DNA of 64,000 nucleotides from Candidatus Absconditabacterales bacterium. Lineage in GTDB: Bacteria; Patescibacteriota; Gracilibacteria; Absconditabacterales; Absconditicoccaceae. The notes beneath the pieces were generated by a model. That model was not told where the DNA came from. It did not search any database and saw only the letters and a program-made list of their open reading frames with translations. Numbering within the stretch: the first letter of the stretch is position 1; each line of letters opens with the position of its first letter. The DNA is taken from positions 7,618-71,617 of the forward strand of contig JAYREU010000039.1 in the NCBI GenBank assembly GCA_041908765.1, written 5' to 3'. Positions 1 through 64,000 of the stretch are shown here, in pieces. The position numbers and the translations under genes are program-made.

Positions 1-1
1 A

Positions 2-97
2 AAATCTGCCCTCTATGATCTCAAGCAAAAGTATGATGTACACGGCAAGGCCGAAGTGTATTTGTTTAGAACACAAAGAATGATAGTTGCAAAATAA
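2..97 (+). CDS. 3' end of an upstream gene (partial, hypothetical)
   Basis: Frame 2 reads ...KSALYDLKQKYDVHGKAEVYLFRTQRMIVAK, then TAA at 95-97. No family recognised. Confidence 0.25.
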   Translation, partial: KSALYDLKQKYDVHGKAEVYLFRTQRMIVAK

Positions 98-116
98 ATT
101 TATTTTTTTCGCTAAC

Positions 117-341
117 ATGAGTGAAGGTAGTTTAGATCAATTCGCAAGTTCAAGCCACAAACAAACATCTAAACACAAAGAGGATGTTATGTTTTTGATC
201 AAGGATATGTTTCTGTTGGGGATGTCCGAGTTTGCCAAAACACTCGGCACTGTTTTTTCTGCTCCCGCTCATGGGAAAAATCAAATTTCACTTGAGCTAG
301 ATAAATGGGAAGACGAACTTATTCAACAACGCCAATGATAG
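117..341 (+). CDS. small hypothetical protein
   Basis: ATG at 117 (MSEGSLDQFASS...). TGA at 336 is read as Gly and TAG at 339 is the stop. No family recognised. Confidence 0.3.
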
Positions 342-367
342 GATAGGAGTGTTTTAGATTAGTTGGT

Positions 368-1303
368 ATGATGGTAACTGTTTTGAGACAAAGAAGAACA
401 TATGTGCGAGCGATTGCTTTGGTGCTGTATGCGTGGTCAAGCGTTTGGTTGATGACTACCTCATTTCAATGAGTCGATGCAATTGCGCAAGCAGCAGTGT
501 GGATGACAATTTCATTGGTAGTACTTACCTTATTGGCAATTGAGTATCAAGAGGTGTTTGTACGTGTATTGTTGAGATATGTCTTGTGGTGACTGATGGT
601 ACAAATCTTAGCATGGAGTATCTATTATTACTTACTGAGTGGAATAGAAATTAGTGATCATAGTTTCTTGTTTAAGTTGGTGAGTCTCACTATCTTTCAT
701 GGCGGTATGGCATATGTGCTTTGGATGAAGCATCATTTTTTGCGTTATAGAGCTATGTATGGACTGGGGATATTGATCACGACAGGAGTACCTATCTATA
801 TGATTTCCTTGGCGTTGTCCGTCGCATTCGGTATTGGTTCGAGTTTTCGTCCTATTGGCATTGATTGTTCGGTGATGTCTCATGGGGTAAGCACATTTTT
901 TTCAAATGTTCTTCCTCGTCGACAAGCTTCTACTGCGAACGTGCAACCGATACAACAACCTGCACAAGCAATTGCCACATGAACTGATATACAACAACTG
1001 CGATGAGTCTTTACCCAAAGAGTGAGCCAATATAAAGCTATGATGATAGACGACCTCGTCGCACAAAAATCATTTTTGGATGAGAGTGTCTGTTCAGCAA
1101 TCGTTGAGCAACTTCGTACTTTAGCGGATATACCAGGAGTAAAGTTTTCTGTGATCTTGTTATTATTCTTGCTCTTGTGGCCGTTATTGACACTGTATGG
1201 CTGGTTTGTAAGTGGCATTGGTATCATATTGGTCTATTTCCTACTGCGTTGAGGAGTGTATAAATGGACAGACCGTCATGTACTTGGGAGAACTATCAAA
1301 TAA
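368..1303 (+). CDS. hypothetical multi-pass membrane protein
   Basis: Track ORFs 596-982 and 1022-1252 share a frame with the ATG at 368. The in-frame TGAs join them into one ORF ending at TAA 1301-1303. Several hydrophobic helices are present. Confidence 0.5.
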
Positions 1304-1336
1304 TCAAAGTAGCAAATATACAAATAATCAAATCTC
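1297..1336 (+). repeat. phased CAAAT octamer array, copy 1 (5 units, 8-nt period)
   Basis: The units are caaataat/caaagtag/caaatata/caaataat/caaatctc, starting at 1297, 1305, 1313, 1321 and 1329. The array overlaps the stop codon of the preceding gene. Confidence 0.6.
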
Positions 1337-1449
1337 CACTTTCTCTTTTGGGACCAGATATCAAAAATAGTGTTCCCCCTTTTTAGAAAGGGGGTAGCCG
1401 AACCCACGCAAGGGGGATAAAGGCGGGAGGATTATTCAAATCTCCCAAC

Positions 1450-2751
1450 CTATTTCTTCTGGAGATAGACTTCCGTATTGTATGTACCTTGTACTACTTT
1501 GTGTAACAGAAGGTCATTTTCTAGTGAATGAGTCCCCGTAGAGAGTTGCGTTTTGGTGAGATAGGGTTGCCAGCTGGCATAGTCCTGATCTGCGAGTTGC
1601 GTTTGGAGAGTAGCATAATCCGCCTGAAGGAGATGAGGCGCCCAGGTGCCAAGTCCATTTGTGTGTTGGAGGGTAAGCATACCTTTGGTTCGTTGTAGTG
1701 CACTTTTGAGATGAGGCGACTTTTTGTTGACGACAAATCCTCGTCCTTTGACTGGATAATCTTGGAGAGGAGTAGGAAAGTGGGTAATCGTATATCAACT
1801 TGCTTGTATTATACTTGCAGAATCGCTCATCCAACTAAATCACACGCCCAAATGACCGTTTGCAACTACACAACTCAAGAATGATATAACTCCTTCGCAA
1901 TTGTCTATCTCTGTCAATAGTTGTCCATAGTCTCGCCAGCTAGAGTCGATGAAAAAACTCAAAAAGTGTTCTTTTTGTGTACGTTTTGCTTGGCTAATGA
2001 AGAGGGAAAGCATATCACCAAATCCAAAGTAGGGCTCTGATGATCAGCTCAGTACTGGCCATGTCGTAGCATCAAGTCCAATACTCATGGGAACTGTCCA
2101 CTCTTTGGGTGCGGTCAAAAGTGCTGCCTGCAGCGTGCTGAGTGTCAATTGAGGTTGAGACAAGAACAACTCATTAGCATACACCGTGATGGCAGGATCA
2201 ATTCGTATGGGAAGGAAAGTAGCGTCTGTGTCATCTACCAAGGTTTGAAAAAGTGGATGATAGAGCGTAGACAGTGAATCTTGAAAGGGGATATGGTATC
2301 CTCGAGTTTCGTACAATGTTCGTAGATCTGTGGGGACAAGAGCAATATCTATACCAGATCCTTTTTTTCCGATAGTGGTGAGTGCTTTATAGTAACTTTC
2401 TAGAGAATCACTAATTCTTCGTTGCGCTTCCACCTGGTAGTCTTGCGCTATCTGAGCAAGCGTTGATGCGACTGCATCACTAGTGACGAATGGAGGAAAC
2501 AATAGCGTGATAGCTGTGTAAACTTCTGGTTGGATTGTTTTTTGTGTACTCTCAGTTCAAGTCTCGGTATCTATCTCCTGTTCTCCTTGTTCAGTTGATC
2601 CCGTCTGGGGTGCTACGGTATGTTCTTCTGCTACGGGTTGGGGTTCTTGTGTGGAATCATTTGTCCACAGCCAATATCGTCAAAATATCCCTCCTACAAA
2701 GAGAGTCACTGCACCAAGCATTCAGATGAGGATAATACGCCTACGTTCCAT
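1450..2751 (-). CDS. hypothetical N-terminally membrane-anchored protein
   Basis: ATG at 2751 (MERRRIILIGMLGAVTLFVGGIF...). Track ORFs 2044-2502 and 1450-1680 are in the same frame and are joined by TGA=Gly. TAG stop at 1450-1452. Confidence 0.55.
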
Positions 2752-2827
2752 GGGTTGGATGAGGTGAAGAAGGGCAAACAGAGAGTTCTAGGCCCATTGT
2801 ATTGTACGCAAAATGAGATGATTTGTC

Positions 2828-2855
2828 AAAAAAACCCTCTCAAAGAGAAGGTTTT
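2828..2855 (-). terminator. rho-independent terminator after rplI
   Basis: The minus strand reads aaccttctc-tttg-agagggtt followed by a T-run. Confidence 0.55.
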
Positions 2856-2885
2856 GGCAGTATCTAGAAAGTTAGTAGACCGTTA

Positions 2886-3344
2886 TTATGCTTTGGTAAC
2901 TACAATAGGGAGCTCTTGTTCGATAGTTTCAAATTTGAAAGTAGTAGTATACGTACCAAGTGCTTCAATCTTGGCAGCCAAGCTAAAGCATTTCTTGTCC
3001 ACATGGAGATGATGAGCATGCTCGATGTAGTGGACGAGCGTTTTTTCATCAATGCTATCATACAATTTGTGGGTATCTGTAGCTTGTTTTGCAAACGCAA
3101 AGCCACCTTGTGCAGCGAGTGCATCGATGACGGTCTTGATAGCAACGAGGTGCTCTTCTTTTGCTTTTGCTATTTTTTTGAGCTGAGCGCTATGTTGATT
3201 TTTGGCTTGTTTGTCAAAAAATATCCCAATTCCTTGGGGAGCGATTACTTGATTGACATAATGAATTGAGAGATCTACGACATCTCCTGCATTTCCTCTT
3301 GATCAAAGAGATTTGAGTAACAAAACAGGTGCTTTTTTCCCCAT
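2886..3344 (-). CDS. rplI: 50S ribosomal protein L9
   Basis: MGKKAPVLLLKSLGSRGNAGDVVDLSIHYVNQVIAPQGIG... matches the L9 N-terminal signature (GxxGDvv.V..GYarNfLiP). One TGA=Gly falls in the conserved 'LG' position. This gene is missing from the standard-code track. Confidence 0.8.
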
Positions 3345-3432
3345 GAGTACAACAGATAAGCAATTAAAAAACCAATGACTTGAGTCGACCCACACTATCG
3401 TTTTCATCGCTAATTGCAAGCCTTTATCCAAT

Positions 3433-3463
3433 AAAAAAATCCTGCCGAATACGACAGGATGAG
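3433..3463 (-). terminator. rho-independent terminator
   Basis: The minus strand reads atcctgtcg-tatt-cggcaggat followed by T7, just downstream of the 3487-3720 ORF. Confidence 0.55.
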
Positions 3464-3486
3464 GGTGATTTTTTCTTTTGCCGGGC

Positions 3487-3720
3487 TTATCCCGGGAATG
3501 AACGTGCGTAGTCGATAACGGAGTGACCACGCTTTTCATGATCCGCAGGCGATTCGCCAGGGAGTTTTTTGAACCCCTGAGCTTCAAGCTTCTCTGAGCT
3601 TGGGTTGACATAAGGTTGATGATAGATAGGATTGGTTGCCCAATCAATCATGATATAAGCCATGATGTAAATGCACATCCCTTGACACCAGAACTTTACT
3701 GCGCTTAAAAAATTTTTCAT
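3487..3720 (-). CDS. small hypothetical membrane protein
   Basis: 77-aa ORF with ATG start, TAA stop, one hydrophobic helix and its own terminator. Confidence 0.4.
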   Translation of the reverse strand: MKNFLSAVKFWCQGMCIYIMAYIMIDWATNPIYHQPYVNPSSEKLEAQGFKKLPGESPADHEKRGHSVIDYARSFPG

Positions 3721-3781
3721 ATATATTGCTGTTTTATGCCCTCAGAAACTATCTATTCCTCATCAAAAGTCAAGTCTTTTT

Positions 3782-5488
3782 CTACTTCCCTCTCTGCTCG
3801 TCCAAATAATGCAAAATCTGCTCTTTGGTGTTTCTCCCTGAGATATCTGTGAGGACTCGATCGAAGGCAAGGGCGAGGAGTTCTCCTACTTCACGTCCTG
3901 GAGGAATGCCATAGGTGTCCATAAGTATGGTGCCGTCGATCGCAAGGTTGGATTGCGTAAACCTCCCTTCGGAGTCATAGAGATCATGGATTTGCTGTTG
4001 CATAGCGAGCAGGCCATCTATTGCAGGTGGTTGCATAGGGTTGTATTGTCACATTCTGTCTGCTATCGCTAGATCAATGAGATTATGGACAAGCTCAATA
4101 CCCGATTCACTAATTAGTTTTCTGAGTTTTTTGACGAGATTTTCTTCTTTGCCATCGAGAAGTTCTCCGGGTCTATGATGCATGTTGATATATCGACAGA
4201 CGGTGTCTATTTCTTTTTGAGAACAGCCGAGCGCACGCAGGTCGCTGGTAGCGAGCGGAACGCCGAGAGTAGTATGATACATCTTGCCGGCTATAGGGAG
4301 TTTTTTTTCTTCTTTGGAAGGCATGAGTGAATAGTAGTGATACTGCTCAGGCTTGCCTACATCATGATAGAGCATACCCAGTTTGCACAATCGATCATCG
4401 TTGCGTGCTTGTAGAGCTTTGAGGCAAAGTAATGTATGACTATAGACATCAAAGGGATGATACCTCACCGGCTGAAGGACGTTTTTGGTGGCTGCCACTG
4501 CAGGGAAAAGTATGGGCAAAATACGTAGTTCGTCCAACAATGCTATATATCCGAACGGATCATGTGCACAAAATACTTTTTTGATTTCGATATGCAGACG
4601 TTCTTTTGGCAAAGAGGTGAGGAGATAGTAACTTTTTTTCATCGCATTTCGCGTCGCTGGGTCTATATCAAAATAGTTGTTGGTATGCAGTTTTGCAAGA
4701 TGTTGATTGAGGATATTGACGAATCTCACTCCTCTAATAATTCTCAAGGCATCTTCTCCAAATCTCAAGTGAGGATCTCCTACGGTACGAATCACGGGGT
4801 CGACCAAATCATTGAGACCACCATGGGGATCGATCAAGAAAAGTACGGGTCCATTCTGTTTCACTTCGCCGACACTGACTATATCTTGAAAAAATTGTTG
4901 AGCGTGCTCTTCATTGAATGTACCATCAGGAAAAAGTAATTCGATATGCGCATGGTTTTGGATGATGACTACGTTGTGTGTAACGAGAAAAATACTACCG
5001 TGTTGGGCGAGCAGTGCAAGGAGTTCGTGATCATCGGTCGCCGGCAGTGCGGGCTGTGTTGGCTGTAGCATAAATTGGTCAGGCGCACAGGCGAGGTAGA
5101 GGCAATTGATCGTAAAATCTCTACGTTTGCTATCTGCGAGTAGACTGGATGATCGGGTGATTTCTTCGGGATGACGAAAGTCTTCATAACCACCTTCGGT
5201 GCGAAAAGGAGTAATTTCATAGTTGAGCTCTTTATCTACGTGAGGAATGATAGTCATCGTGCCAAATTTCTCTGTTCTGAAGCGTGAACATGCATCATCG
5301 TGGATCTGTGATCGCACTTCATCGGGGTGTCATGACAAGGTGAGATCAATATCTTTGGGATCTTGGGTGATGCCGAGCAATACATCTCTAATTGCTCCAC
5401 CAACAAAAAAAACATCCTGAAACGTGAGAAACGAACTCAAGAGTTGCTTTTGTTGTGCAAATAAACGAAGTGAAGATCGAACTAACAT
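3782..5488 (-). CDS. cca: CCA-adding tRNA nucleotidyltransferase with HD domain
   Basis: The N-terminus reads ...FFVGGAIRDVLLGITQDPKDIDLTLSG..., followed by RRDFTINCLY and an HD motif (LYHDVGKP). Three track fragments are joined in frame by TGA=Gly. Confidence 0.85.
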
Positions 5489-5645
5489 GTTCTACAGTCA
5501 ATACAAAACCCTACGGAGTAGCACCGTAGTTGTTTGCTTATACCGAAATACGCACATTTTGCTAGCGGTGATTTCAAGGAAATCACCTTGTTTTCACGTA
5601 TGAAATGCATACAGTGACGCGCAACAGTATTTTTCTTATTGCCAC

Positions 5646-8057
5646 ATGCCAAAAAAAGCAACCGCCCCTGTCAAAATAGTTGAGGAAACCAGTATCTTCG
5701 GTGATGACGCTGGATTTTTGTCGTGATTGTGAATTGAAGTAGTCGCACCAACCAAGCAAAAAGAGGTAGAAGAACCCACTGAAGTAGAGAAAGTCACACC
5801 CAAGAAAACGACTAAAAAGAAAGATGACCAGCCAGATACAGATATTGTCATGGCCAAAGAGCCTTTGATGCAGGCGAGAATTATTAGCAAATGACCCCAA
5901 AAAGTCGCTGCTACTCCTATTATCACCTCACGCAAAAAAACTCCTCCCGTAGCTACACAAGCTAGCTCAACACCTCCACCTACCAAAACAAAGCAACAAG
6001 CCAACAAAGAAGTAGACGAACTTATCGAAAAGAAATCACAAGCTGACTCATCGACGTTTGCGAGACCAAGTTTTGGTCAAGGAGGTAGACCTGGAGGTGG
6101 TGGTAGACCGAGATTTGGGCAATGAGGACAGGGAGGACAAAGAAGACCTGGTGGAAGATCGTCATGACCTGCAGGCGCAGCTATTCAAATATGAGCACGT
6201 GGCCAAAACAGAGGCGCGATTCCCCAAGAAGCTGCCGTCAAAAAAGAAAAAACCTACAAAGTCTCAGATAGTCTCAAGAAAAAAGGTACTATCAGTATGG
6301 GGGACAAAATTATCGTCAAAGAGTTTTCTGAGAAAATGTGAGTCCCGTTGCCAGAAGTGATGAAAGTACTATTGTCCAACAAGATTGTCGTAGGTGCACA
6401 AGCGAGTATCGACTTCGATACTGCAACGCTCGTAGCAGCAGAATTCCAAGTAACGATCGAAAGAGAAAATGCACAGATGAATGTGAGTGATATTTTGTCA
6501 TGAAATCTCCAATCTATTTTGGATCAGGATAAAGAGCGTGAGGATTTGATTCCTAGACCACCAATTGTGACGATCATGGGACACGTCGACCATGGCAAGA
6601 CAAGATTACTTGATTACCTCAGAAAGACAAATGTCCTTGGAGGTGAAGCAGGTGGTATTACCCAGTCAATCGGTGCATCACAAATTATACACAATGACCA
6701 ACCTATTACGTTCATAGATACTCCAGGTCATGAGCTCTTCACGTCGTTGAGAGCAAGAGGAGCCAAAATTACCAATATTGTCGTGATTGTGATTGCGGCA
6801 GATGATGGTATCAAGCCACAAACAGTAGAAGCTATCAATCATGCCAAAGACGCGCATGTACCCATTATCGTAGCTATCACCAAAATTGATTTGGGTATCG
6901 GGAAGTTGGATGAGATCAAGGGACAGCTTGCAGAGCACGGTCTCCAACCCGAAGAATGGGGTGGTGATGTGATGCTCGTGCCGGTATCAGCAGTGACCTG
7001 ACAAGGTATCAATGATCTTTTGGATTCTATTCTTCTTCAATACGAATTATTGACGTTACGCTATAGCCCGAGTAGACCTGCCGTAGGTGTGGTTGTAGAA
7101 GCCAACAAAGATGCAAAACAATGAGTGACTACTACATTGTTGATTATGACGGGAACATTGCATGTTGGTGATGTCATCGTCATTCACAATACTTTTGGTA
7201 GAGTGAGAAGAATGCTCAACCGAAAAGGTGAAATGATCAAAGAAGCAACCGCTGGTGATCCTGTGGTGATTTCTGGTATTCAAGATCTTCCCGAACCAGG
7301 TAGACTAGCAGAAGTTGTTGCATCAGACAAAGAAGCAAACAAGAGAATTGAGTCACTCCAAGAGCATGCACAAATACACTCCAAAGATGTATTGATGCAA
7401 ACCATCGAAAAAATTGGCAAAGGCGACAAGGTACAACTCAAGCTTATTCTCAAGGCGGATAGTGTCGGTAGTTTGGAGGCACTCAAACATGCATCACTCA
7501 AAGTCGCTCTACCAGAGACAGTTGATCTCAAGATAATTCATTCAGATGTGGGAGCAATTACTGATTCAGACCTCATCTTTGCTCAGGCATCTCAAGCGAT
7601 TGTTATAGGTTTCAATGTAGCAGTCAGTGGAATACTCAAAAAGAAAGCAACACAAATGGGTGTGCAAGCTAAATCGTATGATATTATTTATGAGTATATT
7701 GATTTCCTAGAGTCCGTTCTCAAGTGAATGGTTGTGGTGGAGAAAGTGGAAGTAGTTATTGGTAAAATGGAAGTGCTGGGCGTCTTCTTTAGAAAAGCAA
7801 AAGATATGGTCATTGGGGGAAGAGTCCAAGAAGGGAGAGTCGTCAATGGTGCTAAATTTAGAGTCCGGAGAGCATCTGATCCTCAAGTAGATGCACAAGG
7901 TGAACCAATGCCATTCACAACCTGACAAATTACTTCACTCCAAAAGGAACAAGAAAGCGTCAAAGAAGTGAGAGAAGGACATGATTGTGGTTTGAAGATC
8001 AAGGTAAGTAAAAAAATAGAACTAGGAGATGTCCTTGAATTCTTCATCATGGAATAA
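5646..8057 (+). CDS. infB: translation initiation factor IF-2
   Basis: Contains the G-domain motif [22 protein letters not shown]-like TKID and the C-terminal domains. The Gly/Arg-rich N-terminus uses many TGA codons. The fragments 6519-7001, 7125-7727 and 7728-7925 are all in one frame. Confidence 0.95.
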
Positions 8058-8098
8058 TACTCTAGAGGAATTTGTTTCTTACTCGATTTTCTCTGCCT

Positions 8099-8656
8099 AT
8101 GAAAACGACGATACTTGCGGTAGGATTATGAAATCCAGGAGCACAATATCATTTGACAAGACACAATGCAGGTTGGTTGGCATTGGATATGCTGACGGAT
8201 TTTTTGGGTCTCACTAGTTTTTTGGAGGTCAAGAAATATGAGAGTACAATTGCGCAAGGCACCTACAAAAATGACCTTGCTGTTATGGCGGTCAAACCTC
8301 AGACTTTTATGAATAAATCTGGTAATGCTGTTGCGTCGATAGTCAATTTTTACAAAATTCCTCAGCGTCAAATCATCGTGTTGCATGATGATGTTGATTT
8401 ACCTTTTGGTACATTCAAGCTCAAACGAGCAGGGAGTGACGGAGGACACAATGGCATCAAAAGCATCACTCAACAACTCGGTACTGATCAGTATCGAAGA
8501 TACAAAATTGGCATTGGTAGACCAACTCATCCTGCAATTGATATTGCAGATTATGTGCTCGGGAAATTTTCTGAAGAAGAACATACGCAACTCAAACAAG
8601 CACAACACACCCTAGAAGTCAAACGAAAAGAATTTGTCCGTAATGCAGCACTGTAA
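8099..8656 (+). CDS. pth: peptidyl-tRNA hydrolase
   Basis: MKTTILAVGLGNPGAQYHLTRHNAGW... The canonical GLGNPG motif needs TGA 8129-8131 to be Gly. Confidence 0.9.
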
Positions 8657-8657
8657 T

Positions 8658-8696
8658 CAAATATTCAAATAGTCAAATAAACAAAATACAAATCCT
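8658..8696 (+). repeat. phased CAAAT octamer array, copy 2
   Basis: The units are caaatatt/caaatagt/caaataaa/caaaatac/aaatcc. The array starts 2 nt after the pth stop codon. Confidence 0.5.
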
Positions 8697-8741
8697 GGTT
8701 TCTGGAGTCTCAATTCTTAAATCTCAATTCTTATTTCTCGT

Positions 8742-9629
8742 TTAGTAGCCAATTTGGGGATCGACGTAATTGGGGATTTCTCCAGGATCGAAGAAAATTT
8801 TCTGGAATCTTGGGAGATCAGTAATGTCGTAGGGAAGAGCAAAGTTGAAGATTCAGCTGAATTCTTGATAGTTTACTTGATTGAGAGAATTGAGGTCCTT
8901 TTTGAGTTGATTCAATTGGTTGAGCATATCTGTTTCTAAGTATGCTTTGTGGGTCAAGAGTGCGTCAAAATTTTGTTCGAGGATATATTGTCTTTTGCGA
9001 AGAATACTTGCATGGGTACTTACTTTGTCTGCGAGATAACTGTAAGCGTTTGCATAGATTCTATTGGTAATATAACAAGGTGCTGCCTTGATAGACTGCT
9101 CAAGTCCTGCTTGTGTGTCTCCAGGAAGATTATTTTGAGCGCCAGCGAAGAAAAGTTGATCTCCGCCATTTTTTTCGGTGAGACATTCTTGAGCTATTTG
9201 TTGATGGTCGAGCGCGCGTTCTCTCAATGCTTGCGTGGTGTTCTCAATTTGTTCTAGAGTTTTGGATACATGTTTGAGATGGGTAGTGAGAGCAAGTTTG
9301 GGATCGCTACTTTCTTGGATGAGATCCAACACATCTACTTGTATCAGTGATGAACCTACGGAGTAGAGATGGAGTGCTGACTTGATACTGGGATCATTAC
9401 CAAAACTTCCTTCGCCGAGTGATATATTTGCAATAATAGATCCTACAGCAACGTCATCAACGGTAGTATGTTTGACATAGGTCTCTCAGATCTTGATATT
9501 TTGGTCAACCGTCCACACTTTGAAAAACGAAAATGAAACAGCCTGCTGAGCAGAAAGTACATATCGAAAGAGGAGTCAGATCAAGAAGGCGCCTACAAAG
9601 AGTCTCTTTTTTGTTTGTGTTCGTATCAT
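8742..9629 (-). CDS. hypothetical secreted or membrane-anchored protein
   Basis: ATG at 9629 (MIRTQTKKRLFVGAFLIGLLF...). Reads through TGAs into track ORF 8853-9332 and on to TAA at 8742-8744. Confidence 0.5.
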
Positions 9630-9793
9630 CTCGTGGATGTTACTAAAGTAATCTACGCTCTAAGCATACGCGTGGCACCCATTTTTTGCCATTCTGGCAC
9701 CTTTCAGAAGACGGAATAGATTGACTTTCAAACATTGTATGCTCTTATATATCAATATATTATACTTAAAACACCAAAATAGCCATATAAAAT

Positions 9794-9822
9794 TTGACAA
9801 ATATAGCAATTGTCAATAATAT
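9794..9822 (+). promoter_or_regulatory. sigma70-like promoter (TTGACA-17-TAATAT)
   Basis: ttgaca at 9794 and taatat at 9817, about 30 nt upstream of the ATG at 9853. The -35 hexamer lies within the inverted repeat ttgacaa...ttgtcaa. Confidence 0.5.
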
Positions 9823-9852
9823 AACTATACACATTTATGAATACAGATACGT

Positions 9853-11085
9853 ATGAAAACAAAAATCACCCTTAGCGCTCTTGTACTAGCCATTTCATGG
9901 TTTGGTTGGTCTACTTTTTCGGTGGAGGCAGGCACAGATCTTTCGGCATGTACCAAACAAACTTTCAGGATAACAGCCTATTACTCTCCCAAAGCAGATC
10001 AACGCTATTTTTTCCAAGGAGATCATACTGCCGAAACTAGACTCAATGGGAATGGTACCCATGGTGCTTCAGGAGCACCTGTTTTCAATGGCATGATCGC
10101 TGCTCCCAAAACATATGCGTTTGGTACTCAAGTAGTATTTCCTTGATTTGGTATTGGCCAGGTCGAAGATAGAGGTGGTGCAATTGTGCAAAAGGGAGAG
10201 AGAGGTGAAGAATACGACAGACTAGATATTTGGCTCGGTGAAGGTGAAGAAGGCCTCAAAAGAGCAATTTCCTTTGGTGTGTGATATATGGAGGGATATG
10301 TGTGTCCAGAGGGGACATCCAAAAAAGTAGGTTGGGATTTGAAAGCATTCCCGATCGATCAGAACTTTTTCTTCAACAGCTTGTGGATTATTCACTTGTG
10401 AGAGGGCAGAAAAGATCCTTGGGTATGGATGTTACAACGTTTGCTCCAACATCTCGAATATTATACCGAAGATGAACTCACTTCTACCTATGATGAACCT
10501 ACCAAACAAGCAGTGTGTTCATTCCAACAAGACGCATTAGGACTAGATGCAAGCAGTGTTCGGTGTGGGTATTTTGGTCCACAGACGAGAGGTGCTTTGT
10601 TGAGAGTAATCAAGAAAAAAGGTATTTATGATCTCTTTGCACAAAAAGATAACGACGAAATTGCACTTGCAGGTCAAGAAACTATTGAAATAGTTGCACC
10701 AGAGGAAATTCCTGTTGAAGAAACGGTCACAGAACCTACACAACCAGAAGTTGAGGTTGTTCCTACTCCTGTAGCGGCACCAGAGGAAACAGACCCCTCA
10801 CTCAATCAGAAAAATTCCCACTATCTCGCCATCGGAGATACGAGAGCATACCAATTCTTGGAAAACATCGCCCTAGGAACAGCTAATCGTGAGGTCAAAA
10901 TGTTGCAAAGAAAGTTGCAATGGCTTGGATTCTACACAGATCCAATTAGTGGAGTCTACGATACTACCACCGCGCAAGCAGTCTACGCATTCCAGCTCCA
11001 TCATAAACTCCTCACCGGTGATGAAAATCCCAAACTCTTCGGCTACTTCGGACCTGCTACGAGAGCAAAATTAAATAGTTTATAG
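9853..11085 (+). CDS. secreted cell-wall protein: 3D (MltA-like) domain plus peptidoglycan-binding repeats
   Basis: Signal peptide, then FRITAYYSP...NGNGTHGASG...DRGGAI (3D-domain-like), then two PG_binding_1-like repeats (YFGPQTRGAL, YFGPATRAKL). Fragments are joined by TGA=Gly. Confidence 0.7.
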
Positions 11086-11128
11086 GAAGGTTGAAAGTGG
11101 AAGGTGGAAAAGTTGAGCCCTCGCCTAT

Positions 11129-11160
11129 AAAAAAAATGAGGAGATGAGTCCTCATTTTTC
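11129..11160. terminator. bidirectional hairpin terminator
   Basis: A-run, tgagga-gatgag-tcctca, then T-run. Confidence 0.55.
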
Positions 11161-11178
11161 GTTCTTAGTTAAAATGAA

Positions 11179-11355
11179 TTAATTTTGCTCTGGAGAGTTA
11201 TTGGGGAAATGTTTGGTAAGATTATGGAAAAGTAGGGAAGCATAGATATCATGAATAACACTAGTTTGTGGTTCCAAATCTTGATTTAGTTCGTTGAGGC
11301 GATCAAAATCATCTTCATTTGTGTCATGCATCCAACTTTGTGGGACTCAAGACAT
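11179..11355 (-). CDS. small hypothetical ORF (58 aa)
   Basis: ATG at 11355 to TAA at 11179, with one TGA=Gly. No family recognised and it may not be expressed. Confidence 0.2.
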
Positions 11356-11456
11356 AGGTGTGTTGTAGCTAATAAAATAGTAATTGACTTATACTTATTC
11401 TATGATAAATTGCAAGGTGCTTTGCATTTTGTATTTTGCAACTTTGTTGATTTGTT

Positions 11457-12695
11457 TTATCGTCCTCTATCTTGCATCGCTTGCAATAATCTCTCTATAG
11501 CGACGATATAGGCAGCATCTCTTCGGCTGACGGTGTGTTGTTGGACTTTGCCATGGAGTGCATCCGTTGCATCACACATGATGAGGTGTAATCTGTCGAA
11601 AACTTCTTGTTTGCTTCGATAGTAGTTAGTGTTATTTTGGACTTGTTCGAAATAGCTGACCGTGACACCACCAGCATTAGCTAAGATGTCTGGCAGGACG
11701 ATGATATCTTTGGAGGTGAGGATTTTGTCTGCAGCGGGGGTAGTTGGACCATTCGCAAGTTCGAGGATTACTTTGGCTTGGACCATCGGTGCGTTGCTTT
11801 CGGTGATTTGAGATTCGAGGGCAGCGGGGACGAGAACATGACATGGGAGAGCAAAGAGTTCTTGTTCGGTAATGACATCTGCTCCTTCACAGGTGATGAC
11901 GGATTTATTTTGTGCCTTGATCTCCATAATTTTTTTCACATCAAGTCAGGTTGCTTTGTAGATAGCGCCTTGTGAATCAGAGATTGCGGTGACGATTGCA
12001 CCTGCTTCACATGCGAGGAGAGCAAAGTTGAGACCTGCATTTCCAGCTCACTGAATGACGATCGTTTTGCCCGCTAATGATTCTTTGGTATATCACAGGA
12101 ATTGTTCGAGGACATACATACCTCCAAGTGAAGTAGCAATATCTCTGCCTTTACTTCCTCAGATACTCAATGGTTTACCGGTGATGACACCAGGTTGCCA
12201 TTGACCGGTGCAGGTTGCGAACTCATCGACCATCCAGCCCATGATCATACCATTGGTATTTACGTCTGGTGCTGGCACATCTTTGGTGGGTCAAATGTGT
12301 TTCCGAATCTGTTGGATATAGCCTCTTGAAAGTCTTTCTAGTTCTGCTCTAGAAAGTGTTTTGGGATCGACAATAATTCAGCCTTTGCCTCAGCCAAGTG
12401 GGAGATCTACGACAGCGGTTTTGAAACTCATCCATGCAGAGAGTGATTTTACTTCGTCTAGACTAACTTGTGGATGATATCTAATACCACCTTTGAAAGG
12501 TCCTTTGACATCGACATGCTGACATCTCCACCCTTGAAACGTACGCTCCGTCCCATCATCCATATTTATTGTTACGTTGGCTTCGATGATATTGCGATGC
12601 GTCAATAAGTGCGCTAACAAACGCTCAGGAAATTTGTCTGCGAGATAGCCAGCGCTATGACGAATTTGTTCTTGGACTTGTCAGAAGAGTGACAT
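11457..12695 (-). CDS. gdh: glutamate dehydrogenase (Glu/Leu/Phe/Val dehydrogenase family)
   Basis: Contains [17 protein letters not shown] (the Gly-rich motif needs TGA=Gly) and a C-terminal NAD(P)-binding domain (GAGNAG, ANGPTTP). 413 codons in one frame. Confidence 0.9.
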
Positions 12696-12701
12696 GTATA
12701 T

Positions 12702-12741
12702 CAAATAATCAAATAAACAAATAGCCAAATTAACAAATCTG
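12702..12741 (+). repeat. phased CAAAT octamer array, copy 3
   Basis: The units are caaataat/caaataaa/caaatagc/caaattaa/caaatctg at 12702, 12710, 12718, 12726 and 12734. The array lies 7 nt from the gdh start codon. Confidence 0.6.
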
Positions 12742-12935
12742 TTCCCCGTCATTGCGAGGAGCCAAAGGCGACGTGGCAATCCACCTATTGGTTACCTGGA
12801 TTTGCTATCCCTTCAGGGACTTCCCCTGCGAGGACTATGCCTTGACACTCAGAATGACATGCATACTTCAGCTCTTTATTTTCGTACTCTATCCAAAATA
12901 TCTCCACAAACAACACCAAATCTCCCTCATTTTTT

Positions 12936-12964
12936 TTGACAGAAACAATGTTTTCATGTATACT
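12936..12964 (+). promoter_or_regulatory. consensus sigma70-like promoter (TTGACA-17-TATACT) for the DGR target gene
   Basis: ttgaca at 12936-12941 and tatact at 12959-12964. Confidence 0.6.
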
Positions 12965-13002
12965 TCATAGTGGCCTATTTCTCTCTTTATTTCCACCGTG
13001 TG

Positions 13003-16000
13003 ATGTTGAAAAAACAACCAAACGCGCCTCAGCAAGATGCCAACAAACATGACACCAATCTACGTTCTGCGATAGACACTTTCCCAAGTCGAAGAGAAGT
13101 AGCAAAGTTTTTGATTACTGAAAAAAGAAAAGAACTAGGTGATATATTGGAAAAAGGAAAAACCACCAAAAAACTTACCAATGAACAAAAAGGAAATCTC
13201 CATGAAGTACTCCAACATATCGCTACTGCACAGCTCGATGATGAACAAACACTGACTTTGTTGCAAGAGTATCTCGGATCTCTTGCGACGACTTCGACAC
13301 CAAAACAACTGCTTTCTCTTGCACAAAAACTTGAAGCACTCAAGCAAGGCACACTTGCGACAGATACCTGAGTATCTCGTCTCCAAGAACTCTTGCAAGA
13401 TCCAGAGTTTATCACTCACTATCAGGAATCGTATAAAGAACACGCTGAAGGCATCAAACATCTCTCGCATGGTGCAGAATTGTATCGTGCGCCACGTATT
13501 GATTTGCAAACTCTCACCGCGTGAAGTATCACTACCAAAGCGCCCAAGACCAAACAAGGCACGACACTTCCTCTCAAACATATCACTGATGAAGAGAGGA
13601 TGGCAAGTATTGAAAAACTCCCCGCCAAACAATCTTTATTTTCGTCTGCAGACCTTGCTTATTTGGGGCTTACCAAGACGACAATTTCACTCGAGACACT
13701 CGATACCAAAATACAACAGATCAAGAGCTATCTCGATGCGTTACAACTCCATATGTATACCTCGTGACAACTCACGAGTGACTATCCTAGTGCCATAAAC
13801 ACCGAGATACAAACGCTTCGTACCCTCATCACCAAACTTGAAATAGCTAAACAACTCCACCTCGATACACATGAAGTCGTTGCCTATGAGCGTCGACATC
13901 GTCTGCAGTGATTGAAAAAAGAACTAGATACAACATGACTTGCTTCTACCGAAACTGTCACCAAACAATACGAAGAAATGCGTCAACATATTTTCGCAGG
14001 TTGGTCGGTATTACTCACGGGTCCCGTCGGTACCGGTAAGACGGTCGGTGCGAGAAAACTTGTCGCAGAACTGATCGCAACTAAACTGGCTCGCTTGCAA
14101 AAACAACTCAAAGATTTGCCACCAGAAAACATTTCTCCCCCTGTGAAGCACCCTAAAGGGCATAAAGGGGAGTGAGAGGGGGTTTTAAAGCCATGATCAG
14201 CACAAACAGAACTCCTGTACTCTTCTTCTGAAAAAAGCTCTGAAGGACAGGATAAGGGGAAGGTCTCGAGCGCTACGAGTGACAGAGAACAAAAACAACT
14301 TACTCCACAGCAAAAACTTGAAAAAGAGATTGAAAGCCTCACCAAACTTCAAACAGATCCTCCCTTCATCAACGGTAACGCAGAGACCACCGTGAGACAG
14401 TTCGAATCAGTGGTGAGTCAGGTCAAGACCTGAAATGGCCATCTTCTTGAATATCTCCCTGGACCACTCACGCAGTGTATGAAATATGGACTTCCGCTCA
14501 TCATCGATGAAGCCAATCGTCTCAGTCCCGATGTGTTGTCAGCGCTCAAAGGCGAACTTGCCAAGCGTGCAGGTACCAGTTTCACCGACAAAAAAACAGG
14601 CGAGTCCTTCATCATCCAAAAGTTTTCAATTATCCTCACTGCCAACGAAGATCATCATCATGACACCACCAAAAAATTTCAAGATCAGATTGAAAGAGAG
14701 TTCCATAGAGTGACTATCGGCTATCTGCCTCCTGCAGAGTATGCACAAATTATTTCTGCCAAGACAGGGTGATCACTTGGAGTGTTTACAGACATCTGAA
14801 ACGACGCGTGGACAGCAAACATAGATGCTACTGATGCCAGCAAGACTATAGGCGGTATCTTGCCAAGACTCCTCGAAGCACAACAACTCATCATCGCGAG
14901 CTATGCCAAAAACGGCACCAAATACGATATTACCCTCTGATGAACTACCTCCAAACAACAGATCAGTAGTGCAATATGGGATACCAAACGTTTCTTGGAA
15001 CTGCGAAATACGGGACCAGATGATCGACATGATCGCATCAAATATCCGACACTGACCGACTATATCAAAGCCAAAGTGATTGCTTTCATCAAGACTCAGA
15101 TCAGCGACAAAGACCAAATGGTCCTGTGTGTGATTTTCAACAAACTTGGCATCCTTGACGCGAATGATACGCCTGCGCTTGCAGATCGCAATGTATGCGT
15201 CCACCTCAAATGAATCGATTTCAATCCCAATCTTTCCTTGTCTCTCCGTGATGCTCCCTCATCGCACGCACGCATGCTCACGACTCCGTACCAACGAGCG
15301 ACGGCAGATCAGTATGGTGATAGTTATCCTGATATGCCCTTCGATAATCCGCATATCGCCTATGCACAGCTCGCCAGTGAACTCATGACACGTGTACAAA
15401 ATAACTCTACCAAAACCTTACTTCGTCAGATTACCAAAGACGGAGCGTTGCGAAACGAAAAATTACCGAAGCTCGTAGAAGCACTCTGTACCGAAGGGAC
15501 TGATGCATATCTTGGCTTGTATACATACTTATCATCAACACCAGACACGCTGGAGAAGTTTGGCGAACTGCAACAACTCCTCAAAGATAAAAACTTCCTC
15601 CATACCAAAAAAGCCGAGATGCTCACGAAGATCGAGAGTGTCCTTCCCACTCTCCCTTTGGGAGAGGGTAGGGGTGAGGGCAATGACTCAACGCCTCATT
15701 CAGAACAGACCCTCCGTGATCTCCTCACCACCCTTGAAACAGACAACAGACAACTTCCCCTCGACGAACTCACGGACGCACTATTAGCAATCGATGAAGA
15801 TCTTTTTTTGTCGATAGTCACCATCGTAGGAGGAGCTGACATCCTAGACCCAAGTTGACGTCTCCTGAGCAGATATGATCTGATAGATCACTCTCGTAGA
15901 AAAGCAGCGGAGGAAGAGGCAAAAGAAAAAGCCAAGTGACTTGATCAGCAGTCAAACAAGCAACTATCTCCTTGATCGATCCTACAGCTCACCTCATGAC

Positions 16001-17433
16001 CAGAATTTAACCGTATCACCAAATACCGCCAAGACTTCCTCACGCAGATCAAAAATACAACCGAGACACCGCAGAGATTGAAGCAGATCGGTGACGCGAT
16101 GATCGCAAGTGGTGAGTTTGTCCTGTGACAAAAAGCAGGACTGGCCGTTGGCTATTTCAACATTCCTTGATTTTCAGCAGGTTTCGCGACGAGCGATCGT
16201 ATACGAAATGAAAACACTCCTGATCCAGATGACAATCTCTACGCTAGAGACTACGACAACAAAATCCTAGCACCAGATACTATCTACCAACCCAAACTCA
16301 AAGCACTCAGAAGTGATTTGAGAAAAGCCCGAAAAGACCCGATCAAAGCATCTATAAAACCTCTAGAATCACAAGGCATCATCTATGACCAGCAAGGCGA
16401 TATCAAAAAACTTATAGCGCTACTCATGACACAAAAATGATTGGACGAATCTGACGCACTCGCCTTGTATATGTATCTGACGGGACAATATGGTTACTAT
16501 TGGACTTGACAATACTCTTGAAATAGTCTTGGTGTTGTCAGACTCTTTGATGCTCTTCGTCGATTCAATTCGGACGATTACGATGATAGCAACTGCTCGT
16601 TGTTGTTCGCCGTGCCGAGCGGTAGCGAGGTTGCCTCCCCCGACGCACCTGAAATACAGGCACATCGTGCCTGGTGGAACGACAACATCACGTGAATAGG
16701 AACCGCACTTTTGGATCCCACCAAGACGAAGTGAATATTAACTTCGAAGCCCAGAAAGATGGACTTCCCCGATGAGCAATCATGCAAAACAGAACTGATA
16801 GACCGTATGGACAAGCGAGCAGCGAAGCATATCCGTCATATTTCCAACCCCTACAGTCTCGGTGGTTTCGCGACACAGATCACCCATCCAGAGTTCAACT
16901 CAGGCAACCCCCGTAACTTCTTCGAACCGCAGCTCGCAGACTTCAATCGTATCACCTGAAACACCGCTACCGATAATCTCTCTATGCAACAGTATGACTA
17001 TGCTAACCAAACGAAACTCTGAGTGAAGTTACGTAGTATCAGAGGAGATATGAATACACCTGACAAGCTCCCCGATATGATCTACGAAGATGAAACCAAC
17101 AAAACAGGTAAACAAGAAAAAAACCTCACCAAAATCTACTTGCAAGAAGTGAAGAAAAAAATCCCCACCTATAACGCACAGCCCCAGGACGAGTTGATCA
17201 AACTCATGCAGGTCATTGGCGAAGATCTTTGACTCTCTCCAGAATCATGAAAAGATCAACCCTTGCGCAAAGCAGCCCTGATGTATCTGTTCTCCGTGGC
17301 GGGACGATACTGGACTTGACAATACTCTTGAAATAGTCGCGGCGTTGTCTGGCTCATTGATGTTGTTCGCAGTTTCGATGCGTACGATTCTGATTATTTC
17401 CGCTGCTCGTTGTTGTTCGCCGGAGATGCATAG
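13003..17433 (+). CDS. DGR variable protein: large AAA+ (MoxR/AAA_5-like) ATPase with two C-type-lectin-like variable modules
   Basis: A single frame-1 ORF has no TAA or TAG from about 12712 to TAG at 17431, with many TGA=Gly. Walker A GPVGTGKT is at 14020-14043, Walker B LIIDEANR at 14497, and sensor-1-like IILTAN follows. VR1 is internal and VR2 is at the C-terminus (...CSLLFAGDA*). Alternative start: GTG at 12970. Confidence 0.8.
15647..15681 (+). repeat. GC-rich palindromic element ('GEGRGEG' family), in frame within the DGR target
   Basis: ccactctccctttgggagagggtaggggtgagggc, read as PLGEGRGEG. Confidence 0.6.
16527..16612 (+). repeat. DGR variable repeat VR1 (internal, more diverged)
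   Basis: 86 nt, colinear with the TR. By my manual alignment, 10 of the 23 TR adenines are substituted, and there are 5 non-adenine differences. Confidence 0.7.
17337..17422 (+). repeat. DGR variable repeat VR2 (C-terminal)
   Basis: 86 nt, colinear with the TR. By my manual alignment, 15 of the 23 TR adenines are substituted, with only 2 non-adenine differences. The 3' 20 nt (ctgctcgttgttgttcgccg) are identical to the TR and contain no adenine. Confidence 0.85.
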
Positions 17434-17456
17434 GAAGTTGCGTAGCGACTGACTAT

Positions 17457-17474
17457 ATTCCGCGCTAGCGGAAT
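17457..17474 (+). other. hairpin downstream of VR2 (candidate DGR target-recognition stem-loop)
   Basis: attccgc-gcta-gcggaat: a 7-bp stem with a 4-nt loop, 35 nt after the end of VR2. Confidence 0.45.
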
Positions 17475-17498
17475 GTCCCCCCCAACGCGCGAAGCGAC

Positions 17499-17533
17499 TC
17501 CCTCTACCTTTGGGAGAGGGTCGGGGTGAGGGT
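17499..17533 (+). repeat. GC-rich palindromic element ('GEGRGEG' family), intergenic copy
   Basis: ctccctctacctttgggagagggtcggggtgagggt. Confidence 0.6.
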
Positions 17534-17732
17534 TGTATTTTTTCTGCACATCAGTATCAATCTCCTTGCTAGATCTTACAAGGTCTAGCGAGTCTGGGGG
17601 GACTCAATCTGCTCCGCCACTGGTAGCTTTGTGCTGTCAGTAGTATAAGATGTGCTATGTGGATTTGTTCCAATAGTTATCTTCGCTGACCTACGGGGAG
17701 ACCTGTATCGTCATGAGTTAGTGTGGGGTGAA

Positions 17733-17818
17733 TCGCGGCGTTGTCAGACTCAATGATGATAATCGCAGATTCGATACGAACGATAACGATGATAACAACT
17801 GCTCGTTGTTGTTCGCCG
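17733..17818 (+). repeat. DGR template repeat (TR)
   Basis: An adenine-rich 86-nt copy of the VRs (23 A; reads as AAC/AAT/GAT codons), located 72 nt upstream of the RT start codon. Confidence 0.85.
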
Positions 17819-17890
17819 AGACTGATCTTCTCCTTTCTTTCACTTTCCGCCTCCTGTAGGTGGGAGTGATTTTTTGTTTTCGTTCGCATC

Positions 17891-19069
17891 ATGCAACTTG
17901 TTTATGCAGATCTTCACTACGCCTACCAGCGTGCACGCAGAGGTAAATCCAAGAAAAAAGAAATCATCGCCCGAGAAGCTGATCTGGAAAAAAATATGCA
18001 ACAATTATACAAAGATATTTGTGCATGAAACTATCAGATAGGAACTACCAAAAGATACATCGTAGCAGATCCCGTCGTCAGAGAGATCGTTGCGTTATCC
18101 TTTCGTGACCGTATCGTGCAACACCTAGTCTCGCATTATCTGATGCCGTTATTTGAATCTCAGTGGATACATGATAGCTATGCGAATAGAGTAGGGAAAG
18201 GGACGTTGTTTGGTATCCGTAGAGTAGACAAATTTATGCGTTCTTGTTCTCGCAACTATACAGTAGATGCACGAGTTTTGAAACTTGATATTCAGTCATG
18301 TTTCATGAGTATTTCGAGGACACTCGTACGACAACTTGTGACGCGCCGTCTCTTTGCTTGTAGAGTAGGCCGATCCAAGGAAATTATCTTATCATTGGTG
18401 CACAAGATATTGTTTCATGACTACGTGACTTGACGAGAGGACCATACTATCGCATCCTTGAGAAAAATCCTCCCGGTACACAAAAGTATGTTAGCCTGTC
18501 CACCAAACACCTGACTCCCTCTGGGTAATCTCACGAGTCATCTGTTTTCCAATATCATCTTGCATGAGCTAGATCTTTTTATCAAACATGAGTTGCACAT
18601 ACACTACTATGGCAGATATGTAGACGATTTCGTCTGTATGCACGCAGATCAAGGCTATTTGAAATCTTGTATTGCAAAGATCGAATATTTTTTGAGCACT
18701 CAGCTTGGACTGCATATCCATCCTCGCAAGATATACTTCCAGCATTTCACCAAATGAGTCCCATTTCTGTGAGTAGTCATTAAGCCCTACTGTAGACTGA
18801 TTGGACGCAAAACGATTCGTGCACTACAAAAGCTTCCTTCACTGATTCCGCCACGTATATCACTAGCGGACGGCGTCCATATTGGGCAATCCATCAATTC
18901 TTACTTCGGACTTGTCCGTCATCACGATAGCTTCTGCCTCAGAAAATCCTTGATTTCTGCACTCCCACCCAATCGGTATAATTACCTCCGTGTCCGTCCT
19001 GGGTATAGTTCTGTGAAGCCGAGGGTGAGGGAGGTGCAAAACACACAAAATCTCTTGCAAAAAAATTAA
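17891..19069 (+). CDS. DGR-type reverse transcriptase
   Basis: 392 codons after joining three fragments through TGA=Gly. Motifs include SFRDRIVQH, IHDSYANRVGKGTLFG (the DGR RT hallmark SYAxRxGKG) and YGRYVDDFV (YVDD at 18617-18628). Confidence 0.9.
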
Positions 19070-19278
19070 GACGTCATGAGTATATACTATTTTGTTAGTA
19101 TGTATACATGACGAATGTAGGCTATGACTTTCATAAAATCTAGTGGGTTAACTCACCAAATTCATATGAAATTAGGGTTTTTAGTCACTAAAATATACTT
19201 TTTTATAGGTTTTCCTTGTTTTTTTAGTAAATTTTCATATTATAATATTATAATTCATTTAATTTTTCGTATCATAAT

Positions 19279-20412
<1,134 letters not shown>

Positions 20413-20415
20413 TCA

Positions 20416-22791
20416 CTACACACTCGTTTCGAGATGTTCTATCAGCAACTCCTGAATATGTTGTCCTAGCTCGTGAGGGGAGTCACAGACTTCACCATAG
20501 CCGAGAGCGTTTGCCTGTGGCTCATCTTGTTTCGCGCCAAAGAGATCAAGGATAGGACTACCGCTCGAGGTGATACCGAGTCCACAGGTGATGATACCGA
20601 GGTCACGGGCTTTTTTGATCTGTTGTTGCATCTTTGTAGCATCATCACTACCTCCATCAGACATGAGGAGGAGGATTTTTTTTCGACGTCAGGATTTGAT
20701 CTGTTCGAGATAGCGGGTGTGCTCCTCAGGAGTATGGTCATGAACAGCTGCATCTTGGAGCTGTTTGGTATACGCTTTCATAGCCACGAAATCGCCCGTA
20801 GATGAGCTGGCGATCTGCAGTTTATGATTTGCGACGAGGAGTTCTTTGGTGGTAAGTTTGGAACTACGCTTTCGTAAGGTGTGTGTTGTTCATCACGAAA
20901 ATAATGATGCTGAACTGAAGATATCTATCCCAGAAATATGTGCATCATCAATCTCTTCTTGCAACCTCGAGAGTGCATAGCCGACGAGAAGGGAGTTGAC
21001 CCTTTGATCATAATTTTTGGTTCATTTGGTCATTGATCAAGACCCATCAGCAATGAGATCAAACTCGAATCCATTGAGTTCTTTTTTTTCTATTTCTCTA
21101 CGTTTATTTTGTTCTCGGATGTGCGGATCGCCGTCTTGATTATCGGTGAAAAGATTTACTATCTCATCGGTATACATAGCACCGTTACTTTTCTCTCGTT
21201 TGACGGGGCCACGATACCCAGGGAGGTGAGTGGCTTTGAGTGTTTGGAGACGACTGAGAATATCTTGCGTGATGAAGTTGAGAATATTACGTCATTCACT
21301 ATCGGTGAGTGCTTCGATAATTGATTTTATCTGTTCTCGATCGTCAAGTTGTTGGAGCAGAAACTCTTTTGTCTTGTCGAACGTTTTGTGCTTGGTGTTG
21401 AAATTTTCGTTCGCCCGATCTACGAGTTCTTCTTTTTTATGCTCGAGGAGGGGATCATCAGCTTTGAGATCAAAGGTTTGGTTGAAGGCTTGTTCGAGTT
21501 TTTGGTCTTTCTCAGTCTGCGGAGTTGCGTTGTGGGTGAGTTGAGCAAGGAGTTGTTTGAGGTCAGAAGGGGTGGGTTGAGATAAATCCCCCGGCTCGTT
21601 TCACTCGCCACCCCCTTTATCAAGGGGGAAACTCTGTGGATCGACGTTGATGCCTGCTTGTTCGAGGAGATGCGGGATGGTGCGAGGGGTGCCGGTGGGA
21701 GCTGCGCCTTCACCTTCATTCTTCGCCTTATCGCTCTCCTTATCCTTTCCTTCAGATTGCTTTCCCGAAGGAGAGGGAGGTTGTTCTGCTTGCCCTTCAT
21801 TATCCTTAGTTTTGGATTCTTGCTTTCACTCAACCGTTCATTCAGCCTTGCCTTGAGTTTGATTTCCATCTTGTGCTCACCCTCACCCCTGCCCTCTCCC
21901 AACCGTTCATTCGGCTTCGCCTCATTCACTAGGAGAGGGAGTATTAGTGGGTTCCTTATCCTTCGCCTTATCATTCTCCTGTTCTTCTAGTTCGAGGTAG
22001 ATGTCAAAGAGCTGAATCATCGCGGGATATCTCATCGGGAGCGTGTTGAGTTGTTTATGCGTTCGTACATCGCTTGCAGATCTGATGAGTAGTTCGTTGT
22101 TGTCGATATAAGATTGTACTTCTTCATCGACGAGAGGTCGTGATCCAGTAGTTTGCCCTTTCAGAATGGCTCGAGCGAACTGCTCGTGGAGAGGATTTTC
22201 TTTTTTGGTGCCGTCTTGGAGGATTGTGTATCTGAGATCTGTCTGTGGAACAGTTCGTTCGAGATAGTTGTCACGCATATAGGGTGCAAGGGTGTTGGTT
22301 TGCTTCATATCTGCTGACCATTTATCTACTCGAATATCTCTGATGATGTTTTCGAAGTGTCTCCACTTTTCACCATAGGTGCGCAGAAGATCTTCTCTTA
22401 GGTGCTGTGTTGTATTTTTGTAGTTCGTAAGTCTGACGGTACGTGGTCTTGGAGTTATTTCGCAGGATGATTGATCTGCCATCAGCTGTCCGTACTCTAC
22501 CATATGTCCGATCTCGTGGACGAGAATTTGTAGGATATGTCATTTCTCGAGAATGAAATTACTTCCTTGTTCTTTGACGAGTTGTGAAATATATTGCGAA
22601 GTGAATTTAGGATTAAAAAAAATCGTACTCTTACCGTGTTGCATTCGTGCGATGTTTTGATTGTTCGTTGCAATCTGAAAAGTGATACCCTTCATCTGGG
22701 TAATGGTGTGCAGAATACTTTGAAACTCACGTTCGAACTCTGTGGTCGTCCGCTCAGAGATATCGAGGTGAGTGGTGGGAGTATTTTTCAT
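20416..22791 (-). CDS. HExxH metallopeptidase-like N-domain plus von Willebrand A (MIDAS) C-domain protein (DUF2201-like architecture)
   Basis: One minus-strand frame is open for 791 codons. HEIGH lies within 22501-22518, followed by a Gly/Glu/Lys-rich linker. The MIDAS motif DGSGSM is at 21034-21048 and the vWA C-terminal part (LLLMSDGGSDD) follows. TAG stop at 20416. Confidence 0.8.
21877..21900 (-). repeat. GC-rich element ('GEGRGEG' family) inside the vWA-protein linker
   Basis: caccctcacccctgccctctccc is the reverse complement of the family consensus. Here it is read in a different frame, as GRGQGGGG, using two TGA codons. Confidence 0.5.
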
Positions 22792-22797
22792 GCAATA

Positions 22798-22826
22798 AGT
22801 ATACTCAAAAGAAGATATATTGTCAA
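22798..22826 (-). promoter_or_regulatory. consensus promoter (TTGACA-17-TATACT), probably giving a leaderless mRNA
   Basis: On the minus strand, ttgaca is at 22826-22821 and tatact at 22803-22798. Only 6 nt separate the -10 hexamer from the ATG at 22791. Confidence 0.6.
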
Positions 22827-22928
22827 TTTTTTTGTGCAGAAGTCAACTACAAGAACTGCCTTCTTTCCTTGCATCTCATTTTATTTTCCCTATTATGAAG
22901 CACGTGAAGAGTTTAGGTGATACTTGTA

Positions 22929-23078
22929 CACCTCTGCAAAAGTCCCAAAAGTGCATATGTACTTTTGAGGACGCCTAAAGAGGTTTCTCAAGAAAGCGTT
23001 GTTAGCTGATCTTCCAGGGCTGTAATACACCTTGTAACGCTAGGAATGTAAAGCAAAGTTTTAATTTTGCAGAGCTTA
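22929..23078 (-). ncRNA. roughly 150-nt structured repeat, copy 1 (candidate ncRNA or MITE)
   Basis: The reverse complement aligns along its whole length with 31133-31283. The terminal inverted repeat is ctctgcaaaa/ttttgcagag and there is an internal hairpin. Confidence 0.5.
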
Positions 23079-23110
23079 CTTACTTTTAATTTGCTAGTTA
23101 CTATTTATCT

Positions 23111-23311
23111 ATGGGACAAACTGAAAAGTCATTGAATAAACGAATTATAGGAGCCATTATTGGATCAGCCCTGATCGGCGTGAGCGGATTGTCGATGACT
23201 CCAAAAGGCCAAAGCTTCTGGAAACGTCTCTTGTTGAGAGTGCGCGGTATATTCCGTTTTTTTAGTGGAGGAGTACAAGAGATGAAAAAACAGATAGAAA
23301 AAGAGAAATAG
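23111..23311 (+). CDS. small hypothetical membrane protein
   Basis: 66 aa with ATG start, TAG stop and one hydrophobic helix. Confidence 0.35.
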   Translation: MGQTEKSLNKRIIGAIIGSALIGVSGLSMTPKGQSFWKRLLLRVRGIFRFFSGGVQEMKKQIEKEK

Positions 23312-23452
23312 AAAGAAAATTATTTCGAAAACTAATACACATACGGATAGCTTTCTGTAAAGCAAAAGACAAAGATAAATGCTCTGGAAATTGTTATTTT
23401 GGAAACTATCACTAGACTCAATGATGCGATACACATATCTTTAATTGTATGT

Positions 23453-26050
23453 ATGGGAGTTATGACAAACAAAAGTTTCACCTTTACCAAGGACTACCTC
23501 GATAGCATTGCGCAAGCAGGCTTGTTTACCTATCAAGCAGATCAGCAAGTGATCCAGGCTGATGATGTCGTGTTGTGAGTATATATGTACTCCAAAAACT
23601 ACATTTTCTTCAATTTGTTTTGGTCGTTTTTGGGATGCAAAAACCCTGAATTGCTCCAAAAATATATTAATACTACCTTCAAGACTATCAAGAAAGTGCC
23701 CGTGAGAGCTCGCATGAAATTTCAACTTACTGGCTTATTCAAGGATAAATTCCAATATTATAGAAAACAAGGAGTCAGCAAAGTAAACTTTCTTACCTTA
23801 CTCCTGATTGCGCTAGATGGTATTTCTCCCCAACTCATTCATTTTCTCAAACAAAATGAAGTTGAGGTAGAATACATGAAAGAAAAACTCAGAAAAATTC
23901 TTGAGATGACCTACAAAGCAGATCTCTCTCCGATTGATTTTTTCAAGATGCTCGACAATATGGTCAAGCAGCTCGGTTTGGATGTCAATCAAGTTGATAT
24001 GTTTGTAGATATGAAAAATTTTTCTGCGGACACACTTGCACAAGAGCTCATGATGGCAAACCCAGGAACTATTGATGGAAGCGAGGATGCTACCGTTGAT
24101 ACTATTGCAAACTCAACTGATGAAACCAAAAAATTAACCATAGAGTACTTTGGGACAGATCTCACAGATGAAGCTAAAAAAGGATTCTTGGATCCCGTGA
24201 TTGGGAGACAAATGGAAATTGAACAAATCGTCTATACCCTGTTGCGTAAGACCAAAAATAATCCGCTCTTGATCGGTGAAGCGGGTGTCGGTAAAACAGC
24301 CATAGTAGAGGGTTTGGCGCAAGCAGTGGTTGCAAAACGTGTCCCTGATAGATTACTCAACAAACGTATTTTCATGCTCGATATGGGATCTCTTTTGGCA
24401 GGCACCAAGTACAGAGGTGAATTTGAAGCAAGACTCAAAACTATTTTGGAAGAAGCAGCAGATCCTCTCAACAATATCATTTTGTTTATTGATGAAATCC
24501 ATACCATCATCGGTGCGTGAAATGCTGAAGGAAGTGCGGATGCAGCCAACATGCTCAAACCACTGCTCTCAAGAGGCAAAGTACAATTGATAGGAGCAAC
24601 TACCTTTGATGAATATCAAAAACATATCGAAAAAGATCCAGCACTCAAAAGAAGATTCCAAGAAATATCAGTTTCAGAGCCAAGTAGAGATGATGCGGTG
24701 ACTATCCTCACCGGACTCAAAGAAATGTTCGAAGAATTCCATGGAGTGCGTATCGAGCAAGAAGCAATCGAAAAAGCGGTAGACTACAGTATCAGATATC
24801 AGATGAATAAGCACTTGCCTGATAAGGCAATTGATCTCATCGATGAGGCATGTGCAAGAGTTTCTACCATTGCCAAAAAACTCGAGGCAAATGTGGAGTA
24901 CCAACAAATCGAAGAAGCGATCACGACTACCAAGAAAAAAATTGAACAAGCGATCGACAAACAAGATTATTTCGTAGCAGCAGAGCTCAAAGAAAAAGAA
25001 GAAGAACTCAAAAAGAAACTCAAGTCTTTGAGACAATCACAAGCATTGCCCAAGCATTTGAGACCGGTTGTTACGTTACTTGATATCGGACGTGTCTTGG
25101 CAGACAAAATGTGAATTCCTTTGGATAAGATTACTGACTCAGAGATCAAGAAACTCGCTGCTATGGATGCACATCTCAAGACCTTTATCCATGGACAAGA
25201 TGAGGCAGTAGATGCTGTGGTCAAAGCGATTAGAAGAAATAGAATCTCTCTTGTACAACGCAACAAACCTATTGCTTCTTTCTTGTTTCTCGGGCCATCA
25301 GGTGTGGGTAAGACATACCTTGCGAAACTCTTAGCCAAAGAATATTTCGGAGACGAGAAGGCAATGATTAGAGTTGATATGTCTGAGTTTATGGAAAAAT
25401 ATTCGGTTTCCAAATTGATTGGTTCAGCACCTGGATATGTAGGGTATGAAGAAGGTGGCGTACTCACTGAACAAGTGAGGAGAAAGCCTTATAGCGTAGT
25501 ACTGTTTGATGAAATTGAAAAAGCTTCTCCAGATGTACTCAACGTACTGCTTCAACTTTTGGACGAAGGACATCTCAAAGACAACAAAGGTAGATGGATC
25601 GACTTCAAACATACGATTATTATCCTGACCTCCAATATGTGATCAGATAAATTTGGCAAAAAACTTGCAAGCATCTGATTCGTTGGTGGTGATACTAAGA
25701 CCTATGACAACAAACAATTTGATCTCGTCAAAGAAAGAGTGATTGAAGATGTCAAAGCAAGACTAGCTCCTGAACTCGTCAATAGACTCAATGCCATGCT
25801 TGTCTTCAAACCATTGACCAAAGATGAATTAGGAGAAATTTTCAAAACCAAGCTAGACCTCTTCTATGATCAATGGAAACTCAGACCAGGTATTAGACTT
25901 CCCAAGTTTGACAAGAAACGTATCGCACAAGTGATCGACAAGATCTACGATCCTCAATACGGTGCGCGTCCTGTCGAAAGATATTTACATGACGAGCTCG
26001 AACCAGAATTGATTGAGCAAGTGATGAGTGAAGAGTTGAAGAAAGCATAG
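23453..26050 (+). CDS. clpC: ATP-dependent Clp protease ATP-binding subunit ClpC-like (class I AAA+)
   Basis: Two AAA+ modules (GEAGVGKTA; GPSGVGKT) with a short middle domain. TGA 24518-24520 restores the conserved GAG (IIGAGNAEG). KLASIGFVGG gives an IGF ClpP-binding loop only if TGA is Gly. Confidence 0.9.
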
Positions 26051-26066
26051 TGAATGAAGACGTTTT

Positions 26067-26099
26067 CAAAAGGGGCCCCGCTGCGCGGGGCCCCTTTTT
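26067..26099. terminator. bidirectional terminator (10-bp GC stem)
   Basis: A-run, ggggccccgc-tgc-gcggggcccc, then T-run, between two convergent genes. Confidence 0.75.
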
Positions 26100-26128
26100 G
26101 TATTATTTTTTTATATGCACGTCATTGT

Positions 26129-27385
26129 TTACTCGTACACTACTGGTCACTCAATCGTATTCTCCTCTATATTGAGTTGTGCGATTGCATCACTTCCAGG
26201 TTCATCACTACTGAAACTGATAGCTCATGATAAGAAATCTTCAAACAAAAGTTGTGCAGACTCTGGTGATCATGGAGTGAGTTGTGGAGTGGTAGTAATC
26301 AATCGGTATGTAGTAGTTGCAGATTGTAGTTGTCCATAACTTCCTTGGCTACTGAGATCAAAGACGACACTATCTCCATCAATACTTCCTGCAATGGCAC
26401 TCATTGCTGTTCAGAGACGTTTGAGCATGAGCGTAGGTTTGATTTGTTGTGTTACGGTACCATCATTGACCCCTAGACGTAGTGTTTGGAGTTTGAGATT
26501 ACTCTTGATAGAAGTAGTCTCTCGGGTGTTGTTTCGTGCGGGAGTTGTCAGAGCAAGAATGCCTAGATTGATCGTACCATCGATGAGATGTGTATCACGT
26601 TTGCGTTGCAACGCCTCATCTACAAATGTGATACTTTCTAGCAAGACTGGGCTGATGGTCAGGAGATCGCTCGTATGTCTTTGTGAAGATGCGTAGGCAG
26701 TTTTATTCGTAGAGGAAATGAGACGAGTTGGCGAGAAAGTGAGTGATATATTGCTTACTTGGTGAGCAGTGCTGTCGTTGTTGATTGCTTTGGGAAGTAC
26801 GGTTACCCAAAAAGTGTTTTGCCCTTGAGGTAGTCTTCGTGCAAGATCATTGAGTTCTACGCTTTCGGTAGTCGTTGGGATAGTATGAATGCGTTTTCCT
26901 TGGGCATCATAGATATAGATTGCCTCGAAATAGTCCCCCAAAGAACGTGTCCCCGTGATCACGAAGGTATCGATCAAAATTGCCTCGTTTTGAGCTATAT
27001 AGCTTAGTTTAGCGATAATTGGAGACTCTACACCCGCTAAGAGTGTTTTTGGTCCAGTTTCATAAGTAGTGGTATCTTGCGAGAGATAATGGTTAGTTTC
27101 AGGAACAGTAACTGGTGGATCTCGTTCACCGACCAAGGTTATGAGATGCATAAGCGCAGCCTTGAGCATACTGTCCTGGGTAGTTTGGAGATAGATGTTT
27201 GCTTTGGTAAGGACAAGACCCTTTTTTTCAGTGGTCCAGTCGTCCTGATGAAGTGATTGATAGCTGGTAAATGCAACATCCACGAGAGCATTGAGTTGAG
27301 TTTGTGATGTAACAGGCAAAACTACCGCCAAAGCAACGGATATATGGCTTATCATAGCCAATACGAAAATCATGAGATGTTTCAT
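26129..27385 (-). CDS. hypothetical secreted protein
   Basis: Signal peptide MKHLMIFVLAMISHISVALA. Track ORF 26411-27475 extends through TGA=Gly to TAA at 26129. Confidence 0.55.
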
Positions 27386-27530
27386 TTTAGAGGTTGAGAC
27401 AAATAAAGTTTGTTCTTTACCGTATATTCGACTAAGCAAGCATTCTGTGACAAAAAAGTCACCAAATATTTGCATATTTTTTCATTTTTTCCTACAATTG
27501 AGTATTGTTATTTTACTTTGCACCTTGGCC

Positions 27531-27998
27531 ATGGAAATTACTGCTCGCGCATTCTTGTTTGATGAAGACGAACGTATCTTGTTGGTAAAACATGCTGCTG
27601 GACAGCCATGGGTGCTTCCTGGTGGGCATCTCGACGAGGATGACGAGGGTGATATCTATACATGTCTCAAAAGAGAGATTGCAGAAGAAGTAGGCCTCGA
27701 AGTGACTATCATTGGTTCTGAAACGAAGTTCTCAGACCGCAATGTGAGCGCTTTGCCTTTGCCGGTCAGTATTCACAGAGTCAAATACGAGCATAGAAAT
27801 AGAGGCGAGATTGAAAGAATTGAATACTGGTTTTTCGGTCGCGTATTTGGTGATATCGATGAGATCGATACCGCAGAACTCTATGACTTTACCTGGGCAA
27901 CAGAGGCAGAGATTATGGATATGGAAGAAAATGTAGAAATCTACAAATCCATCCAAGAAGTCCTCGAACAAAACATCGACCTCCTCGAACTTTTATAG
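27531..27998 (+). CDS. Nudix hydrolase
   Basis: Nudix box GGHLDEDDEGDIYTCLKREIAEEVGL. Confidence 0.8.
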   Translation: MEITARAFLFDEDERILLVKHAAGQPWVLPGGHLDEDDEGDIYTCLKREIAEEVGLEVTIIGSETKFSDRNVSALPLPVSIHRVKYEHRNRGEIERIEYWFFGRVFGDIDEIDTAELYDFTWATEAEIMDMEENVEIYKSIQEVLEQNIDLLELL

Positions 27999-28010
27999 TT
28001 CATCTTAGTG

Positions 28011-28038
28011 TTGACATTTCCTCATAAATAAATATAAA
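28011..28038 (+). promoter_or_regulatory. candidate promoter (TTGACA-16-TATAAA) upstream of icd
   Basis: ttgaca at 28011 and tataaa at 28033. A hairpin (gacgccctccgaggcgt) follows. Confidence 0.35.
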
Positions 28039-28088
28039 ACAGACGCCCTCCGAGGCGTTTTCGTTAACAATCAAAAAAAATTAGTAAT

Positions 28089-29357
28089 ATGATAAGAAAA
28101 TTGGATAAACCAACAGTCATTCCTTATTTGGTAGGGATGGGTATTGGTAAGGATTTTGTGGATCCTGTGGTGAAGCTCATCAATCGTCTTCATGCATACT
28201 ATTATGGTGATGAACCGATTTGGGAGATCAATCACTTCACAACAGATGAGATGACCGCTGAGAACTACCGTGATAAGATGTCTTCAGTCATTCATTTCGT
28301 CCGTGATCACGGTTATGCTATCAAAGGTCCCTTTGAGATAGCTCCGGAGTTGCCGTCTATCAATGTCTACTTACGCAAACAATTAGACTTGTATGCCTGC
28401 GTACGCCCGGTGGAATACTTCCCAGGAGCACCTTCTCCGATGAAACACCCTGAGAACGTCAATGTGACGATCTTCAGAGAGAATACCGAGGATATTTATG
28501 CTGGGATCGGTTTCTTGCCAGGAAGTGATGAGGCTATTAAATTTGAATCATTCCTGGTCAATGAACTTGGTCTGCGGGAAAAATTCAGAGCCAAAGATGC
28601 AGGATTTGCGATTAAATTCGCCTCGCCCAAAGCGACGCAACGCATAACCAAAGCAGCCATCGATTATGCTATTAAAAATGGTAACAAACATGTCACCATA
28701 ATTGCGAAGCACAACATAGACAAAGCAGTCGAAGCGTTCTTTCGTACATGGGCATTTGAGTATGCTGATCGTGAGTATGTGGGTAAAGTTTTCACCACCT
28801 CCACCTACGAAGCGATCAAAAAGCTTACCGGCAAAGAAGACGCTGATGAAGCTTTGGAAGAAGCTAAAAAAGCTGGCAAAATCATTGTCGATAGTTTAAT
28901 TACTGACAATGCTTTTCAGCAATTATTGCTACATCCTGAACGCTACGAAGTGTTGGTTTCCACCAACATGACCGGTGATTACTTGTCAGACTTCATGGCT
29001 GCACAGGTTGGTGGCTTAGGTATAGCTCCTGGAGCTAATATCAACTACGAGAGTGGCGTTGCTATATTTGAGGCAACCCATGGTACAGCACCTGATATTG
29101 CTGGCATGGGGAACGCAAATCCCTCATCAGTGTTGTTATCATTTGAGATGCTGTTCGATTATCTTGGTCTGCATGAATTGGCAGAGGCATTGCGTAGAGG
29201 TATTTCTATCTCGATCGCCAACAACTTCACCACAGGTGATCTGTATCGAGCTGATGAAGGAGGTGTTGGTCCATTGAACACAGCGCAATACTGTGCAACA
29301 GTAGGAGAGATGGCCATCCATGGAATTCGTGGGAAAGTGTTCTTTTCTGCGAAATAA
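28089..29357 (+). CDS. icd: isocitrate dehydrogenase (isocitrate/isopropylmalate dehydrogenase family)
   Basis: 422 aa with FRENTEDIYAGI, MTGDYLSD and EATHGTAPDIAG. Confidence 0.85.
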   Translation: MIRKLDKPTVIPYLVGMGIGKDFVDPVVKLINRLHAYYYGDEPIWEINHFTTDEMTAENYRDKMSSVIHFVRDHGYAIKGPFEIAPELPSINVYLRKQLDLYACVRPVEYFPGAPSPMKHPENVNVTIFRENTEDIYAGIGFLPGSDEAIKFESFLVNELGLREKFRAKDAGFAIKFASPKATQRITKAAIDYAIKNGNKHVTIIAKHNIDKAVEAFFRTWAFEYADREYVGKVFTTSTYEAIKKLTGKEDADEALEEAKKAGKIIVDSLITDNAFQQLLLHPERYEVLVSTNMTGDYLSDFMAAQVGGLGIAPGANINYESGVAIFEATHGTAPDIAGMGNANPSSVLLSFEMLFDYLGLHELAEALRRGISISIANNFTTGDLYRADEGGVGPLNTAQYCATVGEMAIHGIRGKVFFSAK

Positions 29358-29376
29358 TAAGATAACGTTTTTCAAC

Positions 29377-29406
29377 GGGCTGGGGATTCCCCAGCCCTTT
29401 TTTTTA
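29377..29406 (+). terminator. rho-independent terminator after icd
   Basis: gggctgggg-att-ccccagccc followed by a T-run. Confidence 0.75.
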
Positions 29407-29579
29407 ATTTCGCCCTCTAAAAAAATCTCGTTAGAGAATTTTTTTAGAAGTAAGAATTATCCCGCACGTCTGGTGCGGGATTCGTGTATAATAATAAATG
29501 CCTCGTTAAAGAATCTTTTTGTTGCAAAACTTTCGATTTTCCCTATAGAGAAGCCAGCGTTTAGCATCTATTTTTCACT

Positions 29580-31130
29580 ATGCACAATTTGGAAAGTATC
29601 GTGGCACGAGCCAAGAGAAGAGGATTTGTCTATCCAGGATCAGATATCTATGGTGGCTTGGCGAATGCACGAGATTATGGTCCGTACGGCAGCCAACTCA
29701 AAAAGAATATAGCCGATCTGCGGTGGAAGACCTTTGTGCAAAGCAGACAGGATATGGTGTGACTCGATGCACAGATTCTCATGCATCCGAGAGTGTGGGA
29801 GACCAGTGGACACGTAGGTGGATTCAATGATCCATTGATTGATTGCAAAAGATGCAAAACGAGAATGAGAGCAGACAAACTTATCGATACACTTATTTTC
29901 CATCATCTCACCAATGAGAAGTGACGAGCAGAGAGAGCAAAAGAAATTGGTAAAGAATCTTTGTCTACCAAGGAACGCGAAAGTATTATCTTACAAATTT
30001 TACATGCGAGAGGTATTCATGTGAACAACCTCATTGCTGATTCACGACCACTCGAACAACAAGAACAGTTTATCAAAACCTATCATATCGAAGACTGGCT
30101 CAAAGACGGCAACCTCAAACACAAAGTCATTGTCTGTCCCAACTGTGGCGCAACTGATTGGTCCGAGGTACGTACGTTTTCTCTCATGTTCTCTACCCAT
30201 CAAGGCGTTATTCAAGATGATGCTAACAAGATCTGGCTCAGACCGGAGACGGCGCAGGGCATGTTTGTCAACTTCAAAAATATTATAGATACGATGAGGG
30301 TGCGTCTCCCATTTGGTATTGGACAGATCGGGAAGGCATTCCGCAATGAGATCACCCCAGGTAATTTCTTATATAGAACGAGAGAATTCGAACAAATGGA
30401 GATTGAATATTTCGTAGCACCTGAAGAGGAGGTTGCCCTCGCATCTATAGAAAAATGGAAACAGGACTCTCGACACTGGTGGACAGAAGTAGTCAAGATC
30501 TCGACAGAAAATTTGAGACGAAGAACACATGAAGCTGATGAGTTATCGCACTATAGTAGAGGTACTTGGGATGTAGAATTTTTATATCCGTGGTGATGGG
30601 GAGAGTTGCAGGGACTAGCCTACAGGACCGACTTTGATCTCAAAGCGCATCAGACAGCATCAGGTAAAGATTTCCAATATCATGATCCAATCTCTGGCAA
30701 AAGATTTGTACCGCATGTCATTGAGCCCTCATTTGGTCTGAGTAGAATGGTTTTGGCGATCATGCTCAACTGCTATGCCGAAGAGACGTACACCGATGGT
30801 CAAGGTAACGAACAAACCAGGACGGTAGTCAAATTCCCCAAGGAAATAGCTCCCGTAAGATGCGCGATCATCCCATTGATCAAAAAAGATCAAGGCATGC
30901 TCGACCTAGCAAGCAAGCTCTATACCGACCTGTCTCAACACTTCCCGTGTGAATACGACGACTCAGGCAATATCGGTAAGTGCTATCGTAGACAAGATGA
31001 GATTGGTACGCCCTTTTGCATCACTATCGACCACCAGTCACTTGCAGATGGTACGGTGACGCTGAGACTGAGAGATGATATGAGTCAGTCGAGAGTTGCA
31101 GGTGAAAATATTATGTCATTGATCTCATAA
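29580..31130 (+). CDS. glyQS: glycine--tRNA ligase (dimeric class II type)
   Basis: [30 protein letters not shown] and FEQMEIEYF. Three track fragments in one frame are joined by TGA=Gly. Confidence 0.9.
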
Positions 31131-31132
31131 GG

Positions 31133-31283
31133 AAGCTCTGAAAAATTGAATTTTTACGTATTTTTCTAGCGTAACTTGTTTTGTCAAACGCCCCGAAAAG
31201 CCAGTTCATAACGCTTCCTTGACGAACCTCTTCAGTCGTCTCTAAAAGTACGCAAGCGAACTTTTAGGACTTTTTCAGAGGTT
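31133..31283 (+). ncRNA. roughly 150-nt structured repeat, copy 2 (candidate ncRNA or MITE)
   Basis: Starts 3 nt after the glyQS stop codon. The closing stem is ctctgaaaaa/tttttcagag and the internal hairpin is ctaaaagt...acttttag. Homologous to the reverse complement of 22929-23078. Confidence 0.5.
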
Positions 31284-31304
31284 CCATAAATTTTATACGC
31301 TTCT

Positions 31305-31330
31305 ACCCAACCTAAAACGTCCTTCAGCAG
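31305..31330 (+). terminator. rho-independent terminator
   Basis: aacgtcc-ttcagca-gggcgtt followed by a T-run. Confidence 0.55.
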
Positions 31331-31437
31331 GGCGTTTTTTGTGCAAAAAAAAGTAGCAGATTCATGCGAAAAAATTTGCATTATACTCTATAAAGACTAT
31401 ACAGTCAGGGACGAACTTTATTTTTTCTGTTTTCGCC

Positions 31438-32580
31438 ATGCAAAAAAGTTTTTTTGTTCTCACGATGTTACTTTTGGGTAGTCGGGGAGTAGCATTTGCT
31501 GATCCACAAACTATTATTGCTGCTCGTGAACAACAGTTGGGAATTGCGAATACAGACATGTATACTTTTATTCAATGAAGAGATATACTAGCAACAATTG
31601 AAGAACAATGCGCTTTTGAGGCCATTGAATTAGCATTGCAGTACGAAGATACCATTCAAGATAAGCTTACTGATTATTATAATGCACGATCATCTGCTGA
31701 CGTTCTCGCTCACTCATGGGATATTTATGAGCACATCAATCGTGTGCAGGATGATATCCGCAACTATTCTCCCAAAAACTACTGTGCATTGAAGCATATT
31801 TTCTATAGAACACAAGATTTTTTGAGAGATAAACATATGGCGGTGTTGGAAGATACAGGTATCATGAAAGATTTCGAAGGATTCAGCGATCTAATTTATG
31901 GCTACCAGACCAAGCTTGAGTACTTAGATGCATTGATAGAACGTAATCAAAAATATCCCGGACTTTTGGGTACCAAATTAGTCTTTACCTATCTCAATGG
32001 TGACTTCAAGCAAGACCTCTCTAATGGGGAGCGCGAACTGTTGGATCGTATACAGGCACTGATGGAAGTGATGGTCGCCGAAGCATTGTATAGTCTCTTG
32101 CAGGAGTGAGTCTTTACACAGGCTGATATTGATATTCTCAAAAACAAAGTAACATTCCAATTTGTAGAAAGTTGTGATGTATTTCATGGCAAATATGAAA
32201 TCAAAGAGACACTTACTTCCCAGTGAGAGCACGTCAAGTATGATACGGAACAACTCTTACTCAAAATCAACTATTGTACCAATTTCTTTGTGTTGAGAGA
32301 TCTAGAACATATCTTCCAAAAGATCATTACGCATGAATTAGCACATCACTTTTATTACTATCATGACATGGATGTGGATGCGTTCCACGATATATGTTGG
32401 GTTGATGAAGATACCAAAAATGGTCAATGTAAATCAAGTGACTATGTATCAGAATATGCACAAACGCTAGCGGTAGAAGACTATGCTGAGCAATTTATGC
32501 ATCGATTCTTGGGCATTATCCCTGTCAAGAATACAATCATCAATCAGAAAACCGCCCACTTTTCACAAATGATAAAATAA
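31438..32580 (+). CDS. secreted protein with HExxH zinc-metallopeptidase motif
   Basis: Signal peptide MQKSFFVLTMLLLGSRGVAFA and ITHELAHHFYYYHD near the C-terminus. Three fragments are joined by TGA=Gly. Confidence 0.55.
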
Positions 32581-32617
32581 GATTCCTTATTCACTTTATT
32601 CATCCCAACTCCTCTCT

Positions 32618-35600
32618 ATGAAAAACTTTGTACTTACCATCAAGTCTTATTGCTTGCATTACCGCTATATAGTGGTGAGTTTTTTTGTTCTAAGTATACT
32701 TGGCCGAAGTAGTTGACTACCTTATAGAGAGGTAGTGTTTGCACAAGCACCCAATCAATGCATCCAGGATGTTGCCAAGTTTCAAGAGTGTATTGCATCG
32801 GGTATGAGTAAAAGATACTGTACCTATCTCCACACAGACAAATCATGCCTAGCTACACAACCAGAGGCAGCTGCACTTTCTACAGAAGCAAGTCCCTATG
32901 TGGAGCAGTTAGTCGATCAAGGATTTGATCCGTATTGGATTGAAGTGGAACTCAAGGAGAAAGATAAAAGAATTCTCCAAGACTTTGATCACCAAACACA
33001 AGATGTAGCAACCTATGCAGACAAACTAGCGAGAGTTGCGGATGCTGCAGAGACGAGTATTCTATGAGTCACTTTTCGTAATTCTACCTCCAGAGTAAAT
33101 ACTTATTTCGCAGATGCTGCCAAACTCTATCAGCTTGATCACGTCGAAAATATTACCGCCTACTGGAAAAAATATAGCGACAATATAAATGCTAACGTCT
33201 ATCAAATTCGTGTCGATGACCCAGCGGATATCGAGGCTATCAAGCAAGACCTGGAGGCACTGGATGATGTAGCTGAGGTGCGTGTGCTTCCGCAGTATGA
33301 AACCTTTGTCGTTCCCAATGATCCGCATTTTTCTTCGAAGTTACGACATTTGAAATGAGGTGCATGAGTCAATGCAGTCGAGGCATGGGATCAACTCCAA
33401 GGACAGACTATTACCCCGGTGGTATGTTCAGCTTCTGATAGCGAATTTACCAAAGGCCACGAAGATCTAGTAGGGAATATTGATTATGCAGATGCAGGTC
33501 AGGATGGTCCTACGCATGGGACGCATGTAGCTGGTATTATGCTCGGCGTGACCGACAATACCAAAGGTATTTCTGCAGTTTCGTACAACGCATGTAGAGG
33601 TAAATTGTATGTTGGCTTGTGAACATGGCCTTCCAACCTTCAAAAAGCGCATGCGGCATGAGCAAAGGTATTCAATATGTCTCTGGGTATTCCCAACAAA
33701 TGATGTGGCGTCCCTTATGCAACCTACAAGAGCAAATATTTCAGCGCAAACGAACAAGCAATTATCGATGCAGCTACAGCTGCAGGTGTCACGGTGGTAG
33801 CAGCAGCAGGCAATGATGGTTGCAGCTTTTCATCTTATCCAGCGCTTTATGAAAATGTTATTTCTGTAGTTGCTTTGGACCAAGGCGGTAACAAAGCAAG
33901 TTTTTCAAACTATGGACAAGGTACCGACGTAGGTGCACCGGGAGTAAATATATATTCTACGTGGCCAGGAGGATACAAAGATGCAAGTGGTACGTCTATG
34001 GCAACTCCATTGGTTGCTTCGTTAGTTGGTTTGCTCAAAGCACTCAAGCCAACATTAACTACTGCTGAAGTACTCAAGATTTTGCAAGAAACGGCTGGCG
34101 CGCAATTCAAAGTCGATGCATGTAAAGCAGTCGCCAAAGTATTGGGTAAGTGATATCAGTGTACCTGATCAGGAGGTGGAGGTGGTGGAAACACCATTGG
34201 GGGAAGTACTACTGCGTGAAGTACGAGTGCATGAAGTACAAGTGCATGAAGTACGAGCGCATGAAGTACGAGCGCATGAAGTACAAGCGCATGAAGTACA
34301 AGCGCATGAAGTACAAGTGCATGAAGTACAAGTGCATGAAGTACAAGTGCAGGATCAACCAGTGCTGGTAGCAATGGCGGATCAAATGGTGGAGGTATTA
34401 GTTGTTCAAATGGTATTAGAGATACCAATGAAACAGATGTAGACTGTGGAGGAACCTATTGCCCACTTTGTCAGGAGTGACAAAGATGTAATGTTGGCTG
34501 GGATTGTGATACACAGTATTGTGATATTTGACAACAGGGTTGAAATAATGGTGGAAATAATTGAAATACGAATTGAAACACAAATTGAAGCACCAACGGA
34601 GGAGGTAGTTTGCCTCCAAGCAAGGATCTAACCTTTTCGTATGCAAATGGATCTACACAAAAACTGAGCACACTCTTCAACTGACATCCCTATATTTTTG
34701 TAGATTTCTCAGCATCACGATGTGGGTATTGTGTGCAAGGAGCTAAGACGCACAATGCATTGTTCCAATGACGAAATGATAATGGGAGTTGTGCCTTTGC
34801 TGCAATAGTTGCAGACGGAGATCTTTGAGCACGACAGGGAAGTATAGCATGAGCACCATTTGTAAGCGCAAACTCAGTATTTGCAAAATGAGATGGCTTG
34901 GCGAAGGTAATTGCGAAACTCTGAGGTAGTTCTGGCGGTATTCCATATTACGTTATATTTGATCAAAACGGAAATATTATCCAACAGCAACATGGGTATT
35001 CTTCATCGATGCCGCAATTTGATAGCATTTGTGGTCAAAAAAATAACGGAGGTACTAATTGAGGTACCAATGCTTGAAATAATAATAGTGGAAACAATAA
35101 TTGAGGTACCAATTGAACCAATAACGGCTGAAATAGTGCCTGAGGAAATTCTTTGTCTGATGCAGCAAAAAAAATCAAACTTACCTTCAATGGTGGTGTC
35201 ACTAAAACTTTAGACGATGTGCATCAGAATCAATATCTACTTCTTGATATAGGAGATTCAAACTGTGGTCAATGTGTAGTTGGTGCAGAAAAACATAATG
35301 AACTCTTTCAAAAGCGAACTAATGATGGGAATTGTCAGTTGTTAACTGTCACTAAAGATGGCGATCTGCCTGCTTGGGTTGGCAAAATTTGAGCTGCTCC
35401 TTTTGTACAAAAATGGTCTGCTTACGTGACAGATGGTTTATACAAACTTATGTGAGCACTCAATATTCCTTGAACGGTTTTGCCGTATTATGCACTTGTT
35501 GATAGTAAATGACAAATTGTTATCGACCAGCAAGGGTGGTCTGATCTTGAAAAGAATTTTGCATCATACTGTGATGCACAGTGAGGGACTAATGGAGGAA

Positions 35601-38600
35601 ATACAAATGCTTGATCCAATAATGACGGAGCATGTGGCCCAGCAAATGGACAATCATTTCCAGATGCAGCTGCCGTAAATGCAGCAGGGTTATGTGCTAA
35701 GTGATCGGCAGTCCCATCCACAATATCAGGCAAAAGCCCATGGACTCGACAATGTCAGTGATCACAATGATGAACCCAAGTCTCATGTAGTGCACAAGAG
35801 GAGGTTAAGCAATACCCCATAGTTGATTTAGCTAATGTGAAGGTGATGTGAATACAACCTGGAGAAAAACGATTCACAGATCTTTATGAAAATAATTACC
35901 TCTTACTCAATCTTTCAAGTTTTGTATGTGGTGCATGTAAGACTGCTGCGATAGCGAATGACAAAACCTTAGAAGATCGACACAACAACGGCCAGTGTGC
36001 ATATGCAGCATTAATAAGTAGTGACAAACAATCTGGCTTTCCTGGTTGGATTGCAGATCCACAGATTAATAAAGCACCATTTATCAAAAGTAGATCATTC
36101 TACCCATCGAATTACAATATCTATCAAGTGATGGAGAAGCTAGGTCTGCCTGCAAATACCGCTTTCCCGTATTACTTCCTTTTGGATGGTCAAGGCAACG
36201 TGATCATGAGTAAGCAATGAACTGCGTGAGGACTAGATATGTTCAAAGCACTCTGTGCTCCTGCGTGAAATGGAGGTGCTTCCCCTGAATGTGGAGTTGC
36301 GAAGGGTAAGGAATTTGCAACCGCTGCAGATCTAAACAAAGCTGTTGTGGATTTATGTGAAGTAGGAACTCCTGATCCTGCTACTTTTTCAGGACCATGA
36401 GATTGGCGATGGAAATGTAAGGAGTGATCAGCTTCGGTTGATTGTGTTGCCAAACAAAAAGCAAACTGACCATCTTGTCCTACCTATGGAAAGGCATGTA
36501 TGATTTCAGCTACTGATTGGTGAGTACATGATGAAAATTGTACTTGTACCTGTGATGGTGACTATCCACAATTTGATTACAATGATGACTGAGTTTTGGA
36601 TCTCACAGATAAAGCTTATATTCAAGAGCATATTTTATGAAAGAAAGTACTTCCAGCTGGAAAAAATGGCGATATAAATAATAATGGTTTCGTGACAGCT
36701 GCTGATTCAGCAGCCTATTCAAAATTACTTCATTGTATTTGAGGAGACCAATCTCAGGGTACCTATGGTGTAGTTAAATGACGATCAGGTAGTCCAGATG
36801 GAAAATCTATCAATTATCCAGGTGGACTTGGATATGATGCTACCATTGATCATAGTTGTACTACAGACGGATGACCGTATTGTGATGGAGTAAAATGAAT
36901 ATGTTATCCAAGTGGTGCCAAATGTTATTATTTCTGTCAAGATAGTAAAGGTCTGGAAAATTATACTACCTCATGTGCACAAGGTACTGCAACAAGTATC
37001 GTCCAACCCAAAACATGTACGTCTTTGATGCAAGATGACAAAGCATGATGCGGTACTCATAAATCATCTGGACTCAAGGGAGAACAAAGTGACCCACAAG
37101 TTTGATCGGCTTTCCTGAATGGATTGTATGCTATGTGACCTATTGCAAGATCACCTATATTCCAAACCGTTTCAATTACTGACTCAGAAATTGAGCGTTT
37201 GGTAGCAGAAGCGTTGCGTGGTAAAATTGCTCCGCTTGAGCCAGAGTTTATACCTGGAGCATATTTTGTCAAAGTTGCTTACTCTGCAGAATCACCTGAT
37301 CGTGTACAAGCGTATTTGCAACCTTTCGATAGCAAGAAATCAAAACCAGAAGTCTATACCAAGCAGCTCACTACAGCACTACAGACTATGGAAGTAGACG
37401 CACGTCAATTTGCACATCGTCAAGTCAAAGATAGTATCACTACGTTGTTGGAAGATACTCCATTAGTCAGTATCACACCATTGTTTGATGCTACCAAAGT
37501 ACAGTCTGATGATGGTGCACAAGATCCTTTGTACAATACCTATGCAATCAACTTTGATACGAGTGATGAACGTTATTCAGTTGCGTCAGTGACAGACTAT
37601 CTCAACACACTCAAAGGAGATGGCGAAGATTCGTATGTTGAGAAACAACCACTCTATAGAGTATTGCAGACCAATGATCCTATGATCAATCAACAATGGT
37701 ATATCTCCAAAACTGAAGCACCAGCCGCACGGACAGCAGGTGCAGTTGGCAAAAAGAGTACTATCCTCGCAGTGGTTGATGATGGATTTGATGTGGATCA
37801 TCCAGAGATCAAAGCCAACTTGGTCAAACAATACAATGCAATGAATGGTTCAAATAATGCTGATAATAATTGTCTCCATGGGACACATACTGCGACGACT
37901 GCAGCGTGAGGCACCAATAATAGTATCGGTATAGCATCAATTTCAAACAATGTAGGACTGATGGTGGTGACTGCATCTGCTAGTTGTAAAACACTACCTG
38001 CTGCCTTTCAAGGTATGCAATATGCAGCACAAAATGGGGCAAATGTAGTTAGTATGTCCTTCGGTGGAGGAGGGTTTAGTCAAACACGACAAAACTTAAT
38101 CTCGAGTAATCCACAAGTTAAATTTGTAGCAGCAGCAGGAAATACACCTTCTACTACCAAAAATTATCCAGCAGCATACCAAGGAGTATTGTCTGTATGT
38201 GCTTCAACAGAAAGTGATACTATGGCATCCTTTTCAACGTATGGAGACTGGGTAAGTGTGTGTGCTCCGGGGACGAATATTATTGCATGAGAACCAAATA
38301 ACTCATATGGTCCATTACAAGGCACTTCAATGGCTACACCCAATGTAGCTGCTTTGGTAGCATTATTATTGTCAAACGGAGACTCAAACCCATTCCAAAC
38401 GATTGTGAATAGTGCCGACAAAGTAGTTAATAAACCACCATATTTACGTATCAATGTCTGTAGAGCAATTGATCAAAGTACAAGCCTCACCTGTACAGCA
38501 ACAGGTAAATGAGGTGGAGGAAGTTGGTGAGGGGGAAGTAATTGAGGCAATAATGGTACTACCAATGGTGGTTGATCTACCAATGGTTGAGGAAGTAATA

Positions 38601-41434
38601 ATGGTGGTGGTAATAACAACTGATGATGAAGTGTTGGCTGAGGAAATAACGGGGGATGATTTGGTTATGGCGTCTGTGCAGTATATAATGGTAATTCAGT
38701 TAATTCCGTCACTACAGAGTTTGTGAGTCTCATTGATGAGATTACTCCAAGTGGTCCCGTTGCACAGTGTAGTTATGTATGTGCTGATTCTGCTTCAATC
38801 ATAGGGCAGATGGTGCCTTGTACTTCCTTAGCAAACACGAGCACAGAATGCAATGGAAATGCTTGTATGGGATTATGTTCTCAGACGGTGATGAAATGTA
38901 CTGATACCGCACAGTGTCCCAAAGGTGAATTCTGTGATACCATAGCATTGGCAAGTAATTTGGTGCAATTGCAATCATGTACGCAAGCATGAGGTGGTGG
39001 AACAACCACCTCTGGCTCACCGACCGCTTGATGAACTACTGGTTGACCTACTACTCCTGTACCTACACCAACGGGTGGATGAACAACCGCTTGATGAACT
39101 ACAACTGGATTGCCTCCGGCTACTACTGCTGGGTGAACTACAGCTTGATCTACGACAGCTTGAGGATGAGCAACTACCTGTTCATACCGATGCGCAAACG
39201 GACAAACATTTGGCACCACCTGTACAACTCCAGAACAAAATAGTGCTACTTGTGGAGGGACTCCTTGTTTTGGAATGTGTTCCAATGGATTACAAAAATG
39301 TCTTTCCAATGCTGATTGCACATCTGTCGGTGGAGTGTGTGAAAAAATTAGTGTGAACCCATCTCAACCCAATACACCACCTACGCCATGTGGAATTGGG
39401 GGAGGTGCAACTGCATGATGAACTACCGCAGGGTGAACAGTTGGATGAAATACTACTGCATGATGAACTACCTCTGCGGGAGGTACTACAGCAGGTGGCA
39501 CCAATGGAGGAAATAGTTGATCTTGAACCACGGGTACACTTTATACGTATCCATTGATTGATGTGAACAAGCAAGCACATACTTCTACTATTACACCAAA
39601 TCAAAAAGTGAAATGGCAATTAGAAATTACCTTTAGATCACCAGCACCACATTATCCAGTAGGTAGCTTGCTCGTGATGGATGCAATGCCTCAGTGATTG
39701 CAGTTTATCAAATGAGAAGAAAAAGTGCAGTTCGCTGGTAAATATGAGTGAGTACAATATGACACGGGCAAACAGTATGTAAATTTTATGCTCAAGATTG
39801 ATGCAACAACCAAACCATATAAAGAAGATGCGCAATTCAAATGGTACAAGGCGACCATCACGTATTATACCTTAGTGGCTGCAAATGCTACACCAGGTAC
39901 CTACGTCAATGGCGCATTGGTAGGCTGTTATGCTATGAGTTCTACGGTAGATAAGTCTAAGTATGCAGGTGTGCCTACTTGTGCATTTGATCTTGAACCA
40001 GGTAAATCAGTAGTTGGTTTGAAAAAAACGTTTCCTCTTACTTTGTGATGAACATGATCTGCTTGCCTTCCAAAAGGTAATGAAGCAGATTACTGTAATG
40101 ACAAGGCAGACAATGACTGTGATGGCCAAGTGGATTGTAAAGACAGCGATTGTAGTGCGAAGGCTCAATGTCAGAAGAATAATGGCGATCATGGTAGTCC
40201 AGATGATTGTGGTGATGGCATTAGAGATGTAGGACAAGGTGAGGAATGTGATGATGGAAACACCAAGGGAGATGATGGATGTTCAGTAGGATGTAAAGTA
40301 GAAAAAGGACGACAATGTACTGTGGATTCACCGAGTATATGCGGAAGTCTGGATTGTTCTACGCATGGCGAGTCATTCGGCAAGGCAAATCTCAATGGAC
40401 AATGCTGTAGTGGATTAGAACCACTTGTGTTCTCTCTCCCTAGCAAACTCATCTGAGTAACTGAGCAAGTTACGTTGTGTTATGATCCTACTATCGATGA
40501 GCCAATGTGCTACCAGAATAAGAAGCCGATGTGATGGTATCTCAAACCCAAGGCAACTGCAGAAACTAAGCTCGTCTATGAAACTGATTGTAGCGTAGCG
40601 TACAATGATTATTATACCAAACTCCAGGATACTCTTGCGCAAAAACAGTCCTACTGTCAATTTACTGATGAAGCATATGAGCGTGTTGATTTCAAAGATA
40701 TTACCAAATCACGCGAAAGAGCAGCAATCTTAGCACTCAGACATTTCTGTGTCGTCAAGGGAAGAGGCAGTTCATTGAGTAATTATGCACCTGAGGGGAG
40801 GGTAAGTAGAGCAGAGTTTATCAAGATGCTTTACAAGACGTATGCTATTCAAAAGGATATTATTATTGCTCCTGAAAGCGATGCATTTGACGGAGACACC
40901 TACTTCAAGGATGTTGCACAAACACATTGGGCTGCACAATATATAGCTTCTGCACATGAGCTTGGATGGTTGACACCACTCGAGAAATGAGCTATTTTGA
41001 GTAGTTTCTTCTCGCCCAATAAATCAATTACCACCAAAGAGATCAAACAGATCTTCGATTGGGTAGAGGATGGACAGGATATACCTGCGGAAACTATAGA
41101 TGAGATCTTGTGAACCAGTACTTATCCCACAAGAGCAGCAGTTGCTAATTTATTGACCAAGAAGTTCTTGCCGAAGTTTGTTGATTATTTCTACCTCCAA
41201 GATGCAAATCAAGGCTACTACAAAGAGTTGTTGAATCAACTCAAAGGCAAGAAGTATACCGAACAATACGATATCATTGTGCAACAGATAGAGAAGCTTG
41301 GTCAAAAAGAACATGGATCTGCATTGCAGGAGTGATTGGATCCCTTTTGGATTATGAGTTTCCTCAAGAAACTTGCCTCATGAAGAGCAGGAGTTAAATG
41401 ACCTGTGCCATCACCAGAAAATCCTAGTTCATAA
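32618..41434 (+). CDS. giant (about 2938 aa) cell-surface multidomain protein: 2 subtilisin S8 domains, 3 thioredoxin-like CxxC domains, dockerin-like and Cys-rich repeats, DUF11-like domain, SLH domains
   Basis: Checked line by line, frame 2 has no TAA or TAG for 8.8 kb, and at least 11 track ORFs share this frame. S8 triads: [15 protein letters not shown] near 33.5-34.0 kb, and DDGFD/HGTHTA/GTSMATP at 37.7-38.35 kb. The CxxC redoxin-like modules are [17 protein letters not shown] and SSFVCGAC. Dockerin-like DYNDDGVLDLTD...[12 protein letters not shown] lies near 36.56-36.72 kb. Also present are [17 protein letters not shown] Cys-rich repeats and SLH-like FKDITKS.../[14 protein letters not shown] at 40.69-41.0 kb. 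Confidence 0.75.
34217..34351 (+). repeat. 15-nt tandem repeat x9 encoding (G-S-T-S-A)n, with the Gly encoded by TGA
   Basis: The unit is tgaagtac(a/g)ag(t/c)gca, nine head-to-tail copies, in frame within the giant ORF. Confidence 0.9.
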
Positions 41435-41590
41435 GATTATTTCATAAGTACACTTTCTGTAGAAAGTAAATAGTATATATACACAAAAACTCACAAAGAC
41501 AACTTGAATGATGTTGTTTTTGTGGATTTCGTTTAGACAATTACGAGGAGAGTGGTATAGTGAACATACTTTATGTATCTTGAGTATCGT

Positions 41591-43873
41591 ATGAGACAGC
41601 AATTTTCACTTCGTATATCTTTGCTTATTTGAGCACTCGTATGAAGTTTGAGCTTCTATATGATAGCTATCCAATTTTTGGGTGATTATTATGTAGCAAT
41701 AGTGTATGCACAGAGCTGTTGAATTGTATGAGATACGGATGGGGATGGTATTTGCGATAATGTGGACAATTGTGTAAATGTGGTGAATCCAACGCAGGCT
41801 GACGTAGATAACGACGGAAGAGGTGATCTTTGTGATAATTGTCCTATTGTGTACAACCCTACACAAACAGATAGTGATGGAGACGGAAATGGGGATGCAT
41901 GTGATAGTGTCTTTGGTACAGGCATGTGTACTGGTGCTACTGTGTACAATTTTGATGTCTTTTATTCTTCCACGGGCAACGGAATCACGAGTTGTGATGA
42001 ATGATACGCACTATTCAAACAAGAGTTAGCAAATATGTGTCAGGATATTTCTTCACTCAACCTGTCTGTATCTTGTGTGGTCTCATGAAGCACCGTCACC
42101 TGATCAATTACAACAACTAGTGTTTTGTATAATGCAACTTGATACCTCAATCCCTCACTTTCTGGAGCATTTATGTGTTGTTACTATCCTACGAGTCCAA
42201 TATATCATGGTTTGCCTTGTGCTACAGCACTGACGTGTGGTGGAGGACAATGTCTATCTTCTCCATATCCCTGTGGACAGGGATACACTACGGGAGTGAG
42301 TGTACATATTTCTGGATCAGCGACCTGTTGTGAAAACCCTCCCATCAATGGCGTATGTGGATGAGCGAATAACTGAACATATGATAATTCTACTGGCGTA
42401 AACACGGCAGGTTTATGTGCAACTGGTGTTGCTACTCCTCTCACCGTCACGGGTGCTGGTCCTTGGTCTTGGAGTTGTGCGGGGCTTAGTGGAGGAAGTG
42501 CTGTGTCCTGTATGGCCTATTCCAACTGAAATGGTATGTGTGGTGGTGCAAGCTGAGGAGTATATCAGAATGCAACGTGAGTAAACCTCAGTGGACTGTG
42601 TGCAACTTGAGTAGCAGTACCAGCTGCGGTTACTTGAGCAGGTCCTCGGACTTGGATGTGTCAATCTCAATCGGGTGGTACTACCTCGACCTGTAATGCA
42701 TACAATCGAATAAACGGTATTTGTGGAGCTGCTAGCTGAGGTACGTATACATGAGCTGCGGGAGTCAATTGAGCAGGATTGTGTTTGACTTGAATTGCAG
42801 TACCCGCTGCAGTGACCGGTACAGGCCCATGGTCTTGGACGTGTCAATGAGCAAGTGGTTGAACCTCTATGAACTGTATAGCCAACTACACCACCTGATG
42901 AGGCGGATGAACCAACGGGGGAGGTGGAGGATGAGGAGGAACCAAATGAGGATCACTCAAATGACGATGTGGAGATGGTATTTTGCAGTCTAGACATGGT
43001 GAAGAATGTGATGATGGCAACTACAAAGATGATGATGGGTGTAGTGACACGTGTCGTTGGGAGGATTGGACCGAAGATGATGATGATACCACAGAAGAAA
43101 AATTTGAGAGTGGTATCATCAAAGCTATTAGAAAGCTTAAAGATGCTTGTGTGTATGATGATTTGATTTATGAAAATATTTTCTTTAGAGATGTGCATTG
43201 GAGTCCCTACCGATCAGCTATCAGCGTGCTCAAATCTGCATGTATTATCAATGGCTATGGGTATGGAAAGAGATCTTCTGCAGATTTCCATGCGGATGCA
43301 GCAGTAGGAATTGGTGAGGCGATCAAAGTAGTGAGCAAAATTTATGCCCTCGAAGAAGGGGTGATGTTCGATGAGACAGAGACGCATCTAGGTCGCTTAC
43401 CCTATGCCGATATGAAAGCAAATGCTCGGTATACCACCTATGTGATCTATGCATATACACACGGACTACTTGATGGTATTGGGGTAAGTAAATTATGAAG
43501 TACGTATCTCAAGGCGTTCACTCCTATTTCACCAGATATGTTGCAGCAACTGCTCTACAATGCAGGTATCAAAGAAGACTATCGTGATGAAATGGGGTGG
43601 TGAAAATATGTTTCTAGAGATCGTTTTGCGATGATCGTCACCGATGCGTTTGCGGACAAACTTATTGATTATAAATATATGAATGGTAACAATATCACCA
43701 TATATGATATGATCTTGGTAAATCTCAAATGAAAATCTGAATCCGCACAAAAAGCATATATTAGAAATCTCATTTCTCATCTCCAAGAACAAGATGCTGA
43801 AGAGATGGCGAAGACCTATGGTATTGATCTGGAGTGACTCTTGTTGTTCTTGAGAAAAATAACACCGTACTAG
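41591..43873 (+). CDS. secreted surface protein with thrombospondin type-3 Ca-binding repeats, Cys-rich repeat modules and an SLH-like C-terminal region
   Basis: Frame 2 is open for 760 codons. Contains [39 protein letters not shown], then tandem roughly 50-aa NG.CG...GLC...GPWSW.C..GG..C modules (three clear copies plus a more diverged one), then [17 protein letters not shown] (SLH-like). Confidence 0.7.
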
Positions 43874-43875
43874 GA

Positions 43876-44286
43876 CTATATATTTTCTTTGCGCCAGGGA
43901 GCTCGTTCAATAGTTCTTCAGTTTTCTGCTGGTGAGAAAACTACGCTAAGCCAGGCAGGAGTTGCATAGTGTTCTGTTCGTTTGGGTCGTTCAATAGCCA
44001 CATAAGGGTAATTTTGTATGGGTGATATGAGGTCTAGCGAGAGAAAATCTGCCTCGGTTGCAATTCTCCACATATCAATATGCAGTAATTTTTCGCCGTA
44101 GATGGCGAGATAGGTGTAGGTAGGACTTTGTATATCTTCACGAGGAATATCTAAAAATGTGGCAATACCTTTGACGAAAGTGGTTTTTCCCATACCAAGG
44201 TCACCATTGAGGAGAAAGTGAGTATGGTTTTGTACTAACAGTGATCATAGCTCCTGTACTGAGTTGGCATCGATGAAATGTGGCAT
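43876..44286 (-). CDS. tsaE: tRNA t6A37 biosynthesis ATPase TsaE
   Basis: LNGDLGMGKTTFVKGIA is the P-loop typical of TsaE/YjeE. TGA at 43918 is read through to TAG at 43876. Confidence 0.8.
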
Positions 44287-44403
44287 ATATGAGAAAAAAA
44301 GTGAAAATAGCTTACTCTGTATACATAAATAGAATGAGGATGCAACGCTTGCAAAAGAGCTCAAAAAAGACATAATAATCATCGTTTTATTGTAACCAAG
44401 GGC

Positions 44404-45300
44404 ATGAGAGAGTTTCGACTCATTGATGGGTCAAATATGATTTTCAGAGCATATTACGGGCTACCTGAACTACACAATGATGAATGAGAAAACATCAATG
44501 CTGTATACGGATTTTTTCGTATGTTATTGAGAATGCTCCAAGCGAAACCTGAATATCTTATGATAGCACGAGATAGTCCTGTCAGAACAGTCAGAGCAGA
44601 AATATTTACCGATTACAAAGCCCAAAGAATTTCTATGCCTGACAATTTCTTCTGGCAGATGAATATGATCAAAGAACTTACCGCACAGTTGCACATACCT
44701 GCCGAGGAGATACCTGGGTTTGAGGCTGACGATATTATTTTTTCCTTGGTGCAGCATGCCAAACATCATCAGCATAGCCTGTTATTCAAGATAATTTCCA
44801 GCGACAAAGATCTCAAGCAAATGCTCAGTGATAATGTCATAGCTTTCGATGCTATGAAGCAGAAAATTACCACGTATGAGAGTTTCAAACAAGAGTTTGG
44901 TTTTGTGCCAGAGCGTATAGTTGATTATTTAGCAATAGTGGGAGATGTTTCTGACAATGTCCCAGGTATACAAGGTATTGGCGAGAAATGAGCAAAAGAA
45001 CTAGTCTCTACCCATCAAACGTTAGAGAATATCTATGCGAACTTGGAAGCTATTGCTCCACGTTATCAGCAGAAATTACGTGATGGCAAAGAAGTTGCTT
45101 TTGCAAGTAGGGAATTGATTAGGTTGATTGATATCCCCGCATTGGCACACAAATGAGTAGATGCATTTTTGTACGCACTTGATGGTGCGCATTGGAAGAA
45201 TGTGTTGGTAGAAGGACAATGATTTGCTTCATTGGAGCAGTTGTGTGGAGACTTCAAAATCCATCCGCATGTTGGACAACAGCACTCTTTGTTTTGATAG
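44404..45300 (+). CDS. 5'-3' exonuclease (FEN / Pol I N-terminal domain family)
   Basis: LIDGSNMIFRAYY, GFEADDII, and VGDVSDNVPGIQGIGEKGA (the H3TH motif needs TGA=Gly). Confidence 0.85.
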
Positions 45301-45309
45301 CAACCATGT

Positions 45310-46161
45310 ATGATGATGAAACGTCTTTTCATTTCTAGTCTCTTGTCTTTGTCTTTGGTATCTCAAGCAGTTGCTTTTGTTGTCCCTTCAAATAGTGGCT
45401 GGGTGACTGATTTAGCAGATATTTTTACACCTCAGCAGGAGGTAGATATTACTACCAAATTAACCGCTATAGCAAGTTGATATGATGCAGAGATAGCGGT
45501 TTTGACGTTGCCTAGTCTCGAAGGTGAGGAGATAGATATGGTAGGTACGCAAATCGCACAAGAACGATGAATTGGCAACGAAGTACGTGATACCTGAGTA
45601 CTTGTACTGATAGCACCCAACGAAAGAAAATGGAGAATAGATGTGGGATATGGCTTAGAATGAAACTTACCAGATGCCTATGCCTATCGTTATGGAGAAA
45701 ATTATCTCGTTCCTGCATTTAGAGAGGAACGCTATGCAGACGGTGTGATGGCATTACTTGCTAAGTTGGAGGCTCATTTGGATGGCAAGCCTCAGGTGGA
45801 AAGTGCGCCCCTCATCAATGACTTTCACATTATGTTATTTTTTGTGTGAGGTATGATTATGCTTTTCATCCTTTCCCTCTACAAAAGTAAAAAATCACTC
45901 TCTCAAAAAAAGGCAATTGGTTCTTTGTGAATACGGAGTGGTGTATTGGCTATTTTGACTTCGCCGTTTGTTGCTTACCTGGCTCTTATCTTTTTTGTTC
46001 TTTGGTTTCTCGGTTCTGTGATGCTCTATGTTGCACCTACAGTACAGGTCAATTCTCATGGATCAAGAACTTCACGAGGAGGAGGTGGTACATTTAGTGG
46101 AGGCTTCGGTGGCTTTGGATGAGGCTCATTCGGAGGAGGCGGTGCAAGTGGCGGACGATAG
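45310..46161 (+). CDS. TPM-domain (YgcG-like) membrane protein
   Basis: Signal peptide, then VTDLADIF...EIAVLTLPSL, TM helices and a Gly-rich tail (GGGGTFSGGFGGFGGG). Confidence 0.75.
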
Positions 46162-46184
46162 TTTTATATTTTGTTCTTATTTAG

Positions 46185-46796
46185 ATGATGCAAAAAGAGT
46201 TATTGCCGTTTACCAAGATGCAACAAATACAGTCTGTGTATACATACATGTTGCCGCATACCACAGTTCCTTTGTTGATAGTGAAGTCATGAGCTGATTT
46301 GCCTCATTTGATGGCTCACCAACATGCTCTACAAGGCATAGTAGTGCTGACACCAAATGATATCCAACATGGTGTAGATGCATTTGCCTTGACCTATGTC
46401 CATATGCATGCACGTAGTAGCTTAGAATATTGAGATGAAGTGTTTGCAAATCTCATCTATCAACGCGACCAAGTAATTAACCATATGGAACTTTTGTTAC
46501 GTAGTACGTTGATTGATCTGAGAGAGATGATGGTATTGGATCGTGCTACAACGCCCTTGTTTACCCAACAACTGATTTTGTGTTTGGATCGTCTCTTGTG
46601 TGGATGGCGATATGTACAAACTATGGCTATTGAGCCTATGGATCTACTTGCTTTGACGGATCTTATTGATGGTCAACGGGGAATTGATACCAAATGACTG
46701 ATTACCCTTCTACGTACACAAGTGAGCAAGCATCAGCTTCCTAGGATCTATGACAATCTTCTAGCATTGTTGGACAAAATAGATACACTCAAATAA
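46185..46796 (+). CDS. hypothetical protein
   Basis: 203 codons in frame 3, ATG at 46185 to TAA at 46794, with TGA read-through. No family recognised. Confidence 0.4.
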
Positions 46797-46833
46797 ACAA
46801 GTATCGTGTTTTATATTATCTTACTTTTCTTAC

Positions 46834-47412
46834 ATGAAAAAGCGAATTATAGGTGTAGTGATTGTAGCAGTAGTCGCATTGTGGTTTATGGGTAAGTACA
46901 ATAATCTCGTACGTTTGGACGAAGAGGTGAAAACTGCTTGGTCACAAGTAGAAAATCAGTACCAAAGAAGAGTTGACTTGATTCCCAACTTAGTCAATAC
47001 TGTCAAATGATTTGCAGAACAAGAACAAAGTGTTTTCATAGGTGTCACCGAAGCAAGAGCTAAAGCTAGCCAAACCAAGGTTGATTTTGATGATCCAGCA
47101 TCATTCGAACGTTTTCAAGCTGCTCAAGGTGAATTGTCTAGTGCTTTGTCTAGATTGCTGGTCACGGTTGAAAACTATCCTGAACTCAAATCTGACAAAA
47201 ATTTCTTGGAGTTGCAGGCACAGCTTGAAGGTACTGAGAATCGTATTAGCACCGAAAGGATGAGATACAATGAGGTTGTCAAAGGGTACAATGTAACGGT
47301 TCGTTCATTCCCTACTAATATTATTGCAGGCTTCTTCTCATTTGGACAAAAAGAACTTTTTGAAGCACAAGAGTGAGCAGAACAGGCTCCTGTAGTAGAT
47401 TTTACGAAATAG
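46834..47412 (+). CDS. lemA: LemA family protein
   Basis: N-terminal TM helix, then [33 protein letters not shown] and ENYPELKSD, which are typical of LemA. Confidence 0.85.
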
Positions 47413-47433
47413 GTATTTAACTTTCTCTTGCAG

Positions 47434-47676
47434 ATGACTATTATTGGATGAATTTATGAACACTACAAAGGTGGACTCTATAAAGTAATTGGCCACGGTA
47501 GAATGGAGAAGAATCTTGAAGAAGTTATCATATACAAGCCATTGGAAATTGATGGCAAGTTTCCTGCTGATTTGTTTTGGGTAAGACCACGCAAAGAATG
47601 GGAGAAAGGAGTAGAAATAAACGGTTTGATGGTACCGAGGTATGTTTTGGTCAAAACTGCTTCTCAAGTGGAGTAA
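47434..47676 (+). CDS. DUF1653 family protein
   Basis: IYEHYKGGLYKVIGHGRMEKNLEEVIIYKPL...LFWVRPRKEW matches the DUF1653 pattern. Confidence 0.6.
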
Positions 47677-47720
47677 CATTGTAGCGAAGAATTTCTCACT
47701 TTTTAATGTAGCCTATTGCA

Positions 47721-48650
47721 ATGGTTCGTATTGGAACACATACCAGCATTGCTGGTGGAATTGAACTTGCTTTCCAAAGATCTGCTGAGATAGGAGGTAC
47801 CACCTTACAAATTTTTGCAAAATCACCGAGAGGGCGATCATATCCCACTTACCAACAAGAACAATATCAGCTTGGTCGTGCTGCAAGAAAGCAATACAAA
47901 CAGGTGTGAGGTATTATCCATAGCAATTACTTGGTTAATCTCGCAAAGCCACATGATGAAGCAAAGGCTGAAATTGCCTCTGTCTTGCATGATTTTGAAG
48001 TGGCACACGCGCTTGGGTATGAGGCAGTCAATGTGCATATTGGTAAAGAAAAATGAAGAGCTTCAAAACAAGAAGCCATGCAATTGATGATCAAGAACGT
48101 TGGGTATATACTTGATGTTGCACATAAAAAATGACGAGGAGATGTGACATTTTTGTTTGAAAATACTGCAGGTCAGGGGAGTGAAATAGGATCAAACTTC
48201 GAAGAGTTGCGTATGTTTACCAAAGACTATCTCCATGACTTACCGGTTAAATTTTGCATTGATACTGCGCATTGTCGATGAGGTGGTATTGATTTAACAA
48301 AATGGGATGATTGTGTCGCTCAATTTAGCGATAGTATTTGACTTGATCGCTTGTATGCGATCCATCTCAACGATGCCAAAGTACCTTTGTGAGCACATCT
48401 GGATCGTCATGCAAGTTTGGGACAAGGATTTATAGGTTGGCCAGTGTTGAGTAAGGTGGTTACATGGGCTACCAAAAACGATATACCTCTTTTCATAGAA
48501 ACACCAGAACCAGATCTGCGACCAAATGAAATTGCTGCAGTCAAATGCATAGCTGCAGGCGACTGCGATTGGATTGCAAAGGAACACCAAAAAGTATTTC
48601 AACAACAATCACTCAAAAAATTTGCTGCGCAAGCGGGATTATTTTCTTAA
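47721..48650 (+). CDS. nfo: endonuclease IV
   Basis: IGTHTSIAGG, FLFENTAGQG, IDTAHC and IHLNDAK. Fragments are joined by TGA=Gly. Confidence 0.9.
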
Positions 48651-48659
48651 TTTTATAAC

Positions 48660-49136
48660 ATGTTTTTGTGAGTAGATCCAGGAGTCAGAAAGCTGTGATA
48701 TGCGCTAGTAGATGGCAATAAAAAAGTCATCGATGCGGGTATTTTGCTGTCTGATGAAAGTTCTCCAACGAGAATGGATCAGTTTGCAAGAATGCATGAG
48801 ATATATGAGTTCTTTGTAGAGTTGGTTGCAAAGTATCCTATTCGTGCAGTTGCTATGGAGAAATTGTTTTTCACGACTTCCAACCAAAATAACGCTGAGT
48901 ATGTGTATGGGGTGAGAGGATCACTCGGTATGCTGTTTCGCAAACATACCATACCTCTCTATGAGTATACGCCACCGCAACTCAAAAAAGCAATTACGGG
49001 CACGGGATTAGCGAGCAAACGTGCAATGCAGTTGATGACGCAGAAGCTCTTTGCGCTCGAGCAAGCGCCGACACGACATGACACAGCAGATGCCTTGGGA
49101 CTCGCTTGGCTAGCATTACAAAGAACCAAAAAGTAG
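48660..49136 (+). CDS. ruvC: crossover junction endodeoxyribonuclease RuvC
   Basis: MFLGVDPGVRKLGYALV (two TGA=Gly in the conserved GxDPG...GY motif) and a C-terminal DTADALGLA. Confidence 0.9.
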
Positions 49137-49268
49137 TTGCAATGTGCATACGATTATGTATGAGTAGGTGCAGATGTGCTAGTTTTTGTTGCTTTATGCA
49201 ACCCCTCCCCACTGGGTGATGTGGACAGGATTATTTCAAAGGCGGCGAGGATTCCTCCCGTCTTTTTT

Positions 49269-51707
49269 TTATGAGTTCTCTAGTTCATTTTTATAGATAT
49301 GTTTGTAGATTTCGATGAAAATAAACATGATGACCGCAACAGCTAATGCATCCAACCAATACCAACCAATTGGTACAATCGCCAAGAATTTTCATAATCC
49401 AGGTAGCATATAGGGAGCTGCTAAAAGCGCAAACCCTCATAGTACAGAAATGAGCAACCAAACGTTGTTGAAGGGATTCTCTTTCCATACCGGATCACTG
49501 AGCGTCCTCACGGAGAATACATAAATGAGCGAGGCAATACCGAATGATGCAAAAGCCACTGAACGAGCGAAAATAATATCTTTGGTATCTAGGTATACTC
49601 GTACAAACAACACGAAACTACTAATTGCTCCAATAGTAGATACCAATCAAATTAATTGTTTCATCCAAGGCGCGACGAGATATTCTTTGGGTGATCTGGG
49701 TTTTTTCTGCATGATTCATTTTCTGATAGGGTCTACGGTGAGGGCAATATTGGGGAAACCGTCAGAGACGAGATTAATCCACAAAATTTGTGATGCTGAA
49801 ATAGGCAGCGGATACCCTGTGAGGATTGCAATCAAGATAGCTATAATTTGCACGAATGCATCACAGAGAAGATACAGAATAATCTTTCTGATATTATCAA
49901 ACATTCAACGTCCTTCTTCGACTGCAGATACAATAGTAGAGAAACTCGAGTTCATGAGGATAAGATCAGCGGATTCTTTTGCTACTTCTGTGGCTTCAGC
50001 AACGACGATACCTATATCTGCTTTCTTGAGGGCTGGTGCATCGTTGACACCGTCTCCCATCATAGCGACTATTTCTCCATCATCTTTGAGTGCTTGTACG
50101 ATACGCATTTTTTGGGCTGGTTGCGTCCTTGCGAAGAGTTTGACATGACTATCTTTCTCTAGCCACGCATCAAGCTCAGCATCACTCATGGCAGCCAACA
50201 TATCGCCAGTCATCATCGAGTCATCTCTTACCGCTACACCTAATTTTTCCATGATAGCGCGAGCTGTACCAGGGTAATCTCCCGTGATGACGATGAGTTT
50301 GATACCTGCTTCATGCGTCTTTTGTAGTGCTTCTTTGACATCCTCTCTGACGGGATCTGCCAAACAGATGATGCCTTCCCAAGTCAGTCAGCTAGTTACT
50401 CACTCATGCGATATTTTAGTGATCGCATCTGAGATCTCTTTCTTCGCACAGGCGATGAGTCTATATCCTTGGTCTGTTAACTTATCTATGATAGCCTTGG
50501 TATCTGCTATTTCTTTTGCAGAGAGTGTAGACCATTGTATAAGATAGTCTGGGGCTCATGTTACATAGAGTGTCTTTTGATTATTGGTGGTATACAGACT
50601 CGCTGCATATTTGCGTTCGGAGGCAAAGGGTACTTTATCAAGCAACTGAGCATCATCGGTCACCGGAGATTGTTGCTGTGCTCGCGTGATAATCGCTTTG
50701 GAAACCGCATTATCATCATCGGTAGTATACATAATTTCCTTGGCAATCGATATTTTGTCGCCAATAATATCAACGACTTCCATCACTCCATGCGTGAGAG
50801 TCCCTGTTTTGCCTGAACAAATCACGGTGACTCAACCGAGCGTTTCTGCAGAGACGAGGTTTTTGACGAGACCTTTTCTCTTGAGAATTCTTTGCATACC
50901 AATAGTGAGTACTATCGTCAACGCCACCAATAGCCCTTCGGGAATAGCTCCAACAGCCAATGCTACTGCAGTAGTGAAGATATCCACAGGAGATTGTCCA
51001 CGAATGAGTCCTATCACGAAAACGACAAGTACAATTCCTACTACTACCCGTGTGAGTTGCTTGCTGAAATATTGTAATTGCTTTTGGAGTGGCGTGACGG
51101 TTTCACCTCATTGGAGACTACTGGCAATTTTACCGAGCTCTGTGGTGGCTCATGTTTTTTGAATTTCTACATACGCTGATCCAGAAAGGACGACGGTGCC
51201 CATAAATGCCCCATCGGCTATATTTTTTTCCACGGGTAGTGATTCTCAGGTGAGCATGGCTTCGGAGACAGTGAGTTTGGTATTTTCTCTCACGATACCA
51301 TCTGCGGGAATTTTGCAACCACTTTTACACAAGATAATATCTCCTGGTACGAGTTCTTTGGTAGGAAGGTCTATGAGTTTTCCATCTCTCAGGGTGGGGA
51401 TAGTGGGTTGGAGGAGGTCTTTGAGTGCTTGTAAGGCTTTGCCCGCTTTACTTTCCTGATACCAGCCAAGTACGGTATTGAGCACTACAGAAAATCAAAT
51501 AATAACGGTGTCTTCATAATCACCCAAAAAGAACGTAACTCCTGCCGCTACGAGGAGAATATAGACGAGCGGACTTTTGAGTTGCTCTAAGACTATCTCG
51601 AGCTGGGTAGGCGGTCTTTTTTCAGGGAGCATATTGAGTCCGAAGCGCTGTTGGAGGTCATGGACTTGAGATGTGGTTAGCCCGCTTAGTGTAGTGGTTG
51701 TTCCCAT
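49269..51707 (-). CDS. P-type cation-transporting ATPase (type II-like) with an aberrant phosphorylation motif
   Basis: TGES (Gly from TGA), ICSGKTGTLT in place of ICSDKTGTLT, VITGD and GDGVNDAPAL. Eight track fragments share one frame. TAA stop at 49269. Confidence 0.85.
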
Positions 51708-51850
51708 GGAGAGTGCAAAAAAATAAGTAGCATAATAGTAGTCCAAAATAGAGGAAATTGCAAAATAATTTGTGGAAAAGAATATGCGACAATTGCCTAG
51801 AAATTCATTTGAAATTGGCTATACAAAGACAATTTATCATTTCTTTGCCC

Positions 51851-54800
51851 ATGAGTGATGCACGTTTCTCACCTAATTTGCTTTCCGCTACCCAGGATAA
51901 TGCATATTACGCATTGACAATGTTTCCCTACCCATCTGGAATAGGCCTGCATTGCGGGCATGCAAGTATTTTTACGATAAATGACGTCGTGGCGAGATTT
52001 CAACGTATGCAAGGTAAAGTTGTCTTCAATCCCTTTGGTTTCGATGCATTTGGTTTGCCGACCGAGAACTATGCGATGGAACGTGGAATTCCTGCCTACG
52101 AAGTGACCCAAGAGAACAAAGCATTCTTTATCAAACAAGTGCAGGCGTTAGAGATTAGCTTTGACTATGAAAAGGTGATTGATACCTCAGATCCTGTCTA
52201 CTACAAACGAACGCAATGGATATTCGCTGAGCTTTTCAAGGCAGGACTTGTCTATCGCGACACGCTCCGAGTCAATCGATGTCCGAGCTGTCAAACGGTA
52301 TTAGCAAATGACCAAGTAGTAGAAGGCAAATGTGAGCGTTGCAAGACGCCCATTATTCAAAAAAAGCACCCGCAATGGTTTATCAAAATAACCGCTTATG
52401 CGGATAAGTTACTGGCAGATCTCGATCTTATCGATCGACCAGAAGAAACCAAAACAGCGCAGAGAAATTGGATTGGGCGTTCTGAGGGCGCAGAGATAGA
52501 TTTTGTGATTGAAGGACACGATGACAACAAAATTACCGTCTTCACCACACGTCCAGACACGATCTATGGTGTGACCGCTCTGGTAGTAGCACCAGAAGTA
52601 ACTTCACTGGATGAGTACGTCCCAGCAGATCATCTCGATGCGCTCCATGCGTATAGAAAAACCACGCTTGCCAAAACTGCTGTCCAAAGACAGCAGGGTC
52701 TCGAAGAAAAGTCGGGAGTCTTTTCGGGCATCTATGCATTACATCCACTTACAGGTGAACGTATCCCTGTTTGGTTTGCAGACTATGTCTTGCCCGATTA
52801 TGCAACGGGTGCAGTGATGTTTGTGCCAGCTCATGATGAGAGGGATCGGGAGTTTGCAAAGAAATACGGGATGCAGGTAAGGCAGGTTATTGAACAAAAA
52901 GACACAGATACACCCCCTTTCTTTTCGGGAGAGGGCAAGAAGATGGAAACTGAAAACTCCCCTCTCCTTTCGGAGAAGGAACAGGTCACCACTAAAGAAT
53001 TCCCTCTCCTTTTGGGAGAGGGTCAGGGTGAGGGTGTTCTGCATAAAAACAATATCTACCATACCGTTGAAGAAAAAGAAAAACTTATTACCTACGCAAA
53101 GGAACTCAGAAAAGCCTGAACAAATGGTGAAAAATTTGTATGGGAGTTTTTGAGAAATAGATGATATAGTAATCTCAAACGAAGAAGACAGCATCCATTA
53201 GGTAATTATATAGCTGATTTTTATTGTCACGAATACAAGCTTGTACTTGAATTAGATGGCCCACAACATGAATGACAAACATGATATGATGCCAAAAGAG
53301 ATGCATATATGGAAGATCTATGACTTACTATTGTTAGAATTAGCACGGATAAATTGTATGAAGAGCCTGGTTTGTTGTTTCAGTATATCGAGGAACATTT
53401 ACCCTCACCCCATCCCTCTCCCAAAGGAGAGGGGGATCGTGCATATACCTGATCATGAAAACTTATTAACTCATGACCCTTTGACGGACTCGATAATCAA
53501 GAAGCCAAGAAGAAAATCATCGCACACCTCGAGACGCTAGGTGTCGGTCGTGCTAAAGTGAGTTATAAATTGCGTGATTGGTCGGTAAGTCGCCAAAGAT
53601 ATTGGGGGAGTCCTATACCTGTCTATTATGATGTACCTGATGACCAGGTCGCATTTTATGCCTACCAAGATGCAGCGAAAAAACACAAAGATGGTGAGCC
53701 TACGCTTACCAGGCAAGTCATACAGGTGATTGTCAAAGATAAAAATTCAGATCAGTATGCTTGGATTGAGTGGAAAAGCGATGGTGATACCAGCGGATTT
53801 TTCGGGGGTATTGAAGAAGGGGAAGACATGCATGAAGCTATCAAACGTGAATTGCGTGAAGAAGGAGGAATAATCGATGTAGCTATCAAACAAGAGATTA
53901 TGGAGTATCACTGTAAGTTCTTTCATCCTACCAAACAAAGAAATCAGTATAGCATTTGCCATGCTTGGTATGTAGAAGTAGATCGCACTAGTTGTCAGGA
54001 GATAAGTAATGAAGAAAAAATGAAACATGAGATAGTCCGATTGACTGCTGATGAATTCTTACGCATTTCCAAGAATGATACCAGCATCTATGTCGTCAAT
54101 CAGCTCTTGGGTAACTCACAAAAGGCATGGCCACAAGCCAATAGATACAACGACCACAATCCTGTTCCTGAAGATAAAAAAATCCCTCACCTGATCCCTG
54201 ATGCAGAACTTCCCGTAGTACTTCCATTGGATCTCGAAAATTATAAACCAAGTGGTAAGTCACCTCTTGAAGATCATCCGACCTTTCCGGAGTATCACAA
54301 GGACGGTAAGGTTTACCGTCGTGAATGTGACACCTTGGACACCTTCATGTGCAGTTCGTTTTATTTCTTGAGATTCTTGGATCCGACCAATCCTGATCAA
54401 TTAGTCCGCAAGGAGGTCGCTGATGCACGGTTGCCTATTGAGTTGTATACAGGTGGCAAGGAACATACGGTGGGGCATTTGCTGTATGCGCGCTTTATTC
54501 ACAAATTTTTGTATGATCAATGATATCTCTCCTGTCCTGAACCTTTCCAAAAATTGGTACATCAGGGAATGGTACTGTGATTTGATGGGCGCAAAATGGG
54601 GAAGAGATATAACAATGGTATCGATCCTATTGAAATGGTGGAACTCCACGGTGCAGACGCACTCAGGACCTATCTGATGTTTATGGGACCGGTGGATCAG
54701 GATAAGACGCGAAATGATAATGCACTCCATGGTGTCAAAAAGTTCCTCGAAAGAATAGAAAGAATTTTGCAACAACCTCGATTTGGGCAAGGGAAACAGG

Positions 54801-55261
54801 CGGTTACCTCGGCAGTGCATCAAACTATCCAAGGTGTTACTGATGATTTTCATGCGCTCAAGCTCAATACTGTCGTGAGTAAATTGATGATATTGACCAA
54901 TACAATCTATGATCAACAGGCAGCAACTAGCGATGATATGTGTATCATGACTCGTTTACTCGCACCGCTTGCGCCTAGTTTGGCAGACCGTTTGTGGGAA
55001 GCACTGGGACAAACAAATGATGTGCAATATGCGCCTCGACCTCTTGTAGACTCAACCAAAATTATCATCGAACAGATTAACCTCCCTGTACAAATAAATG
55101 GTAAAATGAGAGGAACCTTGCCTGTAGCTCCTGGACTGTGAGAGCAGGAGATATTGGGATTACTTCACACACATGAACATTTCGCATGATATCTAGTGGA
55201 TAAAACGATACAAAAGTCTATCTTTGTACCAGATAAGATAATTAATATTATCGTTAACTAA
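51851..55261 (+). CDS. leuS: leucine--tRNA ligase with two large in-frame insertions (1136 codons)
   Basis: MFPYPSG..LHCGH (HIGH class), [21 protein letters not shown] (KMSKS) and a C-terminal [11 protein letters not shown]. All fragments (51758-53119, 53558-54523, 54596-55141) are in frame 2, and no TAA or TAG occurs in between. Confidence 0.9.
53000..53436 (+). mobile_element. DUF559 (Vsr-like endonuclease) cassette bounded by 36-nt inverted repeats, inserted in frame in leuS
   Basis: Left repeat: ttccctctccttttgggagagggtcagggtgagggtg (53000-53036). Right repeat: accctcaccccatccctctcccaaaggagaggggga (53401-53436). The interior encodes [58 protein letters not shown]... Confidence 0.65.
53633..54181 (+). 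other. Nudix hydrolase domain inserted within LeuS
   Basis: A perfect Nudix box [23 protein letters not shown] lies at 53804-53872, between the conserved LeuS blocks SPIPVYY and [11 protein letters not shown]. Confidence 0.75.
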
Positions 55262-55285
55262 TCTTTTACCTTATTCTTTTCTTAT

Positions 55286-56050
55286 ATGATTACATTTCTT
55301 CTCGCAAATCTGTGGATTCTGATTGTAGTCGCTTTATTGATGGGCATCAAAATTATCAATGAATATCAAAGAGGTATTGTTTTCACACTTGGTAGATTTA
55401 CTAAGGTTTTGTGACCTGGTCTCAAGGTAGTTATACCAATCATTCAAAGAGTAGTAATTACTGATATCAGAGAAAAAGCGGTCGATGTTCCTTCACAGGA
55501 AGCAATGACAAAAGATAATGTATCTTGTAGTATCAATGCAGTGATCTACTATAAAGTCAAAGCTCTTGAAGTGGAAAAATCTCTTATTAATGTCAAAAAT
55601 ATCGACTATGCAATGAGTCAGTTTGCTCAAACTTCTATGAGAAATATTGTAGGACAATTTGAGCTTGATCAATTGCTCAGTGATAGAGAAGCCGCAAGTG
55701 CGAAAATCAAAGAAGTAATTGATGAAAAATCCAATAGTCGATGAGTCGATGTCTTGGCAGTAGAGATCAAAGATATCAACCTTCCTGAGAATCTCAAAAG
55801 AACTATCGGTAAACAAGCAGAAGCAGAAAGAGAAAAGAGAGCTAAAATTATTACTTCTGAAGGAGAATTGGCATCTGCTGATAACCTCAAAAGAGCTGCA
55901 GAACTCCTAGGAACTGCGCCAGGTGCGCTCCACTTGAGAACGCTACAAGCTATCAATGATATTAGTTCTGATCAATCAAATACCACAGTTTGGATGGTGC
56001 CTCTAGATGTGCTCAAAGCAATTGAATGATTTGGTAAACAAATGAAATAG
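55286..56050 (+). CDS. SPFH/band-7 (stomatin-like) membrane protein
   Basis: N-terminal TM helix, then INEYQRGIVFTLGRF, TKDNVSCSINAVIYYKV and EAEREKRAKII. Confidence 0.85.
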
Positions 56051-56072
56051 ATTTTTTAGATCTTCACATTGT

Positions 56073-57437
56073 ATGAAAAAACTTTTCTTTGCAGTCATCA
56101 ATTGATTGGCAAGATTGTACCTCAATATACATAAACCCTATATTATAGGTATCACTGGTAGTGTATGAAAAACGTCTTGTAGAATGGTGATAGCGCAGAC
56201 ACTCACTACCTTGTTACCAGGTCTTCGTATTGCTACCTCTCAGAAAAATTTCAATTCTATAGATGCGTGATTTGCCTTAGCAATTTTTGATGTCAATGAG
56301 TTTACACCTTCACTTGTTGGATCGTGTAAAGCATTAGCTCATGTGCTGGGGCGTTTCTTTCAAAGGAAAAGATATGATATTCTCGTCCTTGAGTATGGAA
56401 TTGATCAGCCCGGAGACATGACAGGACTGATCGCTATAGCACGTCCAGATATAGCGATATTTACTGCCTTGGATAAAGTCCATGCTATGAATTTTGCAAA
56501 CAAAGATGATATCTTATTCGAGAAAACAAGGTTGCTCGTAGCTGCGCGTGATGTGGTGTTCTACCCAAGCGATGGAGAATATATTCTTCCCTTTCTCGCC
56601 CATATTGATGTTGAGAAACTCTCGTACAGCATGCAAGAAGATGTGTCACACGAGGCAGATATCGGTTACAAAGATTATTTGTTGACCTACATAAATGACA
56701 GTGTTCAAGCTGTTTTCTCGTTGATGCAAGGGAGGGAGAAAATCGGTACAGCATGTATCCCTGTCTTGGGTAAAGAGCAGGCCGCATATACAAGTATAGC
56801 AGTTGCTATTCAACTTATTTTGGCTAGGAGATTTCAGCAGGCATGAGTGACGAATATCAGCAATGAGGAGGATGTGTGAACATTGTTGCTCCCTCTCTCT
56901 TTGCAAGAAGGTAGAGCAACAGTATTGCATTGAATACATAATAGTATGATAATTGATTCATCATACAATGCTGCACCAGAGAGTATGAAAATCATGATTG
57001 ATACCAGTATTTTGTTGCGTGATCAAGTGTTTCCTGCGAGCGAACTCATTTTGTGTTTGGGGGATATGAGGGAGCTATGAATCTATACTGAATCTGAACA
57101 TAGAGCGCTCGCACAGTATGTTGCACACCGCACAGATAGATTATACTTGGTAGGTGAGTGTATGCAGCGTTATTTGCTTGACGAACTGAAGTTACTATGA
57201 TTTTCTTCACATCGTGTGAGCTGGTTTGCAAATAGTCATCTTTTGTGAAATGCACTACGTGAACACTTGATGCAAAGTCCAACACCAGCTGTAGTCTTGT
57301 GTAAATGAAGTCAAAACACTATCTTCCTTGAAGAGTCGGTCAAAGCAATACTCCATGATCCTCGTGACGCTAGCAGACTTTGTAGACAGTCTACACGACG
57401 GATGCAAAGGAAAGAAGCATATTTTACTACACAATAA
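56073..57437 (+). CDS. murF: UDP-N-acetylmuramoyl-tripeptide--D-alanyl-D-alanine ligase-like Mur ligase
   Basis: IIGITGSVGKTS (needs TGA=Gly), IDSSYNAAPESM and GDMRELG. Confidence 0.75.
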
Positions 57438-57974
57438 ATGAACTTGATGCGCATATACTTACTCTTGTTAGTTTTCTTTTTGGTATCTTGATGTACATCT
57501 CTTCAACCTCGTACACAGGTTAGTGAAGAGCAAAAGCAAGTAGAGAAAACACAGGTGAAAAATGAGCAGACGACAGAAGTTGCGCTACCTAACATTCAGA
57601 GTTCTTGATCACAGGTGTGTGTCAAGGATATTTGTTTCGTTGTAGAAATTGCTGATGATGCTGCTGAAAGAGCACAAGGGTTGATGCGAAGAGCTAATAT
57701 GGATATAGATAAGGGGATGCGATTTATTTTTGATGAACCAACTGCGCATGCTGCATTCTGGATGAAGAATACCCTTATTCCGTTAGATATGATATGGGTA
57801 AATAATGACATGCAAATTATTGCTCTTGTACACAATGCAACGCCGTGTAAAGAAATGCCTTGTCCTTCCTATGATCCTTGATCATGATATGCTAGATACG
57901 TACTTGAAATCAATGCTTGATTAGCACAACAATATGGATTGAGTACATGAGATAGTGTGGTGTTTGAGGAGTAG
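57438..57974 (+). CDS. DUF192 family lipoprotein
   Basis: Lipobox LVSGC (Gly from TGA), then VVEIADDAAERAQGLMRR...GMRFIF...FWMKNTLIPLDMIW. Confidence 0.7.
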
Positions 57975-57991
57975 TTTTATTTTTATTGTGT

Positions 57992-58543
57992 ATGATGATA
58001 ACTGTAGGTGGGAAGCCTGGATCAGGCAAAAGTACCGTCACCAAGATACTTGCAGAAATGCTTGCGTATGAGAGAATTGCTATCGGTGATATGAAAAGAA
58101 AATTAGCTGAAGAGATGTGATTGAGTATTAGTGAATTTAATAAGCTGGGTGAAGAACCAGGTAATGCAGAAAAATTTGATGTTGCCTACGAGAAATATCA
58201 GCAATCGCTTGCTCCAGATGGACCTATAATTTTGGAGTCGAGAATGAGCTATTATAATCAACCTCATGCATTCAAAGTGTTTTTGGATGTAGATGATCGA
58301 GAAGCAGCAAAGAGGATTTTCGTTGCACAGAGAACGACCGACCCAAACACCAGTCTCGATGAAGTCCATACAATTACTACTACCAGAAACAAAGAAGATC
58401 AGATAAGACGGTCTGCGTTGTATGGATCAGACTTTATGGATCTCACTCAGTACGACTTGGTCATAGATACTACTCACTTGACACCTCAAGAAGTAGTCGA
58501 TCGTATTGCTACTGGATATCAAGACTGGAAAAAGAAAGAATAA
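57992..58543 (+). CDS. cmk: cytidylate kinase-like nucleotide kinase (archaeal-type CMP kinase family)
   Basis: ITVGGKPGSGKSTVTKILA P-loop; about 183 aa. Confidence 0.6.
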
Positions 58544-58585
58544 ACGGTACACTGCCACAGATATTTTATTATTTATAGATCACCT

Positions 58586-59995
58586 ATGAAAAAATGGATG
58601 TTACCAATAATCGTATTATGAATCCTGGCTATTGGTGTCTGGTTTTTGTGGGGAGATAAATCAACTTTGCATAGTCCATCTACCGGTTTTTTGGATGAGG
58701 TTCCTGGCGAGATTGATCAGGTAATGTATATCAAAGTTGACAACTCACTTATTGAGTTAATGGAAAAGATTGAAAGCCAGACAGGATATACTTGACAACC
58801 ATTAGCAGCTCATCTCAAAGGAGTACAGTCTCTCCTTGTTGGACAGTTTTTGACACAAGGAGACCCAGTAAATATATTGTTTGTAAAAGCAGATGATGAG
58901 TTATCCATCAATGAACTTCAACAAGTAGGCGTGATAGCAGTTGAGGAAACATATACCAGTCAAAAAATTTGATCTAACACCTGGGCATATGGTGATCCAA
59001 TAGCATTAGAATATCTCGATACATACAAGGGTGATATGCTGAATGAACTCACAGGAGCACAACTTTGGAGTGAAGGCATGCAGTGAGGCACCTATAATGT
59101 TTGATTCCTTTCTCGTGGTAAAGGTGGGTGAGCAAATCCACTTGTCGCACAATTTGGCAAGAAATTGGAGTATACTATGGCACTCTCTCATTTAGCATTG
59201 CAACAAAGTGAGGGCAATATCATTATGCAGTTTTCTCCATGAACTCTGCATCCTTGAGCTAGTAACTATGAACCAAAACTTGCAACTCTCGTCAAAAGTG
59301 ATCCATTAGTATATGTTGAATTTCAGGACATATTAGGAGTACTTTGACTATCTGATGCGCAGGTTATTACTTTATTGCCAATCATTATGGCACAACTTCA
59401 TCCTACATTTGTGAATCTGCTCGCTAAAGATGATTACTATGATATTGTTTCCGTACTGCATGATAATGTAGCGCTCTCGCTAGATGTAACTAGCGGTGGA
59501 GGTATTTGATTGTGAGCTGCAGTAATTTTCAATAGTCCCAAAGCAGGTATATTAGCAGGTGTTTTGAAACCGGTACTTAGTGAACTCGTTGATAAATTCT
59601 TGTGAAGCTGAGCAATTGAGGAAAGAATCACTGATGAATGATTCACGTTGTCAGTTGCAATACCATGACTTGAGGCTGTACTGTGACAATCTCCTTTGGT
59701 AAGCTTTGAGAAACTCTCTTGAGATTCATCATGATCGATACTGAGTATCCTTATTGATCCTACGATGATTCTTGGTAAGTGAGTTCAATGACTGGTACAT
59801 GTACCTGAGAGTATTGCAAGCTTCTCTATTGATACCAAAGCAATGGAACGTTTACAGAAATCTGCTCCAGAAGCCTCACTTGATGGGCTTGCAGCAGGGC
59901 AATATCTGACACAAGGAGTGATTAAGTGACATATTGTATTGGATGAAGCGACACAACAAGTACGTCTCATTTACAAAGTCGTGGACGGAGAATAA
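58586..59995 (+). CDS. hypothetical membrane-anchored protein
   Basis: Checked line by line, frame 2 is open for 469 codons with many TGA=Gly. N-terminal TM helix. No family recognised. Confidence 0.5.
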
Positions 59996-60034
59996 AATTC
60001 TCTGTGTAGATATTCATTATTTATATTATAGACT

Positions 60035-60307
60035 ATGCAGTATCTTTCTCTCTTGGTGAAACCACATGCGAAAGCAACTGCGTGGACATGAGCATATACT
60101 GATCTCATGTGAAGTAAAGTATACACTTGTTCCCTCAAAGCAGTAGCGCAAGATGGTGAAGCAAATGCGGCGCTTATCGCATTGCTCAGTGAGACGTTGG
60201 ATTTGCCTAAGTCATGGATACGTATCGTCCAAGGGCAAAGATGACGCCACAAAGTAGTCGCGATTGATTCTACGAACGATTTGGATTTTAGTTTATTGTG
60301 TGTGTAA
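60035..60307 (+). CDS. DUF167 (YggU-like) protein
   Basis: LLVKPHAKAT...AQDGEANAALIALLSETLDLPKSWIRIVQGQRGRHKVV. Confidence 0.65.
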
Positions 60308-60308
60308 T

Positions 60309-61415
60309 ATGCGATTTGTTCGGTGAATATTGATTTTGGTGGTGATTGTCACCATATTTTACGTTCTCTATCAAAAGGACATACATGAAAAGCAGAAGGT
60401 AACCACTTTGATGAACGCGACTATGGATGTGTTATCCAAAGAAGTGAGATATACATGGCAACACGCACTAGCACACCTCTCTATCAAACAGGAATGATTT
60501 CATCGTTTGCAAACACATCTCAAAGAAGAAATTGTTGGCATGGATGCCTATCTGCATGGATTATTTATTACTCTTTTGGTGAGCTGACACGCGTTAGTAG
60601 AAGGCGTACCAGGCCTTGCGAAAACCAAAACTATTACCTTGCTTTCTCGTTATTTGGATTTAAGTTTCCAGAGAATTCAATTCACGCCAGATATGTTGCC
60701 CAGTGATATCATTTGAGCAGAAATATTTGATACCAAGAGCCAGCAATTTACTGTCCTCAAGTGACCTATCTTTGCACATTGTATCTTAGCTGATGAAATC
60801 AATAGAACTACCCCCAAGGTACAGTCCGCACTACTTGAAGCAATGCAAGAAGGGCAAGTGACTATCTCTGGAAAGACTTTTCCTTTGCCTAAGCCTTTCT
60901 TTGTGCTCGCCACACAAAATCCTTTGGAACATGAAGGCACCTATCCTTTACCAGAAGCACAGGTGGATAGGTTTTTGTTGCATATAGTAGTAGATTATCC
61001 AAGCTATGAACAAGAGCAAGATATCGTCAAGAAACATCAAGGAGTGAAGGAACATACACATTCTTCTCCAGTATTTTCCCTCGCGCAACTTACTGTATTT
61101 CAACAGGAAGTACAAAAAGTAATGATCAGTGATGCCTTGCTTGCCTATGCAGTGCGTCTCGTTCAAGCGACAAGAACTGCACAATCTCCTTTTAGCATCT
61201 GAGCTTCTCCGAGAGCTTCTTTGGCGTTGGTACAATCTGCTAAAGCAGTTGCATGGTTGAAAGCTAGCGCAGAAGTATCACTTGAGGATTTACAAATGAT
61301 GGCTGTGCCAGTATTGCGTCATAGAGTTGCCTTGGCATATGATCGCAAGAGACAATGAATTTCTTTGGACGATCAACTCGTTGAACTCTTGGTACATGTG
61401 CCTATTATCACATAG
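60309..61415 (+). CDS. moxR: MoxR-family AAA+ ATPase
   Basis: [53 protein letters not shown] and [22 protein letters not shown]. An alternative start at ATG 60412 would remove a predicted N-terminal TM helix. Confidence 0.85.
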
Positions 61416-61441
61416 TACTTTTCCTTACTTTGCCTTTTCTC

Positions 61442-63295
61442 ATGGATCTCGACGCATATATACAACGTATTATTGAACTGCACCCTGAGTTTACCGCTGA
61501 TGAAATTTTGGAAATCTGTCAGGATCGTCTTGCACAAATGGGCTCCAAAACCAAGGAATCCAATAAACTTCCCATACTGCTAAAGTATCTCAGCGCCACG
61601 TTTGGTGTTGATTTTGATGCAACTGGTATGAAAAAAAGCACCTCTCGTTTTAAATCAATCCCCAAGCGATTGTTGCAAGGGTCTAGTGAGAGAGTCTGAC
61701 TTCCGGTTGTCCAAATAAAAAACCTTTCCAAACAGCTGTGATCAACTATCCTTTTCGAGGATGCGTCCTTACAAATTCTAACAGGGAGTAAGGTAGCAGT
61801 AATTGGTAGAAACGGTGCGTGAAAGTCAACTTTATTGAAACTCATCCTGTGACGTGAGGAGGCGGACGCAGGAGAAATCATGTTACCCAAATGAATCAAG
61901 ATCGGCTTTCTCTCCCAAGATATGTTTCGAGAAAACAAAGAGCGTACCGTAGCTGAAGAAATGCTCACTACCTTGCCTGACGTCACGGCTCATATGCAGG
62001 AGCGACTTGAACTGCAACAACGTATTGCGCAGAATGATCCCGAGAGCTTACTCTTGCTCGAACGTCAGACAGAACTGAGCGACCGATTGATACAGCATGA
62101 TGGCTTTGTCTTGTATGATTTACAGACGACTATTTTGCAAGCATTTGGGTTCAGTGATGCACAATTACAATTTCCTCTCCGGCAACTGAGTGGAGGAGAG
62201 CAAACCAAAGTGCAGATAGCAAAATTTTTATTACAACAGGTGGATCTGTTGATTTTTGATGAACCAACTAACCATCTCGATATCGAAGGTATTACCTTCC
62301 TCGAGCAGTTTTGTAGTGCTTGGGGAAAGACCTTACTGTGTATTTCTCATGACAAAAGATTTCTCAATACTGTTTTCGATCAAGTGGTGGAAATTGCAGA
62401 TCATCAGCTCAATCGATACAAAGGAAACTATGACAGCTATCTTGATCAGAAAATTGCAAAATACGAACAACAACTCAAGGAGTTTAAAAATCAACAAAAA
62501 TATATGGAGCAACAAGAAGAGTTTATCAACAGGTTTAGATACAAAGCCAGCAAGGCTGCGCAAGTGCAAAGTAGAATTAAAATGCTCGATAAAGTAGAAC
62601 AGCTCGACGCTCCAGAAGATATGCATACAGCCAAGGGTATTCATCTCAAGCGCAGTGAAAGAAGGCTTCCTGCTACTATTTTGACGATACATGAAGGAGT
62701 AGTTTGATACGAGAACCCCTTGGTGCACTTACCCAAAAAATTGGAAGTGACTAAAGATATGCAAATTGGTATCATGGGCAAAAATGGTGTGTGAAAAACG
62801 ACACTTATCAATTCGCTCCTTGGAGAGAACACGCTTTTGCAATGATCATGTAAGATCTATCCAACGTTGACGATTGGCTCGTATGGCCAGATTGTAGAAG
62901 CCATGGACGGCACCAAAACGGTCCTTGATGAACTGCTCGGACCCGGAGCAAGTATGAAGGAAATATTAGGTATTTTGGGAGCACTCTCTGTTGCTGCTGA
63001 AAAAGTCCATCAAAAAATAGGTAGTCTTTCGGGTGGTGAAAAAGCAAAAGTAGCACTTACCAAAATGCTCCTCACCAAACCAGATGTCATCATCATGGAT
63101 GAACCAACGAATCACTTAGATATTTTATCCAAGGAGAGTATTATTATGATGTTGCAACAATTCACGGGCGTGAGTCTGATTATTTCTCATGATAGAGACT
63201 TCCTCAGCCAAGTAGCTAATCATCTGTGGTTGATTGAAGACCAACAACTCACGGTCTACCACGATGTAGAGAAGGGGTTTGAGGCGATTGGATAA
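61442..63295 (+). CDS. ABC-F family ATPase (two ABC domains) with an N-terminal extension
   Basis: GRNGAGKST (TGA 61820-61822 read as Gly), LSGGEQTK, GKNGVGKTT and LSGGEKAK. Three fragments lie in one frame. Confidence 0.85.
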
Positions 63296-63424
63296 CAAAA
63301 ATAGCAGTGCTCAATAGTGATTTTCTTATATTGACAATTTATTTGCATTATATATAAACGCATCATCAGGGAAAATCCTGAATGTGTTCATTACCAGTAA
63401 TAAAAAAATCTAAACAATAAACGT

Positions 63425-63676
63425 ATGAAAAAAAAACTTTCCGACAGGGACTTGAAAAAACAGATAGAGAAGTCTGACCAAAACTTTTATAAAGGAGCAG
63501 CAATTTTATTGTTGTTTATCTTTGTATGCAATGTATTATTCTTAGTCTTTACCGCACCAAAGTTGGTGGAAGCACATCCAGAGCTACTCTTTGTCAATCT
63601 CCTGTTGCTCCCTTTTGCTGATGAAGTGTGGGAGTTTAGTAAACTATTTGATCACACTTCGCAAGAAAACAATTAA
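63425..63676 (+). CDS. small hypothetical membrane protein
   Basis: 83 aa with hydrophobic helices, ATG start and TAA stop. Confidence 0.35.
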   Translation: MKKKLSDRDLKKQIEKSDQNFYKGAAILLLFIFVCNVLFLVFTAPKLVEAHPELLFVNLLLLPFADEVWEFSKLFDHTSQENN

Positions 63677-63685
63677 ATCAAAATT

Positions 63686-64000
63686 ATGAATACGTACAAA
63701 AAAATTGTGCACATCCTCGGGGGTGGCACGTTCAGTCATGTGAGAAATCACTTGTCGTTGGCAATGCCAGCTTTTGGTGAAACTGCCAGAGCGCTGGAGT
63801 TGCATTGTAAGGAGCGATTCAAGGATATGGATGTTTGGTTACAGTTGACCAAAATGGCAGACCATAAGTCATTTTTAGTGACCAACCATAATGTAGCCGA
63901 GTATGTAGCTCAGATCAAAGAGGACTTCCGGACAAAAGTCATTTTCTTCAATGTAGGTATGTGTGATTATACTGGCAAAATTGATGGAGTACTCTCGCAC
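63686..64000 (+). CDS. hypothetical protein, 5' partial at window edge
   Basis: MNTYKKIVHILGGGTFSHVRNH... is open to the end of the window. It has only a weak Rossmann-like, DFP/CoaB-type resemblance. Confidence 0.3.
   Translation, partial: MNTYKKIVHILGGGTFSHVRNHLSLAMPAFGETARALELHCKERFKDMDVWLQLTKMADHKSFLVTNHNVAEYVAQIKEDFRTKVIFFNVGMCDYTGKIDGVLSH

Follow-up and report, generated by a model that had tools for sequence, protein, structure and literature searches.

The leucyl-tRNA synthetase (LeuRS) encoded in the analyzed window, a stretch of 64,000 nucleotides from Candidatus Absconditabacterales bacterium (contig JAYREU010000039.1), carries within its catalytic domain a 188-residue in-frame insert. 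The insert has the Nudix fold (alpha/beta/alpha), as judged by structure prediction, and its sequence is that of an apparently active Nudix domain. Comparison across genomes indicates that the LeuRS-embedded Nudix domain is a Patescibacteria family of its own, fixed at at least five surface loops of the synthetase. A Nudix domain in LeuRS is undescribed in the open-access literature searched, including structures and descriptions of LeuRS. Aminoacyl-tRNA synthetases (aaRSs) are among the most conserved enzymes, and that hundreds of species have an unrelated catalytic domain fixed within such an enzyme points to a selective link.

The host gene leuS has to be read with UGA as Gly and CGA/CGG as Trp, a recoding on which the original prediction was silent. 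The frame starting at 51701 contains 12 in-frame TGA codons and neither TAA nor TAG between 51749 and 55259. The in-frame TGA codons of leuS coincide with Gly residues conserved in LeuRS (FLYDxG, QGMxLG) and its CGA/CGG codons with conserved Trp residues (VNWCP, APWP, and others); hence, leuS is a single gene, and the standard-code reading as three ORFs is ruled out. The recoding of Absconditabacteria has already been documented (PMC8629427). The gene and those of its parts that belong to the synthetase proper are as follows:

51851 to 55261, + strand: leuS, a single gene of 1136 codons (ATG at 51851, TAA at 55259; UGA as Gly, CGA/CGG as Trp)
52463 to 52912, + strand: CP1 editing domain of LeuRS, residues 205–354 (PF13603, 195 bits), ending at the loop termed site B
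53456 to 53629, + strand: LeuRS core from GKLINSGPFDGL to the site C junction, residues 536–593, separating two inserts
54194 to 55258, + strand: remainder of LeuRS, residues 782–1136, with the second half of the catalytic domain, the KMSKS-type loop, and the anticodon-binding and C-terminal domains

By its sequence, the host is an ordinary LeuRS of the bacterial type in which none of the motifs for catalysis and editing has been lost. It features the Pfam domains tRNA-synt_1 (PF00133, 148.6 bits), tRNA-synt_1_2 (the editing domain, PF13603), and Anticodon_1 (PF08264, 39.2 bits, residues 985–1098), and its alignment to LeuRS matches extends to the C terminus. The class Ia catalytic motifs are present as a HIGH-type HCGH at residue 34 and a KMSKS-type KMGKR at residue 915, and the CP1 editing motifs as the Thr-rich TTRPDT at residue 232 and PAHDERD with the conserved Asp at residue 326. 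Canonical LeuRS comprises approximately 800 to 860 residues and has the ZN knuckle, CP1, and the anticodon-binding domain in common with the LeuRS of the window. Like canonical CP1 and the leucine-specific domain, the Nudix module is inserted in a loop of the Rossmann-fold core. In contrast to canonical LeuRS, however, this loop carries an unrelated hydrolase fold in place of approximately 15 residues, and a DUF559 domain occupies a second loop.

The Nudix insert is located at site C, a knuckle-like loop on the surface of the LeuRS catalytic domain directly after RQRYWGxPIP; the flanking LeuRS segments are residues 581–593 (nucleotides 53591–53629) before it and residue 782 (from nucleotide 54194) after it. 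About 180 extra residues at 53633–54181 had been claimed, and this range falls within the insert delimited here. The loop had also been described as normally short, which agrees with a median of 15 residues at site C in CPR LeuRSs that lack the insert (n = 28 recovered with at most 30 residues there). The insert consists of a folded core between two linkers:

53630 to 54193, + strand: 188-residue in-frame insert, residues 594–781, at site C (q593/782)
53630 to 53701, + strand: N-terminal linker of the insert, residues 594–617 (pLDDT 49–77 over insert residues 1–20), evolving faster than the core
53702 to 54109, + strand: folded Nudix core, residues 618–753 (AF2 pLDDT >90 over insert residues ∼21–160)
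53804 to 53872, + strand: Nudix box Gx5Ex7REUxEExGU, residues 652–674, with CGT for both Arg codons
54038 to 54040, + strand: CGA codon of residue 730, to be read as Trp, in a Trp column invariant in family alignment A1
54110 to 54193, + strand: C-terminal linker of the insert, residues 754–781 (pLDDT 58–67; 54–79% identity to orthologues)

Profile and fold searches agree on the Nudix assignment, for which a Pfam search and an AlphaFold model had been proposed as checks. PF00293 matches the insert alone with 32.5 bits and the full protein with 28.8 bits at a gathering cut-off of 21.1. The Nudix box had been predicted exactly in both coordinates and motif; the window contains no second match to Gx5Ex7REUxEExGU in any of its six frames, and shuffling it 200 times produced none. 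Its Arg residues are true Arg since both are encoded by CGT, and the box is kept in orthologues, for example as GGIEEGETAEQAAERELLEEGGF in L001, one of the independent assemblies considered below. The AF2 model of the insert—computed from the literal translation, in which CGA was not changed to Trp—has a pLDDT of 86.7 and a pTM of 0.82 with low-confidence tails. A Foldseek search of the PDB with this model yielded 445 matches at E ≤ 0.001, and all 50 matches listed are Nudix enzymes, the best among them being 2azw (8.5e-9) and 3i7u (target-normalized TM of 0.82); Nudix structures are matched with a probability of 1.00. The 188-residue segment is rather likely an independently folding Nudix pyrophosphohydrolase domain held on two flexible linkers. 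At the position of residue 730, the related proteins P0002 and P0003 have W, and the corresponding W137 is invariant in the 40-sequence alignment A1. Genes of Absconditabacteria, hence, need UGA as Gly and CGA/CGG as Trp, as the standard code turns this A1-invariant Trp into Arg.

The same insert at the same site C occurs in the independent assemblies L001 (GCA_018001665.1), L002, L085, and L086, which come from different samples; in all four, the junctions are alike and the corrected code leaves no stops. This rules out a misassembly as far as possible. A site-C Nudix insert is also present in P0045, P0103, and P0173, and the exact site q593/782 is common to the window, P0045, and P0103. Relative to L085, the Nudix core has a dN/dS of 0.097 and the LeuRS core one of 0.081. 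Amino acid identities to orthologues amount to 94, 82, and 63% for the Nudix core and to 94, 92, and 64% for the LeuRS core, and the N-terminal linker is 50 to 71% identical to L001 and L086, in which the core is 63 to 82% identical. Both linkers evolve faster than the core. Purifying selection acts on the insert at the protein level as strongly as on LeuRS. The break-up of leuS into three ORFs under the standard bacterial code would fit an artefact, be it a misassembled or chimeric contig or a pseudogene in decay, with stop-codon read-through mimicking a fusion. Yet, the probability of such an artefact is practically negligible: the in-frame stops are all TGA on conserved Gly, without any TAA/TAG over 3.4 kb, the recoding is on record for Absconditabacteria, and four independent assemblies agree at a dN/dS of approximately 0.1.

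The extent of the family was determined by an exhaustive phmmer search of 1.84 billion representative proteins seeded with the insert of the window. Homologue searches by word index had returned few and mostly short matches; the LeuRS hosts emerged from the exhaustive HMMER search. This search yielded 181 clusters, the long matches being nearly all LeuRS, and LeuRS is the only identifiable multidomain host of the family among the proteins searched. IleRS, ValRS, and MetRS have the class Ia architecture and connective-peptide insertions in common with LeuRS; none of them appears as a host in the exhaustive search. Fifteen short, mostly fragmentary matches are unplaced, and the eight that were examined show Nudix alone or no Pfam domain. 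A locus search across GTDB species genomes with a 6-sequence subset of the alignment confirmed the family in at least 302 species genomes, with the domain embedded in leuS at 79 of the best 80 loci. The survey of CPR LeuS that had been called for finds the Nudix insertion widely, at five or more sites, and the insertion is not a peculiarity of the window genome, since the same family occurs in the LeuRS of hundreds of CPR species.

The insertion sites comprise at least five loops, namely q192/193, q220–226, q347–352, q593, and q821, and a single LeuRS carries one to three Nudix copies. Among these loops, site B, where the editing domain ends, clearly predominates, and site C of the window is the Absconditabacteria-type variant. 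An orthologue with the domain at site B that uses the standard code is HSX17785.1 (P0019) of Saccharimonadales. The Nudix domain of the window is approximately 33% identical to site-B members and, hence, represents a divergent branch. Members score approximately 90 to 205 bits against a family HMM built from 169 domains, with the window-insert orthologues in P0002 and P0045 at 168 and 132 bits, respectively. The original prediction had named a stand-alone Nudix gene at 27531–27998, of which the insert would be an additional copy. This gene exists (PF00293, 55 bits), but it reaches only 10.6 bits against the family HMM and belongs to another family, so that the insert is not a copy of it.

The box glutamates are kept at E16 in 146, at E19 in 144, and at E20 in all of the 149 domains compared, and the metal-binding glutamates and both box glycines are 97 to 100% conserved. 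The family carries a signature after the box (aromatic pair-x3-K-x2-N-R), in which positions +16 and +17 are the aromatic pair, +21 is K, and +24 is N. Departures from the strict box occur in 50 of the 149 members, for example E7 to Q together with R15 to A or M, and noncatalytic Nudix domains exist in other proteins. Both points would suit a noncatalytic module—a nucleotide-binding sensor or a structural or tRNA-contacting element that modulates LeuRS. Such a role is, however, very improbable given the conservation of the three metal-binding glutamates and both glycines, all of which are intact in the window, and given free-standing single-domain members, which are most simply read as enzymes.

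These free-standing members, along with tandem Nudix-only ones, show no conserved leuS neighbourhood in the six loci examined (L003, L004, L087–L091), where the surrounding genes are unrelated. The only free-standing locus examined with leuS nearby is L004, which also contains metG, tatD, an HD protein, and another Nudix gene. In other CPR LeuRSs, the same loops carry further domains: Ser_hydrolase (alpha/beta hydrolase), HAD_2, Ham1p_like (197 bits), a second generic Nudix, and DUF559. Another type of site-C insert was called ASCH-like by eye, a call that has no Pfam support.

Placement of the insert in a known Nudix subfamily was attempted by NCBIfam, a PDB profile search, and Foldseek, all of which give generic similarity only. 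The NCBIfam equivalogs for RNA pyrophosphohydrolase (RppH) are the highest similarities, yet score 17 to 27 bits at cut-offs of 116 to 259. The models for MutT 8-oxo-dGTPase score 23.1 against 97.9 bits (TIGR00586) and 16.7 against 148 bits (NF008044), and the NudI model is likewise far under its cut-off. The top structural match, 2azw, is itself uncharacterized. Near structures and profiles include the Ap4A hydrolases 3i7u (Aquifex), 1f3y, and 4mpo as well as RppH and MutT1, and the Foldseek neighbours also include NudI, dihydroneopterin-triphosphate pyrophosphatase, and Escherichia coli RppH with RNA. The PDB profile search matches AvrM14 mRNA-decapping effectors (E = 3e-9), NUDT12/NudC, and Dcp2. 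The window family has the box, the predicted fold, and the core size (∼135–150 residues) in common with the Nudix superfamily at large, that is, with free-standing Ap4A hydrolases, RppH, and MutT/NudI. Unlike these, it is overwhelmingly an internal insert of LeuRS and not stand-alone, and it matches no characterized subfamily model.

The LeuRS with its Nudix domain is most likely a bifunctional enzyme, considering that all motifs for catalysis and editing are retained beside the inserted box. In the proposed mechanism, the glutamates of REUxEE would bind Mg2+, and the Nudix domain would hydrolyze a nucleoside-diphosphate-X compound beside the synthetase. For the substrate, adenine nucleotide by-products or damaged nucleotides are the preferred guess: Candidates would be dinucleoside polyphosphates of the Ap4A/Ap3A type, arising from aminoacyl-adenylate and ATP, or noncanonical NTPs, and their hydrolysis may return AMP/ATP to a cell dependent on nucleotide salvage. 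Ap4A stems to a large part from aaRSs and is cleaved to AMP and ATP by Nudix enzymes (PMC10148737). The substrate assignment is the weak step of this mechanism, and ApnA as the specific substrate is a tentative choice. A Tyr approximately 16 to 18 residues past the box that stacks on adenine is said to mark ApnA hydrolases, an imprecise rule reportedly going back to Dunn et al. 1999. With this imprecision, the family may be compared with it: Residues are aromatic in 89% of members at +16 and in 94% at +17 (Tyr in 53% at +17), and the window has Phe-Phe. LeuRS is not known to be among the strongest producers of Ap4A. A possible coupling to Leu-AMP/Ap4A is somewhat weakened by the unrelated hydrolases (Ham1, HAD, and alpha/beta hydrolase) in the same loops and by the free-standing members without conserved leuS neighbourhood. 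The presence of these hydrolases also makes a house-cleaning theme as plausible as an Ap4A-specific coupling.

House-cleaning could also be all there is: an ordinary Nudix enzyme (a MutT- or NudI-like NTP pyrophosphohydrolase) would then be a functional passenger unrelated to leucylation, and LeuRS would only offer permissive loops and constitutive expression in a tiny, little-regulated genome. The variety of domains in the same LeuRS loops of other CPR bacteria—Ser_hydrolase, HAD_2, Ham1p_like, a second Nudix, and DUF559—is in line with this, as are the free-standing members without linkage to leuS and NudI, MutT1, and dihydroneopterin-triphosphate pyrophosphatase as fold neighbours. However, a passenger is rather unlikely: every identifiable multidomain host among the 1.84 billion proteins is LeuRS and none is IleRS, ValRS, or MetRS; independent fixation at at least five sites with up to three copies per LeuRS makes a LeuRS-specific benefit hard to avoid.

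The RNA-related neighbours point in another direction, namely to a Nudix domain that removes pyrophosphate or a metabolite cap (NAD, Np4A) from the 5′ end of tRNA-Leu or another RNA, with LeuRS as an RNA-binding platform, similar to RppH, NudC, and decapping enzymes. The profile neighbours AvrM14, NUDT12/NudC, and Dcp2, RppH with RNA among the fold matches, and the RNA pyrophosphohydrolase models at the top of the NCBIfam similarities fit this proposal; moreover, the host binds tRNA, and the insertion loops lie where the acceptor end is handled, in the catalytic and editing domains. These similarities are, though, far under cut-offs and common to small-molecule Nudix enzymes too, the AF2 model shows no basic extension for RNA binding, and the free-standing members have no RNA-binding partner. 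In addition, mature tRNAs normally carry a 5′ monophosphate, which is made by RNase P. RNA as the target is, therefore, improbable.

For the bifunctional enzyme, a wider proposal is that CPR LeuRS serves as a dedicated scaffold that ties the charging of tRNA-Leu to hydrolases of small molecules or RNA ends—mostly the Nudix family considered here, but also Ham1, HAD, and alpha/beta hydrolase—with the Nudix domain acting in cis either on the bound tRNA or on what the synthetase's own adenylate chemistry produces (Ap4A/Ap3A, damaged ATP). This proposal is possible, if speculative. If true, quality control or nucleotide recycling linked to aaRSs would have gone unrecognized, and selection would have favoured it repeatedly (at least five independent sites) in organisms unable to make nucleotides. 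Should the Nudix domain act on Ap4A-like by-products, it would be the first known fusion of producer and destroyer and a handle on the cost of Ap4A in a minimal cell; we know of no earlier case in which one polypeptide combines the enzyme that makes an alarmone-like nucleotide with the one that destroys it. Should it be a passenger, ultra-small genomes would secure the expression of a house-cleaning enzyme by nesting it in an essential gene. That reading matters for annotation because these proteins are labelled leucine–tRNA ligase or, if recoded, appear as fragments named "NUDIX domain-containing protein." It would likewise bear on the use of LeuRS as a phylogenetic marker.

Accessory modules are known from other aaRSs: The INS domain of ProRS and YbaK, AlaX, the N2 domain of ThrRS, and the new domains of eukaryotic aaRSs likewise represent an extra module, hydrolytic or regulatory, with free-standing homologues in other genomes. 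Such modules either deacylate mischarged tRNA or serve protein interactions, whereas the Nudix domain would act on phosphoanhydrides. To our knowledge, phosphoanhydride hydrolysis has not previously been linked in cis to any aaRS, and no report of Nudix-type chemistry in cis with an aaRS was found in the literature searched.

The leuS gene of the window bears a second in-frame insert, which the original prediction did not mention. It is located at site B—where most other CPR LeuRSs carry Nudix—and holds a DUF559 domain, whose Pfam core comprises residues 412–515 (nucleotides 53084–53395). This insert is also present in P0045 and is absent from L001. Its features are the following:

52913 to 53455, + strand: in-frame insert 1, residues 355–535, at site B, with a DUF559/Vsr-like endonuclease-fold domain (PF04480, 95.7–99.4 bits)
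53011 to 53035, no strand assigned: left arm of a 25-nt inverted repeat around the DUF559 core, the arms being 88% complementary
53401 to 53425, no strand assigned: right arm of this inverted repeat

With inteins and homing-endonuclease insertions, the Nudix insert has in common that it is a large in-frame insert interrupting an essential housekeeping gene where the sequence is conserved, and the inverted repeats that flank the neighbouring DUF559 insert add to this likeness. An intein or spliced element was nevertheless rejected for the Nudix insert: The Pfam scan of LeuRS reveals no Hint domain, and the junctions YY|DVPDD and IPHL|IPDAE have neither a Cys/Ser/Thr nucleophile nor a His-Asn pair. 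Unlike inteins, the Nudix insert is constrained at the protein level by purifying selection, and nothing indicates that it is spliced out. Around the DUF559 core, a hairpin unit of the form CCCTCTCC-TTTC-GGAGAGGG occurs in three copies (52915–53021) ahead of the left inverted-repeat arm, and a fourth copy (53414–53433) overlaps the right arm.

The LeuRS of the window carries a Nudix insert of 188 residues at a place where CPR LeuRS with no large insert have a loop with a median length of 15 residues. The gene and its inserts have the following coordinates:

51851–55261, leuS as a single gene of 1136 codons (UGA = Gly, CGA/CGG = Trp)
51758–53119, 53558–54523, and 54596–55141, the three LeuRS-like ORFs of this region in the standard bacterial code
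52913–53455, second in-frame insert (residues 355–535)
53084–53395, DUF559 core of the second insert
53011–53035 and 53401–53425, arms of a 25-nt inverted repeat bracketing the DUF559 core
52915, 52960, 53002, and 53414, GC-rich hairpin units
53630–54193, Nudix insert
53804–53872, Nudix box
27531–27998 (+ strand), stand-alone Nudix gene

The original observation of about 180 extra residues between two LeuRS motifs usually joined by a short loop is borne out: 188 residues are counted between the flanks (aa 581–593 and aa 782 onward), and the loop does not exceed 30 residues in 28 of the LeuRS recovered. In LeuRS without a large insert at this site, it often is a CxxC knuckle. The Nudix box lies exactly where it had been placed and is the only match to Gx5Ex7REUxEExGU in the six frames of the window, with none in 200 shuffles of it. 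Pfam assigns the insert to NUDIX (PF00293) with 32.5 bits at a gathering score of 21.1. The AlphaFold2 model, built on a 40-sequence family alignment, has a mean pLDDT of 86.7 and a pTM of 0.82: the core (insert residues about 21–160) is confident, and the tails are of low confidence, consistent with linkers. A Foldseek search of the PDB with this model yields Nudix structures at a probability of 1.00, headed by 2azw, 3i7u, 6dt3, MutT1, and RppH; hence, profile searches, named beforehand as a possible refutation, and structure searches agree on a Nudix fold. The host retains HCGH, KMGKR (a KMSKS-type loop), TTRPDT, PAHDERD, and all expected Pfam domains and, as judged by its sequence, looks fully functional.

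The reading frame of leuS depends on the genetic code. The frame from 51701 contains 12 in-frame stops within 51749–55259, all of them TGA, and neither TAA nor TAG over this interval. The TGA codons (for example, 53117, 53474, and 54521) coincide with conserved Gly residues of LeuRS (FLYDxG and QGMxLG), and the CGA codons (for example, 52208, 52277, 52436, 54038, 54710, and 55037) and CGG codons (52847 and 54428) with conserved Trp residues (YYKW, VNWCP, LDxWP, AxxWLP, and APWP); aa 730 (CGA) is Trp in the orthologues P0002 and P0003. Both reassignments, UGA to Gly and CGA/CGG to Trp, are described for Absconditabacteria (Shulgina and Eddy 2021, PMC8629427), and with them, leuS is one gene. 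Both Arg residues of the Nudix box are CGT codons and are therefore untouched by recoding. The Trp codons CGA (9) and CGG (2) together come close to TGG (12), and the local GC content of 0.38 to 0.47 is higher than the 0.26 to 0.38 reported for reassigned clades, which suggests that the reassignment in this genome is advanced. Public pipelines applied the standard code, and LeuRS from such recoded genomes are for this reason deposited in pieces. These pieces show Arg for Trp codons (RDRSVSRQRYRGSPIP), and the middle one, counterpart of the window ORF 53558–54523, is labelled "NUDIX domain-containing protein" in the related locus L001 (959–1624, P0002).

Misassembly had been considered as a source of the insertion. 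Such an artefact has a negligible probability, since identical junctions are found in L001 (GCA_018001665.1) and in the Logan contigs L002, L085, and L086 from three other runs. Read in the corrected code, the aligned region is free of stops in L001, L085, and L086—the three loci aligned. Compared with L085, dN/dS is 0.097 for the Nudix core and 0.081 for the LeuRS core, and amino-acid identities to L085, L086, and L001 are 94, 82, and 63% for the Nudix core and 94, 92, and 64% for the LeuRS core. The Nudix domain is thus under purifying selection equal to that of its essential host. Over these three loci, the linkers diverge faster overall than the Nudix core: the C-terminal linker is 61% (L085), 79% (L086), and 54% (L001) identical and the N-terminal linker 71% (L086) and 50% (L001), the L085 sequence not reaching the latter.

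An exhaustive phmmer search with the insert over 1.84 billion representative proteins gave 181 clusters at E ≤ 1e-3. When the 150 matches listed were compared by BLAST with the window LeuRS, nearly all long ones proved to be LeuRS with this Nudix type. A family HMM was built, and the LeuRS residues flanking each domain were mapped onto the window LeuRS (q numbers), where the insertion points group at a few loops:

Insertion sites of the Nudix family in LeuRS
Site A, q192/193: ZN knuckle to editing domain, often with tandem pairs
Site A', q220–226: first hairpin of the editing domain, few cases
Site B, q347–352: late loop of the editing domain ahead of GxLxNSGxFxG, 85 of the 149 near-full-length domains classified
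Site C, q593: window, P0001–3, P0006, P0013, P0045, P0103, and P0115
Site D, q821/822: catalytic domain, P0047 and P0126

In CPR LeuRS that retain the cysteines, a single knuckle is made up of two CxxC halves, one at site C (as in P0025) and the other at site D ("...VKCPKCG" of L055), so the two sites probably lie close together in space. In T. thermophilus LeuRS, this knuckle corresponds to the second zinc site. Some LeuRS hold two or three family copies, for instance P0004, with a tandem pair before the editing domain and a third copy after it (aa 223–374, 386–535, and 706–856), and P0005; P0007 and P0011 are further multi-copy cases.

The insert, not known to the first observer from canonical LeuS, is not peculiar to this genome: with one genome scanned for each GTDB species, a family Nudix was confirmed at no fewer than 302 loci. 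The best 80 of these at least 302 loci are titled Saccharibacteria, Paceibacteria, Taylor-, Morani-, Uhr-, Zambryski-, Berkel-, Giovannoni-, Falkowbacteria, or "Patescibacteria group"; the Nudix lies inside leuS in 79 of them, usually after the N-terminal part and the editing domain and ahead of the remaining LeuRS. The embedded Nudix of the window forms a divergent branch that shares about 33% identity with site-B members and 62% with L001. The stand-alone Nudix gene of the window does exist (PF00293, 55 bits), but it is not an additional copy of the embedded domain, since it reaches 10.6 bits with the family HMM. Family proteins other than LeuRS are either free-standing, with a length of about 160 to 180 aa, or tandem Nudix-only forms, and no further host protein was seen; P0009, of the latter kind, has two complete copies and the start of a third. 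A functional passenger unrelated to leucylation is unlikely: among the identified hosts of the phmmer matches listed, there is no IleRS, ValRS, MetRS, or any other non-LeuRS protein, and its fixation at no fewer than five LeuRS sites, with several copies in some proteins, argues against a pure passenger.

Nudix hydrolases, bacterial LeuRS, and the habit of aminoacyl-tRNA synthetases of gaining extra domains are known. In the open-access full texts searched, no description was found of a pyrophosphohydrolase nested in LeuRS within its catalytic or editing domain, and this combination, recurrent over a superphylum, is the apparently new element. NCBIfam has no model of the family, and the architecture is present in public databases annotated simply as LeuRS (P0019: [quoted passage not shown]) or as fragments (L001).

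The REUxEE glutamates are kept in 146, 144, and 149 of the 149 near-full-length family domains and the box glycines in 145 and 144. The strict box is present in 99/149; departures from it are mainly E7→Q and R15→A/M, which covary. A family-specific signature follows the box: two aromatic residues at +16/+17 (89 and 94%), Lys +21, and Asn +24 (each 144/149), usually then Arg. The conservation of the metal ligands in domains so diverged and the existence of single-domain members that stand alone argue for the embedded Nudix being an active enzyme and leave a non-catalytic module very improbable. None of the known subfamilies can be assigned: NCBIfam models, including RppH, MutT, NudI, and NudE, all score well below their cut-offs; the top PDB profile matches are an uncharacterised Nudix of E. 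faecalis (2azw), AvrM14 decapping effectors, and a plant Ap4A hydrolase (1f3y).

Site B, the Nudix loop of most CPR LeuRS, is exactly where the window LeuRS holds its second insert, a DUF559 domain (Vsr-like endonuclease fold; Pfam, 95.7 bits). A CCCTCTCC-TTTC-GGAGAGGG hairpin unit occurs in three copies upstream of the DUF559 core, a fourth overlapping the right arm of the inverted repeat. The insert is shared with P0045, a LeuRS of 48% identity, and absent from the closer relative L001; it looks like the footprint of a mobile element, possibly domesticated or tolerated. Other in-frame domains in Nudix-bearing CPR LeuRS are Ser_hydrolase (PF06821), HAD_2, Ham1p_like (ITPase, 197 bits), and DUF559, and the inserts, several of them of no assigned family, lie at site C (P0063 aa 594–755, P0036, P0106, L008, L010, and L017), site D (P0070 aa 654–808, L055, L057, and L018), the anticodon-binding domain (P0071 aa 984–1167 and L074), and site A' (P0072). 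CPR LeuRS appears to act as a scaffold for small hydrolase domains in general.

The Nudix module folds separately, is flexibly linked to the catalytic domain at a surface knuckle, and combines intact metal ligands with strong constraint. It would hydrolyse a nucleoside-diphosphate-X compound near the synthetase; an active Nudix that is tied functionally to LeuRS and has adenine-nucleotide by-products or damaged nucleotides as its substrates is on balance the probable reading. The earlier suggestion of Ap4A-type by-products is reasonable: the structures nearest to the insert model (Foldseek, PDB) include Ap4A hydrolases, and the aromatic pair past the box would fit a rule for ApnA hydrolases. 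Aminoacyl-tRNA synthetases are the chief source of Ap4A, which Nudix enzymes cleave to AMP and ATP (PMC10148737). ApnA as the specific substrate is a tentative assignment, our commitment being weakened by three points: an alpha/beta serine hydrolase, a HAD phosphatase, and a Ham1/ITPase occupy the same loops in other CPR LeuRS that bear this Nudix; free-standing family members have no conserved leuS neighbourhood among the loci examined; and RNA-directed Nudix enzymes are relatives of equal closeness. The last point also favours an RNA or tRNA 5'-end enzyme, which we consider rather improbable. The other hydrolase inserts, with DUF559 at site B of the window, suggest that house-cleaning is the general theme or that the loops are highly permissive.

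The one suggestive locus among those with free-standing members is L004 (GCA_023245955.1, JAHFJI010000005.1, 482–8549), a same-strand cluster of metG, a hypothetical gene, tatD, a free family Nudix (P0020, 182 aa), hypothetical genes, an HD phosphohydrolase, a hypothetical gene, a second unrelated Nudix, and leuS, the 823-aa product of which has no insert and no Nudix match on record. This single case fits an alternation of fused and free forms. CPR-type LeuRS–Nudix also occur under the titles "uncultured Gammaproteobacteria" (L008, L009, L016, L049, L052, L057, L067, and L068) and "Woesearchaeota archaeon" (L011 and L081); mislabelled MAGs are the probable reason, not an extension of the family beyond Patescibacteria.
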